Origin: Thermoanaerobaculia bacterium
GTDB taxonomy: Bacteria > Acidobacteriota > Thermoanaerobaculia > UBA5066
Length of the DNA: 64,000 nt
NCBI GenBank assembly: GCA_963719225.1
Contig: CAVRAY010000001.1
Coordinates: 544,001-608,000, forward strand
Direction: 5' to 3'
The notes beneath the pieces are model-generated. The model ran no database searches, was not told the origin of the DNA, and saw nothing but the letters and a program-made list of their open reading frames with translations. Position numbers and translations under genes: made by a program. Numbering within the stretch: the stretch's first letter is position 1; each line of letters begins with the position of its first letter. Of this stretch, positions 1 to 64,000 are shown piece by piece.

Positions 1-120
1 CAGCCTCTCGAGCGCATCATCCGGATCCGGACGGGAGAGCAGGACGTGCAGGCGCTCACCCCCGTTTCAGCCGACGAGGTCCAGGCGCGGGCGATCCGCG
101 CGAAACGGGAGCCGTCGTGA
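1..120 (+). CDS. P-II family nitrogen regulator, 3' end (partial)
   Basis: Frame 1 reads QPLERIIRIRTGEQDVQAL...EPS*. IRIRTGE is the P-II C-terminal signature, and the stop overlaps the amtB start (GTGA). Confidence 0.85.
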   Translation, partial: QPLERIIRIRTGEQDVQALTPVSADEVQARAIRAKREPS

Positions 121-1418
121 ACGCCCCTTCGGCGATCAACTCCGGCGACACCGCGTGGCTCCTCGGCTCGGCGGCGCTCGTCTTCCTGATGAACCCGGGG
201 CTCGCGTTCTTCTATGCAGGCCTCGTGAGGCGGAAGAACACGCTCAATACGCTCATGATGACGTACGTCGCGATGGGCATGGGCGCCCTCGTCTGGATGG
301 CCGCCGGCTACTCCCTCGCGTTCGCGCCCGGTTCGCCCTTTCTCGGTGGCCTGAGGTGGCTCGGGCTCTCCGGAGTGGGCTCGGCTCCGGAGCCAGCCTA
401 TGCGGCCACCGTTCCTCATCTCGCGTACGTCGTCTTTCAGGGCATGTTCGCGACGATCACGCCCGCCCTGATCTCGGGCGCGATCGTCGAGCGCATGAGC
501 TTTCGCGCATACGTGCTTTTCATCGGCCTCTGGAGCCTCGTCGTGTACGCGCCGGTCGCGCACTGGGTCTGGGGCACGGGCGGATTCGTCCGCGCGTGGG
601 GCGCGCTCGACTTCGCCGGAGGAACGGTCGTGCACGTGACGGCGGGGACCGCGGCCCTCGTCGCCGCGATGTTCCTCGGCCCGCGGCAGGACAACAAGCG
701 CATCGCGCTGATTCCGCACAACGTCCCGTACGCGCTCCTCGGCGCGGGCCTCCTCTGGTTCGGGTGGTTCGGCTTCAACGCGGGATCCGCGCTCGCGGCG
801 AACGGAACCGCGGCGCTCGCGTTCATCACGACGAATGCCGGTGCGGCGTCGGCGCTTCTCACGTGGATCCTTCTCGAAAATTACTTCGGAGGTCATGCGA
901 CGGCGGTCGGTGCCGCGACGGGCGCCGTCGTCGGGCTCGTCGGCATCACGCCCGGGGCGGGCTTCGTGCCGCCGCTCGCCGCGGTCGCGATCGGCTCGCT
1001 GACGGCGCTCGCGAGCTTCAGCGCGCTGCGCCTGAGGGCCCGCACGTCGCTCGACGACACGCTCGACGTCTTCGCTTGTCACGGGATCGGCGGAATCACC
1101 GGCTCGATCCTGACGGGAGTCTTCGCATCCAAGGCCGCGAACCCGGACGGGGGCGACGGGCTCCTCGCAGGCGGAGCGGCGCTCCTCGGCATCCAGCTCG
1201 GGGCCGTCGCGGTCGTGTTCGTCTACACCGCGGCGGCCACGGCGGGCGTTCTCCTCCTCGTGAAGCTCGTGACGCCTCTCAGAATCGAGCTCCATGCCGA
1301 GCTCGAGGGCCTCGACCGGCAGGTGCATGGCGAGGAGGCGTACCGAGGCGGAAGCGCGGCGGGCGGACTCGGGGAATCCGTCATTCTCCTGCCGTCGGAG
1401 CGCGCCCCGGGAGTCTAG
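117..1418 (+). CDS. amtB: Ammonium transporter
   Basis: GDTAW, FFYAGLVR, DFAGGTVVH, WFGWFGFNAGS and DDTLDVFACHG motifs; follows a P-II gene. Confidence 0.97.
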   Translation: MNAPSAINSGDTAWLLGSAALVFLMNPGLAFFYAGLVRRKNTLNTLMMTYVAMGMGALVWMAAGYSLAFAPGSPFLGGLRWLGLSGVGSAPEPAYAATVPHLAYVVFQGMFATITPALISGAIVERMSFRAYVLFIGLWSLVVYAPVAHWVWGTGGFVRAWGALDFAGGTVVHVTAGTAALVAAMFLGPRQDNKRIALIPHNVPYALLGAGLLWFGWFGFNAGSALAANGTAALAFITTNAGAASALLTWILLENYFGGHATAVGAATGAVVGLVGITPGAGFVPPLAAVAIGSLTALASFSALRLRARTSLDDTLDVFACHGIGGITGSILTGVFASKAANPDGGDGLLAGGAALLGIQLGAVAVVFVYTAAATAGVLLLVKLVTPLRIELHAELEGLDRQVHGEEAYRGGSAAGGLGESVILLPSERAPGV

Positions 1419-2920
1419 GGTATGGGTGTCGCGCGTCCCGTCAGCACGGCGAGGCGCCTGAGCCGCGCGGCGAGGTCCGGCGAGAATGAATCCCTGGTGG
1501 CGCGCCAGGCCCAGTTCGCACCGGCGCGTCCGGGTACGTTCATGCGGCCCTCGGCTCCGAGGGCGAGGTAATCCTGCATCGGCGCGATGGCGCGATCGGC
1601 GACGGACGAGAACGCGGCGCGAACGAGGTCCCAGGACGCGTCCTCGCCCGACGTGCCGAGGTAGTCGCGAAAGCGGGTCTTCGCGGTTTCGTCGAGCGAC
1701 GCGAACCACGAGCGCGACGTGTCGTTGTCGTGCGTTCCCGTGTAGATCACCATGTTGGGAATGTAATGGTGCGGCAGGTGCTCGCTGTCGTTCTCACCGA
1801 AGGCGAATTGAAGCACCTTCATGCCGGGAAGCCCGAGGATCTCGACGAGCCGCCGGACGTCCTCCGTGAGGAGGCCGAGGTCTTCGGCGACGAGGGTGAC
1901 GTCCCCGAGCGCGTGCTGGATCGCCATGAAGAGCATGAGTCCCGGCCCGTTCACCCAGCGCCCGTCGCGCGCGGTGGCGGCGCCGGCGGGCACCTCCCAG
2001 TACGCCGAGAAGCCGCGGAAGTGGTCGAGGCGAACGACGTCGGCGAGCCGCAGGTTCAAGCGGATCCTCTCGATCCACCAGTCGTAGCCGTCCTCGGCGA
2101 GAACGTCCCACCGGTAGAGGGGATGGCCCCACAGCTGCCCGTCCGCGCTGAAGTCGTCGGGCGGAACGCCCGCCGAGGCCGTCGGCCGCCCGTCTTCGCC
2201 GAGAACGAAGAGCCGGCGGTGCGCCCACACGTCGGCGCTGTCACACGCGACGTAGATGGGGAGGTCCCCCATCACCGAAATGTCGCGCGCGTTCGCTTCC
2301 GACTTCACGCGCTGCCACTGCCGGAAGAAGAGGAACTGCGCGTACGTGTGGAACGCGATCTCGCCCTCGAGCTCCTTCCGCGCCGCGGCAAGCGCCTCCT
2401 CCTCGCGCTTCGCGAGAGCGGGATCCCATTCCGTCCAGGGCCGGCCCGCGTTCTTCTCCCTGAGGGCGGCGAAGAGGGACCAGTCGGCGAGCCAGGCGGC
2501 GTTCGACGACGCATTCGCGAACCGGGAGACCTCGTCCAGGATGCGCCCGCCGAGTGACTTCGAGTGGCGGAACGAGTCCTCGAGGAGGCGGCGGCGGAAC
2601 GGCACGACCCGCTCCCAGTCCACGCGCCCCTCCGGGAATTCCGGGGCTGCGTCCAAAGCCCCGGCTGGGAGGAGACCCTCCTCGACGAGCCACTCCGGCG
2701 AGACGAGGAGCGGATCGCCCGCGAAGGCCGAGAGCCCGTCGTACGGGGAGTGGTGGGGGCCGGTGGGGCCGGGTGGCAGGACCTGCCAGAGTCTCAGCCC
2801 CGCCTGGGACGCCCAGTCGAGGAAGGCGTCGGCGGCCGGGCCGAGGTCCCCCACGCCGAACCGCGAGGGCAGGGACGTCGGGTGCAGGAGCACGCCAGCC
2901 TGTCGCGTGGGACGAGTCAT
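1415..2920 (-). CDS. malQ: 4-alpha-glucanotransferase (GH77)
   Basis: GVLLHPTSLP, WQVLP, GDLPIYV, RLDHFRGF, AEDLG and YTGTHDNDT motifs. Confidence 0.97.
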   Translation of the reverse strand: MTRPTRQAGVLLHPTSLPSRFGVGDLGPAADAFLDWASQAGLRLWQVLPPGPTGPHHSPYDGLSAFAGDPLLVSPEWLVEEGLLPAGALDAAPEFPEGRVDWERVVPFRRRLLEDSFRHSKSLGGRILDEVSRFANASSNAAWLADWSLFAALREKNAGRPWTEWDPALAKREEEALAAARKELEGEIAFHTYAQFLFFRQWQRVKSEANARDISVMGDLPIYVACDSADVWAHRRLFVLGEDGRPTASAGVPPDDFSADGQLWGHPLYRWDVLAEDGYDWWIERIRLNLRLADVVRLDHFRGFSAYWEVPAGAATARDGRWVNGPGLMLFMAIQHALGDVTLVAEDLGLLTEDVRRLVEILGLPGMKVLQFAFGENDSEHLPHHYIPNMVIYTGTHDNDTSRSWFASLDETAKTRFRDYLGTSGEDASWDLVRAAFSSVADRAIAPMQDYLALGAEGRMNVPGRAGANWAWRATRDSFSPDLAARLRRLAVLTGRATPIP

Positions 2921-2944
2921 TTCTCGGATGCTACCCCGGCGGCT

Positions 2945-4483
2945 TCACCGGCCCATGCCGGCTTCGTGCCCGAGAATCCGGAGCGCCCGCCCGTAGATCG
3001 CCTCCACTTCCTCGCGCGTGTTCCCGATCGCCGTCATTCCGAGCTTTCCATATTCCGAAAGCGCCCCGATGAGATGAAAGAGGACGCCCGATTCGGAATT
3101 GTGACTGTAGTGAAGGGAGTTGATCGTGACGATCTCGATGAGGTCCTCCGGCAGGAGTCCGCGGAACGTCTCCGACTGGAGGTTGTCCGTCGCGCGATAG
3201 AACTTCGGCGAGCCCCTGGGCGAATGAAAGAGGCCGGTCTCGGCATCGAGCTGCCCGCCCGTCAGGAACTGGAGCGCGAGGTAAGGATGCGTCGTGCCGC
3301 CCATGCGGAGGTTGATCTCGAGCGCCCACGCCTTCCAGGGGGCCGAGGGAGCGTCGCGGGTCACCAGGAAGTCGATCCCGAATCGGCTCACGACGCCCTT
3401 GGCGGCGAGAACAGCGCCGATCCGCAGGGCCACTTCGTGGATGTGCATCCGGTACGCGTCGTCTGCCGGAAAGAGGCAGCCGAGAAACACCTGGCCGCTC
3501 GGTCCTCCCAGGATCTGATCGTGGGTGGAGATGGGGATGACGGCACCGTGAGGACCGCTCCGGAGCTGGACGCTCGGCGAGGCCTTGAAGGGAGCCTCGA
3601 GGAACTCCTCGGCGATGCCGCCCATCCTTCGAAACTTCCCGTGGTAATCGCTCCACGTCTCCCACGGCACCGAGAACTCCACTGCGGGAAGCGTCGCGTG
3701 GACCGCCTCGGCGAGATCGCCGCGAGCGTCGGGATACCGGAAGACGGCGTTTCCCTCGCCCGAGAAACTGTCGTTCAGCTTCACGACCGCGCTCTTCAGG
3801 CCCGGTTTCCGCCGCTTGAGCTCGACGAGGGCCGCCTCGATGTCCTGGTCGTCGCGCAGGTCCTCGAGGCCGTCGGGAATCGCGATACCCGCCTCGCGGA
3901 AGATCTTCCGGCCTCCTGACTTCGTTCCGTACGCGTTGAGCGCGGGATCGACCCCGTTGAGCGGAATCCCGAGAAGGACCGAGAGCTTGCGCTCGAGGGC
4001 CGTCGAGTTGAATACCGTGAGGTATGCCCGTGAACGGTCGGCGATGCCCTGGCGGATGCGCTCGAGGAGGCGCGGGCGCTCGAGGATCTTCTCCGTGAGA
4101 GATCGCGGCGAGGCGTCGTGCGCGCAGAGGAGAGTCAGCCGGCTCCGCGCATGGCTCGTCGGGATGCCGACGAGGAGCTGGAAGTAATACTCGAGGACGA
4201 GGGGATGCACGGGCTGTGACGTGACGAAGACGACGCGCGCCCGCGGATTTCGAAGCCGGATGAGAAGGAAAAGCAGCCTCTCCTCGTAGAAGCTCGCTCC
4301 CTCGAGCTTCCTCATCTCGGCCTGGTCGAGCGTGAGCGAGGGAACGACGACCGACGTGTGCGGCTCCTGGTCACGTCCCGCGATCGAATCCCAGACCGCG
4401 GCGAGGCGCGGTTTGAGCGCCTCGAACTCGGCGAGCTCCTCGTCGAGCGTGAGCGCGGACGCGAACGGTGGGCGGGGGATCAA
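2945..4483 (-). CDS. PGM1/BesA-related ATP-grasp peptide ligase
   Basis: VVVPSLT...YEERLL N-terminus, KLNDSFSGEGNA, SPSVQ, STHDQILGG, EINLRMGGTTHP. Confidence 0.85.
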   Translation of the reverse strand: MIPRPPFASALTLDEELAEFEALKPRLAAVWDSIAGRDQEPHTSVVVPSLTLDQAEMRKLEGASFYEERLLFLLIRLRNPRARVVFVTSQPVHPLVLEYYFQLLVGIPTSHARSRLTLLCAHDASPRSLTEKILERPRLLERIRQGIADRSRAYLTVFNSTALERKLSVLLGIPLNGVDPALNAYGTKSGGRKIFREAGIAIPDGLEDLRDDQDIEAALVELKRRKPGLKSAVVKLNDSFSGEGNAVFRYPDARGDLAEAVHATLPAVEFSVPWETWSDYHGKFRRMGGIAEEFLEAPFKASPSVQLRSGPHGAVIPISTHDQILGGPSGQVFLGCLFPADDAYRMHIHEVALRIGAVLAAKGVVSRFGIDFLVTRDAPSAPWKAWALEINLRMGGTTHPYLALQFLTGGQLDAETGLFHSPRGSPKFYRATDNLQSETFRGLLPEDLIEIVTINSLHYSHNSESGVLFHLIGALSEYGKLGMTAIGNTREEVEAIYGRALRILGHEAGMGR

Positions 4484-4523
4484 CCTGGACCCATTCTAAA
4501 GGCGGTGAACGGCGCCAGAACCG

Positions 4524-4540
4524 GGGCACGCTTCTTGATT
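4524..4540 (+). promoter_or_regulatory. Putative sigma-54 (-24/-12) promoter of pilin 1
   Basis: GGCACG-CTTC-TTGA; the same pattern occurs before pilin 2. The -12 element is GA rather than GC. Confidence 0.5.
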
Positions 4541-4564
4541 GCGTTTCGGTGAACGAGAGGGAGA

Positions 4565-5050
4565 ATGACGAGACGCCGGGGATTCACGCTCATCGAGCTC
4601 CTGATCGTCGTGGCGATCATCGGAATCATCGTCGCGATTGCCGTCGTGAACATGATCAACGCAATTCAGCGCGCGAAGCAGAAGCGCTCGATGGCGGACA
4701 TGAGGAGCCTCGCGACGGCAATCGAGGCGTACGCGACCGATCAGAATTACTATCCGGCCGCGGCCGGTTACACGTTGCCTTCAGGGCTCTCGCTCCCCAC
4801 CGGGACGCTCGGGCCGGTGCCGGACTCGCTCAGCCCGACGTACCTGAGGGTGGTGCCGCTCGTCGACGGGTGGAGCTCCTACTACACGTATGGGACCAGC
4901 ACCTCCCAGACCGACTTCGTGGTGCGCTCGGCCGGTGCCGACGGAGCCCTCGATTCCTCCCCGATTTGGGGCCTGACGACCAACTTCAACGCCGACATCA
5001 TCCTCGTCGACGGGACCTTCGTGCAGTACCCGGAGGGTGCTCAGAAATGA
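4565..5050 (+). CDS. Type IV pilin / GspG-like pseudopilin (paralog 1)
   Basis: RRRG|FTLIELLIVVAII class III signal; C-terminal DGW...Y...SAGADG. Confidence 0.92.
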   Translation: MTRRRGFTLIELLIVVAIIGIIVAIAVVNMINAIQRAKQKRSMADMRSLATAIEAYATDQNYYPAAAGYTLPSGLSLPTGTLGPVPDSLSPTYLRVVPLVDGWSSYYTYGTSTSQTDFVVRSAGADGALDSSPIWGLTTNFNADIILVDGTFVQYPEGAQK

Positions 5051-5178
5051 CTCGGTGCGGAGCCGGCCCGACAAACGGTGTCCCGGTCTGCCCGCCTCCT
5101 CCGACAAAATTTCGTCGCCGCGCCGGTGTTCAGGCCCTATTCCTGCCCGAACCAGCCGGATTCCGGCTCCCCGGATCG

Positions 5179-5194
5179 CGGCACGCGTCTTGAA
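5179..5194 (+). promoter_or_regulatory. Putative sigma-54 promoter of pilin 2
   Basis: CGGCACG-CGTC-TTGA, followed by an AGGAGG RBS at 5211-5216; upstream dyads at 5070-5082 and 5102-5117. Confidence 0.55.
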
Positions 5195-5224
5195 AGCACA
5201 TCGGCACATTAGGAGGTTCATCTT

Positions 5225-5731
5225 ATGAAGAAGAGGAACAACAAGGGATTCACCCTCATCGAGCTCTTGATCGTCGTGGCCATCATCGGCATCATCGTCG
5301 CCATCGCCATTCCGAACCTGCTCAACGCCATTCAGCGCGCCAAGCAGAAGAGGACGATGGGCGACATGCGGACGGCCGGCACGGCGGCCGAAGCGTACGC
5401 CGTCGATTTCAATCACTACCCGGCAGCCGCCGGCTACACGCTGCCGTCGGCTCTCACGTGGCCTTTCTCAGCCACCTTCGGCGCGCCGGGCTGCGCGGCC
5501 CCCTGCCTCAACGGCCAGGTGACCCCGACGTACGTCCGCCTCCTGCCGCTCACGGACGGCTGGAATTCGTACTTCCTCTATGCAAGCGGCACCCAGAACT
5601 ACGGGCTCGCGTCGAACGGGAAGGATGGCCTGCAGGAAACCCCCCCCTGGACCGAAACGACCAACTTCAACAACGACATCATCTTCGTCGACGGCCAATT
5701 CACCAATTACCCAGCGGGCGCGCAGAACTGA
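5225..5731 (+). CDS. Type IV pilin / GspG-like (paralog 2, probable major pilin)
   Basis: NKG|FTLIELLIVVAIIGIIVAIAIPN; strong RBS and its own terminator. Confidence 0.92.
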   Translation: MKKRNNKGFTLIELLIVVAIIGIIVAIAIPNLLNAIQRAKQKRTMGDMRTAGTAAEAYAVDFNHYPAAAGYTLPSALTWPFSATFGAPGCAAPCLNGQVTPTYVRLLPLTDGWNSYFLYASGTQNYGLASNGKDGLQETPPWTETTNFNNDIIFVDGQFTNYPAGAQN

Positions 5732-5757
5732 TCGTCCTCCTTCTGCAGCCCGAACCC

Positions 5758-5790
5758 AAGAGCCCCCTCGTCGGGGGCTCTTTTCTTTTC
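5758..5790 (+). terminator. Intrinsic terminator after pilin 2
   Basis: AAGAGCCCCC-TCGTC-GGGGGCTCTT stem-loop followed by TTCTTTTC. Confidence 0.9.
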
Positions 5791-5809
5791 CGGGCCTAGA
5801 ATCGTGGAG

Positions 5810-8101
5810 GTGCAAGGCCGCGGGACGATGGGACGGACGGCGCTCCTGGGCGGCGCCCTGGGACTGGCGTTCGCAAGCCTCCTTCTCGTCCGCTGCATCC
5901 TCACGGGGGGTGTACCGGCTCGAGGCGATCTTGCCGACTTCTTCTGGCCGATGAAGGCATACACCGCCGCGCGATGGCCTTCGGGAGTGCCGCTCTGGAA
6001 TCCCCTTTCGGGCTGCGGTGAGCCCTGGCTCGCGCAGCTTCAAACGGGAGTCTTCAACCCCGGAGACCTGCCGTTTCTGCTTCCGGGTGCCGCTGGCCCT
6101 CTTCTCGGAATCGCGCTCCACCTCGCGATCGCCGCGGCCGGAATGGCGGCCTGGCTATCGGCGCTCGGCACATCGCGCGCGGGCGCTCTCCTCGGGGCCG
6201 GTGTCTTTGCGGGAGGAGGCGCTTTTCTCTCCCTGGGGCTCGTGTACAACAACTTCGAAACGGCCGCCTTCCTGCCCTGGCTGTTCCTGTCGGCGCGGCA
6301 CGCGGCACGCGGCGGCTCGCCCGCAGGGCTCGCCGTCTCCCTCGCCCTCGCGTTTCTGGGCGGCGAGCCGGCCCTGGCCGCCGCCGGCGCGATGGCCGCG
6401 ACGTTCGTCGCGTTCGCAACGCAGCGCGACGAGCCGGGCCCGCCCCCGCGCGGCCTTCGGGGAGGCTCGCGCCTTCTGGGAGGGCTCGTTCTCGGCGCGG
6501 GCCTCACGGCCGCCGCCGCGATTCCGTTCCTGGAATACGCCGTGTCGTCCGGCCGGATCGCGGGCGTGACGAAGAAAGAAGCTCTCGCGCGACCGGTCGG
6601 CGCCTCGGACCTCGTCGACCTCGTCCTTCCGCCCACCGACGCCCTCCTCTTTCGACCGTCGGAAGGCCGTGGGGGATACCTCACGACCCTCGCCCTCTCG
6701 CCGCTCGTCCTCCTTCTCGCGGCGGGGTCGGGCGCAGGGTTCGCGGCCCGTCCCCGCCTCCTCGGCGCGCTGACGATCCTCGGTCTCGCGGGCTTCCTCC
6801 TCGCGCTCGGGGCGCGCGGCGGAATCCTCCCTTTGCTTTGGGACGTGGGGCTCGCGAAGGGCCTTCGGTTCCCCGCGCGCTGGTTCGTCCTGACGCACCT
6901 CGCGCTCTCGGGCCTCGCGGGGGCGGGCCTCGACGGTTGGCTGCACGGACGGGTCTTCGGATGGCCAAAAGGTCGTGCCCCCGAGGAGGGCGCAGACGCG
7001 TCGCCGTCCGCCGTCTCGCGCCTCGCCCCCGTCCTGGTCTTCGGCGCGGCGGCTGCTGCGCTCCTCGGCGCCGGAGCGGTCTCCGGACGTCTGACGGGTC
7101 TTTCCGCCTGGGCGGCGCTCGTCGGAGCGGGAGCCGGCGCTTCTGTTCTGGCGTCCGCGCGCGCCACCGGTCGCCCCGGCGCTTCCCTCGCGGGGCCGTT
7201 CCTCGTGGCGATCGTGACGTTGCCTCTCGTTCCGGCATCGGCGGGACTCTTCGCGCCGACGCCCCTGACGCGACCTCCTTCCGCCGTCGCGGATCTGGGC
7301 CGAACACCGGGCCGCGTGTTCCCGGTGGTCTCGGACGCACCCTTGCTCGCGGCATTGGCGCGTGAAGCCGGCGGAGAATGGGGCGGCGCGTCGGGTGTGC
7401 GCGCGCGTGCCGCTCTCTCCGGCTACACGAACCTCCCGCTCGGGATTTCCTCGGCCGCCTCACCGTCCCCGATCGGAAATCCCCGCTTGACGCGCTTCCT
7501 CGGAGCGGCGCTTTCGGGAGGAGACGTGGAGACCATCCTCGCCCTTGCGGACGTACGGCACGTGGTGTCTCCGTTCCCGACGACCATCCCCGGCCTTCGG
7601 CTCGAACGGCACGAAGCGGGGATCCGCATTTACGCTCTCTCGCGTTCGTTCGGTCGCGTGTTTTTCGCACGCGCGGCCCTTGAAGCGGACGACGATGCGG
7701 CTTTTCGCACGCTTGCCACGCCTCTCTTCGACGCGGAGGCGGTCGTCCTTCTCGCGCCGCCCTCGGGGCCCCTTCCCGCTCCCCGCGCGGGCCGGACGTT
7801 CTCGGTCGCGCGGGTCGTCACGGACGTGCCCGAGGCCCTGGCGGTGGACACGGAGGCCTCCGAGACGGGTTATCTCGTCGTCACGCGCTCGCACGGACCT
7901 GGATGGAAAGCACGCGTGGACGGAACGGAAGTCCCGCTCCGGCGGGCGGATCTCGCTTTCTCGGCCGTGCTCGTGCCCGCGGGTGCGCATCGCATCGAGC
8001 TCTCCTACCGCCCGACCTCGTTCCGAGTCGGCGCGGCTGTCTCCGTGACGTCGCTCGTCATCCTCGCCGGCCTTCTCCTCGCGGGCCAGAGGCCCTCGTG
8101 A
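5810..8101 (+). CDS. YfhO-family polytopic membrane protein (GT-C glycosyltransferase-like)
   Basis: D..FFWP and PLWNP.SGCGEP N-terminus, many TM segments, C-terminal GWKARVDG...VPAGAHRIELSYRP. Start uncertain (5804, 5810 or 5828). Confidence 0.8.
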   Translation: MQGRGTMGRTALLGGALGLAFASLLLVRCILTGGVPARGDLADFFWPMKAYTAARWPSGVPLWNPLSGCGEPWLAQLQTGVFNPGDLPFLLPGAAGPLLGIALHLAIAAAGMAAWLSALGTSRAGALLGAGVFAGGGAFLSLGLVYNNFETAAFLPWLFLSARHAARGGSPAGLAVSLALAFLGGEPALAAAGAMAATFVAFATQRDEPGPPPRGLRGGSRLLGGLVLGAGLTAAAAIPFLEYAVSSGRIAGVTKKEALARPVGASDLVDLVLPPTDALLFRPSEGRGGYLTTLALSPLVLLLAAGSGAGFAARPRLLGALTILGLAGFLLALGARGGILPLLWDVGLAKGLRFPARWFVLTHLALSGLAGAGLDGWLHGRVFGWPKGRAPEEGADASPSAVSRLAPVLVFGAAAAALLGAGAVSGRLTGLSAWAALVGAGAGASVLASARATGRPGASLAGPFLVAIVTLPLVPASAGLFAPTPLTRPPSAVADLGRTPGRVFPVVSDAPLLAALAREAGGEWGGASGVRARAALSGYTNLPLGISSAASPSPIGNPRLTRFLGAALSGGDVETILALADVRHVVSPFPTTIPGLRLERHEAGIRIYALSRSFGRVFFARAALEADDDAAFRTLATPLFDAEAVVLLAPPSGPLPAPRAGRTFSVARVVTDVPEALAVDTEASETGYLVVTRSHGPGWKARVDGTEVPLRRADLAFSAVLVPAGAHRIELSYRPTSFRVGAAVSVTSLVILAGLLLAGQRPS

Positions 8102-9276
8102 ACGCGGCCGATGGCGTCCTTCTGTGCTTCTTCTTCGCGACGGGGGCCGTCGTAGGATCGTTCGCGAACGTCTGCATCCACCGCCTGCCGCGAGGAGCCT
8201 CGGTCGTCCACCCGGGCTCGCACTGTCCGGCCTGTGGCGCCGCCATCGCTTTCTACGACAACGTCCCGCTCGTGTCCTGGCTCGTGCTCCGCGGCCGATG
8301 CCGCGGGTGCGGAGCTCCCATTCGCGTCCGCTACCCGGCCGTCGAGCTGCTCGTCGCGCTCCTTTTCCTCGCCGCGGGTCTCCTCTACGGACCCACGCTC
8401 GTCGCAGCCTCCGCGGCGATTCTCTCGGCAGCGTGCGTGATCCTCGCGGCCACCGATCTCGAGGCGCGCACGCTGCCCGACGAAGTGACGTTCTCGACGC
8501 TCGGGTGCGGGCTGCTTCTTGCGGCGCTTCGCGACCACGCGGCTCGAAGCCCGGATCGTCCTTCCGCCTTCCGCTTCGCGGAGAGCCATTTCTTCGAGGC
8601 GCTGCTGGGAGCGTTCCTGGGAGCGGTTTTTCTGGAAGGTGTGAGGCGCGCCTACGCGAGACTGCGCGGCCAGGAAGGGATGGGCGGCGGCGACGTGAAG
8701 ATGCTCGCGATGGCGGGAGCGTTCACCGGGCCCGCAGGCGTCTTTTTCACGCTCCTTTTCGCGTCTCTCGCGGGCACGGCGCTGGCGGGCGGCGCGGCGG
8801 CCGTACGAGCGCTCAACTGGTCTCTCGAAGCGCGGCGCGCGCGGCGCTCATCCTCCTCGGCCCGTGCGGTTGCCGCGCGAGCCGGACTTCTGGTCGGCGA
8901 GAACGGCCTCGTCCTCGCGGCCTCCGCCCGCTTTCGGGAGATTCCCGGAGCGGCGGCGGAGGGAACCCGGCTCACGGCGGATTTCCCCACGGCCGGGCGC
9001 CTTCTCGCGTTCGTGCGGCTGGCGCGGACGCGGGCGCGGCGCGGGGCGCGAACGGCGCACGGACGCATTGCGCTGGACGACGGGGCGGCTTTTTTCCGGG
9101 TCCTCGCGGCACGCGCCGAGCCGACGCCGGCAGGACTACTCGTCCTCCTCGCCCGTGCCGACGTGCCGTTCGGCGTGTTTCTCGCGTGCGGGGCGCTCGC
9201 GGCTTTCGTGGCCGGTCGCGCGCTCTGGGAAGTGGTGGCCGGAGCCCTGCCGTGGATCCCGAGGCTCCTGCCGTGA
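8098..9276 (+). CDS. pilD: Prepilin peptidase with a ~120-aa insertion
   Basis: GSFANVCIHRLP, CPAC and CRGC Zn motifs, TDLEARTLPD, MGGGDVKM, VPFGVFLA. The GTG start overlaps the upstream stop. Confidence 0.93.
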   Translation: MNAADGVLLCFFFATGAVVGSFANVCIHRLPRGASVVHPGSHCPACGAAIAFYDNVPLVSWLVLRGRCRGCGAPIRVRYPAVELLVALLFLAAGLLYGPTLVAASAAILSAACVILAATDLEARTLPDEVTFSTLGCGLLLAALRDHAARSPDRPSAFRFAESHFFEALLGAFLGAVFLEGVRRAYARLRGQEGMGGGDVKMLAMAGAFTGPAGVFFTLLFASLAGTALAGGAAAVRALNWSLEARRARRSSSSARAVAARAGLLVGENGLVLAASARFREIPGAAAEGTRLTADFPTAGRLLAFVRLARTRARRGARTAHGRIALDDGAAFFRVLAARAEPTPAGLLVLLARADVPFGVFLACGALAAFVAGRALWEVVAGALPWIPRLLP

Positions 9277-11051
9277 CGGATCGCACGTTCGAGCGCGAGG
9301 TCCGCAACGTGATCGTCGGCGGTCTCGCGACGGTGCTTTTTCTCGCCGGGACCGCGGTCGTCGTCCTCCGGAACACCGTGGCATGGGGAGTGAGCGAAAA
9401 CCTGCGCCGCCTGACGGGGGAGACCGACGTCCTCGCGAACCGAATCGGCTCGGCACCCGACCCCGAGACGGCGCTCGTGTCTGATCCCCTCGTGGCACGC
9501 CTTCTCCGCGACGCGAACGCGCGCAGCGCCGCGATTTACGACGCGCAGGGTCGGCGCGTCGCCGATGCGCCCTTCCTCCCGGACGCGGGACTCGCGCCCG
9601 TGGCGGTGACACCGGCGGGAGGGCTGCCTTCTCTCCAGCCTCTCGTCGACGCGGCCGGCGGCGCTTCCCCCTCCATCACCGTTGCCCTTCCCGACGCGAC
9701 CCGAATGCTGCGGATCGTCTGGGACGGCACGTCGATCGCCGAAGCGCGCCGGAACGCCCGCATCCTCTCGATCGCGGTGCCCGCGGCCGCATTCGTCCTC
9801 GTCCTCCTCGTCGTGCCGTTCCTGAGGCGTCTCCTCGAACCGATCGACGCGCTCACTCAGGCCGCTCGGGGGGCCGGCGGGCTCGTCCCGGCCGTGCGTG
9901 CCGGCGGCGACGAAGCCGAGACGGCGATCGCGACGTTCCAACGGACGGTCGAGGAGCTGAAAAAACGCACCGCCGAGCTGGAAGGGCTCCGCAGCTCCGA
10001 AAAGCGGCGCGCCGACATCCTCGCGGTCACGGCCGACACTCTCGTGAGGTCGCATCCCGGCGGGCTCCTCGTCGTGGACGCCGCAGGCCGCCTGACGCAG
10101 GCGAACGTTCCGGCCCGCGAGCTCCTCGGTCTCTCCGAGGAGAGTCTCGGCTCCGCGGCCGCGGAAGCCGCGCTCGACGCGGTGCCCGCGATCCGAGAGG
10201 CGGCGCAGAGCGCTCGGGCCGGCACGCCGACGCTGTCGAAGGAGCTCGCGTTCGGAGAGGGAACCGACGCCCGCCTCGTCGAGCTCACGGCGGTCCCGAT
10301 CCTGGATTCCTCGAAGGCGGTCCTGGGCGTGCTCCTCTTCCTCGAGGACCGGACGACGACGAGGCGCCTCGAGCGCGAGCTGTCGTCCCGCCGCGAGCTG
10401 GCGGCGCTCGGCGAGATGTCGGCGGGAATCGCGCACGAGTTCCGGAACGCGACGGGAACGATCCTCGGGTGGGCGCGTCTCGCCGCGAAGACGGAGGATG
10501 CCGCTTCCCGGGCCCGCCAGCTCGAGGCGATCCAGGCGGAGGCCGAGCACGTCGCGCGCGTGACGGGCGATTTTCTCTTCTTCGGCCGGCCCGAGCGGCT
10601 CGAGGCGGGGCCGTGCGACCTGCGCGCCCTCGCGCTCGAGATCGCCGACGAGCAGCGTGCGCTGACGCCAGGCGTCGTGGTCGAGGTGATCGGAACGTTT
10701 TCCCCGGCGTTCGCCGACGCCGCTCTCGTTCGCCGCGCGCTCGTGAACCTCGTGAAGAACGCGTGCGAGGCCGCGGCGGCGGGCCCGCGCGCGGGGCGCG
10801 TGGCGCTGCGCGGCGAAGGCGAAGCGGCCGGGTTCGTCAGGATCGCCGTCGAGGACGACGGCTCAGGCGTGCCCGACGAGGCGGCGGCAAAGCTCTTCGT
10901 TCCGTTCTTCTCGACGAAGGACACGGGGACGGGGCTCGGCCTCGCCATGGTCGCGAAGATCGTCGCGCTCCACGCCGGCACGATCTCGGTGGGGCGCTCG
11001 TCGGGCCTCTCGGGGGCGCGGTTCGCGCTCGAGTTCCCCGCCGTGCCCTGA
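9273..11051 (+). CDS. Membrane sensor histidine kinase (HAMP-PAS-HisKA-HATPase), PilS/NtrB-like
   Basis: Two TM segments, PAS core GLLVVDAAGRLTQAN, H-box AHEFRN, N-box NLVKNA, DDGSG, PFFSTK, GTGLGL. Confidence 0.9.
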   Translation: MTDRTFEREVRNVIVGGLATVLFLAGTAVVVLRNTVAWGVSENLRRLTGETDVLANRIGSAPDPETALVSDPLVARLLRDANARSAAIYDAQGRRVADAPFLPDAGLAPVAVTPAGGLPSLQPLVDAAGGASPSITVALPDATRMLRIVWDGTSIAEARRNARILSIAVPAAAFVLVLLVVPFLRRLLEPIDALTQAARGAGGLVPAVRAGGDEAETAIATFQRTVEELKKRTAELEGLRSSEKRRADILAVTADTLVRSHPGGLLVVDAAGRLTQANVPARELLGLSEESLGSAAAEAALDAVPAIREAAQSARAGTPTLSKELAFGEGTDARLVELTAVPILDSSKAVLGVLLFLEDRTTTRRLERELSSRRELAALGEMSAGIAHEFRNATGTILGWARLAAKTEDAASRARQLEAIQAEAEHVARVTGDFLFFGRPERLEAGPCDLRALALEIADEQRALTPGVVVEVIGTFSPAFADAALVRRALVNLVKNACEAAAAGPRAGRVALRGEGEAAGFVRIAVEDDGSGVPDEAAAKLFVPFFSTKDTGTGLGLAMVAKIVALHAGTISVGRSSGLSGARFALEFPAVP

Positions 11052-11062
11052 ACGCGCCCGAC

Positions 11063-12202
11063 TCAGCCGGCGGCGGCGGAAGCGGCGGGCCGCGCGGCCG
11101 CCGTCTTCCTCTTCTCCACGAGGGCCTTGAACGCTTCCTTGTCGAGCGCCTTCTCGAGCGCGTCGTCCGGGTCCACCGTCGCCGCCACGACGAGGTCGGC
11201 GAGATACTGGTCCATCCCGATCATCCCGGCGTTGCGGCCCGTCTGGATGAGCGTCGTGATCATGTTCGTCTTTCCCTCGCGGATGCTGTTCGAGAGCGCG
11301 GAGGATCCGCGGAGCACCTCGAAAGCGGGAGCGCGGCCGCCCCCCTTCTTCTTCAGGAGAACCTGGGCGACGACGGCTTTCAGCACCTCGGCGAGGACGG
11401 TACGAGTCTGCTCCTGCTCCTCGGCAGGGAAGCTGTCGATGAGGCGGTCCACGGCCTTCGACGCCGAGTTCGTGTGGAGCGTCCCGAAGACGAGGAGTCC
11501 CGTCTCGGCCGCCTGAAGAGCCATCGACATCGTCTCGAGGTCGCGGAGCTCGCCGACGAGAACGACGTCCGGGTCTTCCCGGAGCGCCGCCTTCAGCGCG
11601 CCGGCGAACGTCGGCGTGTCGAAACCGAGCTCGCGGTGCGAGATCAGCGACTTCTGCGGCACGTGGAGGAACTCGACGGGATCCTCGATCGTCACGATGT
11701 GCGAAGCGCGGGTCCGGTTGATCCAGTCGAGAAGGGCCGCGAGGGTCGTGGACTTTCCCGAGCCCGTCGGGCCGGTCACGAGGACGAGGCCCCGCGGGAC
11801 GCGGGCGACGTTCGAGACGATCGGGGGCAGCCCCAGCTCCTCGATCCCGAGGACCTTCGGCGGGATCATGCGCAGGACCGCCCCCGATCCGTGCTCCTGG
11901 CGAAAGAGATTGACGCGGAAGCGCGCGATCTTGCCCATCGCGTAGGCGAAGTCGGCATCGCCCGTCTCCTGCCAGTCCTTGAAAGGCTTCTCGGGAGCGA
12001 TCGGCGCGATGAGGCTCTCGTATTCTTCCTCGGTCAGCGTGCGCCACTTGAGCCTCTGGAGATCCCCGTCCACGCGGACGATCGGCGGCGATCCCACGGC
12101 GAGATGGAGATCCGAGGCTTTCTTGTCGACGACGATCCTGAGGAGCGTGTCGATCCGGTTGATCCCCATGTCCGAGGGGGCGGGCGCGGCCGGCTTCGTC
12201 AT
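11063..12202 (-). CDS. pilT: PilT/PilU-family retraction ATPase
   Basis: ASDLHL, GPTGSGKSTT, TIEDPVE, EDPDVVLVGELRD, GTLHT. Start MTKPAAP overlaps the upstream stop. Confidence 0.92.
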   Translation of the reverse strand: MTKPAAPAPSDMGINRIDTLLRIVVDKKASDLHLAVGSPPIVRVDGDLQRLKWRTLTEEEYESLIAPIAPEKPFKDWQETGDADFAYAMGKIARFRVNLFRQEHGSGAVLRMIPPKVLGIEELGLPPIVSNVARVPRGLVLVTGPTGSGKSTTLAALLDWINRTRASHIVTIEDPVEFLHVPQKSLISHRELGFDTPTFAGALKAALREDPDVVLVGELRDLETMSMALQAAETGLLVFGTLHTNSASKAVDRLIDSFPAEEQEQTRTVLAEVLKAVVAQVLLKKKGGGRAPAFEVLRGSSALSNSIREGKTNMITTLIQTGRNAGMIGMDQYLADLVVAATVDPDDALEKALDKEAFKALVEKRKTAAARPAASAAAG

Positions 12203-14724
12203 TCGAGGGCCTGCTTCTCGTCGGCGATGAGCTTCTCGAAAGGCTCCTTCTTGAGCGCTTTCTCGACGGCGATCTCGGGGTCGACCTTCCCGTCCTCGCA
12301 GAGCTTCTGGAGCGACTGGTCCATGGTCATCATGCCGGCCATCTGGCCCGTCTGGAGCTGGGACGGGAGCTGATGCGTCTTGCCTTCTCGAATCAGCGAC
12401 GCCACCGCTGCGGTCGAGCGGAGGATCTCGAAGGCGGCGACGCGACCCGCGAATCCTCGACGCGGAAGGAGGACCTGGGAGACGACCGCCTTCAGCGAAT
12501 CCGAGAGCATCACGCGCACCTGTCCCTGCTGCCCGGCGGGGAACGAGCTGATGATACGGTCGATCGTCGCGGGCGCGTTCGTCGTGTGAAGGGTGCCGAG
12601 CACGAGGTGGCCCGTCTCCGAGGCCGTGATCGCGAGCGCGATCGTCTCGAGATCGCGCATTTCGCCCACGAGGATGACGTCCGGGTCCTCGCGAAGGGCC
12701 GCCTTGAGCGCCCGCGCGAACGAGGCCGTGTGGTGAGGAACCTGGCGCTGGTTCACCATCGCTTCCTTGTTCGGGTGGACGAACTCCACGGGATCCTCGA
12801 CCGTGATGATGTGGCAGGGACGCGTCTCGTTGATGCGGTCGATCAGCGCGGCGAGCGTCGTGGACTTTCCGCATCCGGACGAGCCCGTCACGAGGACGAG
12901 GCCCTGCGAAAACTTGAGGACGTCCGACAGGGACGGGGGAAGTCCGATCTCCTCGATCGTCGGAATGGTCTTCGGCACGAGCCGGAAGCAGGCGTCGAAC
13001 CCCCCGCGCTGGGAGTAGAAGTTCGCGCGGAAGCGCCCAAGCCCCGGGAGCTTCAGGCAGACGTCGATCTGCCTTTCGCGCTCGAGCCGCTTCCACTCGG
13101 TCTCGTCGAGCACTTCCCGGATGAGCTGGGTGGCGCGCGCACGCGTCATCGGCGGCGCGTCCACCGGCTCGAGCATGCCCTGCATCCGACGGTGCGGGAC
13201 GAATCCGGTCGCGAGATGGAGGTCCGAGGCTCCGCGCTGGACCATGTCGGCCAGGTACTCGACGAGCCGCGCGTTCTGGTTGCCGGCCAGCTCGACGGTG
13301 GCCACTTCCTGCTCGATCTCGGGGAGGGCGTCGCGCGCGTCGTCGCCCATGAGCCTGCCGACGAGGCGGCGGGCCCGCTCCCTCACCGCCTGGTCGAGCT
13401 GCGCCATCTGGACGACCCTCGAGCAGATCGTGACGACCTGCTGCTGGACGCGCGCCTCGGCCACGGCGAGCTTTCCCATCGCGTCGAGGATCTCCATCTG
13501 GACGTCGGGACGCGTGACGGCGCCCTTGAACGCGTCGAGAAGCGGCTGCGCGGCGCGTGCGTCGGCGAGCTCCCCGAGCGCGGAGGCCGCCGCGATGACG
13601 ACCTCGGGATCCTTGAGAGCCTGGAGGAGGCGCGCGAGGACCTGATCGTTTCCCTGTCCGGTTCGCCCCAGCGTCTCGATGGCGCGCGTCCTCACCCAGA
13701 GGTCGGGATCGTCGACGAGCTTGATCCACACGGGAAGAGCCTTGGCGTCATTGAGCGCGAGCGTCATCTCCGAAGCGGCCTTCGCGAACGCGGGATCCGC
13801 GTCCCTCGTGAGCAGGAGAAGGGCGTTCACGAAGCCGGGGAGGCCGTCCCGGGCGGCCTCGACGGCGCGGTCCCTCACCCAGACGAAGGCGCCGCGGAAG
13901 TGCTCGAGGATCCGGCGCGCGAGGAGCTCCGGTGCGTAGGGCATGAGGAGGTTCACGGCGCCGTGTCGCACGATGGCGTTCCCGTCCGCAAGAAGGGGAA
14001 CGATCTCGGGCGTGTGGTCCTGCTTGGCCGTCGTGAGGAGTCGCTTGAGGGCCGAGAAAGACGCTTCCGCCACGCGTCCTCCGCCCGTCCGCGCCATCTG
14101 GAGGACGTCGGGGAAGTAGCTCTCGTTCGGGTTCTTCTCGAGGACCGCGAGGGCCGAGTAGCGGATCTCCTCGTTCTCGTCCTGAAGCAGCGGGACGGCG
14201 AGGCTCGCCGCCACGGCCGCGCTGCCCTCGAACGTCATCTCGCCCACCGCTTTGAGGGCGCGCGCGCGCACGGCGGGATTGGACGCGGTGAGCACGCGGC
14301 GCGCGATGTCGAACGACGCTTCGGCGGGAAGCTCTTTGGCGAGCTCGAGGGCGGCGAGACGGGCGAAGTCGTCCCCCCGCGATCCGATCTCCTGCAGGAA
14401 CGGCCCGAGCTGCGGACCCGCGAGCTCCTTGAGGAAACGCATGACGGCGCGCCGCACGGCTTCCGAACGCGTCTTCAGGAGCGGAACGAGCGCCTCGAGG
14501 CCGGCACGATCGCGCCGCCGCCTGAGAATGGCGAGGCCTGCCGCCCGGATCTCGGGAATCGGCTCGAGCGCCGTCCAGACGAGCCACTCGACGTCCGGCT
14601 TGGTGATGGCGTAGAACTTCTCGAGGAGCTCTCTCTTTTGCTCCTCGCTCGTCCACTTGTGTTCCCGAAGCTGGGCGACGACGGCAGGCTCCGACCGCAG
14701 GCCGCGCAGCTTCTCGAGAACCAT
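12199..14724 (-). CDS. HEAT-repeat-PilT ATPase fusion
   Basis: About 480 aa of HEAT-like repeats, then ASDLHL, GSSGCGKSTT, EDPDVILVGEMRD, TGHLVLGTLH. GGAGAGG RBS before the ATG at 14724. Confidence 0.9.
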   Translation of the reverse strand: MVLEKLRGLRSEPAVVAQLREHKWTSEEQKRELLEKFYAITKPDVEWLVWTALEPIPEIRAAGLAILRRRRDRAGLEALVPLLKTRSEAVRRAVMRFLKELAGPQLGPFLQEIGSRGDDFARLAALELAKELPAEASFDIARRVLTASNPAVRARALKAVGEMTFEGSAAVAASLAVPLLQDENEEIRYSALAVLEKNPNESYFPDVLQMARTGGGRVAEASFSALKRLLTTAKQDHTPEIVPLLADGNAIVRHGAVNLLMPYAPELLARRILEHFRGAFVWVRDRAVEAARDGLPGFVNALLLLTRDADPAFAKAASEMTLALNDAKALPVWIKLVDDPDLWVRTRAIETLGRTGQGNDQVLARLLQALKDPEVVIAAASALGELADARAAQPLLDAFKGAVTRPDVQMEILDAMGKLAVAEARVQQQVVTICSRVVQMAQLDQAVRERARRLVGRLMGDDARDALPEIEQEVATVELAGNQNARLVEYLADMVQRGASDLHLATGFVPHRRMQGMLEPVDAPPMTRARATQLIREVLDETEWKRLERERQIDVCLKLPGLGRFRANFYSQRGGFDACFRLVPKTIPTIEEIGLPPSLSDVLKFSQGLVLVTGSSGCGKSTTLAALIDRINETRPCHIITVEDPVEFVHPNKEAMVNQRQVPHHTASFARALKAALREDPDVILVGEMRDLETIALAITASETGHLVLGTLHTTNAPATIDRIISSFPAGQQGQVRVMLSDSLKAVVSQVLLPRRGFAGRVAAFEILRSTAAVASLIREGKTHQLPSQLQTGQMAGMMTMDQSLQKLCEDGKVDPEIAVEKALKKEPFEKLIADEKQALE

Positions 14725-14813
14725 CAGCCCCTCTCCATGGTCCGCTATCGTAGCTCGCGCGCAGCGGGCTGCGCCCGCGCCCGGAGAAGGGGCGCGCGAG
14801 CATCTGCCATTTC

Positions 14814-14842
14814 GCAGGGAAACCCCGCCCGGGTTTCCCTGC
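14814..14842. repeat. Perfect 12-bp inverted repeat in the divergent intergenic region
   Basis: GCAGGGAAACCC-CGCCC-GGGTTTCCCTGC. Confidence 0.85.
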
Positions 14843-15033
14843 ACCTTTCCTCGCGCCGGAGACACGTTTGATTACCCGCCGTTCGGTGTCGGTGCTCGCC
14901 GGGAATCGTCCGCCACCGGTCAGCGTGTGTTACGAAATGTGTCGATTCGATCGACGCATTCGCTCTGGACCTGAGGGGGGACTACGGGTATAAGATCCCT
15001 GCCACGAGTCGTTTGGCTGTCAGAATCGGATTG

Positions 15034-15049
15034 CGGCACGGACCTCGCT
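15034..15049 (+). promoter_or_regulatory. Putative sigma-54 promoter of the minor pilin operon
   Basis: CGGCACG-GACC-TCGCT with correct GG/GC spacing; upstream dyad at 14936-14960. Confidence 0.5.
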
Positions 15050-15067
15050 TTGGAAAGGCGGATCTCC

Positions 15068-15845
15068 ATGATGAGCGTTACGCTTCCGCTTGCCAGTCCC
15101 CCTCACCCGGCGCCCTCGCGTTCCGCGAGAGGATCGAGAGGATCGAGAGGATTCAGCCTCGTCGAGATGCTCGCGGTCGTCGCGATCCTAGGGATCATCG
15201 CCATCCTCGGCGGAGGCGAGATCTCCGAGGGCCTGGAAGCGCCAGAAGGTGCAGAGCGCCTCCACCGACATCAAGGTCCTGCTGCAGAGGGCGCTCCCGG
15301 AGATGCAGCGCCGGAACATGCGCACGTTCATCCAGGTCGGTCCCTTCACCACCGCGGGCGGGGCGCAGTGGATGCCGATATTCCTCGTGGGCGACGCGGA
15401 TGGGGACGGCGTCCTCTCCTGCTTCGCGAATCCGCCGACAGTGGCGTGTCCGGACCTCCTCATCTCGCAATACGACATCATCGTGGTGGGCAAGACCGGC
15501 ACGAAGGGGACGACGGGCGTGGACCAGGAGTTCAGCCTCTCCGACCTTGGCTTGAACCAGGTCGCGTCCACGCTCTGGTCGGACAACACGACGAACTGGC
15601 TCAATCCGCGCGTCCTCATGTGCGACTTCCAGGGGCGTGCCATCGACGTCCTGACGGGCCGGCAGATCGCAGGTCCCGCGACGATCGTTCTCACGCACGT
15701 GAACGTCGTCACCGGGGGCCTGAACCCCCTGACGCGTTACGTGATCAGCGTCAACCCGGTCTGGAGCGTCCGCGTCGCGAAGCAGACCACGGCGGGCCCG
15801 TTCCCGATCACGGCGGCGAACGTGTGGATGACCCAAAATGGCTGA
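15068..15845 (+). CDS. FimT/GspH-like minor pilin (one frameshift near 15227)
   Basis: RG|FSLVEMLAVVAILGII in one frame; removing one base continues as ISRAWKRQKVQSASTDIK into the 15249 ORF. Confidence 0.8.
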
Positions 15846-16392
15846 GCGCGGCGCCCGGCGCGCGCGCCGGACCGGCGCATCCTCCCGTCGTGGCAGCAGC
15901 TTCGTCGAAGTGCTTCTCGCCATGACCATCATGGCCCTCGTGCTCGTGGGCATCCTCCAGATGTTCTCGGTTTCGCTTCTGATCAACAAGGGTGCCGCGG
16001 CGCGCACGCAGATGCTCTTCAAGTGCCAGCAGGTCGTCGAGAACATCCGCTGGTATTACTACGTGACGTCGCACAGCCTCGCGACGCCGCTCACGACGGG
16101 CATCCCTGCGCTGGGCGCGACCACGGTGAACCTGCCGTACGACGGGACAGAGGCCGAATACCCTTACTGGGGTCCGACCGGAGCGAACGTGATCGAGAGG
16201 CCCAACGGCCCGTACAAGATCAGCTACACGATCGTCAACGACGCGGCGCAGACGCTGAACAGCGGCGTCAACGTCTGGGTGATCACGGTTTCCGCGGTGC
16301 CGACGGACGTCGCCGGCGCCACGCGCTACCTGGGAATCGGCACGAACGGCGGCGGCAAGAGAGTGGACTATGTGGCGCAATTCACGCAGTAA
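15838..16392 (+). CDS. PilV-like minor pilin
   Basis: RRG|SSFVEVLLAMTIMAL with E5; position in the cluster. Confidence 0.8.
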   Translation: MAERGARRARRTGASSRRGSSFVEVLLAMTIMALVLVGILQMFSVSLLINKGAAARTQMLFKCQQVVENIRWYYYVTSHSLATPLTTGIPALGATTVNLPYDGTEAEYPYWGPTGANVIERPNGPYKISYTIVNDAAQTLNSGVNVWVITVSAVPTDVAGATRYLGIGTNGGGKRVDYVAQFTQ

Positions 16393-17776
16393 CGAGCCGC
16401 GACTTCGCGACGAGCGGCGCCGCCGTCCGTCCCGGGGATTCACGCTTCTCGAGGCGATGGTCTCGCTGCTGCTCCTCGTGATCGTCCTCGTCGTGGCGAT
16501 GACGATGCTCTTCCAGATGCGCGCCTTCGCGGAGCGGCAGCAGTACTTCATGCTCCCCCGCCAGGCGGCGCGCCGGGCCGCCGATTACCTCTCGTTCTAT
16601 TTCGCCGGCGCGTCCGACATCAACTACATCGATGCCACGCATCCGAGCCCGAACGCGCTGATCATGTCTTACAACCTGAACGGAGTCCTGACGCAGGCGT
16701 CGTACAACAACCTCACGGGAGTCGGCGCCGACGAGCCGGGAAACGCCGTGCTGCCGGCGAGCGGCCTCAGGCCGGCGAACACCTCGACCCGGTTCGGCGA
16801 CATTGGAACCGACGTCATCACGATGGTGAGCCCGTTCAGTCCCGGCCGGTACCAGGTCTTCGCGCCGTTTCCGGCCCTCGGTCCTGGCGTCGACCTGTGG
16901 TTCAACTACCGGGTCGCCTGCGGCCCCGGGCCCTTCAACGCCGCGACGGACGCCGCGAACCTGGCGTCCTTCAAGGCCGACACGGGTTTCGACGGGGCAC
17001 AGAGCACCCTGCTGATGCTCGTCGACCGGAACGGCAACTGGTCGTACGTGCGCATCCCGGCCGCGGGCTATCAGACGGACGGAACCTGCGCGGACGTGGC
17101 CACGTTCAAGAACATCCACGTGACGGTCGATACGGCCTCGGCGACGCTTCCCTCGGCCCCGAACCCGACCGGAGCCGTGGTCTCACCCTTCGTGGATCCC
17201 GTTTACCTCGTCACCGGCCTCCAGGTCATCTCCTTCCGCATCCTCACGGACGACGTCGATGGCCTTCCGAAGCTGCAGCAGAAGCTCGGGCTTTTCGATC
17301 CGGCGACGGACAACCCGGGGAACGCCTTCACGAACGTCATGGAGAACGTCGAAGACCTGCAGGTCGCGTACATGTTCTCGCAGAATGCCGCCGTCGGAAC
17401 GGGAGACAACCCGCTCGTCTGGAACTCGGCCTCGCAGACGATCGACCAGGGCTGCCCGGGGCCGGGGTGCAACATTCCCTTCCAGGCGGGGCCGAGCGGG
17501 GCGCCTCCCGCGCTCGACATCTCGAACGTGATCGGGGTGCGGGTCTCGGTCACCGGGCGCTCGCCGCTCCTGCCGCTCGCGGCCCAGCAAATCACGAACG
17601 TGCGCGCCAATGACGCGCTCTCGGCAAACCCCCTCGACACCCCGAACCAGCACTTCCGCCCGCTCTCCGAGGACCACGCCATCACGATCGTGGCCGGAAA
17701 GCCGCAGTACGACCTGTTCGACCACTATCGCGCGACCGCCACGCTCCTTCTTCGCAACCGGATTCCGAGGGGATGA
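16370..17776 (+). CDS. PilW-like minor pilin
   Basis: RG|FTLLEAMV; ENVEDLQVAY; C-terminal GVRVSVTGRS...LLLRN. Confidence 0.85.
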   Translation: MWRNSRSNEPRLRDERRRRPSRGFTLLEAMVSLLLLVIVLVVAMTMLFQMRAFAERQQYFMLPRQAARRAADYLSFYFAGASDINYIDATHPSPNALIMSYNLNGVLTQASYNNLTGVGADEPGNAVLPASGLRPANTSTRFGDIGTDVITMVSPFSPGRYQVFAPFPALGPGVDLWFNYRVACGPGPFNAATDAANLASFKADTGFDGAQSTLLMLVDRNGNWSYVRIPAAGYQTDGTCADVATFKNIHVTVDTASATLPSAPNPTGAVVSPFVDPVYLVTGLQVISFRILTDDVDGLPKLQQKLGLFDPATDNPGNAFTNVMENVEDLQVAYMFSQNAAVGTGDNPLVWNSASQTIDQGCPGPGCNIPFQAGPSGAPPALDISNVIGVRVSVTGRSPLLPLAAQQITNVRANDALSANPLDTPNQHFRPLSEDHAITIVAGKPQYDLFDHYRATATLLLRNRIPRG

Positions 17777-18411
17777 TGAGAGAACGCGGCAGCGCCCTCG
17801 TCTCGGTGATCCTCGTCCTCCTCGTCCTGACGATCGTGGGCGTCGGCATCGCGTACTTCACGTCCATGGAGGACCGCCTCTCGGGGAACACGCGCATCAC
17901 GAAGGCGGGCTTCTACGCGGCGGACGCCGGCCTGAGGCGGGGCGAAGAGCTCCTCACGGAGGTCATCACGCTCGACCCGACGACCTGCGGCGCCCAGAGT
18001 CTCTCGGCTCTCCTCCTGGCGCGCACACCACCGGTCCTCAAGGTGCCCGGCGGCGGGTACGACGCCCAGGTGCTGGACCTCTCGACGACCGCGAACGTCG
18101 CCTGCCTCGGGCTGGACCGCCGGGCCTACCTGAACGTCCCGATCCCGCCGCCCGCCGGAGTCTCCGTCGTGGATCAGGTCTCGTACTCGCTCTACCTCCG
18201 CAACAACGTGGACGACGCGTCGGGCACGGACGTCCTCGACAGCGACAACATCATCAACCTCGTCTCGGTCGGAACGGTGCGGCTCACGGCCGGCGTCGTC
18301 GTGACGAAGATCGTCGAAGAACAGCTCCTCCTGACGGCGGGCGGCAGCTCGACCGGAGCCCAGAAAGACGTGAACGCCGGCGGAACGAACACCATCACCG
18401 GAAGCACGTGA
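17773..18411 (+). CDS. PilX-like minor pilin
   Basis: ERG|[14 protein letters not shown] lacking E5; FYAADAGL. Confidence 0.85.
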
Positions 18412-18423
18412 TCGGATGACATC

Positions 18424-21400
18424 ATGACGAAACCTCGCCGCCCCTTCACCCTTCCGATCACCGTGAGGAAGGCGTGCGCCTTCCTGCTTCTCTTCGCGAT
18501 GATCTTCGGCGGAGCGGGGACCCTCCAGGGGGCGACGAGAACCGAAGGGTTGGACCCCCTTCGCCAGATCACCGCACAGCTCCTCCGCGCGAACCTCCTC
18601 ATCCTCCAGGACGTCAGCGGCTCGATGCGGTGGGACGTGCACGCCCACTCCCTCATCGAAGACGAGGATTCCGTCGGCCGGCTCGTCTGGAGCGTCACGT
18701 GCCTCGACGGGAACCCCGGCCCGACGCCGACGCCCACCGTCACGCCGACCGAGACGCCGACGCAGACCCCCACGATCACACCGACCTCCACGGAAACGGC
18801 GACCCCCACGCCAACCCCGACGTCGACGCCGACCGAGACGTCCACGCCGACGTTCACGCCGACTCTCACGCAGACACCGACGGAGACGCCGACCCCCACC
18901 CCGACGTTCACGCCGACCGTGACGCCGACCTCGACGGTCACGCCCACGCTGACACCCTCGGGAACGCCGACGTTCACGCCGACGGTGACGCCGACCTGGA
19001 CGGCCTCGAACACGCCCACCGTGACACCGACCAGTACGCTCACGGGGACGCCGACGAATACCCCGACCGTGACGCCGACGAGCACGCCGTCGCGGACGCC
19101 GACGATCACACGGACGCCCACGCGGACGCCCACGGTTACCCGGACGCCCACGATCACGCGGACGCCGACGCGGACCCCCACCAGAACGAGGACGCCGACG
19201 CGGACGCCCACGAACACGCCGTCGCGGACGCCGTCGCGGACCCCCACGCCCACGAACACGCCCACGGCGCTGCCGACGGGGACGCCGACGAACACGCCGA
19301 CGGCGACGCCGACGGGAACGCCCACGAATACGCCCACCGTGACCCCCACGGGGACGCCGACGGGCACGCCGACGGTGACGCCGACGCCCACGAACACGCC
19401 CACGGTCACTCCGACCTCGACGGTGACGCAGACGCCGACGGTCACCCGGACGCCGACGCGCACGCCCACACCGACGGTCACGCCGACGTTGACGCCGACC
19501 CCGACCGTCACGCCGACGGGAACACCGACGAGGACGCCGACGATCACGCCCACGTCGACGATCACGCCGACCGTGACGCCGACGAATACGCCCTCGTTCA
19601 CGCCGACGCGCACGCCGACGCTGACGCCGACGCCGACGCGGACTCCGACGTTGACGCCGACCGTCACGCCGACCGGCACTCCGACGTCGACGCCGACGCC
19701 GACGACGACGCCGTCGAGTACGCCAACGCGGACGCCCACCTTCACCGAGACGCCGACGGCCACGCCCACGACCACGCCGACGCGGACTCCGACGGTCAAG
19801 ATCAACGAGCTCGGGGTTCCGAGAAACCCGCTCGTGAAGCCGGACGATCGCCAGCCGGTCCAGGCCGCGGCGGGACGGCATGGCCTGCCTGAGCCGGTCG
19901 CGCTCGTCGCGTGGAACGGATCGCGTCCGGGGCCCAGGAACCTGGCTTCGGATTCCGACTCGTTCGAGACCCTTCTCCCGCGCGAGCCTCATGGAGTCTC
20001 GATGGGCATCGCAGCTCTCATGGCCGCCGCCACGCCCACTCCCACGCCGATCGCGGCCGGCCTCGGATGCCACCGCTGGCGCTACGCGCTCCGGTGGGAG
20101 GAGCCCTCGCGCCTCGCGATCCTCAAGAACGTCCTGGGCAATTCCGTGACGACGTACACGGACTACAAGGCGCCCGGGAACGGGGACCAGGACGACTGGC
20201 CGGATCCGATCGCCCACAGCGAAATCCCGAACGCATGGAGATATACGGCCCCCTCACAGCCGACGGTGGGAATCTACGATCACGACTGTGGAGTCGGGCT
20301 GCCGGCCTGTGCGGCGCCGACCGCGACGGACGTCGAAGGCGAGCGGCCGGGAATCTACTACTCGAAGGGAACCTGGAACTGGCCCGACCCGAACTCGCCG
20401 TTCCTGTCCTCCGCATACGACTCGGCGCATCCTCCGATCTACCACCCGGGCGCCGATACGACGGGGTCGCTCATTTACGAGGATGCCCCGGTAGACCTCT
20501 TTGGGAATCCGCTCCCGCCGACGGTCTTCCTGGCCGCGCCGTATGGAACCGCCGGGACGTACGACGGCTGGGCCTGGACGTTGAACTACGGCTACGGGCC
20601 CGCTCCGAACAACGACATCGTCTACGGTCCCGATCCCGGTCCGCCCCTGACGCTCATGGACGAGACGACGGACAATTCATGCGGACTGGGATGCGGGAAC
20701 TCCATCCCGCAAGTGACGGGTACACCACTCTCCTTCCCGTCGACGTGGACGACCCGAGGAGGGGGCCTCCTCGGGGCGCAGACGCAGACATCGAAGCCGA
20801 ACGATCCGGCCGTGACCCTGTTCGCCGGCACCAACCAGCCCTCCTGGACCGTGAACCTCCACCGCGATGTCGTGGGCACGACGAAAGACGTCGTGAACTG
20901 GGGCCTCATGACGTACTACAGTCTCGGCACAACCCCCGCAAGCGCGGTTTATGACCCAAAAGTGACTGTCACGACCATCGACACTGGTCCCGGAGACGTT
21001 ACGGCCATCGAGGGCTTCATGCGCCTGAGGTACTCCAACTCGATGCCGTATCCGGGCCTCGCGGTGAACGGCGGGACGCCCACGAAGGGTGCTATCGGCG
21101 CCGCGGATTCCTCCCTCAACGCGACGTGGGACCTGGACCCGAAGAAGGCGTGCAACCGGGCCTACGGAATCATCATGTGCACGGACGGCCAGTCGAACGT
21201 CACCAACACGGGCAGCCTGCCGGATTCCTTCTGGGACTCGACGACGACGCCGTGCGCCCCGGACGTCAACGGGCTCGACTTCGACAAGTTCCCACCGGGC
21301 GCCGCGGAGCTCGCGTACCTGAACGCGCACCAGGCGGGGCCGGGCGACGCCGTCATCCGCACGCGGACGTTCGCGATCGGAATCTCGTCCGACATCTCGC

Positions 21401-23826
21401 GGTGCGAGCTGAACCGCACCGCCTACCGCGGCCGCACGGATGCGAACGCGAAGAAGAGGGACGCCGGGTTCGTCCTCTACGATCCGACTGACCCGCCGGT
21501 CCTGCGCGGGGACGTCCGCTTGCCGCACATCAACCCCGCTCCCGATATCGCTGGGACGACGGTTCCTACGAACGAGAGCGGACCGGGAAGCCCGCCTGCG
21601 CCGAACCGGTTCGGTCCGGACCAGACTCCTGCGGACAACAGGGACTACGCTTTCTTCGCGAGCGACGCCCGCGCCCTCTTCGACGCCTTCCTCGCGATCG
21701 TGCGAGGCTCGGCGAGCGGCGACTACACGACGAGCGCCCCCGTCTCGGGCGCGGCCGTCAGCCTCGGGAACACGGTCGTCCTGACCTCGGCGACGTACCC
21801 GCTCTGGCAGGGCCACATCTATGCGAAGGACACGACGAACCCGCTCGCGATCGTCGATCTCTGGGATGCGGGAGACGTCCTGAAGAACCCGTCTCAGCCA
21901 TGGCATCCGACGCCCGCGAACCGGGAGCTCTATACGTGGGATCCGGTCACGGGCACCCTGATCCCGATCATCGCGGGCAATGCCGGGACCATCGACGCCC
22001 TGTGCGGCGGCTGCGGGATCACGGCCACTGTCGTCGATTTCATGCGTGGAATCGACACGCGGGTTCAGATTTTTGACGATACCCTGAAGACGTGGGTGGC
22101 CAATCCAAATTTTGGACTTCCGCGCAACTGGCTCCTGGGCCCGTCCATCAACGTGACGCCCGCGATCGTGGGCGCCGCGCAGCAGTACTTCCAGGCGGGC
22201 AACGTCCAGAACCACAAGCCTTTCGAGGCGGCGTATGCGACGCGGCGTGCGATCGCGTGGCTCGGCGCCGACGACGGGTTCCTGCACGCATTCGATTTCG
22301 GGGACAAGACCAACCCGGGGGACGGCGCCGAGGTGCTCGGCCTCCTGCCGCCGAACCAGATCGCGAACCAGGTCACGCTCTACAACACCTTCCTCGATCC
22401 GGACCCGCAGATCTCGACGGACACGGGGCAGAACGCCGGCTTCCTGTTCGAGGAGCACACCTGGGGCATCGCGAGCTCCCTGAGGTTCGCGGACGTGTGG
22501 TTCGGCGCTCCGACGAACGCCTACAAGACGGTCGGATTCCTCACCGAGGGACCGGGAGGCGACCTCATCGCGGCGATCGACATCACGCACCCCTATGGGA
22601 ATCTGCTGGCGAGGCCGTCCGTCTCGCCGGACCCGAACTACGGCTCGTTCATCGGCCCGAACGCGGGGAGGCCGGTCGACATCCTCTGGACGAAGAGCTC
22701 GGCGGACTACGCCGGCCTCTTCGGCTCCTGGAGCGTCCCGGCCGTCGCGAACGACACGTTCTCGACGAGCAAGATGACGTTCGGCGCCGGCATCAACCCG
22801 ACGAGCCTCTACAACGCGCAGCAGGACGCGAACGTCTTCGTCGTCGATCCGGTGGACGGCACGCTCCAGTCGACGACCGTGGTCGCGCCCCAGGCGGTGC
22901 CGGCCCCGCTCGTCGGCCACCAGACGTTCACCGATTCGATCCTCTTCCAGACGAACGCCCCGGGCTTCCAGAACGACAACCTGGCGAATCTCTCGCTCCA
23001 GGGCGACACGAACGGCCGCGTCAACGCGCTCTTCGGGAACTGGTCGGCTCCGACCCCGAGCGTCCTCATCGACCTCAACGCCGCCGTGGGAGGCTTCCCG
23101 CAGCCGCTCTACTATTCGCCCGCCGCGAACGGAATCGGAACGCTCGGCTTCCAGGTCTACGCTCTCGCGAGCGGCAGCTTCTACGAGACGAGCCCGGCCG
23201 TCTCGGGGTGGAACGTGAACCGGATCGGACCCCCTCCCGTCTCCGCGCCCCCGTCTCCGAGCGACTATCCCAGCACGCTCCCCGTCTTCACTCCGACGCT
23301 TTTCGTCGCGACGAACCCGTACAAGATCACCGATCCCCTCTTCGGCACGACGCCGCTCGGTTCGGGAGCCCTGGCGCCGCACGTCATCAGCAAGGTCATC
23401 GGCGGCGAGAGCACCGGAATTCCGCTCCAGGTGACCGATCCGACATACGTGGCGGGTATCCATACGCGTCTCGGCATCCACACGCAGGTCACCTCGTCGC
23501 CGCTTCTCGTCGGGAACGTGACGTCGTCGAAACAGCACGTCTTCTTCACCGTCTTCGATCCCGACTACGGCTGCAACGGGTACTCGTACGTCATCGACGT
23601 CGAGTTCACGATCTCGGCGGGAGCCCCGCCGGCCTTCAGCGCGACGACTGTCTACGCCGCCGGCGCGGGAGCCGCGTCCGGGTTCGTCGTGACCGAGAAC
23701 GGCGCGTTCATCGGACAGAGCGGCGTCGGAAAGAACGAGGCGACGCTCATCCAGGTCAACATACCGAAACCTTCCCTGCCTGGCGCGCCGCACTTCCAAC
23801 CCACGTGGTGGAACCAGAAGAGCTAA
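18424..23826 (+). CDS. PilY1-like tip adhesin (vWA + Thr-Pro tract + beta-propeller)
   Basis: Signal peptide; MIDAS elements DVSGSM, GGTPT and CTDGQSN; NWGLMTY; [11 protein letters not shown]; follows PilX. Confidence 0.85.
18721..19797 (+). repeat. Low-complexity (TPTx)n coding repeat, ~359 codons
   Basis: Continuous ACG-CCG-ACN-NNN units encoding TPTx. Confidence 0.97.
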
Positions 23827-23867
23827 GCGCCGGGGGGCGGGACGAAACCTTCGGCTAGACTCCGCGC

Positions 23868-25106
23868 GTGGTCGCGGGGGCGAGGCCGTTCCTCAAGGAG
23901 AGTGGGTTCTCCGTGCGAGAGCTCACTCTCTCGCTCCTTCTCCTGGGGGTCGTCATCGTCGTCGCGGTCAGGCTGATCGACCTCAGGACGAAGCTCCTCC
24001 TCGTCGAAAAGGACGTTCCCGGCACGGCCGGAGTTCTGGACGTCGCCGTTCGCCTGATCTCGCGTGATCTCGAGAGCGCCGTTCACGGCGGCGTCGCCCG
24101 TTCCGAGGCCGTGCGCCCGGTCGAGGACAACACGAGCGCCGCGGGCGTCACCTCGTACCGCGACGCCGCGGGAGGAGCCGTGGCGGTTCGCCCCGGCACC
24201 GACCAGCTGCGCCTTCGAGGCGTGATTCGGTCGCCCCGGCTCGACGTGGAGTCCCCGCTGGACGGTGCGGGCGTCCCGGACCGGATCCTGAAGAACGCCT
24301 CCTCGGTGCCTCTCCGGGCCGGTCCGCCGGCGGGGGACCGTGACGCGACGAGAAGCCTTCAGTCCGTGATCGAGCATCTCGGAGACCCCGCGCGGCGCTC
24401 GAAGCGTTTCTTTCTCGTGATCGATGCTTCGGGTCGCCATGCCGCCGCGCTCGTCAAATCGTGGAGTCGTGCTCCCGCCCCGGGCCAGACTCTGGAGCTT
24501 CTCCTCGACTTCACGGATTCGGACGCGGTCGGTCTGAACCCGGGCGGCGAAGCGGGTGCCGCCCGCTCGCTCTCGCGGGTGGTGAGCGGGGGGGTCCTGG
24601 ACGACCTCGTATGGTTCGCGGCCCAGGGTCCTGAAGGGCAGCCTCCGGATTACGACGCAACCCGCGATCCGCCGTCGTTGAGGTTTCCCCATCCTTACCT
24701 GGCGGTCGCCGCGTTCGCGGGCGAGGGCCGCTGGGAGATCGCGCGCGTGGGCGAGGACCTCGAGGATCTCCAGGTCGCCTGGGGGCTCGGCGGCGCGGGA
24801 GGCGCGCTCGTGTGGCGGGGAGACGTCCCCGGGAGCCCGGCGCCGAAGGTGGAAGAGCTCGTGGACGCCGCCGGGAAGCCGCTTCTCGCCTCTCTCAAGA
24901 TCGCGATGACGGCCAAGGCGGAGCACCGCTACGTTCGGGGCGACGGTCCGCCGCCACCCCTGGATTTCGCTCCGCTCCTGAACGCGCCCGCGCCCGACCC
25001 TCAGCGCGGCTTCGGGCCGGTGGGTTGGAGCGCCGACGAGAGCCGGCGCATCCCGTTCGAGCGAACGACGCGCGAGGTCGTCATCCCGACTTCGGTCGGG
25101 CCGTGA
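23868..25106 (+). CDS. Second, divergent PilW-like pilin-leader protein
   Basis: ESG|FSVRELTLSLLLL; EDLEDLQVAWG resembles the 16370 protein. Confidence 0.7.
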   Translation: MVAGARPFLKESGFSVRELTLSLLLLGVVIVVAVRLIDLRTKLLLVEKDVPGTAGVLDVAVRLISRDLESAVHGGVARSEAVRPVEDNTSAAGVTSYRDAAGGAVAVRPGTDQLRLRGVIRSPRLDVESPLDGAGVPDRILKNASSVPLRAGPPAGDRDATRSLQSVIEHLGDPARRSKRFFLVIDASGRHAAALVKSWSRAPAPGQTLELLLDFTDSDAVGLNPGGEAGAARSLSRVVSGGVLDDLVWFAAQGPEGQPPDYDATRDPPSLRFPHPYLAVAAFAGEGRWEIARVGEDLEDLQVAWGLGGAGGALVWRGDVPGSPAPKVEELVDAAGKPLLASLKIAMTAKAEHRYVRGDGPPPPLDFAPLLNAPAPDPQRGFGPVGWSADESRRIPFERTTREVVIPTSVGP

Positions 25107-25156
25107 GGGGGAAAGGTGTAAAATACCGGGGCGAACACCCTCGGAAGGAGGTCTCG

Positions 25157-26053
25157 ATGCGACGGCTCCTGGTGGCGGTGGTTCTCGCGTGTCTCGCCGG
25201 CATCGCGGGAGCCGATGAGATCTGGCTCAGGGACGGTCGCCGGATCGTCACGAAAAAGCCTCTCGTCCAGAAAGGCAGCCTTGCGCTGCTCACGACGATG
25301 GACGGGGTCCTCATGTCGATCCCGCTTTCGGAGATCGACCTCGACAAGACGGCCGCCGAGAAGGCACGCCAGGCGGTGGCGACTCCCGTGCCCACGGCGA
25401 GCGTCCCGAAGCTCCTCACGCCCGCCGAGGCCGCCAGGCAGAAGAGCGGCCGCCGGGCGGCCGTCGTCCTCACGGACGACACCGTGGCGCACGGAATCGG
25501 CGAAGAGAGCGGCGGCGGGCAGAAGGAAGGCGAGGGCGAGGGCCGTGTCGACGTCGCGAACACTTCCGCCACGAAGACGAAGGACGGCTACTCTTTCTCC
25601 GGCTCCGTGATCAACGGCGGGGCCTCCGAGGTCTCCGGCGTCTCGGTCACGGTGGAGGTCGTCGGCAAGGATGGCAAGACGTCCTCCTCCGCGTTCGCGC
25701 AGTTGGCGAAGGACACGCTCGCGCCGGGCGAGAAGTCGACGTTCACGGCCTCGGCTCCGATGGAGGGCGAGGCGGCGTCGTACCGGTACATCCCCCGCTG
25801 GCAGGTCCGGATTCCGGTCAGAACGGCCACCGACTCGAAGGCACCCGAAGGCACGGCGCAGAAGCCCGAGACCGAAGCCGCGGCGGCGGCCGCGCCCGCC
25901 CCGACCCCGCCCCCGGTGCCCACGCTCGTGCCGATTCAGCGATCCGACGTCGCGCCGCCCGCGGCGAACGCTCCGACCGGAAATCCCGCCAGCGGCGCTT
26001 TCATTCCGCAGAACGACGTGACGAAGACGACGCCGAAACCTCCGGGCACCTGA
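25157..26053 (+). CDS. Secreted FxLYD-like Ig-domain protein
   Basis: AAGGAGG RBS, signal peptide, GSVINGG...VTVEVVGKDG...LAPGEKSTF, Pro-rich tail. Confidence 0.7.
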   Translation: MRRLLVAVVLACLAGIAGADEIWLRDGRRIVTKKPLVQKGSLALLTTMDGVLMSIPLSEIDLDKTAAEKARQAVATPVPTASVPKLLTPAEAARQKSGRRAAVVLTDDTVAHGIGEESGGGQKEGEGEGRVDVANTSATKTKDGYSFSGSVINGGASEVSGVSVTVEVVGKDGKTSSSAFAQLAKDTLAPGEKSTFTASAPMEGEAASYRYIPRWQVRIPVRTATDSKAPEGTAQKPETEAAAAAAPAPTPPPVPTLVPIQRSDVAPPAANAPTGNPASGAFIPQNDVTKTTPKPPGT

Positions 26054-26073
26054 TTCCGGGTCTTCGGACTCTG

Positions 26074-27435
26074 ATGGCCGCGGAGATCCTGCTCGTCGAA
26101 GACCGCGAGTCTCTCCGCGCGATGCTCGCGGAGACGTTGACACGAGAGGGCTACAGCGTCGAGGCCGTGGCGACCGGCGAAGAGGCGCTGCGCCGTCTCG
26201 CCGAAGGGCGCCGCTACACGCTCGTCCTCACGGACTTCAAGATGCCGGGCGCCGACGGCCTCGCCGTCCTTCGGGCGGCGACGGCGTCCGACGCCGCCAT
26301 GCCCGTCGTCGTCCTCACCGGGTTCGGAACCGTCGAAACGGCGGTCACGGCCATGAAGATGGGGGCGGCCGACTTCCTCAGCAAGCCGGTAGACCCCGAC
26401 CTCCTTCTCCTCCTCGTGGCGCGACACGTGCGCGCCCGGCGCTCGGCGGTCGCGCACTCTCTTCTCGCCGCCGAAGCGGGCCTCGCGGGAATGCCCGAGA
26501 TCGTGGGCACGTCTCAGGCGCTTGCCGAGGCCCTCGAACGGATCCGGGCGGCCGCCGCGTCGGACGTCACCGTCCTCCTGACGGGCGAGTCCGGCACCGG
26601 CAAGGAGCTGTTCGCCCGGGCCATGCACGCGCTCTCGCCACGGGCGCCGGGACCGTTCGTCGCCGTCAACGTCGCCGCCCTGCCTGAGAGCCTGGTCGAA
26701 AACGAGCTCTTCGGGCACGAGCGGGGCGCGTACACCGGCGCGAGCGAGCGGCGTGCGGGGCGTTTCGAGCTCGCCGACGGGGGCACGCTTTTTCTCGACG
26801 AGATCGGCGAGCTGCCACCCGCGGCCCAGGCCAAGTTCCTCAGGGCCGTGGAGGAGCGGACGTTTCTTCGCGTGGGCGGCACGGTGCCGATCGCGGTCGA
26901 CGTGCGGATCGTCACGGCCACGAACCGCGAGCTCGCCTCTCTCGTCAAGTCGGGGGCGTTCCGGGAGGACCTCTTTTATCGCCTCGACGTCTTCCCGGTG
27001 CGCCTGCCCCCGCTGCGCGCCCGGAAGGACGACATTCCGGCGCTCGCGAGCGTTTTCGCGGCCTCGGCGGCCCGCCAGGTCAAGAAGAAGACGCCGTCGT
27101 TCTCGCCCGCCGCGCTCGAGCGGCTCCAGGCGCACGACTGGCCGGGCAACGTGCGGGAGCTTCGAAACGTCATCGAGCGGGCCGTCCTCCTCGCGGCGGG
27201 AGAGGTCATCCGGCCGGCGGACGTCGTCGTGGGCGTTCCGGGCGAGACACAGCCGCGGTATCCCTCGCTCGACGGGACGCTCGAAGACACCGCGGAAAGG
27301 TGGCGGCGCGCGGGGGAGTCGGCGCGGATCCGGCGTTCGCTCGAGGCCACGGGAGGGGACAAAGCCCGTTCCGCCGAGGACCTCGGCGTGCCCCTCCGAA
27401 AGCTCGCGCAGAGGATGAAGGAGCTGGGAATCTGA
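26074..27435 (+). CDS. Sigma-54-dependent response regulator (PilR/NtrC/AtoC family)
   Basis: REC domain, GESGTGKE, ELFGHERGAYTGA, LFLDEIGE, WPGNVREL, C-terminal HTH. Confidence 0.95.
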   Translation: MAAEILLVEDRESLRAMLAETLTREGYSVEAVATGEEALRRLAEGRRYTLVLTDFKMPGADGLAVLRAATASDAAMPVVVLTGFGTVETAVTAMKMGAADFLSKPVDPDLLLLLVARHVRARRSAVAHSLLAAEAGLAGMPEIVGTSQALAEALERIRAAAASDVTVLLTGESGTGKELFARAMHALSPRAPGPFVAVNVAALPESLVENELFGHERGAYTGASERRAGRFELADGGTLFLDEIGELPPAAQAKFLRAVEERTFLRVGGTVPIAVDVRIVTATNRELASLVKSGAFREDLFYRLDVFPVRLPPLRARKDDIPALASVFAASAARQVKKKTPSFSPAALERLQAHDWPGNVRELRNVIERAVLLAAGEVIRPADVVVGVPGETQPRYPSLDGTLEDTAERWRRAGESARIRRSLEATGGDKARSAEDLGVPLRKLAQRMKELGI

Positions 27436-27468
27436 CTTCGCGCGTCTAGAATCGGACTCACGAAGTCG

Positions 27469-30400
27469 ATGAGGAAAAGCTCCCGCCCGCTCTTCGCCCT
27501 CGTTCTCCTCGCCTCTCCGGCTGCCGCTCGGACGGTTCCGGAATTCGACGCGTTCGCGGCAGCTTCGCCCGTGCGTCGCGCGCTCGCACTTCCGGCCGGC
27601 GACGTCGCCCGGCCCGGTACCGTCGTTCACGTCGAAGAACGCCTCGGTGTCCCGACGTTCCTCCAGCCCGCGCGCGCAGGGGAGAGCGGCCGACGCGCTC
27701 TCGCGCGAAAGGGCGTCGACGCCGAGAGCGTCGCCCGGGCGCACCTGCTCGACATCGCGCCGCTCTGGGGCCTCTCGGAGCCGGACGTTCTTTCGGCGCC
27801 GCTCGCGCAGATCCACGATACCGGGAAAGGGCCCATCGTCGTGCAGCTCCGCCAGGAGGCCTTCGGCGTGCCCGTCTTCCGGGACGAGATCCGCATCGCG
27901 ATGAACCGTGCGTACCAGCCCGTGGCGGTGGCGGGCTACCTTCCCTCGGTGGCGGGCCTTTCGGAGCCGGTCTTCGCGCTCGCCCCGGGTGACGCGCTCG
28001 TGCGGGCGCTGGCGGACTTCGGGGTCACGGGCCTGACGCCGGCTGACGTCGAGAATCTCGGCGCGGCGCCGGGCGGCTACGAGCGACTCGGCCTCGCGGG
28101 CGTGCGACACGGTCTGCTCGCAGCGCCGGTGCGGGCGAAGAAGGTCCTCTTCCACCTGCCGGGGCGCCTCGAGCCGGGCTGGTACCTCGAGATCGACGTC
28201 CCGAAGGAGCGAGCCGGCTCCGATCTCTACGCGGTCGTCCTCGCGGCGAAGGACGGAGCGCTCCTGTATCGCCATCGCCTCGCGGCGTCGGACGGCTTCT
28301 CGTACCGCGTGTGGGCCGAGCCGTCCGGGCTCAAGGTCCCCCTCAACGGGCCGCAGGGCCGGGGCGGCGATCCCTATCCCGGCACGACGCCGGACCGGTA
28401 TCAGGCTCCCTTCGTCGCGCCCTCTCTCGTGACGCTCGCCTCCGGACCGATCTCGACGAGGGACCCATGGCTCCCTCCGAGCGCGACCGAGACGAACGGC
28501 AACAACGTGGACGCGTACGCGGACCTCGCCGCGCCCGACGGATTCGGAGCCGGCGATTTCCGCGCGAACGTCACGGCGGCGGGCGTGTTCGACCGGACGT
28601 ACGACGTCACGCAGGAGCCGGGCGCGAGCGACGATCAGAGCAAGGCCGCCATCGCGCACCTCTTCTACGTCACGAATTTCCTTCACGACTGGTATTACGA
28701 CGTGGGCTTCAACGAGGTCGCGGGCAACGCGCAGGCGTCGAACTACGGCCGCGGCGGCATCGAGGGCGACGCGTTGCGCGCGGAGGCGCAGGACTACGAC
28801 GGGACGGACAACGCGGACATGACGACGCCGGCCGACGGCGGCCGGCCCCGGATGCAGATGTACGTCTGGTCGCCGAACGCCCGCCGCATCCTCACCGTGA
28901 CGGCTCCCGCGGCCGCTGCAAGAGTCGTCGACATCGGACTCGCGGACTTCGGCCCGGCTTCGTTCTCCATCGCGGGGACGGTCGTCATCGCGGTCGACGG
29001 GACGCCGCCGGCGTCCGACGCCTGCACCCCGATCACGAACGGCGCGGCTCTCGCTGGAAAGATCGCGCTCGTCGACCGGGGGACGTGCGCCTTCGTGATC
29101 AAGGTTGCGAACGCGCAGGCCGCCGGCGCGATCGGCGTGATCGTCGCGAACAACCAGGGAACGCTGTACTTCAACATGGGCGATTCCCCGGGGGCCACGA
29201 CCCTTCCCTACACGATCCCCGCGGTGTCCATCAGCACGCGGGACGGAAGCGTGCTCAAGTCGTTTCTCGCGCTCCAGGCCCTCACCGTGACGATCCAGCG
29301 CGAGGCCGCGGTGAAACGCGACGGGACGGTCGACAGCCAGATCGTCGCCCACGAGTGGGCGCATTACCTCTCGGACCGCCTCGTCGGAAACGCGAACGGC
29401 CTGAACGCGAACCAGTCGAGCGGCCTCGGCGAAGGCTGGAGCGACTTCAGCTCGCTTCTCCTGACGGTCCAGGCGGGCGACGCGGCGCTGCCGGGGAACT
29501 CGGGCTTCGGCGGCCTCTATCCCATGGGCGGCTACGTCTACGGCGGAGGCGACAACGGCTTCGTCTACAACACCGGCTGGTATTTCGGACTCCGGCGCTA
29601 CCCGTATTCGACGGACATGACGAAAGACCCGCTCACTTACAAGCACATCACGAACGGCGTCGCGCTTCCCACCGGAGTTCCGATCGCCCACCCGGACGAC
29701 GGCTCCTTCAACGCCGAGGCCCATGCGACGGGCGAGATCTGGACGACGATGCTCTGGGAATGCTACGCGGCGCTTCTCCGGGACACGGCTCGGCTCACGT
29801 TCGACCAGGCGCGCGACCGAATGCGCGCGTACTTCGTCGCCTCGCTCAAGGTCACGCCGCTCAACCCGACTCTTCTGGAGGCGCGCGACGCGCTTCTCGC
29901 GGTTGCGTTCGCGGCAGACCCGGACGACCACGCGCTTTTCCTCCGCGCGTTCGCGAAGCGCGGAGCCGGCCCGCGCGCCGCCACGGGCGACCGCTTCGAC
30001 CCGGACAACGCAGGAGCGGTGGAGAGCTTCGACGTCGGCGGCGATCTCGGTGTTGAGGCGGTCGCGGTGGACGACTCGATCGCTCCCTGCGACCGGGACG
30101 GCCGGCTGGACGCGGGCGAGACCGGGAATCTCACGCTCCTCGCGAAGAACCGCGGTCTTTTCCGGCTCTCGGGGACGCAGCTGACGGTCTCTTCCACGAA
30201 CCCCGCGGTTTCGTTCCCGGCGGGGACGACCGTCAGCGTCCCGACGACCGACCCGACGCAGTCGGCCGTCGTGTCGGTCCCTGTGAAGCTCGCCCCGGGC
30301 ACGGCCGGCATCCAGAGCCTCGGGTTCACGATCACGCTGCGCGACCCGAATCTCCTTGCCGACGCGACCGCGACCGTCTCGGTAAGGGGAAACGGCGACG

Positions 30401-31077
30401 ACGTGGCTGCTTCGTCTGCGTCCGACGACGTGGAGTCGGCTCGCACGGAGTGGGGAAGCGCGGCGGCACCCAACCTGAGTCCGGCCGCTTCGTTCGAGCG
30501 CCGCGAGGTCACGCCGTTCGACCACCGCTGGGTCTCGCGCGGCCGATCGGACGTCGCGGACCTCACGCTCACCTCTCCGCGGCTCGTCGTTTCTTCCACC
30601 GTCCCGTTCAGCTTTACGTTCCACCATCGCTACTCTCTGTTCTCTTTCGGGAGCGGAGCGTCGGGCCTGTATTTCGACGGAGGCGTCCTGGAAATCTCGT
30701 CGGATGACGGCGCGACGTGGACCGACGTCGGCGCGTCCGCCGTGCCGGGCTATTCGCACGCCCTTTACGACGACTCCGACGCCGAGAGTCCCCTCCACGG
30801 CCGGCAGGCGTGGTCTGGTGGGTCTCCGGGATTCCCCGGCTTCACCTCAGTGGCGGTGTCGCTCGGAACGGCCTACGCGGGCACGGCGGTGCGCGTGCGT
30901 TTCCGCCGCGGCATGGAGTTCACCGACTCCGCGAGCCTCTGGGAGATCGACGACGTCGCGTTCACCGGCATCACGAACACGCCGTTCCCGGCGTTCGTCG
31001 CGGACCGCGGACGTTGTCGCGGGAAGACGATCCCCATCGGGACGACCGGCGGCGGGACGACCGTCAGGAAGAGGTAG
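27469..31077 (+). CDS. Secreted M36 (fungalysin) metallopeptidase with PA domain
   Basis: Signal peptide and propeptide, GNNVDAY, HEWAH, GEGWSD, PA insert IALVDRGTCAF, EAHATGEIW. Confidence 0.92.
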   Translation: MRKSSRPLFALVLLASPAAARTVPEFDAFAAASPVRRALALPAGDVARPGTVVHVEERLGVPTFLQPARAGESGRRALARKGVDAESVARAHLLDIAPLWGLSEPDVLSAPLAQIHDTGKGPIVVQLRQEAFGVPVFRDEIRIAMNRAYQPVAVAGYLPSVAGLSEPVFALAPGDALVRALADFGVTGLTPADVENLGAAPGGYERLGLAGVRHGLLAAPVRAKKVLFHLPGRLEPGWYLEIDVPKERAGSDLYAVVLAAKDGALLYRHRLAASDGFSYRVWAEPSGLKVPLNGPQGRGGDPYPGTTPDRYQAPFVAPSLVTLASGPISTRDPWLPPSATETNGNNVDAYADLAAPDGFGAGDFRANVTAAGVFDRTYDVTQEPGASDDQSKAAIAHLFYVTNFLHDWYYDVGFNEVAGNAQASNYGRGGIEGDALRAEAQDYDGTDNADMTTPADGGRPRMQMYVWSPNARRILTVTAPAAAARVVDIGLADFGPASFSIAGTVVIAVDGTPPASDACTPITNGAALAGKIALVDRGTCAFVIKVANAQAAGAIGVIVANNQGTLYFNMGDSPGATTLPYTIPAVSISTRDGSVLKSFLALQALTVTIQREAAVKRDGTVDSQIVAHEWAHYLSDRLVGNANGLNANQSSGLGEGWSDFSSLLLTVQAGDAALPGNSGFGGLYPMGGYVYGGGDNGFVYNTGWYFGLRRYPYSTDMTKDPLTYKHITNGVALPTGVPIAHPDDGSFNAEAHATGEIWTTMLWECYAALLRDTARLTFDQARDRMRAYFVASLKVTPLNPTLLEARDALLAVAFAADPDDHALFLRAFAKRGAGPRAATGDRFDPDNAGAVESFDVGGDLGVEAVAVDDSIAPCDRDGRLDAGETGNLTLLAKNRGLFRLSGTQLTVSSTNPAVSFPAGTTVSVPTTDPTQSAVVSVPVKLAPGTAGIQSLGFTITLRDPNLLADATATVSVRGNGDDVAASSASDDVESARTEWGSAAAPNLSPAASFERREVTPFDHRWVSRGRSDVADLTLTSPRLVVSSTVPFSFTFHHRYSLFSFGSGASGLYFDGGVLEISSDDGATWTDVGASAVPGYSHALYDDSDAESPLHGRQAWSGGSPGFPGFTSVAVSLGTAYAGTAVRVRFRRGMEFTDSASLWEIDDVAFTGITNTPFPAFVADRGRCRGKTIPIGTTGGGTTVRKR

Positions 31078-32440
31078 CGAGGGCGTTCAGGACGGCGCCG
31101 ACCTCGGCGTCCTCCTCTTCGGCGACGCTCCTCAGGTCGAGGAGGACGCGGCCCTCCTCGATCCGCCCGATGACCGGTGGCTCTCCCTTGCGGAGCGCCG
31201 CGAGCAGGGCGTCGGCCGAAAGCGAGGGCCGTGAAAGAGCGACGGCCTTCGAAGGCAGCGTGGACCCGGCGCCCGCGCCGCCTCCCGCGGTCGCGACGGA
31301 GTCGACCGCCGCCGCGTCGAATCCGGCCGCGCGCGCGGCCGCGGCGAGCGCATCCGCCCGCCGCGCCAGGTTTTCGAGGGAGATCTCGAGCATCCGGTGA
31401 AAGGGAATCTCGAGGCGCCGGCCCGCCAGGTGAAGATCGAGCGTCGCGGCGAGGGCCCCGAGGACGAGCTTGTCCGGGCGCAGGGCGCGCGCGAGAGGGT
31501 TGGCTCCCGCGCGCGCGACGAGGTCCTTTTTTCCGATGAGGATTCCCGCCTGAGGGCCGCCGAGCACTTTGTCGCCCGAGAAGCAGACGAGGTCCGCGCC
31601 CGCGTCGAGGGCCTCGAGAGGGACGGGCTCGTCCGCGAGGGCCCGCTCGGCGAAGCGAACGGGCGTGCCTGCCCCGGCGTCGAAGATCAGGGGGACGCCG
31701 TACGTCCCCGCGAGCGACCCGAGCGCGGAAACCGAGACCTCCTCGGTGAAGCCCACGATGCGGTAGTTCGAGGGCCGGACCTTGAGGATCGCGCCCGCGC
31801 CGGCCTCGAGCGCCTCTTCGTAGTCCCTCGGCGTGGTCCGGTTCGTGGTTCCGACCTCGTGGAGCGTGGCGCCGCTCTTCGCGAGGATCGAAGGCACGCG
31901 GAAGTCGCCGCCGATCGCGACGAGCTCGCCGCGCGAAACCGCCACTTTCCGCCCGTTCGCGAGCGTGTCGAGGGCGAGGAGGAGCGCCGCGGCCGTATTC
32001 GTGACCGCGAGGGCATCGAGGTCGTCCCGGCCCGGGGAAAACAGCGCGAGGAGAAGCGGTTTCACGTGATCGCCGCGCCGCCCGCGCGTCCCGGACTCGA
32101 GGTCGTACTCCAGCGTCGAGAAACCCGCGGCACGGCAAGCGGCGGCGACGGCTTCCGCGGCCAGCGGAGCTCGCCCGAGGTTCGTGTGCAGCAGGACGCC
32201 CGTCGCGTTCACGACGCGACGCGGCCCCGCGGGAAGCCTCGTCTCGAGCGTCCGGGCGGCCGCCGCCAGAATCGAATCGGCCGCTTCGCCCTCCCTCGGA
32301 GTCTCTGCGCGCCACCGGTCGGCGGCCTCGCGGAGGGCCTGCTTGGCGCGGGCGCGTCCGTGCCGGTCGGCCAGCGCCTTTCCGGGGGCGCTCTCGAGGA
32401 GGCGGTCCATGGCGGGAGGCCGGGGAGGCTCGGGATCCAT
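31064..32440 (-). CDS. selA: L-seryl-tRNA(Sec) selenium transferase
   Basis: VNATGVLLHTNLGRAPL, SRGELV.IGG.FR, EVGTTNRT, FSGDKVLGGPQAG. Confidence 0.95.
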   Translation of the reverse strand: MDPEPPRPPAMDRLLESAPGKALADRHGRARAKQALREAADRWRAETPREGEAADSILAAAARTLETRLPAGPRRVVNATGVLLHTNLGRAPLAAEAVAAACRAAGFSTLEYDLESGTRGRRGDHVKPLLLALFSPGRDDLDALAVTNTAAALLLALDTLANGRKVAVSRGELVAIGGDFRVPSILAKSGATLHEVGTTNRTTPRDYEEALEAGAGAILKVRPSNYRIVGFTEEVSVSALGSLAGTYGVPLIFDAGAGTPVRFAERALADEPVPLEALDAGADLVCFSGDKVLGGPQAGILIGKKDLVARAGANPLARALRPDKLVLGALAATLDLHLAGRRLEIPFHRMLEISLENLARRADALAAAARAAGFDAAAVDSVATAGGGAGAGSTLPSKAVALSRPSLSADALLAALRKGEPPVIGRIEEGRVLLDLRSVAEEEDAEVGAVLNALATSS

Positions 32441-32469
32441 GCGCGCCGAATGTAGACTACTTTTCGACG

Positions 32470-33069
32470 ATGGCCTTCTCGATCGCACGCGACCTCGACC
32501 TGCTCGACAAGAGCATCTCCTCCCTCAAGCTGGATTACGAGCGCTTCTTCTCGGGCGATCTGAAGGTCCCTCCTCTGCCTGCCCGCAAGAGCGTCGAGCA
32601 GGTGCTCCGGCGGGTCGGCAACGTATCTCCCGAGAGGGCGGAGGAGCGATTCCGGCTGCAGGCCCTCCAGAGCCGCTTCACGACGCTCTCGGAGCTGTGG
32701 GAGAAGCGTCTCGTAGCCCGGGAGGAGGGCCGTACGATGGTCCGGCCGCCGATCCACGTTGTCTCGGCGGCACGCCCGTCCCCGGCCCCGCCTCCCTCGA
32801 GCGACGCACGGGCGTCGGGCTCCGTAAGAACCTCCGGACGGGGCGACCTGAGGTCTCTCTTCGACCGGTACTGCGCGGCCCGCGCGGCAGCCGGCGAGGA
32901 TGCCTCGCGCCTCCGCTACGATCGATTCGAGGAGCTCGTGAAAAAGCAGGCCGCCGAGATCCGGAGAGCGACGGGCGCGACGCGCCTCGCCTTCGACGTG
33001 CAGACACGGGACGGCAAGGTGCGCCTCGTCGGCCGCTCCCTGCCGGCCCCGCCGAAAGGAACCTCATGA
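32470..33069 (+). CDS. MXAN_5187 C-terminal-domain-like protein
   Basis: LK.DYERFF.G...PP; C-terminal LFDRY.AAR...FDVQTRDGKVRL. Confidence 0.7.
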   Translation: MAFSIARDLDLLDKSISSLKLDYERFFSGDLKVPPLPARKSVEQVLRRVGNVSPERAEERFRLQALQSRFTTLSELWEKRLVAREEGRTMVRPPIHVVSAARPSPAPPPSSDARASGSVRTSGRGDLRSLFDRYCAARAAAGEDASRLRYDRFEELVKKQAAEIRRATGATRLAFDVQTRDGKVRLVGRSLPAPPKGTS

Positions 33070-34067
33070 AGGCCCATCGCCGCGCTCTTTTTGCCGGCGC
33101 ATTCGCCCTGTGCCTCTTGGCGTCCGGGCCGCTCGCCGCCCGCGACGTCTATCGGGGCTTTCTCGATCCCTCGAATCCGCAGCACCGGGCGACTCTCGAC
33201 CTCCTCGAGCGCCTCGAGAAGACGCCGAACGACGCTTCGCTCCACAACGACCTCGCGTGCCTCATCGCGCGCGACGGCTATTGGCGCGACGCCCTGAGGG
33301 AGTTCGCTGTCGCCGCGAAGCTCGACAAGACCGACACCCGCCCGCTCTTCAACGCCGGCCTCGTCCACGCGATGCGCGGTGAATGGGCGAGCGCGGCCTC
33401 CTCGTTCCGCAAGGCTGTCTCGCGCGGGCCCGGCAACTGGGCCGGCTGGTGGATGCTCGGATTCGCCGAGGAGCAGCGTGGCAACGAATCCGCCGCCGTT
33501 GCGGCGTACAAGGCCTCTCTTCGCGTCGACACGTCGCTGTTCGACGTGCGGAGAAACCCTTATGCGGCGCGCACGCGCCTGAAAGGACGCGTTCTCCTCG
33601 AATCGCTGGATTCCCGCGTTCTTCGTCTCGCGCTCCCGGCGACCGAGCAGATGGCGCAGCCCGACCTCGTGACCTCGTTCCAGGGCGGTCACGTCGCGGT
33701 CCATGCAGTTTCCGGAGCTCCCGTTCCGGGTGCGCCTGCCCCGCCTCCGCCCGCGCCGCCCGGCGGCGCGGTTTCGGACTCGAGACCGGGGCCGATCGGT
33801 CCGGTCGTCACGTCGGTGCCTCCCGTCAGCTCGAGCCGCCCGGCGCCGCCGCCGGTCTCGAACGTGTCGACGCCGCCGCCGGTGCCGACCGTCACCCGGG
33901 CGAACGAACCGATCCCGTCGGACTTCCCCGAGCAGTCCCCTGCGGGCCCCGCGCCGGCAAGGCGGCCGCGGCCGAGCCGCGGCGGGAACGAGGACGCTCC
34001 GGTCGAGACTCACACTCCGGTTCCGACTCCGACTCCGCGGCCGGCCGGACCCGGCGTGGGGTTCTAG
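33066..34067 (+). CDS. Exported TPR protein with Pro-rich tail
   Basis: Signal peptide, TPR-like helices, ATGA overlap with the upstream gene. Confidence 0.75.
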   Translation: MKAHRRALFAGAFALCLLASGPLAARDVYRGFLDPSNPQHRATLDLLERLEKTPNDASLHNDLACLIARDGYWRDALREFAVAAKLDKTDTRPLFNAGLVHAMRGEWASAASSFRKAVSRGPGNWAGWWMLGFAEEQRGNESAAVAAYKASLRVDTSLFDVRRNPYAARTRLKGRVLLESLDSRVLRLALPATEQMAQPDLVTSFQGGHVAVHAVSGAPVPGAPAPPPPAPPGGAVSDSRPGPIGPVVTSVPPVSSSRPAPPPVSNVSTPPPVPTVTRANEPIPSDFPEQSPAGPAPARRPRPSRGGNEDAPVETHTPVPTPTPRPAGPGVGF

Positions 34068-34068
34068 A

Positions 34069-35409
34069 TCAAGCGCCCTTCCACTTCGGGATGAACAGGG
34101 TGGGCGAGCCGGCGCCGCCGGAGCCCGAAGGCACGAACTTGAGGTCGTCTCCCACCGCCTCGACGGCACGCAGGAGCTCCGACAGGCGACCTTCCACGAG
34201 CGTCTCGGAGACGGCCTCGGCCGCCCGGCCTTTTTCCACCCAGTAGCCCGCGGCATGCAGGCGAAACCGGTCCGTGGCGAAGTCCACCTCGGGCCGGGAA
34301 AGCAGAACCGCCGCGTAGAAGCCGCGGGCGAGCGCGCGAAGGAGCTCCAGCGGGGCGACGCCCCGCGAGGGGTCCACGAAGAAGTTCGTGACGCCGATCG
34401 TGGGCGGGTCGGCGTAGGTCCGCCGTATCGCGTTTCCCGTCGGAGGTGCTTCGAGCCGGATCGCCGCCGCCCAGTCCGAAAGCCGTCCCGCCGCGATCCC
34501 GCAGGACACGAGGACCGTGCGGGCATGGGGCGTTCCCTCGCCGTCGTGCGTCGCCTTCACCGGACCGCCCGGCGCCGATGCGTCGTCGACCAGAGTGAAG
34601 GAAGGCGAGGCGAAGGCATCTCGTCCGTTCCGCGTGCGCGAGGCGAGAAGCGCATCTCCCTCGTCGCCGAAGAAGGCCGGCGCGAGGCGCCCCACGATCG
34701 GCGCCGCGACGTTCGGGTCCAGCAGCAGGTCGCCGCGCGCGGACGCGAGCGGTCGTCCCCGAAGGGGAAGGAGCGCGCGGTCGACCGCCTGATGGGCGAG
34801 GCGCGCGAGGAAGAGCTCCTCGGGCCGTGACGCCGACGCGAGAACGCGTGCCGAGACGCTGCCGGCGGGTGTGCGCCCGGTGACGCTCGCGACGAGCGTG
34901 GCGATTCCGCTGCCGAAGGAAACGTCGCGTCCGGCCGTCGTCGCGACGCGTTCCGTGCGCGCGCCGACGGTGAGGATCGCCTCGGTCAGGGACACCGCCC
35001 CTTCCCCCTCCGCAAGCAGCGCGCCGCGGAACGATGCGAGGAGCGCCCGCGCGGAAGCTTCGTCCGGCGGCGCGGGCGCGGAGATCGCCGAACCGCGGTC
35101 GAGCGCCACCGGCCCCGCCGCGCGGGTTCCGCGGCGCGCCCGTGCGCGGCCGAGGACCAGCCTCGCTTCGAAGGGAAGGCGGTTCACGGCCTCGGGCGGA
35201 GACGCCGCGAAGGCGGTGCGTCCCGACCGGAAGAGGCGCAGCGCGAAACCGCGCTCGGCGACGACCGACAGCCGGGAGCCCTCCGCGTCCTCGACGAGCT
35301 CGATCGACGTTCCATGGCGCTCGTAGGCTTCGGCGGACTCGCCCGCCGCGACGTCGCACTGCGCCTCCGCGAGAAGACGCTCGAGCATCCCGTCGCGTCC
35401 CGGGCTCAA
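34069..35409 (-). CDS. TldE/PmbA family protein
   Basis: LVDD...DGEG.P, TGNAIRR, SPTLFI; no HExxxH motif. Confidence 0.85.
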   Translation of the reverse strand: MSPGRDGMLERLLAEAQCDVAAGESAEAYERHGTSIELVEDAEGSRLSVVAERGFALRLFRSGRTAFAASPPEAVNRLPFEARLVLGRARARRGTRAAGPVALDRGSAISAPAPPDEASARALLASFRGALLAEGEGAVSLTEAILTVGARTERVATTAGRDVSFGSGIATLVASVTGRTPAGSVSARVLASASRPEELFLARLAHQAVDRALLPLRGRPLASARGDLLLDPNVAAPIVGRLAPAFFGDEGDALLASRTRNGRDAFASPSFTLVDDASAPGGPVKATHDGEGTPHARTVLVSCGIAAGRLSDWAAAIRLEAPPTGNAIRRTYADPPTIGVTNFFVDPSRGVAPLELLRALARGFYAAVLLSRPEVDFATDRFRLHAAGYWVEKGRAAEAVSETLVEGRLSELLRAVEAVGDDLKFVPSGSGGAGSPTLFIPKWKGA

Positions 35410-36761
35410 GCGCGGCCTCGCACCGCGGTCAGGCCGCGGATGAGAATCGCGGGCGACGCGCCGCCGACGGCGACTCCCTCACCCCCCTTGATGCAGAGAC
35501 CGAGACCGTTCGCGGGATGCGAGACGTCGCCGCTCTCCACGTGGAGCTGGCGCAACGCCGAAAGGACGTCCGACGTGAGCGCGAACGGGCCAAGGGGCGC
35601 ACCGATCGCCCCCCGGCGCACGAGGTCGGCGCTTTCGACGAAGAGCGTGAAACGGCCCGACTCCGGGTCCGCGTGGGCGGCCGAGATCTCCCGCACGTAG
35701 AGCCCGCTCCCGCAGGCCGCGAGGAGCTCGTCGCGGGACGCGCGTCCCGGCGAGATCACCAGGTTGGAGAGGCGCGGCCGCGGCGGACGGCGGAAGTCGC
35801 CGCAGCGCGCGTGCCCGTTCGACGCGCGGCCTGCGGTCCGGCGGTCCGTCAGGAGGCCGTCCACGCACCCGTCGGTCAGAAGCGCGACCGGCCGCGCGGC
35901 CGTGCCCTCGTCGTCCGCGAGATACGAGCCGGGGAGGTCGCCACGCGTCGGGTCCGCCGTGACGAAAACGCCGGCGGGCGCGACCGCGGCGCGCGCGACA
36001 CGCGTCAGGACGGAGCCCCGCTCTCCGCCTTCCGCTTCGAGCGGGTGGCCGACCGCCTCGTGCCAGAAGACGGACGCGGCGCCGGGCGAGAAGACGACGT
36101 CCACCCGCCCTTCGGCGGCCCGGTGCGTCGGGACGGGCCGCGCGGCTTCGGACAACGCCCGCGCGAAGGCATCGAGCGCCGGAGCCCAGGGTGAAGACGT
36201 CTGGAAGGCGAACGGCCGGGCCGCGTGCGCGCGCCTGAGAACGCCCGTCGCCTCGAGGCGCCGGACCGTTCCGCACGACACGATCTCGCGGGCCGTCACG
36301 ACCGCGCGCGAGACGAGAACGCGCGCGACGGTGAGCGAGAGCGAAAGCCCGCGCGGGTCGGGCAGCGCCCGGTGGAGCGCGGCGCCGAGCTGCGCGGCGC
36401 GCTCCTCCTCGTCTCCAGCCGAGGCTTCGGCTTCGGTGCGCGCCCGCGACGCTCCGCGCGATTTCAGGAAAGGCGATCCGCCCGCGCGGCGCGAGGCCTC
36501 GCGCACCGCCTCGCGAAGCGCCTCGGGCCCGTCTCCTTCGCGCGCGACGAGAAGGGACTCGCGGCCGCGCCTGAGGCGCACGGCGGTGCCACGCTCGTCG
36601 ATGAACGCGGGCGCGAGGAGCCCTGCCTCGGTCGCGGTCCACGAAGCGCGTGTCCTCCTCTCGCGAAAAGCCTCGCCGCTCTCCCCCCGGCGCAGCAATC
36701 CCGAGACGATCCGGACCGCATCCTCGGCGTCCTGGCGGAAGACCTCGACGACGTCGCTCAA
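35406..36761 (-). CDS. tldD: TldD family metalloprotease
   Basis: HEAVGH, DDEG, SNGHAR, PRLSNL, conserved C-terminal Cys (GLCIKGG). TTG start inferred from the upstream -10. Confidence 0.85.
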   Translation of the reverse strand: MSDVVEVFRQDAEDAVRIVSGLLRRGESGEAFRERRTRASWTATEAGLLAPAFIDERGTAVRLRRGRESLLVAREGDGPEALREAVREASRRAGGSPFLKSRGASRARTEAEASAGDEEERAAQLGAALHRALPDPRGLSLSLTVARVLVSRAVVTAREIVSCGTVRRLEATGVLRRAHAARPFAFQTSSPWAPALDAFARALSEAARPVPTHRAAEGRVDVVFSPGAASVFWHEAVGHPLEAEGGERGSVLTRVARAAVAPAGVFVTADPTRGDLPGSYLADDEGTAARPVALLTDGCVDGLLTDRRTAGRASNGHARCGDFRRPPRPRLSNLVISPGRASRDELLAACGSGLYVREISAAHADPESGRFTLFVESADLVRRGAIGAPLGPFALTSDVLSALRQLHVESGDVSHPANGLGLCIKGGEGVAVGGASPAILIRGLTAVRGRA

Positions 36762-36830
36762 CGAGAGGGGATTGTAGGAGCGGAGAGGATCCGCGACACG
36801 GCACGCACGGCAGGCGTATACCTCGTGCAG

Positions 36831-38195
36831 ATGCCCTCGCACATCTGGCTCGTCCTGGCGCTGACGGCTGCTGCGGCAGAACCGCCGGCGGCCTTCTCGG
36901 TCCGGGTCTTCCCACTCGTCGATTCGAGGGCAGGCGGCTGGCGCATTCAGCTTCTCGAGGAATCCGCGGACGGCCGCAAGCCGATCGACGAAGGCCCGGT
37001 GCGCGCCGACGGCAGCTGGGAATCGCGTGCCGTCCACAGCGGCGGACGCTATCGCGTGCGGGTCATGACGGCGGCCGGCGAGGGCTGGTACGCCGACGAG
37101 AAACCCTTCGAGTGGGATGGAACGGACCGCGTCCGGGAGGTGCGGCTCGGCTCGAGCGCGTTCCGCGGCACGCTCTTCCTCGGAAGAAAGCGCCTCTCGG
37201 CGCGCGTGACCTTCATGGACCGCGACGGCCTCGTCGCCGTCCCTTTTCCACGAGGACGGACGGTACCTTCGAGGGCGTCCTCCCGCGCGACGGCTGGTGG
37301 AACGTAACCGTCGTCTCGGACCGTCCGCACTTCCAGACCACGTTCGACGTGAAAGTTGATCCCGTCTTCCGGGACGGCACGCCTCCCGACGTCGAGATCC
37401 GGGTCGCGAGCAAAATGATTCAGGGCGAGATCGTGGATCTCCGGAACGTGCGTGTTCCCGTCGCCTCGCTTTCCGTATCCGGCTTTCCGGAGCCCATGAA
37501 CGTCGAAGGAGGCTGGTTCACGTGGGACAAGGTCGTCGACGGGTGGATGACGGTTCACGCCACGGCGCGAGGATTGAACGGGTTCGATTCGTCTCCCTTC
37601 CGAAAGATCCACGTCTCCGGGGGCTGGGTCGATCCGGGTTTCCTGTCCCTGGAGATCCGCCCGACGTACGTCCTTCACGGGCGCGCCGTTCTTCCTTCGG
37701 GCGAGCCGGCCGCCGGCGCGCGCATCCGGATCGTCTCTTCACCCTTCTACGAAATCCGAACGACCCCCGCCGACGGCCGATTCCAGATGACAATCCGAGG
37801 CGGCGGCGAGAACGCATGCCTTCTCGTCGTGGATTCTTCGAAGGCGGCGCGGCTCGTTCCGGTTCCCGCCTCGGAGACGGAGCAGGACGTGCCGGTGGCC
37901 GTCGCGCCCGGCACCCTCTCGCTGGAATTCACGCCGCGTGGCGAGCGTCGGATCGGAACGCTCGTCGCCAACGGCTGCAAGCTCTCGTGGGTTCAGTTCT
38001 CGCGAACTCCCGCAGATCGCCTCCGGCTCCACGGCCACGGTGACGAAGTCGACGTTCCGGGCGTCCGCGGGGGCGTATGCGATCTGCGGGCTCGAGCCGT
38101 GGGACTTCGACGAGGACGCCGAGATCCCGCCCGACGCGTGCGTGTCGGGAACGCTCGCGCCGGGCGGAACCCTCGGCCTGCGACTCAATCCCTGA
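36831..38195 (+). CDS. Secreted beta-sandwich (carboxypeptidase-regulatory-like) protein, two frameshifts (~37243, ~38000)
   Basis: Signal peptide MPSHIWLVLAL; three frames join into one protein ending CVSGTLAPGGTLGL. Confidence 0.6.
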
Positions 38196-38236
38196 GCGCG
38201 CAGATCGCGCGCCGTGTGCGATATCCTCGCCGGCTC

Positions 38237-38515
38237 ATGGCCCTTTCCGACGTTCGCCTTTCGGCGCAGGCCGCTTTCGTGGCGCGCCGGCTGCTCGCAG
38301 AAAAGATGGTCAAGGCCTCCTCGGTGGCCGACGTGCGGCACGCGCTCGAGGCGGCGCTCCTCGAGGACCGCGACCGGGAGCGGGCGCTCGACGAAGAGGT
38401 GAAGAGGATCCTCGAGAAGAACGCGGCGACGATTCGCGGCGCGAACGTCGACTACGCGGAGATGTTCCGGAAGGCGAAGAGAATGCTCGCCGAGAAGAAG
38501 AAAATCCCCCTCTGA
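38237..38515 (+). CDS. DUF507 family protein
   Basis: VRLS...LDEEVKRILEK...VDYAEMFRKAKRMLA. Confidence 0.8.
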   Translation: MALSDVRLSAQAAFVARRLLAEKMVKASSVADVRHALEAALLEDRDRERALDEEVKRILEKNAATIRGANVDYAEMFRKAKRMLAEKKKIPL

Positions 38516-38524
38516 GGGAGCGTC

Positions 38525-40087
38525 ATGCCACGTTCGATCGAAAACCGGCTGCTCGCCCTCGAGGCTCTTCGCGCGAAGGCGCGGGCCGGAGGCGGCCCCG
38601 CGCGCCGCGAGAAACAGCACAAGGCGGGGAAGCTCACGGCCCTGGAACGGGTCGAGCTCCTCGGCGATCCGGGATCCTTCGAGGAGATGGACACGTTCGT
38701 CGTCCACCGCTGCCGCGATTTCGGGATGGACGACGCCGCGAACGAGATTCCGGGCGACGGCGTGGTCGCGGGCGTCGTGCGTGTCGAGGGCCGCCCCGTC
38801 TTCGTCTTCGCGCAGGACTTCACGGTTTTCGGCGGGTCGCTGTCGGAGACGAACGCCGCGAAGATCTGCAAGGTCATGGACCTCGCGATGAAGGTGGGCG
38901 CGCCCGTCGTGGGCCTCAACGACTCGGGCGGCGCGCGCATCCAGGAAGGCGTCGTCTCTCTCGGGGGCTACGCCGACATCTTCCTGCGCAACACGCTCGC
39001 GTCCGGCGTCGTCCCGCAGATCTCGGCGGTGCTCGGCCCCTGCGCGGGCGGGGCCGTCTACTCGCCGGCGATCACGGACTTCGTCCTCATGGTGCGGGGC
39101 ACGAGCTCGATGTTCGTGACCGGGCCGGACGTCATCAAGACCGTCACGCACGAGGACGTCACGAAGGAAACCCTCGGCGGCGCCGATACGCACGCGGCCG
39201 TCTCGGGCGTCGCGCACATCGTCGCCGACTCGGACGCGGACTGCCTCCAGAAGATCCGCACGCTCCTCTCGTTCCTTCCCTCGAACAACCGCGAGGATCC
39301 TCCCCGCCGCGAGACCTCGGATCCCCCGGACCGCGAGGATCCCGAGCTGGACCACCTCGTCCCGTCCTCGCCGAACCAGCCCTACGACATGATCGGGCTC
39401 ATCCGGCACGTCGTGGACGACGGCGATCTCTTCGAGATCCACGCCGACTACGCGAAGAACATCGTCGTCGGCTTCGCGCGGCTGGGCGGCAAGCCCGTCG
39501 GGATCGTCGCGAACCAGCCGGACCATCTCGCGGGCGTCCTCGACATCGACGCCTCGGTCAAGGGCGCGCGCTTCGTGCGCTTCTGCGACGCCTTCAACGT
39601 TCCGCTCGTGACGTTCGAGGACGTGCCCGGCTTCCTGCCGGGGACGAAGCAGGAGTTCGGCGGCATCATCCGCCACGGCGCCAAGCTCCTCTACGCGTTC
39701 GCCGAGGCCACGGTCCCGAAGCTCACGGTCATCACGCGCAAGGCGTATGGCGGCGCGTACTGCGTCATGTCCTCCAAGCACATCCGGACGGACTTCAACT
39801 TCGCCTTTCCGACCGCGGAAATCGCGGTCATGGGCGCGGAAGGCGCCGTCAACATCCTCTACGGGCGCGAGCTGGCGGCCGCGACCGACCCGGTGGAAAC
39901 GCGCCGCGGGAAGGTCGAGGAATACCAGGACGCCTTCGCGAACCCGTGGGTGGCGGCGCGGCGCGGCTACGTGGACGACGTGATCGCGCCTCGCACGGCG
40001 CGGCGGCGCCTCATCCGGGCGCTCGACCTCCTCGGGAACAAGCGCGACACGATGCCGCCGAAGAAACACGGCAACATTCCGCTGTGA
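38525..40087 (+). CDS. pccB: Acyl-CoA carboxylase carboxyltransferase subunit
   Basis: [34 protein letters not shown]. Confidence 0.93.
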
Positions 40088-41580
40088 CCCGCCTCCTCAT
40101 CGCGAACCGCGGCGAGATCGCCATCCGGATCATCCGCGCCTGCCGGGATCTCGGGATCTCTCCCGTCGCCGTCTATTCCGAGGCGGACCGGACCGCTCTT
40201 CACGTGCGGCTCGCGGACTGGGCCGTTCCGATCGGCCCGGCGCCCGCGCGCGAGTCCTATCTCGTCGTGGAGAAGATTCTCGACGCGGCGAAGAAGACCG
40301 GCGCCACGATGCTCCATCCGGGCTACGGGTTCCTCTCGGAGAACGCGGCCTTCGCGCGAAGCGTCGTCGAGGCGGGTCTCACGTGGGTCGGCCCGTCGCC
40401 CGACTCCATCGCCGCCATGGGAAGCAAGACCGAGTCGCGAAGGCGGGTTCTGGCGGCAGGAGTCCCGATCGTGCCGGGCATGACGACGCCGGCCAGGTCC
40501 GCGGAGGAGATCGCCGAATTCGGGAGGGAGAACGGCTTTCCGCTCCTCCTCAAGGCCGCGGCGGGCGGCGGCGGGAAGGGGATGCGTGTCGTGAGGAGCG
40601 CCGGAGAGGTCCCCGAGGCGTTCGCGCGCGCGCGCGGCGAGGCGCGCTCCTACTTCGCCGACGACGCCGTGTACGCGGAGCTCTTCGTCGAGCACCCGCG
40701 GCACGTCGAGGTCCAGGTCCTCGGCGATGCGACGGGGCGCATCATCGCCGTGGGCGAGCGCGAGTGCTCGCTCCAGAGGCGGCATCAGAAGGTCTTCGAG
40801 GAATGCCCCTCGGCCGCGGTCGGCCCCGAGCTTCGCGCGCGCATGGAAGCCGTCGCCGTCGCGGCGGCGAAATCCGTGGATTACGTCTCTGCCGGGACGG
40901 TGGAGTTCCTCCTCGCGAAGGACGGGCGCTTCTTCTTCCTCGAGATGAACACCCGGATCCAGGTCGAGCATCCCGTGACGGAGATGGTGTACGGAGTCGA
41001 CCTCGTGGCGGAGATGATCCGGATCGCGCGCGGCGAACCGATGTCCATTCGAGAGAAGCCGGCGCCGCGCGGCCACGCTATCCAGTGCCGCATCTACGCG
41101 GAGGATCCCGCGCACGGCTTCGCTCCCTCGCCCGGCCGCATCCTGCGCCTCAGAAGGCCGCAGGGGCCCGGCATCCGCGTCGACTCCGGCGTCGAGGGCG
41201 GCGACGTCGTGCCGCTCGACTACGATCCGATGATCGCGAAGTTCGTCGCCTGGGGAAGCGACCGCGACGAGGCCTTCCGGCGCATGCGCCGCGCGCTCGC
41301 CGAGTCGCGCGTCGACGGCATCGAAACGTCGATACCCTTTTTCCTGACCCTCCTCGAGGATCCGGACGTCGTGGCGAACCGCATCTCGACCCAGTTCCTC
41401 GACGGCTGGTCCTACGTTCCGAAGCGGCCGCCCGAGGACGTCGCCGCGGCTTCGATGGTCGCGGCCGCGCTCGAGACGATGGACGGCGCGAAGAAGCGGC
41501 GGCCGCCGGGCTCCTCCGGCTCCGGATCGGGCCCCGGCGCGTGGAGGACCGCGCGGACGTCCTTCGGGCTTCGCGAATGA
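40084..41580 (+). CDS. Biotin carboxylase subunit
   Basis: [52 protein letters not shown]. Confidence 0.95.
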
Positions 41581-42101
41581 AGTTCCGCGCGAAGTTCTCC
41601 GATGACCAGGCCGGCCGCGCGCTCGACGTGACGGCCGGCTCCCCCTCGTTCGAGGCCACCCTGGAAGGCGTGCCGCTGGCCGGCGAGGCTCTGGCGGTGC
41701 GCGACGGCGTGTGGTCGCTGATCGGGCCTGACGGGAGACAGATCGAGGTGAGCGTGGCTTTCCATGCCGACGGGTCGGTTCGCGCTTACGCGGCGGGCTG
41801 CCTGTTCGCCTTCGAGCTCCTCGACGAGCTGACGGCGCGCGCGCTGGCGGCGACAGGGGGCAGATCGACGCGCCGCGTCGCCCACGCCGCGGCGGCGATG
41901 CCCGGGCGCGTCCTGAGGGTCCTCGTGACGCTGGGCGAGAAAGTCGTGCAGGGCCAGCCGCTTCTCGTTCTCGAAGCGATGAAGATGGAAAACGAAGTGA
42001 AGTCCCCGCGGGACGGCGTCATCTCCTCGATCGAGGCTTCGGCCGGGAAGGCGGTCTCGGCGGGCGACGTCCTCGTGAGGTTCGAAAGCGGCGGCGAGTG
42101 A
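41577..42101 (+). CDS. Biotin carboxyl carrier protein
   Basis: LEAMKMENEV biotinylation motif. Confidence 0.93.
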   Translation: MKFRAKFSDDQAGRALDVTAGSPSFEATLEGVPLAGEALAVRDGVWSLIGPDGRQIEVSVAFHADGSVRAYAAGCLFAFELLDELTARALAATGGRSTRRVAHAAAAMPGRVLRVLVTLGEKVVQGQPLLVLEAMKMENEVKSPRDGVISSIEASAGKAVSAGDVLVRFESGGE

Positions 42102-42117
42102 GGTTAACCTCCACCCC

Positions 42118-43359
42118 ATGAAATCACGCATCACGCTTCCTGTCCTTTCCCTGCTCGCCGCGGTCCTCGGGTGCGAGGCGGCATCTCCCGCCGGACAGCC
42201 GACCCCTCCGAAGCCGGCGGGATCCACGTCGCCCGCCTCCTCCGCGCCTCACGCCGCGCCCGCGCGCCAGCCGTCGAACGATGCTCTTATGGAATGGGTC
42301 GAGGCGTTCTTCCCGTGGGGCGAGGGCAAGGTCACGATCGAGACGGTCTCGCAGGTCGTCCTCGGCGGCGGCGCCCGCCTCGTCGTGGCCAAGAAAGCCT
42401 TCACCGCCGACGCGCGCATGAACGACCAGGCCTACCTCGTCGTGGAAGACGGCGGGAAAGCGATTCTCGTCGGCGACGTCATCTACGACGAGGAGCGCGC
42501 CAAGAAGCCGGTCCCCGTCCCGATTCGCACGGACGCCGATCTCGACGGCCTGCGCGCGCGGCTCAAGCAGTATCTCCTCGGGGCGTTCTCGCTCGTTCTC
42601 GACCCTGCGAGCGACCGCAGGGGCTGGAAGGGCGTGATCGTAAAGGCCGACACGGGATACGGGAGCTACCCGATGGCCGGCTGGTTGAAGGCCGACGACG
42701 GGACGCTGCTCATTCTCGGCCGGTGGTGGGACCGTGCGCGCTCCGTCGCCGAGCAGCGAAGGGAATACATCAAGCTCCAGGGAACGCCCGCCACCGGACC
42801 GGCCGACGCGCGGGTGACCGTCGTGGAGTACTCCGACATGCAGTGCGGCTTCTGCAAGAAGAGGACGCTCGACTTCGAGAACCTGGTCGCGAAGCTGGGC
42901 AAGGAGCTCAAGATCCGGCGGTACATCAAGTCGTTCCCGCTCACGGGCGCTCATCCCTGGGCGTTCCGGGCCTCCTCGGCGGGACGCTGCTTTTTCGACG
43001 GCCCGGGCGGAGCGGACCTCTTCTTCCGCTGGAAGTCCAACGTCTATGCGAAGCAGGAGGAGCTTTCCGTGCCGCAGGTCGACGCCTTCGCGATGGACTT
43101 CGCGGTCGCGAACGAGCTCGACGAGAAGGCCTTTCGCGCCTGCTACCTCCAGGCGAAGGCGAGCGAGAAGATCCACGCCGACCTGGCCGAAGGCTGGGCC
43201 ATGCGCGTCCGCTCCACGCCGACCTATTTCATCGACGGCGTCTACGTCTCCTGGTTCGGCGACAACGTCATGGAGGAGTTCCTGAGGAAGACGTACCTCG
43301 GGGGGCGAGGCCTTCCTCTCCCCGCGCCTCCGGCGGCATCGACTCCGTCCAAGCACTGA
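42118..43359 (+). CDS. DsbA/DsbG-like thioredoxin-fold lipoprotein
   Basis: Lipobox VLGC, EYSDMQCGFC, VRSTPTYFIDG. Confidence 0.85.
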   Translation: MKSRITLPVLSLLAAVLGCEAASPAGQPTPPKPAGSTSPASSAPHAAPARQPSNDALMEWVEAFFPWGEGKVTIETVSQVVLGGGARLVVAKKAFTADARMNDQAYLVVEDGGKAILVGDVIYDEERAKKPVPVPIRTDADLDGLRARLKQYLLGAFSLVLDPASDRRGWKGVIVKADTGYGSYPMAGWLKADDGTLLILGRWWDRARSVAEQRREYIKLQGTPATGPADARVTVVEYSDMQCGFCKKRTLDFENLVAKLGKELKIRRYIKSFPLTGAHPWAFRASSAGRCFFDGPGGADLFFRWKSNVYAKQEELSVPQVDAFAMDFAVANELDEKAFRACYLQAKASEKIHADLAEGWAMRVRSTPTYFIDGVYVSWFGDNVMEEFLRKTYLGGRGLPLPAPPAASTPSKH

Positions 43360-43371
43360 GAAATCCCTCTC

Positions 43372-45318
43372 TCAATTCTTGAACGGCACCTGGACCACGA
43401 TCCAGACCTTGACCTTGTGGCCGTCCTTCGTGGCGGGCTTCCATTTCCACTGGGCGAGGGCGGATCTGCTCGCTTCCCCGAGGCCCACCTTCAGGGTCGT
43501 GTCGCGCAGGATCTCCACCTTCGCGGGCTCTCCGTTTTCGTCCACGAGGACGCGCAGGAGGACGGTCCCGGAGATGTGACGCTGGATCGCGAGACGCGTG
43601 GCCTGCGGGCTGACCTGGCGCACGGAAACGGGAGGCGTGTCGATCGCGTCGGTGTCGACGAGATCGCCGTCCTTCACGGCCGGCGTCGCGACGACGGCCG
43701 CCGCCTTCTGCGCCTCGGACTTTCGGCGCTCGACCGCTTCGCGCGCGAGACGCGCAGCTTCCTCGCGGTCCGCCTTTCGGCGTAAGACCCGAGCGGTTTC
43801 CTCGGTGTCCTTCGACTTCACGGCCTCCTCCGACGTCTTGTCGATCTCGGCGCGGCGCTTTTTTGCGGCGGCTTCCTGCTCGCGTGCCGCCTTCGCCTCC
43901 CGCTTCTTGAGCTCCTCCTGGAGCTTCTTTTCGACGGCGGCCACGAACAGCGGGTCTTCCTTTCCGACCACGATCGGAGCGGGTGTCGGCACCGGCGTGG
44001 GCGGCGCGAGGGTGGGTGCGGGCGCGGGCGTCGGCACCGGAAGGGGAGGCGACGCCGAGGGCCTGAGGGCGAAATACGCGCCGCCCGCGAGGAGCAGGAC
44101 GGCCCCGAGGGCGACGGCCCACAGCGGCACGCCGCCCAGCGGTTTCTTCGGCGGGGGTTCACCGACGCGCACGGGAACCGGCCCCGAACGCGACGTACGT
44201 TCAGGAGGCCGGAGGGGGGGCGCGGGCCGGCGGCGCGTCCCGGTGGAAGAGTCGAGCCGGCGCGATCCGGTGGAGGATTCGAGCCGGCGCGAGCCGCTTC
44301 CCTCGACGACCGGAGCCAGGAGCGGTCCGAGGACAGGGGCCGGTGCGGGAACGGGAGGGAGGGCGAGCGTGTTCGGGTCGATTTCTTCTTCGGCGGCCAG
44401 CTCGAGCCTCTCGCGCTGGATCGCCTTGTCGAAGTGCTTCTGCAGGAAGAAGGCGAGGTTGAACGTGGAGGGCGCATAGGGGCCGCCGTAGAGGAGCGCC
44501 GACAGGTCTTTGCGGAAGGACGAGATCTGCCGATCGCGCATGCGCGGGTCCGGATGCAGCGCCCGCCGCAGGAGTCGGCGGATGTCCTCGGGCACGGGGC
44601 TGCCGTCCACGGCGAGGGTCGCGCTTTCGACGGATTCGAGGGCGACGCCGGGCGGCGGCGCGCGGCCCGTGAGCGCTTCGTAGAGAATCGCGCCCACGGA
44701 ATACAGGTCGCCGGGCGTCGACGGTTTTCCCTCGGCGAAGACTTCCGGGGCGACGTAGGGCCCGAACGTCTGCCTGGTGCGGGCGTTCTTCAGGGCCGGC
44801 AGGAGGCCGGCGCCGAGCGCATATCCGAACACGCGCGCTTCCCCCTCGTTGGAAATGCAGACGAACGCAGGCACGAGAAACCCGTGCGGGGCCCCCGTGA
44901 AGCGCTCGACGGCCGCTCCGGCTTCGAGAGCGGTGAGCAGCCGTTCCGCGATGAGGAGGCCGTGCTCGACCGGCAGCGGGGACCCGAGAAGGCGGGCGGC
45001 GAGAAGGTGATCGAGGGTGCGCCCTTCGACGTACTGGGTGCCCAGGAACGGGATGTCGTCGATGGCGCCCATCACGGTCCCGCGGGCGACGGTCGGCCCC
45101 TGAACGTCGTCGACGAGGTTCACGGCGGTTTCCATCGCGGACAAGAGCGCCGGCCGGTCGATCGCCGGCGCCGTGAACGTCCGCACGAGGAGGAAAGGCT
45201 TCAGCCTGGGTTCGCCCGCCGTCCCGGCCCGCCAGGCTTCACCGAGAGCGTCCGTGCCAAGGGCGCGTGTCAGGACATAAGGCCCGAACGGCCGCGGGCT
45301 CGGTGCGGAGGCGCTCAT
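43372..45318 (-). CDS. Ser/Thr pseudokinase-TM-TonB C-terminal fusion
   Basis: Kinase fold (YVAPE, GDLYSVG) lacking catalytic motifs; one TM; TonB_C GTVLLRVLVDENG...WKWKPA. Confidence 0.85.
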   Translation of the reverse strand: MSASAPSPRPFGPYVLTRALGTDALGEAWRAGTAGEPRLKPFLLVRTFTAPAIDRPALLSAMETAVNLVDDVQGPTVARGTVMGAIDDIPFLGTQYVEGRTLDHLLAARLLGSPLPVEHGLLIAERLLTALEAGAAVERFTGAPHGFLVPAFVCISNEGEARVFGYALGAGLLPALKNARTRQTFGPYVAPEVFAEGKPSTPGDLYSVGAILYEALTGRAPPPGVALESVESATLAVDGSPVPEDIRRLLRRALHPDPRMRDRQISSFRKDLSALLYGGPYAPSTFNLAFFLQKHFDKAIQRERLELAAEEEIDPNTLALPPVPAPAPVLGPLLAPVVEGSGSRRLESSTGSRRLDSSTGTRRRPAPPLRPPERTSRSGPVPVRVGEPPPKKPLGGVPLWAVALGAVLLLAGGAYFALRPSASPPLPVPTPAPAPTLAPPTPVPTPAPIVVGKEDPLFVAAVEKKLQEELKKREAKAAREQEAAAKKRRAEIDKTSEEAVKSKDTEETARVLRRKADREEAARLAREAVERRKSEAQKAAAVVATPAVKDGDLVDTDAIDTPPVSVRQVSPQATRLAIQRHISGTVLLRVLVDENGEPAKVEILRDTTLKVGLGEASRSALAQWKWKPATKDGHKVKVWIVVQVPFKN

Positions 45319-45386
45319 GAGCTTTTCGGAAGCGGACCCTTGAGTGTAGCAAGGAACTGGCCTCCCTCGACCAGCGGGCTGCGGGC

Positions 45387-46451
45387 CTAGCGTTCGGCGG
45401 CCTGCGCCTCCCGCCGCGTCTGGCGGTAGCGCGCCGCGTTTCGCTGCTGCTCCTCGTAGTCCTGGGAGAACGAGTGCGACCCGTCGCCCGCCGCCACGAA
45501 GTAGAGGAACGAGACGTCCGCGGGAGCGATCGACGCCCTCAGGGACGCGAGCCCCGGGTTGCAGATCGGGCCCGGCGGAAGTCCCGGGTTCACGTAGGTG
45601 TTGAAGGGCTCATCCACGGCCAGCTCGGAGCGCGCGAGGGAGCCGCGCCAGAGCCCGAGCCTCTTCAGGGCGTAGATCGTGGTCGGATCGCATTGCAGGA
45701 GCATCCCCTTGCGCAGGCGGTTCCGGTAAACGGCCGACACGATCGGCCGTTCGGCCGTGACGGCCGTCTCCTTCTCGACCAGCGAGGCGAGGGTCGTGGC
45801 CTGAAGCAGCGTCATCCCCTGCGCGCGGGCCTTCTGCTCGAACCCGTCCGGGAGCCTGCGACCGAACTGCCGGGTCATCGCCCCGAGGATCTCCCGCGCG
45901 CCCATCGAGCGCGTCACGATGTACGTGTCCGGAAAGAGGAAGCCTTCCAGCGAGGGCGCGTCCTTCGGGACGCCTTCGAACTCGTCGGGCTTCTGAAAGA
46001 GAGCCTGATAGTCGCGCATCGTGGAGAAGTTCTGCGACGCGAACAGGGTGAAGACCTCGTCGGCGGTGAAGCCCTCGGGCACGGTGATCCGGTAGGTCAC
46101 GACGTCTCCGGCGACGATCGAAAGGACGACCTGCTCGGGCGTGCGCGGTCCCGCGAACCGGTACTCGCCCGCCTTGAGCGTCTTGCCCTGATGAAGCACC
46201 TTGAGAGCCACCATGCCGAGACGCCAGTCGCGCAGGACTCCTTTCGACTCGAGCATCTCGAACACGCTCGCGGAGGGCGTGCGCGGCGCAATCGTCACGA
46301 TGACCTCCTCGCCTGGATACCCCTGATACGGGGTTCTCAGGACGAAGGACACGAACGCGATGGCCACCGCGATGCCGACGACGACGAGGGCGATCACCCA
46401 CGCGGACAAAGACGTGGCGTGACGTCTGTGGGACGAGCGATGCTCGAGCAC
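45387..46451 (-). CDS. mltG: Endolytic murein transglycosylase
   Basis: LKAGEY, TVPEG, LEGFLFPDTY, LASLVEKET, LQCDPT, GLPPGPICNPG. Confidence 0.96.
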   Translation of the reverse strand: MLEHRSSHRRHATSLSAWVIALVVVGIAVAIAFVSFVLRTPYQGYPGEEVIVTIAPRTPSASVFEMLESKGVLRDWRLGMVALKVLHQGKTLKAGEYRFAGPRTPEQVVLSIVAGDVVTYRITVPEGFTADEVFTLFASQNFSTMRDYQALFQKPDEFEGVPKDAPSLEGFLFPDTYIVTRSMGAREILGAMTRQFGRRLPDGFEQKARAQGMTLLQATTLASLVEKETAVTAERPIVSAVYRNRLRKGMLLQCDPTTIYALKRLGLWRGSLARSELAVDEPFNTYVNPGLPPGPICNPGLASLRASIAPADVSFLYFVAAGDGSHSFSQDYEEQQRNAARYRQTRREAQAAER

Positions 46452-46471
46452 GGGCGGCTTCGCGGAGCGCC

Positions 46472-46900
46472 TCAGCGCGTGCCGCGCGCCTCGTCGCGCT
46501 CGAAGAAATAGTCCCTGAGGAGAATGGCCGCCGCTTCCGCGTCCCGGGCGGACTTCCGGCGGCCCCCGCGAAAGCCGGCCTCGACGAGAGTCCGCTCGGC
46601 CGAAACCGTCGTCAGCCCCTCGCCGTGGAGATCGACGGGCAGCCCCGACGACTCACGAAGCCGCCGTGCGAAGTTCCGGACGCGGCGCGCCCAGGCACCT
46701 TCGCGGCCGTCCGCGCCCAACGGATGACCTACGACGATGCGAAGCACGTCGCGTTCCCGGGCGGCGGCGACGACGGCGGCCGCGGCCTGAAGATCGCTCT
46801 TGCGCGGCAGAACGCCTACCGGCACCACGACGCGGCCGGTCTCGTCAGAGACGGCGAGCCCGATCCTTTTCTCCCCGAAGTCGACGGCCAGGATGCGCAC
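46472..46900 (-). CDS. ruvX: YqgF/RuvX nuclease
   Basis: ILAVDFGEKRIGLAVSD...DAEAAAILL; next to mltG. Confidence 0.93.
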   Translation of the reverse strand: MRILAVDFGEKRIGLAVSDETGRVVVPVGVLPRKSDLQAAAAVVAAARERDVLRIVVGHPLGADGREGAWARRVRNFARRLRESSGLPVDLHGEGLTTVSAERTLVEAGFRGGRRKSARDAEAAAILLRDYFFERDEARGTR

Positions 46901-47003
46901 GACCCGAATCGTAGGAGGCCCCCTCGGCGAAGTCCACTGCGGCTACAATCGCCCTCTTGGGCGGTCCGCGCGCTGCGGATCGGCCGCGGGAGCACATCCT
47001 CAT

Positions 47004-48182
47004 ATGAACGACGTCTTCGTCCTCTCCGCCGCCCGGACGCCGGTCGGCACGTTTCTCGGCGCGCTCGCGCCTCTTTCCGCGTCGCGCCTCGGCGCGGTCG
47101 CGATCAAGGCCGCGCTCGAGCGCGCGGAAGTCCCCCCGTCTTCGGTCTCCCACGTGTGGATGGGGAACGTCCTGCAGGCGGGTCAGGGCCAGGCTCCCGC
47201 GCGGCAGGCGGCGCTCGCCGCGGACCTGCCTCCCGCCACCGGCTGCATCACGGTCCACAAGGTGTGCGGGTCCGGGATGCGGGCCGTGATGGACGCCGCG
47301 AACGCGCTGCGCGTCGGCGAATTCGACGTCGCCGTCGCGGGCGGCATGGAATCCATGTCGAATGCTCCATACCTGCTTCCGAAGGGCCGCTCCGGCCAGC
47401 GGATGGGCCACGGCCAGATTCTCGATTCGATGATCTCGGACGGCCTCTGGGACCCCTACAAGAACGTCCACATGGGCAACTGCGCCGAGCTCTGCGCAGC
47501 GAAGTACTCGTTCACGCGAGAGGCGCAGGACGCGTTCGCGCTCGAGAGCTACCAGCGCGCGCGCCGTGCGAACGAAGCGGGCGACTTCAAGGCCGAGTTC
47601 GCTCCCGTGACCGTCGACGCGAAGAAGGGCCCCATCACCGTGGATCGCGACGAGGAGCCCTTCGCGACGCCGCTCGAGAAGCTCGAGAAGATGGGGACGC
47701 TGAAGCCGGCTTTCCAGAAGGACGGCACCGTGACCGCCGCGAATTCGTCGAAGATCAACGACGGCGCGTCGGCGCTCGTCCTCGTCTCCGAGGCGAGTCT
47801 GGGAAACTGGAAGCCGATCGCCCGTGTCGTCGCGCAGGCGTCGCATGCCCAGGAGCCGGAGTGGTTCACGACGGCGCCCGTGGCGGCCGCGCGGAAGGCG
47901 GCCGAAAAGGCCGGGATCCCGCTGTCCCAGGTCGACCTTTTCGAGGTGAACGAGGCCTTCGCGGTCGTCGCGATGGCGTTCATCGAGGATCTCGCTCTCG
48001 ACCCGAACAAGGTGAACGTGAACGGCGGGGCCGTGGCCCTCGGTCATCCGATCGGCTCCTCGGGCTCGCGCATCCTGACGACGCTCATCCACGCGCTGCG
48101 CGCCCGCAAGAAGAAGTACGGCCTCGCCTCGATCTGCATCGGGGGCGGCGAAGCGACCGCCGTCGTCGTCGAAGCGCTCTAG
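47004..48182 (+). CDS. Acetyl-CoA acetyltransferase (thiolase)
   Basis: [28 protein letters not shown]. Confidence 0.95.
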
Positions 48183-48192
48183 AATCGGGCCG

Positions 48193-48906
48193 ATGGTCGA
48201 CAAGGTCGTCCACGGAGCCACCCCTCGAGAGGCGGCGGCGAAGGCCGTGAAGGACGTCCCGTCCGGCACGACCCTCGTCGTGGGCGGCTTCGGTCTGTGT
48301 GGAATCCCGGAGAATCTCATCGCGGCGCTCGCCGAGAGCGACGTCTCGAAGCTGACGTGCGTCTCGAACAACTGCGGCGTCGACGACTGGGGGCTCGGCA
48401 TTCTCCTCGGGAAGAAGAAGATCCGGAAGATGATCTCGTCCTACGTCGGCGAGAACGCCGAGTTCGAGAGACAGTACCTTGCGGGCGAGCTCGAGCTCGA
48501 GTTCTGCCCGCAGGGCACGCTCGCCGAGCGGATGCGTGCCGGCGGCGCCGGCATCGCCGGCTTCTACACGCCGACGGGCGCCGGCACGATCGTGGCGGAG
48601 GGAAAAGAGACGAAGGTCTTCGAGGGGAGGGAATACGTCCTGGAGCGCGGCCTCGTGGGCGACTTCGCGCTCGTCGCCGCCTGGAAAGGCGACCGGCTCG
48701 GCAACCTCGTGTACCGGAAAACCGCGCGGAACTTCAACCCGATGGCCGCGACGGCGGGAAGGATCACGATCGCCGAGGTCGAGGAGCTCGTCGAGCCCGG
48801 CGGCCTCGATCCGGACGAGATCGACACGCCCGGCATCTTCGTCAAGCGCGTCGTCGTGGCGCCCCGCGTCAAGCGCATCGAGCGGCGCACCGTGCGGAAG
48901 GGCTGA
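48193..48906 (+). CDS. scoA: 3-oxoacid CoA-transferase subunit A
   Basis: [28 protein letters not shown]. Confidence 0.93.
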
Positions 48907-48908
48907 GG

Positions 48909-49571
48909 ATGGCGAAGCTCGACCGGGACGGCATCGTCCGGCGCGCGGCGCAGGAGCTTCGCGACGGGATGTACGTGAACCTCGGCATCGGCATGCCGAC
49001 GCTCGTCTCGAACTGCATCCCGAAGGGCATGGAGGTCATTCTCCAGTCCGAGAACGGCATCCTCGGCATGGGACCGTATCCCACCGAAAGCGAGGTCGAT
49101 CCCGACCTCATCAACGCCGGCAAGGAAACCGTCACGGTCGTCCCCGGCGCCGCGTTCTTCTCGTCGGCCGATTCGTTCGCGATGATCCGCGGCGGTCACA
49201 TCGACCTCTGCATCCTGGGCGCGATGCAGGTGGACGCCGAGGGGTCGATCGCGAATTGGATGATTCCCGGAAAGCTCGTGAAGGGGATGGGCGGCGCGAT
49301 GGACCTCGTCGCGGCGGCGCGCCGCATCGTGGTCACGATGGAGCACGTCGCGAAGAACGGCGAGAAGAAGATCCTGAACCGCTGCACGCTCCCGCTCACG
49401 GGCAAGGGCTGCGTCCACCGCATCATCACCGACCTCGCCGTCCTCGACGTGAAGAAGGGCGGAGGCCTCGTCCTCAAAGAGCGCGCGCCAGGCGTCTCGG
49501 TGGACGAAATCCGCGCGGCCACGGAGCCGCCGCTCGAGACGGCGGGCGACGTGCCCGAGATGAAGGTCTGA
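48909..49571 (+). CDS. scoB: 3-oxoacid CoA-transferase subunit B
   Basis: [23 protein letters not shown]. Confidence 0.93.
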
Positions 49572-49600
49572 CGGGCGCGCCGATTGCTCCTTCCTTAGGC

Positions 49601-51844
49601 GTGCGGCGTTTTGGCAGAGGAACCGGCCTGTGGATCGCCATGGCCGTCTGCACGGGAGCAAATCTCTCTTTCTCCCAATCTTCCTTCGATACCGACCCGT
49701 TCGCGTCGCGCTTTCGCGAGCGCGGCGGATGGGAGCCGAAATTCAAGGCGCCCGAGAAGGGCGGATCCATCCGCATCACGATCGACGCGGGGGAGCCCGG
49801 CGGCCCGCAGGGCAAGCAGACGTTCGTCGAAGAGGACCTCTTCACGGCGGACGCGCCGCCCGGCAAGTTCGTCACGATCGAATACCAGGACCTCAAGCTC
49901 ACGGCGCACAACGTGCACGGCAGCCTGAAGAAGAAGACGGTCGTGGCCGAAGGGGACGTGACGTTCGAGCAGGGACCGTCGAGCATGCGCGGCGCCCGGC
50001 TCGAGCTGGACCTCGTCGAGAAGACGGGCGTTCTCACGGACGGCCGCATGGACCTGGAGGGCGGCCTCCACCTGAAGGGAGCGACGCTCGCGAAGGTCGG
50101 GCCCCGCACGTTCTCGCTCACCGACGGCGTCGTGACCTCCTGCGAAGGCGAGAACCCCGCCTGGAAGTTCAAGGTGAAGAGCGGCACCGTGACGATCGAG
50201 GAGTTCGCGCGCCTCAAGAACGTGACGTTCTCGATGGGCGGCGTCCCGCTCCTCTACACGCCCTATCTCATCTGGCCGGCGTTGAGGGATCGGGCGTCCG
50301 GCTTCCTCATCCCCGGCCTGGGCTACAACTCGAACCGGGGCGGTTATTTCGGCATGTCGTATTACTGGGCGGTCAATCGCTCGGCGGACGCGACGTTCTC
50401 CGGCGACTTCTATACGAAGCAGTACTACGGCCTCGGTGCGGAGCTCCGGGCGCGGCCCTCCGAACGTACGCGCTTCGAAGGCACGTACTACGTCATCAAG
50501 GACCCGACGATCGACAAGTGGCGCTGGCAGACGCAGGGGACGCTCGTCTCGGATGACCTCGGTCCGAAGCTGCGCGGCGTCGTGACGTGGCTCGACCTCT
50601 CGGACCCGACTTTTTTCCAGGACTTCAACCGCAACTTCGGCCTTTCGTCCACGCGCGCGCTGAAGAGCGAGGGTTTCGTCACGTGGAGCCCCGATCCGTT
50701 CGCGCTGAACCTCCGGGTGTCGCGCGAGGAAGCTCTCGGTTACGGCTCCGGATCGGTCGTGAGCGAGCGGCTGCCCTCGCTCGAGGCCAGCCTGCGCCCG
50801 ACCCCTTTCTTCGGCCAGGCGGTCTTCGTCGAAGCGTCGGCGCAGGGCGGGATGCTGCGCACCGATCGCGGAGAAGGGCTTCCGTCCGGCGCGTACGACC
50901 GCTTCGATCTCTTTCCGAAGGTGAACGTGCCGCTGTCGCTCTTCCCGTGGCTCTCGCTCGAGAGCACGGCCGGCGTGCGGCTCACGAGCTACGGGAAGTC
51001 CCTCTCTCGGGACGGGACGAGCCTCGAGGAAGACCGGTACAACCGTGAGGCGCTCTCCACGACCGTCTCCCTGACGGGGCCCGCTTTCTCCCGCCTCTTC
51101 GACGGCAAGCTCGGGCCGTTCACCAGGTTCAAACACGTGATCGAGCCCCGCGTCACGTGGGACACGCTGACGGGCCGCGACGACTTCTCCCCGACGCCCC
51201 TCTTCGACGAAATCGACTCTCTCGTTCCCGCCAACGTGGTCCGTTATTCGCTCCTGCAGCACCTTCTCGCCAAGGGAACCGAGGGGGGCTCGCGCGAGAT
51301 CGCCTCGTTCGAGGTGGCCCGTCGTTACTTCGTGAAGCTCCCCGGCGAAGGCACGGTCGCGGGGCCGGTTCCCGACACCCAGCGCAGCTCGCCCTGGGAC
51401 TTCATCCTGCGCGTGAACGCCACGTCCGCGCTGAATCTGGACGTCCGGACGACCTGGGATTCCCACGCGAACCAGGTCACGGCGGCGAGCGTGACCGCCG
51501 TCCTGACGGGAGCCGAGCGCACCCTCGCCCTCTCCCTCTTCGACAGCCATCCGGTCTTCTTTCCCGCCCAGCTCGACCCCGGCGCCTCGGCCCAGCTGAG
51601 GGTGTCCGGGGGAATGCCGATCCTCCCGAAGCGCCTCCGGTTCGACGTGGAGGCGAACTACGACCTGACGAAGGGGAGGATGCTCGAGTCCCGCTCGCTG
51701 TTGACGCTCGAGGCAGCCTGCTTCAAGATACTCGCGGAATACCGGGATTTGCGCACCGGTAACGTGCCCTCGAGGGATTTCCGGGTGGCGCTGACCCTGA
51801 AAAACGTGGGTAGCTTTCTCGATTTCACCGGCAGCCTTCCGTGA
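49601..51844 (+). CDS. lptD: LPS-assembly protein LptD-like
   Basis: OstA-like N-terminus, TSC...PAW, GVPLLYTPY...RASGFLIP, KHVIEP beta-barrel. Start approximate. Confidence 0.85.
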   Translation: MRRFGRGTGLWIAMAVCTGANLSFSQSSFDTDPFASRFRERGGWEPKFKAPEKGGSIRITIDAGEPGGPQGKQTFVEEDLFTADAPPGKFVTIEYQDLKLTAHNVHGSLKKKTVVAEGDVTFEQGPSSMRGARLELDLVEKTGVLTDGRMDLEGGLHLKGATLAKVGPRTFSLTDGVVTSCEGENPAWKFKVKSGTVTIEEFARLKNVTFSMGGVPLLYTPYLIWPALRDRASGFLIPGLGYNSNRGGYFGMSYYWAVNRSADATFSGDFYTKQYYGLGAELRARPSERTRFEGTYYVIKDPTIDKWRWQTQGTLVSDDLGPKLRGVVTWLDLSDPTFFQDFNRNFGLSSTRALKSEGFVTWSPDPFALNLRVSREEALGYGSGSVVSERLPSLEASLRPTPFFGQAVFVEASAQGGMLRTDRGEGLPSGAYDRFDLFPKVNVPLSLFPWLSLESTAGVRLTSYGKSLSRDGTSLEEDRYNREALSTTVSLTGPAFSRLFDGKLGPFTRFKHVIEPRVTWDTLTGRDDFSPTPLFDEIDSLVPANVVRYSLLQHLLAKGTEGGSREIASFEVARRYFVKLPGEGTVAGPVPDTQRSSPWDFILRVNATSALNLDVRTTWDSHANQVTAASVTAVLTGAERTLALSLFDSHPVFFPAQLDPGASAQLRVSGGMPILPKRLRFDVEANYDLTKGRMLESRSLLTLEAACFKILAEYRDLRTGNVPSRDFRVALTLKNVGSFLDFTGSLP

Positions 51845-51891
51845 CCCTTTTCGCGGGGAGAGAGATTCCGACCGGTCGCGACACTCCCTAC

Positions 51892-53196
51892 GTGCCTCGA
51901 TTCAGGACACTCTTTCTCGTCGTGCTTCTACTCTTTCCGGCTTCCGGGTTGCGGGGCGAGGAGGCCGCGAATGCGTCCTGTGCCGGGGCCCTGGTCGTCG
52001 ATCCGGCCGCCCTTCCATGGGCCTCGGAGGGCGTGGACACGCGGGCCGTCGTGGACGACGGCAATCCCCCCGTTTTCCCCTGCTATACGAAGGGCCAGCT
52101 CACGGGCGGAGGGCAGGCGCCCCCGGCCCGCCTCGCCTGGTACTCCTTCACCCCGGCGGCCTCGGATACGTACCGGATCGACACGATCGGAACGACGCCC
52201 GCGGCCGATTACGACACGATCATCGGAATCTACGCCGGCTCCTGCGGCTCCCTCACTCCCGTCTCGGGAATCTGCCGTCAGAACGGCTTTTTTCCCGACG
52301 ATGCGCCCGGGTCTCTCCAGTCGTCGGTGACGCTGCTCCTGGAAGCGGGCACGACGTACACGATCGCCGTCGGCGGGATCGGGCAGCCGAACGGCTTCAC
52401 GGGCCAGTTCGAGCCCGCGAAGGGCGGTCTCCTCCGCCTGAACGTCTCCCGGGTGGCCGTCGGATATCCCTATGTGTACCTCCTCCCGTCGGTCGCGCGC
52501 ACCGGCGGCTTCGTCAGCGACTTCGCGGTCACGAACGTGGAAGGCGCCGACGGCCAGTTCGTCATCCAGTATCTCGGGCACGGGAACGACGGAGATCAGA
52601 ACGTGCCGGCGCAGCAGCCGTCGGCGAGCCCGCTGCGGCTCGCGCCGTACGGATCGCGCGAGATTCCGGACGTTCTGGGTTCGCTCTTCTCGATTTCCTC
52701 GGATTTCGGCGCCCTTCTGGTCAAGTCCACGAATCGGCTGCTCATCGGCGCGCGGACGTCGTCGCCCGCCCCCGGGGGAGCGGGCACGTTCGGGCAGTTC
52801 ACCGAGGCGGTGGACGTGTCTTCCGGCGCTTCTCCGAGCCCGGCGCTCGCATTCGGTGAGACGGGGCGGTTCGTCGCCGTCCGGGAAGATGCGTCCGCGC
52901 GGACGAATCTCGTGCTCGTGAACACGTCGATGTCGCCCTGCGCCGTACAGTCCGCCGTCCTGGACGCCGGCGGGATACCGCTGGGCCCTGTGCGGACGTT
53001 CACGGTTCCGCCGCACACGATGATCCAGAAGAACCGGCTCAAGGAGACGTTCGGGATCGCCGGGGACGTTCGCGCGGCCACCGTCCTCGTCCGGAACGTC
53101 ACGGCGGGCTGCTCCGTGGCCGGGACCGCCTACGTGGTCGACGGGAACACGGCGACCGGCACGAACGACCCCTTCGCGGTGCCGCTTCGCAAGTAG
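51892..53196 (+). CDS. Secreted hypothetical protein (PPC-like domain plus C-terminal beta domains)
   Basis: Signal peptide; WYSFTP...YRIDT...DYDT; ARTNLVLVN; TNDP end. Alternative start at 51841. Confidence 0.7.
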   Translation: MPRFRTLFLVVLLLFPASGLRGEEAANASCAGALVVDPAALPWASEGVDTRAVVDDGNPPVFPCYTKGQLTGGGQAPPARLAWYSFTPAASDTYRIDTIGTTPAADYDTIIGIYAGSCGSLTPVSGICRQNGFFPDDAPGSLQSSVTLLLEAGTTYTIAVGGIGQPNGFTGQFEPAKGGLLRLNVSRVAVGYPYVYLLPSVARTGGFVSDFAVTNVEGADGQFVIQYLGHGNDGDQNVPAQQPSASPLRLAPYGSREIPDVLGSLFSISSDFGALLVKSTNRLLIGARTSSPAPGGAGTFGQFTEAVDVSSGASPSPALAFGETGRFVAVREDASARTNLVLVNTSMSPCAVQSAVLDAGGIPLGPVRTFTVPPHTMIQKNRLKETFGIAGDVRAATVLVRNVTAGCSVAGTAYVVDGNTATGTNDPFAVPLRK

Positions 53197-53227
53197 CGGG
53201 CGCGGCCCCGTGTAGACTTCCCCGTTC

Positions 53228-54085
53228 GTGCAGACGGTCATCCTCGGAGCCGGCGGAATGCTCGGGCGGGCGCTGGGACGCGAGTTCCCGGAGGCCGAGC
53301 GCTTCACACGCGCGGCCCTGGACATCACCGACGCCACCGCGCTTCGCGCGGCCCTGACCCCCGACACGCGCCTCGTTCTGAACGCGGCTGCCGACACGCG
53401 CGTCGACGCCGCCGAGACCGACCCGCACCACGTCATGGTCAACGTCGTCGCGGTGGGGGCGCTCGCCGCTCTCTGCCGCAAACTCGATGCGACGCTCGTG
53501 CACGTCTCGACCGACTACGTCTTCTCGGGGAAGGGAATCCGTCCCTACCGTGAGGATGACCCCGTCGACCCCGTGAACGCGTACGGCCGCGCCAAGCTCA
53601 TGGGGGAGCGGCGCGCGTTCGAGGAGGGCGACGAGGTGCTCGTGCTTCGAACCTCGTGGGTCTTCGGCATGGGCGGGGTGAACTTCGTGGACACGATCCT
53701 GAAGAAGGTCGAGAGCGGCGCGCGCGACCTCTCGGTCGTGAGCGACCAGGTTGCGCGGCCCGCGTACGCGGCCGACGTCGCGCACGCGATCCACCAGCTC
53801 GTCGAAAAGCGGATCACGGGCGTCGTTCACTTCGCGAATGCGGGGGAAGCGACGTGGCACGAGCTCGCCTCGGAGGCGATTGCCCGCGAGGGCCATGCGG
53901 ACGTCCGGGTGAAGGCGGTTTCGACGTCGGAGGTTCCGAGGCCCGCGCGGCGGCCGCGCTGGTCGGTTCTCGATACGTCGCTCTACGAGCGCCTCACGGG
54001 CTCCTCGCCGCGCTCGTGGCGGGAGGCTCTCGGGGATTACCTCGCCGAGCGCCGTGCCGCCGCGCCCGCGCGTCCTGTTCCATGA
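53228..54085 (+). CDS. rfbD: dTDP-4-dehydrorhamnose reductase
   Basis: GAGGMLG, HVSTDYVFSG, YGRAK, LRTSW, RPARRP. Confidence 0.92.
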   Translation: MQTVILGAGGMLGRALGREFPEAERFTRAALDITDATALRAALTPDTRLVLNAAADTRVDAAETDPHHVMVNVVAVGALAALCRKLDATLVHVSTDYVFSGKGIRPYREDDPVDPVNAYGRAKLMGERRAFEEGDEVLVLRTSWVFGMGGVNFVDTILKKVESGARDLSVVSDQVARPAYAADVAHAIHQLVEKRITGVVHFANAGEATWHELASEAIAREGHADVRVKAVSTSEVPRPARRPRWSVLDTSLYERLTGSSPRSWREALGDYLAERRAAAPARPVP

Positions 54086-55422
54086 CGCTCACGAGGCCCG
54101 AGGCGGCGCGCAAGGCGCTGCACATCGGGATGGCGGGATTCGCACTGCTTCTCCGAAGTCTGACGTGGCAAGAGGCCGCCCTCGCCGCGAGTGTCGCCTT
54201 GCTTTTCAATGCGGCATTCTTCCCGCGGGTTTTGCCGCATTTTCTTAGAAGAGAAGAAAGGGCGGCGCGCTTCTCCGTCGGGATCGCGCTCTACGCGGCC
54301 ACGGTGCTCCTGCTGATCATCACCTTTCGAAGAAATCCCCCGATTGCCGCCGCCGGATGGGGATACCTGGCCTTTGGCGACGGGTTTGCCTCCCTCGTCG
54401 GCATGACGCTCGAGGGTCCCCGGCTTCCCTGGAACCGGCAAAAGACTCTCGCGGGCTTTTCCGGCTACGTCGTCTTCGGCTTTCTCGGAGCGTCTTTTCT
54501 CTTCGGATTCCTCTCCTCCCGGGTTCCTTCTTCCTCCGAGCTGATCTGTCTCCTCGCGGGAGCGCTCGCGGGAGCGGCCCTCGAGAGTCTTCCGTCCGAG
54601 CTGAACGACAACGTCCTGCCGCCGCTCGTGGGGGCCGCGGTGCTCTTTTGTCTGCTCGGAACACGCGCCGGATGGCCGGACCTGCTCGAGCCCGGAGCGC
54701 TCAGGGGCGGGCTCGTCGCGCTCGCGATCAACGTGGCGGTCGGCGTGATCACTCTCGCTCTTCATCTCGTCCGTCCGTCCGGTGCGCTCCTCGGGACTCT
54801 TTTCGGAACGGTCGTCCTCGCGTTCGGCGGCGCTCCTCTCTACCTCTCACTCTGGATCTTCTTCGGCGTCGGCACGCTCGCGACGCGGTTCCACAGGGCG
54901 CGCAAGGAAGCGATCGGGAAGGCGGAGGAAAAGGGCGGCCGGCGGGGCGCGGCGAACGTCCTCGCGAACGTGTCCGTCGCGGCGTTCTGCGCTCTCGTGG
55001 CGGGCCTCGCTCCGAGCGGCGACGTTTTCCGGCTCGCGGCGGCCGCCGCTCTCGCGACGGCCCTCATGGATACGGTCGGCACCGAGATCGGCCAGGCCGT
55101 CGCGTCTCCGACCGTCCTTCTCCCGGACTTCCGGAGAGTTCTGCCGGGAACGGACGGCGCCGTCTCCGTGGCCGGCACGCTGGCCGGCCTTGCGGCGGCC
55201 GCGGGGCTCGCGGCGGCGGGTTACGCGACGTTCCTCCTCACGGCGCGGGGCGCCGCGGCCGTGGTCGGCGCGGCCTTCCTCGGCACCGTCCTCGAGAGCC
55301 TCCTCGGACGCGCGGAAGCTCCCTGGCGCGTCTCGAACGGGCACGTCCTGAACTTCGTGAACACGCTGGCAGGAGCCGCCGCCGCGCCCCTGATCCTCCG
55401 GAGCTTCGGGAGCCTGTCGTGA
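54082..55422 (+). CDS. SEC59/phytol kinase-like domain fused to DUF92 (TMEM19/VTE6-like)
   Basis: RKALH, GDGFASLVG, PWNRQKTLAG, DNVLPP; then RRGAANVLAN, DTVGTEIG, PGTDGAVSVAGT, ESLLG, NHVLNF-like NGHVLNFVNT. Confidence 0.85.
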   Translation: MTLTRPEAARKALHIGMAGFALLLRSLTWQEAALAASVALLFNAAFFPRVLPHFLRREERAARFSVGIALYAATVLLLIITFRRNPPIAAAGWGYLAFGDGFASLVGMTLEGPRLPWNRQKTLAGFSGYVVFGFLGASFLFGFLSSRVPSSSELICLLAGALAGAALESLPSELNDNVLPPLVGAAVLFCLLGTRAGWPDLLEPGALRGGLVALAINVAVGVITLALHLVRPSGALLGTLFGTVVLAFGGAPLYLSLWIFFGVGTLATRFHRARKEAIGKAEEKGGRRGAANVLANVSVAAFCALVAGLAPSGDVFRLAAAAALATALMDTVGTEIGQAVASPTVLLPDFRRVLPGTDGAVSVAGTLAGLAAAAGLAAAGYATFLLTARGAAAVVGAAFLGTVLESLLGRAEAPWRVSNGHVLNFVNTLAGAAAAPLILRSFGSLS

Positions 55423-56402
55423 ACGTCCGCCAGGCGACGCGTCTTGCCCGCCCCTTCACGCTCCTTCCTCCGCTCCTCGGAATCCTGTCCGGCGCCGTGT
55501 GCGCGTTCGGCAGCGTCCACAACCCGGATTCCGCGCGGCGCGTGACCTGGGAGCTTCTCGCGATCGTCGCGCTGGGCTCGCTCTGCGCGTCTCTTCTCAA
55601 TGCGGCCTCGAACGTGCTCAACCAGATCACCGACCTCGAGGTGGACCGTGTCAACAAGCCCGACAGGCCGCTCGTCACGGGCGAGGTGTCCGTCGCTCAG
55701 GCGTGGCGACTGACCCTTGTTCTCTACGTTCTCGCCCTCGTTCCGACGTGGTGGATCGTCGTGCCGGCACGACCCGGTTTCCTCGCGCGGGCCGGCGCGC
55801 CGCTCGCCGACCACCAGTGCTTCTTTCTGTTCCTCGCCGGCCTCGTGGCGACGCTGATCTATTCGAGCCCGGCGTTCGGGAGGACGAAACGCCTCGGGGT
55901 CTGGGCGAACGTGACGATCGCGATTCCCCGCGGATGCCTCCTCAAGGTCGCGGGCTGGACGCTCGTGGCGTCCGCGTTTTCCTGGGAGCCCTGGGCGATC
56001 GGCTCGATCTTCGGGCTCTTTCTCCTCGGCGCCTCCTCCACGAAGGACTTCTCCGACGCCGAGGGAGACCGGGCGGGCGGCTGCAACACGCTCCCCGTGA
56101 AGTACGGGAACCGCAAGGCCGTGGCGATCATCTCGCCCTTCTTCATCCTGCCGTGGCTGCTGCTGCCGGTTCTCGCGCGAACCCCCGACCCTGCGGCACC
56201 GTCGCACCGCCTCCTGAGCGGCAACCCGGCTCTCCTGACGGCGCTCGGCCTGATCCTCGCCGCCTGGGGCGCCTGGACGGTCCACCTCTTGAGGAGGAAT
56301 CCCGACGAGCTCGCCACGACGGAGAACCACCCGTCGTGGACTCACATGTATCTCATGCTCATGCTGGCGCAAATCGGCTTCGCGGCGGCTTACCTCCTGT
56401 GA
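55419..56402 (+). CDS. UbiA-superfamily prenyltransferase (HPT/HST/DGGGPS-like)
   Basis: RPFT, NQITDLEVDRVNKPDRPLVTG, IYSSP, KDFSDAEGD. Confidence 0.88.
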   Translation: MNVRQATRLARPFTLLPPLLGILSGAVCAFGSVHNPDSARRVTWELLAIVALGSLCASLLNAASNVLNQITDLEVDRVNKPDRPLVTGEVSVAQAWRLTLVLYVLALVPTWWIVVPARPGFLARAGAPLADHQCFFLFLAGLVATLIYSSPAFGRTKRLGVWANVTIAIPRGCLLKVAGWTLVASAFSWEPWAIGSIFGLFLLGASSTKDFSDAEGDRAGGCNTLPVKYGNRKAVAIISPFFILPWLLLPVLARTPDPAAPSHRLLSGNPALLTALGLILAAWGAWTVHLLRRNPDELATTENHPSWTHMYLMLMLAQIGFAAAYLL

Positions 56403-56450
56403 CGGCGCTTTTTTGGGAACGCGGCCCGCGAGCGTAGGATGCGAAGGGCA

Positions 56451-56990
56451 ATGGCCGAGCCCGCCTATTCCATGCCCTCGCCCGATCTGCCCGCGCTCAC
56501 CGTGCGGTGGGAGGGGCTCGTCGTCGCGATCGATGCCACGACGTTGAACACGATCGCACGCAAGGCCACGCGGAAGGTGCCCGAGGTTCGGGAGATCCTC
56601 ATCGAGCCCGAGGACGGCCGGCTCGGCCTGTCCGTGCGCATCAAGAAAGGGATTCCCGTGGCTTTCAAGGGCCACCTCGAGAGCCTGCGCTTCAAGGACG
56701 GTTTCCTGGGGTTCACGATCGCCGACCTCCACGTCTTCGGCGTCGTGCCGATTCCGAACTGGGTCATCACGAAGATCGTCGATCGGCAGCCCGAGGGCCG
56801 CGCGTTCTTCTACCCCGAGGAGAGGATCGTCGTCGTGAACCTCAACGGCGTCATGCCGCCGGAGCTCTCCGTGCAGGTGAAGGAAGTCGTGTGCGAGAAC
56901 GGCGAGATGCGCTTCGTGTTCGGTCCGAGCCAGTACCGGCTGGACCGGGTCATCGAGGAGATGGGCAAGGACCCGTTCTCGGACGAGTGA
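56451..56990 (+). CDS. Hypothetical protein
   Basis: Clean ORF with typical codon usage; -10-like TAGGAT upstream. Confidence 0.7.
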   Translation: MAEPAYSMPSPDLPALTVRWEGLVVAIDATTLNTIARKATRKVPEVREILIEPEDGRLGLSVRIKKGIPVAFKGHLESLRFKDGFLGFTIADLHVFGVVPIPNWVITKIVDRQPEGRAFFYPEERIVVVNLNGVMPPELSVQVKEVVCENGEMRFVFGPSQYRLDRVIEEMGKDPFSDE

Positions 56991-57017
56991 CGCGGGACGC
57001 GCGGCTCGAAACGCGCT

Positions 57018-57605
57018 CTAGTCGATCCAGATCTTCACGTGCGCGTCGGGGGCGGTGATCTCCACGAGGTCGCCGCGCTCGGCGTGCCGGAGCTGGGCGA
57101 CGAGGGCGTCCACGTCGAGGTTGCGGTCGTCCGTCGAGACGGAGTCCACGATGCGCCACGGCATTCGGAGGGTCACGAGCTCCTCCGGGTGGTCGTTCTT
57201 TCGGACCTCCAGGGTCACCTGATCGCCCTCCTTCTTGACGTGGATCTCGGCGTCGTCATGCGTCCGCACGACGTCCGTGCCGTCCGGCTTGTCCTTCAGC
57301 TCCTGCACGATCGTGCGGATGTCGCTCGCGTCCACCGATTGGTCGAAGTGAAGTTCCATCTCGCGCCGCACCTTTCCGAGAGAGGCGAAGCGCAGCGCGC
57401 CCGAGACGAAGGAATAGGGAACCGCGAAGGACACCCGGGGCCGGTCGTGCCGGAGATCCTGGACCTGCATCCTGAGGAAGCGGGGGCCGCGGACGCTCCG
57501 GCTCGCGTGACCGGGCACGATCGCCGAGTAGGCGAGAAGGAACAGAGCGAACAGGAACAGGGCGTTGACGACGGATCGAAGCTCTCTTCCAACTGGCTGG
57601 CTCAC
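57018..57605 (-). CDS. Hypothetical exported/membrane-anchored protein
   Basis: N-terminal hydrophobic segment, typical codon usage. Confidence 0.7.
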   Translation of the reverse strand: MSQPVGRELRSVVNALFLFALFLLAYSAIVPGHASRSVRGPRFLRMQVQDLRHDRPRVSFAVPYSFVSGALRFASLGKVRREMELHFDQSVDASDIRTIVQELKDKPDGTDVVRTHDDAEIHVKKEGDQVTLEVRKNDHPEELVTLRMPWRIVDSVSTDDRNLDVDALVAQLRHAERGDLVEITAPDAHVKIWID

Positions 57606-57671
57606 GAGGACCTCCGGCTTCCAGAAAGGGAAACGAGGAAGGGCGGAAAAAGGTTCCGCCGTCCTCCGGCA

Positions 57672-57700
57672 TGGACATTCCCCCCCGCCGATGCTAGCTT
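57672..57700 (+). promoter_or_regulatory. Sigma-70-type promoter of the ferredoxin/bc operon
   Basis: TGGACA-N17-TAGCTT with an extended TG. Confidence 0.5.
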
Positions 57701-57718
57701 TTCCTCGAAGGGCGGGCC

Positions 57719-58168
57719 ATGCCTCACTTCATTCACGACACGTGCATCGGATGCGGGGTCTGCGAGATCAAGTGCCCGACGCATACGATCACGGGCGGCA
57801 AGAACGAGAAGTTCATCATCCACCAGGACCGGTGCATCGACTGCTCCGTGTGCGCGGTCTACTGCCCGGTCTCGTGCATCCAGGACCAGCACGGCGACCT
57901 CATCCAGAAGGTCAAGCCGAAGGACATCCCGAAGGCCATCGTGGACCGCGAGCTCTGCACGGCATGCGAGTTCTGCATCGACATCTGCCCGTTCGACTGC
58001 ATCCACCTCGTGGCCGACCCCCTCGCCCCGAACCTCCATTACAAGGTGGCCGAGGTGGACGCCGCCCCGTGCGTGTCCTGCCGTCTCTGCGAGACGGTCT
58101 GCGACAAGGACGCCATTTACGTCCCGAACCCGGTCACGCAGGCGAAACAGTACCTGCCGGTCCTGTAA
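57719..58168 (+). CDS. Polyferredoxin (four 4Fe-4S motifs)
   Basis: CIGCGVCEIKCP, CIDCSVCAVYCP, CTACEFCIDICP, CVSCRLCETVC. Confidence 0.93.
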   Translation: MPHFIHDTCIGCGVCEIKCPTHTITGGKNEKFIIHQDRCIDCSVCAVYCPVSCIQDQHGDLIQKVKPKDIPKAIVDRELCTACEFCIDICPFDCIHLVADPLAPNLHYKVAEVDAAPCVSCRLCETVCDKDAIYVPNPVTQAKQYLPVL

Positions 58169-59071
58169 TTGACCGAAGCCCCTCCTTCCGAAACAGAAGA
58201 ATCCACCGTCCCGACACCCGCCGGGCGGCTGCTCGTCCAGTTCTTCGTCATCCCGCTGTTCGTCGTCGGCGTGGCGGTCTTCGTCTTCTGGCTCTTCGGC
58301 GCCATCGCCGTCGACAGGAAGAATGCGGCGGAGCTCCTGAGCGACGTGCGCACGGGGAGCCGGAACCAGCGCTGGCAGTCGGCCTTCGAGCTCACGAAAA
58401 AGCTGCCTGCTCTCACCGATCCGAAGGAGCGCGCGGCCTTCTCGGCTGCGGCGCTGCGCGCTTACGAGGGCGCCGAGAACGACGACCCGCGCGTGCGGCG
58501 GTACCTGACCCTCGTCCTCGGACGCCTCGGGGACCCGCGGGCCGTTCCGCTCCTCGAGAAGGCGCTCGACGACAAGGACCCCGAGACGCGCCTGTACGCT
58601 CTGTGGGCGCTCGCTCTCGTCGGAGATCCCGCCTCGGCGCCCCGCGTGCGCGGGCTGCTCGAATCCGAAGACCCCGGAATCCGCAAGACGGCGGCCTACG
58701 CGCTCGGGCGCATGGAAGACGGCGAGGCGATCCCCGCGCTGAAGAAGCTCCTCGCCGATTCCGTCACGGACGTCCGCTGGAACGCGGCGCTCGCCCTCGC
58801 GACGCTGGACGACTCCGCCGGTCGCGACGTCCTCGTCGGCATGTGCGACCGCGAGCGGCTGCGGTCGACGCCCGGCCTCTCCGCGGACCAGCAGGAGGAC
58901 GCGCTCCTCAACGGCCTGCGCGGCCTCGTGCTCCTGCACGACCCCGCGACGAAGACGCTCGGCGGGAAGATGGCCGATGCGGATCCCTCGCTGCGCGTGC
59001 GGCGCGAGGCGAAAAAGATCCTCCTCGGAGAGAAGGCGACCGCGCCACCGCGGCCGAAAGGCGCGCCTTGA
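58169..59071 (+). CDS. Membrane-anchored HEAT-repeat protein
   Basis: N-terminal TM (FFVIPLFVVG) followed by HEAT/PBS-lyase repeats. Confidence 0.85.
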   Translation: MTEAPPSETEESTVPTPAGRLLVQFFVIPLFVVGVAVFVFWLFGAIAVDRKNAAELLSDVRTGSRNQRWQSAFELTKKLPALTDPKERAAFSAAALRAYEGAENDDPRVRRYLTLVLGRLGDPRAVPLLEKALDDKDPETRLYALWALALVGDPASAPRVRGLLESEDPGIRKTAAYALGRMEDGEAIPALKKLLADSVTDVRWNAALALATLDDSAGRDVLVGMCDRERLRSTPGLSADQQEDALLNGLRGLVLLHDPATKTLGGKMADADPSLRVRREAKKILLGEKATAPPRPKGAP

Positions 59072-59123
59072 CGGAGCCCGGAATTTTTGAGACTTTGTCT
59101 CACGTTCTTGCTCGAGGGGGCGG

Positions 59124-59666
59124 ATGACGGAAACGAGTTCGGTTCGAGTCGCGGCCGCGGAAAACGCGGCCGCTGCCCCCACGCGCCGCAGTTTCATCAG
59201 CTGGCTCGCCGTCGGATGGCTCGCGTTCGCCGCCGGCGTCGGCGCGTTCGTCACGACGATGGCGCGTTTCCTGTTCCCGAACGTCCTCTTCGAGCCGCCG
59301 TCTTCCTTCAAGGCGGGCTTCCCGGCCGACTACCAGGTCGGCGAGGTCGACGAGCGCTGGAAGGAGAAGTTCCAGATCTGGGTCGTCCGCAACACGGAGA
59401 TGATCTACGCGCTCATCACGATCTGCACGCACCTCGGGTGCATTCCGAACTGGCTTCCCGCGCAGAACAAGTTCAAGTGCCCGTGCCACGGCTCGGGCTA
59501 CTACCGCTCCGGCATCAATTTCGAAGGACCGACGCCACGGCCTCTCGAGCGCGCGGCCATCTCCATCTCGCCCGAGGACGGGCAGATCTTCATCGACAAG
59601 TCGCGGAAGTTCCTTTACGAGAAGGGCCAGTGGACCGACCCCGCGGCCTTCATCAAGACGGCTTAG
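59124..59666 (+). CDS. Rieske 2Fe-2S subunit
   Basis: Tat motif TRRSFI, CTHLGC, CPCHGS, GPTPRPL. Confidence 0.95.
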   Translation: MTETSSVRVAAAENAAAAPTRRSFISWLAVGWLAFAAGVGAFVTTMARFLFPNVLFEPPSSFKAGFPADYQVGEVDERWKEKFQIWVVRNTEMIYALITICTHLGCIPNWLPAQNKFKCPCHGSGYYRSGINFEGPTPRPLERAAISISPEDGQIFIDKSRKFLYEKGQWTDPAAFIKTA

Positions 59667-59716
59667 GAAGAAAGATCGAAGAAAGAGATTTTCTCAGAAG
59701 GTAAGAGGGGAACGGC

Positions 59717-60513
59717 GTGAGCCTCGAAAAGTCCTGGCGTCGCTTCCAGAACCACGTCGTCGAGACGCAGATCTGGAAGTCCATCTTCCGCGTCGGCATC
59801 CCGAACACGAACCGCAAGCGCGTGCTCGCGATGCTCGGCGAACGTCGTGCTCCACCTGCACCCGGTGAAGACGCGCAAGTCGGGGGTGAAGATGCGCTAC
59901 ACGTGGTGCATGCCGGCGGGATGACGTTCTTCCTGTTCCTGACGTCGACGTTCACCGGCCTTCTCCTGATGTTCTATTACCGGCCGACGATCGAGTACGC
60001 CTACGGCGACATGCTCGACCTGCGCGAGCAGGTGCCCTTCGGGATCATGCGCGAGATGCACCGCTGGGGGGCGCACGCGATGGTGATCTCGGTGTGGCTC
60101 CACATGTTCCGGGTGTTCATGACCGGCTCGTACAAGCCGCCGCGCGAGTTCAACTGGAACGTCGGCGTCGTCCTGCTCGTGCTCACGTTGCTGCTGTCCT
60201 TCACGGGCTACCTGCTGCCGTGGGACCAGCTCGCGATCTGGGCCATCACGGTCGGCTCGAACATGGCGCGCGCGACGCCGCTCGCGGGCAACGAAGGGCC
60301 GTTGGCCGTCACTCGTCCGTCAACGGCGTGAACCTCGTGCACGCGGGCGACGATGCCCGTTTCGGCCTGCTCGGCGGACGCTTCGTGGGCGCGGCGACGC
60401 TGCTGCGCTTCTACGTGCTCCACTGCATCTTCATCCCGCTCGTCGCCGCCTTCCTGATGGCCGTCCACTTCTGGCGCGTACGCAAGGATGGAGGCATCTC
60501 GGGGCCGCTCTGA
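59717..60513 (+). CDS. Cytochrome b6-like N-terminal subunit (several indels)
   Basis: [64 protein letters not shown]. Confidence 0.9.
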
Positions 60514-61670
60514 TGCGAGCAGGCCGAGACGTCTCGAGAGCGTCCCGTCAACTTCCTCGCGGAGAGCCGATGGGGGATCAGCTCTTCTATCGAGCGGCCT
60601 AAAGACCTTCATCGACTGGCTCGCGTCGCCCGCCATCGCGGTGACGGCTGTCCGATGATCGTCTCTCGTCGCGCGATGTTCTACAAGCCGCTCTGGACGA
60701 AGAAGGGCTGGTCGTCCTCGTTCGCCAGCTCGTGCGGCGGGTTCGCCTTCGCTTCACGGATCCGAACTTCCGCATCGATCGCGACCAAGCCCGACAACGT
60801 CCCGATCGCGTGATGCTCTTCCTCGTGGGCTTCTTCTTCTGGTAGCCCTGCGGCAGGCGGACCTGCAACGACGAGCGCATGTCGCGCGGGCGAGCTCGCC
60901 TCTCGAGAAGGACGAGACGACAAGAAGGTCTTCGTCTGGCCCGACCTCGTCTACAGTCGAGCTCGTCTGCATGATCATCCTGACTCGATCGTGATCGTCG
61001 TCTGGTCGATCGTGCTCAAGGCGCCCTCGAGGAGCCAGCGAATCCCGACGCGGCCCCGAACCCGGCGAAGGCGCCGTGGTACTTCCTCGGGCTACAGGAG
61101 ATGCTGGTCTACTTCGACCCGTGGATGGCCGGCGTCGTCCTGCCGACGCTGATCATCGTGGGGCTCATGGCGATCCCGTACATCGACACGAACCCGCAAG
61201 GGAACGGCTATTTCTCGTTTCGCGAGCGGAAGTGGGAGATCGTCATGTTCTTCTTCGGCTTCATCATCCTGTGGGTCGTCCTCATCATCCTCGGGACGTT
61301 CCTGCGCGGGCCGAACTGGAACTTCTTCGGCCCGTACGAGTACTGGGATCCGAACAAGCTCGTTCCACTGAACAACGTGAGCGTCTCGGAGATCTTCTGG
61401 GTCAAGTGGCTGAAGACGGCCCTCCCGACCTTTTGGCTCAAGCGCGAGCTGCCGGGAATCCTCCTCGTCCTCTTCTACCTCGGCGCGCTGCCCGGACTTC
61501 TTTCCAAGACTCTCTTCAAGCGCTTCTACGAAAAGATGGGGATGGTCCGCTTCTTCGTGGGCGTGAACCTGTTTCTCATCATGCTCGCCGTGCCCATCAA
61601 GATGTACCTGAGGTGGATCTTCAACCTCAAGTACATCGTCAACATCCAGGAATTCTCTTTCAATATCTGA
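60513..61670 (+). CDS. Cytochrome b subunit IV-like membrane protein (heavily frameshifted 5' half)
   Basis: Fragments KPDNVPI, VWPDLVY, EEPANP, PNPAKAPWYFLGLQEMLVYFDPW, GTFLRGPNW. Confidence 0.75.
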
Positions 61671-61703
61671 ATCGCATGGAATACATGCTCGGCAACATCT
61701 GAC

Positions 61704-64000
61704 ATGGCCAAAGCCCCGCCGCCCGAACCGATCGATCACCACTACGACATCAAGCGGCTGACGAAGGCCTTCGCGATCGCTTCGATCCTCGCGCTGCCGG
61801 TGTTCGGGTGGATGACGTGGCAGGATTACGGGCGCGACTGGAAGTCCTGGCAGAAGAAGTTCGTCGAGAACGACCGCAAGAGGACGCGCGCGGCGCTTAA
61901 AGCCGCGTCCGAGAAGATCGATCCGGACGTCGAGGAGAAATACCTCGACCAGAAGCGCGAGGGCGCGCGCGAGCTGCGCCGCAATCGCACGGCGGTCTCG
62001 GAGGCCGAGGAGCGGACGAAGAAGGCCGAAGGGGCCTGGTACCTCGCCGACCAGGACTTCCGCTTCAAGAAGGCCGAGATGGATACGGCGCGGTACAACT
62101 ACGAGACCCGACGCGAGACGTCTCCGAAGGCCGCATCGACCGAAAGCGCACGGAAGGAGTACGAGCGGCTTCAGTCGGCCTATGTCAGGAGCACGGTCGC
62201 CGAGCAGGCGGCCAAGAAGGGATGGGACGAGGCGAAAGCCGAGCTCGCGACTCTCGAGAAGACGAAGAAAGACGCCGAGGAAGCGCTCGTCAAGCTCGAC
62301 GCCGATTACGACCGGTTCCAGAAGAAGATCAGGACGCTCCGGCAGAACGACGCGTTCTACTTCGTGCGCAACGCGCCCATCGCCGACATGCTCGCCCCGT
62401 CCCTCAAGATCCAGCAGGTCCAGCTCGAGGGCCTCTACAACGACGTGAACTTCCTCAGGAGCCAGCGCGTCGACCGCTGCATGACCTGCCACATCGCGGC
62501 CGAGACCCGGGGCTTCGAGGACAAGACGAAGTACCCGCTGTCGGTCCTGAGGACGCATCCCCGCCTCGATCTCTTCGTCGACTCGAACTCGCCGCATCCG
62601 TTTGCGACGTTCGGCTGCACGTCGTGCCACGGCGGGCGAGACCGCGCGACCGACTTCACGCGCTCCGGCCACATGCCGAACGACTACGGAACGTACGAGC
62701 ACCTCGCCCAACAGATCGAATCGGGACACGACGACAAGGGCCTCCCGACCGACGACGACGCCGTGAAGGAGGCGATGGCCGAGACGCAGACGGGCCGCTG
62801 GATGAAGGAGTACGACTGGGAGGTCGACAAGTTCAACGACCTGCCCATGTACCCGATGAAGGCCGTGGAGGCCGGCTGTTTCCGTTGCCATCGAAGCGAC
62901 GCGGGGCACCCGAAGGCGCCGAAGCTCGACGAGGGCCGCAAGCTCGTCGAGCAGCTCGGCTGCTGGAGCTGCCACAGGATGAAGGGCCTCGAGGACCTTC
63001 CGCGCGTCGGCCCGAACCTCTCGCGGGTCGCATCCAAGACGACGCCGGACTGGGTGGAACGCTGGCTCGTGAACCCGCGCGCCTTCCGGAACAACACGAA
63101 GATGCCGCGCTTTTTCTACCTCGAGAATTTCGCAGGAGACGCGGGGCACCGCCTCACGAACACGATGATCGCGGGCGTCACGGCCTATCTCTTCGAAAAG
63201 TCGGAGAAGGCGCCGCCGTGGCCCGCGGTCGCGGCGGGAGACGCGGCGCGCGGCCAGCAGCTCTTCGAGAACGTGGGCTGCCAGGGCTGCCACATCTCCG
63301 AGCCGGGGGCTGAACGCCACGTGATGGACCGCTGGAATCAGCACGGCCCGAACCTGATCGGACTTTCGCAGAAGGTGACGCCGGAGTGGCTCGCCGCCTG
63401 GCTGAAGAACCCGAAGGCCTACAACCCCGAGACGCGGATGCCGAACCTGCGTCTCGCAGGCGACGAGATCGCCGACCTCGTCGCGTACCTCATGAGCCGT
63501 CCCGCGCAGCCCGAGTTCCAGCGCAGCCGTCCCCCGAAGGCCGACGAGAAGGAGCGCGACGCGCTCGTCTACGATTACCTCACGCAGACGAAGTCCGTCG
63601 TGGAGGCGAAGGCCGACGTCGCGAAGATGACGCCGAAGGAGAAGGACCTGTTCGTCGGCGAGAGGATCATCGCGAATTACGGCTGCTATTCGTGCCACGT
63701 GATCCCCGGCTTCGAGAAGGCCAAGCCGATCGGCGTCGAGCTGTCCGAGTGGGGGAACAAGCCGGTCCATCTCCTCGACTTCGGCTTCGTGCACCTGCCG
63801 CACACGCGCGCCGACTGGCTCGCGCAAAAGGTGGGGCAGCCGCGGTCGTTCGACCGAGAGAAGGTCAAGACCTTCCAGGAGAAGCTGAAGATGCCGCTGT
63901 TCTCCCTGTCGCCCGCGGAGATCGAAGCCGTCCAGACGGCGATCCTCGGGATGCAGAAGGACGACATGGCCGACGCGCTCGTCGTGAAGGCCGCCGGCTC
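61704..64000 (+). CDS. Membrane-anchored multiheme cytochrome c (3' truncated by the window)
   Basis: Open frame to the window end; TM, coiled coil, then CMTCH, CTSCH, CFRCH, CWSCH, CQGCH, CYSCH. Confidence 0.9.
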   Translation, partial: MAKAPPPEPIDHHYDIKRLTKAFAIASILALPVFGWMTWQDYGRDWKSWQKKFVENDRKRTRAALKAASEKIDPDVEEKYLDQKREGARELRRNRTAVSEAEERTKKAEGAWYLADQDFRFKKAEMDTARYNYETRRETSPKAASTESARKEYERLQSAYVRSTVAEQAAKKGWDEAKAELATLEKTKKDAEEALVKLDADYDRFQKKIRTLRQNDAFYFVRNAPIADMLAPSLKIQQVQLEGLYNDVNFLRSQRVDRCMTCHIAAETRGFEDKTKYPLSVLRTHPRLDLFVDSNSPHPFATFGCTSCHGGRDRATDFTRSGHMPNDYGTYEHLAQQIESGHDDKGLPTDDDAVKEAMAETQTGRWMKEYDWEVDKFNDLPMYPMKAVEAGCFRCHRSDAGHPKAPKLDEGRKLVEQLGCWSCHRMKGLEDLPRVGPNLSRVASKTTPDWVERWLVNPRAFRNNTKMPRFFYLENFAGDAGHRLTNTMIAGVTAYLFEKSEKAPPWPAVAAGDAARGQQLFENVGCQGCHISEPGAERHVMDRWNQHGPNLIGLSQKVTPEWLAAWLKNPKAYNPETRMPNLRLAGDEIADLVAYLMSRPAQPEFQRSRPPKADEKERDALVYDYLTQTKSVVEAKADVAKMTPKEKDLFVGERIIANYGCYSCHVIPGFEKAKPIGVELSEWGNKPVHLLDFGFVHLPHTRADWLAQKVGQPRSFDREKVKTFQEKLKMPLFSLSPAEIEAVQTAILGMQKDDMADALVVKAAG

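Follow-up and report, generated by a model that had tools for sequence, protein, structure and literature searches.

A prepilin peptidase with a predicted PAS-type domain inserted ahead of its PFG motif in one family of Thermoanaerobaculia

Prepilin peptidases of the PilD type (PF06750 plus PF01478) are described in PMC10191384 as proteins of eight transmembrane helices (TMs) with small cytoplasmic loops that work on their own, and their processing of prepilins is there called poorly understood. The active site of PilD faces the cytoplasm, as stated in PMC10191384 and PMC3584216. In Pseudomonas aeruginosa, PMC13170266 reports that slowed PilD leads to an accumulation of prepilin and that pilA expression is then shut via PilS. 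Enzymes that process prepilins are regarded as self-sufficient, with a housekeeping role. Here, we describe a pilD gene of a Thermoanaerobaculia bacterium whose product departs from this layout; the window, that is, the whole stretch of DNA analyzed, is 64,000 nucleotides long, and the features of interest are collected in Table 1.

The pilD product resembles ordinary PilD in its four-cysteine domain, its two aspartates with the GxGD motif, its PFG motif, and its eight predicted membrane helices. Pfam assigned A24_N_bact to residues 15–93 (PF06750, 116.8 bits) and Peptidase_A24 to residues 108–230 (PF01478, 67.3 bits against a cut-off of 26.5), the latter being the sole Peptidase_A24 match in the genome. 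Across 40 insert-bearing PilD sequences, the catalytic D120 and D199 are both intact in every row, and C43, C46, C68, and C71 are present in 39, the remaining row being gapped there. As in known PilD systems, ordinary-looking prepilin substrates occur in the genome, and no unusual leader that could be the reason for the insert was evident in 12 pattern matches, some of which are false. Cleavage and methylation of class III signal peptides by this protein are putative, as indicated indirectly by the sole A24 match and the prepilin-like genes.

What sets this protein apart from ordinary PilD is its last loop, which spans approximately 121 residues instead of about 11 and holds a predicted folded domain. 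The original prediction placed an insertion of about 120 residues here, and 8800–9162 is indeed a run of 121 stop-free residues inside the ORF 8098–9276; the insertion is real, and only its size had to be corrected to a net length of about 111 residues, because the earlier span takes in approximately 10 residues of normal loop. An alignment of the 40 insert-bearing sequences with 41 ordinary PilD sequences placed it as one clean block at approximately residues 245–355. The distance from the Asp of GxGD to PFG is 159 residues, as against 44–49 in ordinary PilD; among 80 related loci, it was 158–159 residues in 11 and 44–49 in 66, while PFG was unmatched in 3. At each end, pilD overlaps its neighbor by GTGA, namely the YfhO-like gene upstream and the kinase gene downstream. 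The G+C content continues smoothly through the region, and the same frame and length recur in dozens of independent genomes, with an identical frame in every complete relative, so that a frameshift or assembly artifact was ruled out. It is confirmed that pilD carries an insertion of approximately 111 residues in its last loop, just ahead of the PFG motif.

Table 1. Positions of the peptidase and kinase features in the window.
Feature	Position	Strand	Remarks
pilD, type IV prepilin peptidase / N-methyltransferase with insertion	8098..9276	+	ORF, 392 aa
A24 N-terminal (four-Cys, methylase) domain	8140..8376	+	residues 15–93, Pfam
First catalytic Asp, D120	8455..8457	+	alignment, 40/40
Second catalytic Asp, D199 of GxGD	8692..8694	+	alignment, 40/40
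Predicted cytoplasmic TM7 extension and second helix, into PAS core	8797..8883	+	residues 234–262
Predicted PAS-fold core	8884..9162	+	residues 263–355; AF2 model, structural matches, conservation
V-P-F-G motif and last transmembrane helix	9163..9219	+	immediately after last PAS strand
Sensor histidine kinase, 592 aa	9273..11051	+	Pfam PAS, HisKA, HATPase_c; 4-base overlap with pilD
Kinase PAS domain	10038..10367	+	residues 256–365; best genome match to insert

The idea that the insert is PAS-like was borne out by structure prediction. AlphaFold2 (AF2), run on the insert with a 35-row alignment, gave a model with a pLDDT of 93.1 and a pTM of 0.87, and the same insert elements were kept in the model of full-length PilD (pLDDT 93.2, pTM 0.89). 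Two leading helices come first; after them stand the first two of five strands, which are separated from the other three by a short helix, a loop, and a long helix. The strand order is that of PAS, with helices after strand 2 and before strand 3. In the full-length model, TM7 runs on as a helix to residue 248. The modeled core then comprises strands at 263–266 and 271–275, a helix at 277–280, the WREIPG loop, an Arg-rich helix at 297–314, and strands at 319–327, 333–343, and 346–353, ending in R-x-D. Of the PAS helices named C, D, E, and F, the D and E helices are absent from the model, in which this span holds only the helices 277–280 and 297–314. The insert is predicted to be a reduced PAS fold without the D and E helices.

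The top Foldseek matches of the insert are PAS domains (3luq, probability 1.00, TM score 0.55), with non-significant E-values, the best of which was 0.0095. VIA-align was run against 48,161 chains, and all 50 matches listed are PAS, Cache, or PDC chains with Z between 8.8 and 6.0, including 3fc7 (Z 8.2, rmsd 2.8, 87 aligned) and 3a0v (Z 7.7, rmsd 2.3, 81 aligned); a Z near 8 is middling by the tool's own scale, and the uniformity of the match list is the stronger point. The ESM Atlas assigned the window's insert to PAS clusters at 0.93–0.95, and for a divergent member (P0010) it gave no named or PAS match, the best being an unnamed one at 0.81. Neither a disordered nor a non-PAS prediction was obtained. 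At the sequence level, the curated Pfam models PAS, PAS_4, PAS_8, and PAS_9 matched 0 of 35 inserts at E ≤ 1, searches of Pfam, NCBIfam, and the PDB with the insert or PilD returned no PAS match, and the PDB search returned no solved relative of this PilD. An iterative profile started from the genome's own PAS domains likewise failed to pick up the insert within 4 rounds. The insert would be a clean example of a PAS fold missed by Pfam, if the model is right.

The best match of the full-length model was archaeal FlaK/ArlK (PDB 3s0x; Z 11.9, rmsd 4.1, 161 aligned, model residues 100–382), which together with the AF2 helices points to the multi-pass helical GxGD fold for this PilD; PAS and Cache chains followed, over approximately residues 224–364. 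The aligned ranges suggest that FlaK, too, is extended in the stretch from GxGD to the last helix, by what we take to be its soluble beta-domain. Unlike the window's PilD, FlaK is without the methylase domain; the two share 14% identity, and FlaK is not among the 50 VIA-align matches listed for the insert alone. Cytoplasmic kinase PAS domains (3luq, 3fc7, 3a0v, and the neighboring PAS_4) share the strand-strand-helix...helix-strand-strand-strand topology of the insert with Z of 7.3–8.2, and the insert ends in an Asp at the place of the usual terminal PAS motif, D-I-T. It differs from them in the missing D and E helices, the lack of a Pfam match, and its net positive charge (mean +9 versus −2.6 for 59 PAS domains of the genome). 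It also sits between two TMs of a protease and not ahead of a kinase or cyclase. Extracytoplasmic Cache/PDC domains (6dtm, 6pzj, 4ywz) tied for the top VIA-align scores (Z 8.2–8.8), which is ascribed to the length of the leading helix and to the TM-helix-PAS-TM arrangement. Unlike those domains, the insert probably lies on the membrane's cytoplasmic side: the loop that holds it carries at least one Arg or Lys in 62 of 62 ordinary PilD proteins, which under the positive-inside rule places it on the active-site side. A periplasmic Cache sensor was rejected in view of this loop charge and of the lack of a match to the periplasmic domain of the kinase (hhalign E 0.25).

The distribution of the insert was examined in 400 other Thermoanaerobaculia genomes, 38 of the window's family and 362 of other families, with an insert profile built from 35 rows; two genomes flagged as unpublished (G004 and G175) enter these tallies only. 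The profile matched 35 of the 38 family genomes (33 at E ≤ 1e-33 and 2 partially), and the remaining three comprise two without any pilD match and one with a weak pilD match only. The insert is thus conserved in close homologs, and its absence from such relatives was not observed. A pilD match was found in 342 of the 362 other-family genomes, in which the insert profile gave only 11 weak matches (E 1.8e-4 to 0.0095). Nine weak-match loci were checked (8 of these 11 and a second match in one family genome); ordinary PAS domains account for two of them and the rest are non-PAS by profile, and no real copy of the insert was found in the 362 class genomes outside the family. The phylum sample (n = 401) added two weak matches only, the better of which is neither PAS nor PilD. 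The named relatives are Thermoanaerobaculia MAGs.

Among 1.84 billion representatives, the profile found 12 matches, of which 11 are PilD or PilD fragments and the twelfth is a repeat protein that is not related. A24 is present in 62 of 63 insert homologs from the 90%-identity database, and the remaining one looks chimeric; among the homologs found, the insert is never free-standing. Databases label these proteins plain prepilin peptidases. Five longer PilD fusions were singletons, and the three examined resemble frameshift read-throughs. In a quick tree calculated without the insert region (85 rows, including a random 25 of the 54 other Acidobacteriota rows), the 39 insert-bearing PilD sequences form one clade with an SH-aLRT of 99 and a stem of 0.58, and a single change suffices for the presence of the insert. 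None of the complete family genes that were examined has lost the insert. The insert was gained once, in one Thermoanaerobaculia family.

Within 10 close genomes, the insert core (263–355) has an identity of 0.83 and a dN/dS of 0.16, compared with 0.84 and 0.18 for the Cys domain, 0.81 and 0.25 for the A24 core, and 0.77 and 0.31 for the kinase PAS domain. This core is under purifying selection. Over 32 family genomes, the respective values are 0.60 and 0.38 for the insert core versus 0.64 and 0.37 for A24, and the leading helices are loose (0.43 and 0.73); R237 and W241 are conserved in the leading segment 234–262, the rest of which is variable and shortened in some members. R237, P283, G284, G289, A304, R307, R312, R323, F333, and R353 are invariant in 34 of 34 sequences, and D327, R334, and D355 are kept in 32–33 of them. 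The peptidase itself also differs in the insert clade, in a way that suggests co-adaptation: A23, T119, R124, E129, R145, and D146 are fixed there while being rare or absent in 21 other Thermoanaerobaculia. Three of these stand beside D120, namely T119 (97%), R124 (100%), and E129 (100%), with frequencies of 0–10% in those 21; residues of the R124/E129 type occur in 12–15% of other Acidobacteriota PilD proteins without the insert. No His, Cys, or Met at any position from 250 to 355 reaches 10 of the 40 insert-bearing sequences. The suggestion that the insert is sensory finds no backing here as far as classic cofactors are concerned, as no such residue is conserved and the model is without the D and E helices.

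We propose, with a probability of roughly 45%, that the insert is a putative cofactor-less protein-interaction domain or allosteric cap that tunes prepilin cleavage. The lack of cofactor ligands and the reduced pocket make contact with protein or membrane more likely than small-molecule sensing. The peptidase's cytoplasmic face is the likely docking site of the insert, which is predicted to take a defined position on the enzyme, and the charged residues fixed next to D120 may contact it, as their sequence pattern suggests. The last PAS strand, ending in R-x-D, runs straight into V-P-F-G and the last TM and may pass movement to the active site. Provided that PFG has the role of the PAL motif of presenilin and lines the active site, movement of the insert would reach the catalytic cleft.

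The conservation of the insert fits a structural role equally well as regulation. A duplicated PAS domain may have come to rest in a tolerant loop, the peptidase having adapted to it, and may be kept for folding, stability, or membrane anchoring with no regulatory input. The need of the sole A24 peptidase to stay folded could alone give purifying selection, a cationic surface with a net charge of +9 would bind anionic lipids, and the top structural match, FlaK, also appears from its aligned ranges to be longer in the part from GxGD to the last helix. What speaks against such a passenger is that the core is at least as conserved as the catalytic domain, charged residues included (R307, R312, R323, and R353 in 34 of 34), and that no complete family gene examined has lost the insert; we regard a purely structural role as somewhat unlikely.

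The gene behind pilD encodes a sensor histidine kinase for which two TMs and a HAMP-like stretch were read by eye, and the H-box His and Glu are invariant in 48 sequences. The overlap of the two genes, pointed out in the original prediction, is real (GTGA at 9273–9276), and it occurs in 31 of 31 complete family loci listed. In 24 insert-less loci, mostly from Thermoanaerobaculia, the kinase gene adjoins pilD in 19 and overlaps it by ATGA or GTGA in 8, and the kinase is also found downstream of pilD in many more distant Acidobacteriota loci. In some of the latter (locus L024, 5750–7018, and similar ones), the kinase behind pilD is without a periplasmic domain and has a single N-terminal TM, a form that would suit intramembrane sensing. 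Since adjacency and overlap exist in insert-less relatives, the pilD-kinase arrangement predates the insert; translational coupling therefore says nothing about the insert, and the argument that had been drawn from it for a link between insert and kinase falls away.

The proposed resemblance of the insert to the PAS domain of this kinase was not found in pairwise comparison (BLASTP, best E 1.1) but is seen at the profile level, where it is weak and above controls. An insert profile ranked the kinase PAS first among the 59 PAS domains of the genome (15.2 bits versus 7.8 for the next), and in a global profile alignment, the two stay colinear over the whole stretch that begins with the first strand and ends at the terminal Asp. 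With hhalign, the insert matched PAS templates at E of 5e-4 to 2e-2; its score with the kinase PAS was 27.7 versus a maximum of 23.0 in 60 block shuffles. All 60 shuffles were beaten for two of five templates, the kinase profiles of genus g1 and of insert-less Thermoanaerobaculia, and not for the other three. A profile built from other genera only gave a mean of 9.5 bits for the genus g1 kinase PAS, 0.4 for other PAS domains of the genome, and 1.7 for the kinases of its own genera; a derivation from the neighbor is suggested mostly by the genus g1 kinases (mean 9.5–13 bits versus 1.5–1.7 for the other genera of the family). Because the kinase PAS is the best match among the 59, the insert may be its duplicate, and we consider it rather probable, from these profile comparisons, that the insert arose by copying the PAS domain of the adjacent kinase and then diverged.

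Paralogous PAS domains can heterodimerize, and the insert might bind the adjacent kinase by a PAS-PAS or PAS-HAMP contact and thereby couple pilin processing to a PilS/PilR-like circuit. Like PilS-PilR of P. aeruginosa, the kinase is an intact sensor (HisKA, HATPase_c, PAS) at a pilin locus. Its own PAS is the closest one to the insert in the genome, the genes overlap throughout the family loci listed, and 15 kb farther downstream, past the minor-pilin cluster, a sigma-54 NtrC-type regulator is encoded. The feedback of slower PilD on pilA via PilS would also agree with such a contact, but according to PMC13170266 it runs through accumulated membrane prepilin and needs no PilD-kinase contact, whereas the kinase of the window has two TMs and a periplasmic domain. 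In addition, the side-by-side position and the overlap, seen in 19 and 8 of 24 insert-less relatives, respectively, are older than the insert, the kinase PAS stands behind the HAMP-like stretch and a coiled coil and is probably farther from the membrane than the insert, and a search for sigma-54 −24/−12 motifs that tolerated one mismatch gave none at the pilin genes. We consider docking on the kinase unlikely. A peptidase tuned by an allosteric cap could influence the neighboring kinase without touching it, since in P. aeruginosa slow PilD acts through prepilin accumulation, upon which PilS shuts pilA. A more ambitious scheme, in which a PAS domain copied from the adjacent kinase, with its last strand wired into PFG, would gate pilin cleavage in a signal-regulated peptidase and also dock on the kinase, so that maturation and pilin expression would be controlled in one membrane complex, appears unlikely. 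A ligand sensor, in which the PAS pocket would bind a small anionic molecule or nucleotide and switch peptidase activity, is quite unlikely. The cleft that separates the sheet from the helices is a common site of ligand binding in PAS domains (PMC8534201), and the insert has several invariant Arg residues and the conserved WREIPG loop. On the other hand, no His, Cys, or Met that could serve the binding of heme, flavin-adduct, Fe-S, or coumarate is conserved in it, the model has neither the D nor the E helix, which usually form the walls of the pocket, and the Arg enrichment is partly compositional (70% GC DNA).

A PAS-containing prepilin peptidase was not found in the literature searched, which took in listings and the beginnings of abstracts and included a minority of subscription journals. 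The insert-bearing protein appears to be new as a form of PilD, with a fold that is well predicted by the models. As the only PilD of the family, with a predicted PAS-type module that probably lies on the catalytic side and was possibly born from the neighboring gene, it would be a natural candidate for control of the pilus at the maturation step. Structural studies of PilD might also make use of the predicted soluble insert as a handle.

Several further observations concern the peptidase and its surroundings. Insert-bearing PilD proteins have a longer TM4-TM5 loop starting with R-D (8530–8592, +) and a conserved C-terminal LLP tail (9220–9273, +), both absent from sister-family PilD and both probably periplasmic. 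Upstream, two tandem pilin/pseudopilin genes (4565–5050 and 5225–5731, +) carry N_methyl and T2SSG with ordinary basic leaders, and a terminator-like hairpin lies 3' of the second. Between these genes and pilD, a 765-aa YfhO-like membrane protein (PF09586; 5804–8101, +) with weak matches to PgfM glycosyltransferase is encoded; its gene, which has the GTGA overlap with pilD, is syntenic in the family and sister families. Downstream, tandem PilT/PilU-family ATPase genes (12199–14865 and approximately 11063–12200, both −) converge on the kinase gene, and the former encodes approximately 500 extra N-terminal residues with weak HEAT-like matches, conserved in sister families. A minor pilin-like gene follows at 15050–15845 (+), with its class III signal in one frame and a plausible body in another (ORFs 15050–15925 and 15249–15845), a split that is probably a sequencing frameshift. 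The sigma-54 NtrC-type response regulator after the minor-pilin cluster (26074–27435, +) is a candidate partner of the orphan kinase, to which its receiver domain is the closest one. An 1800-aa protein labeled PilY1-like by eye, with a long Pro-Thr repeat tract, is encoded after the minor pilin genes at 18424–23826 (+).
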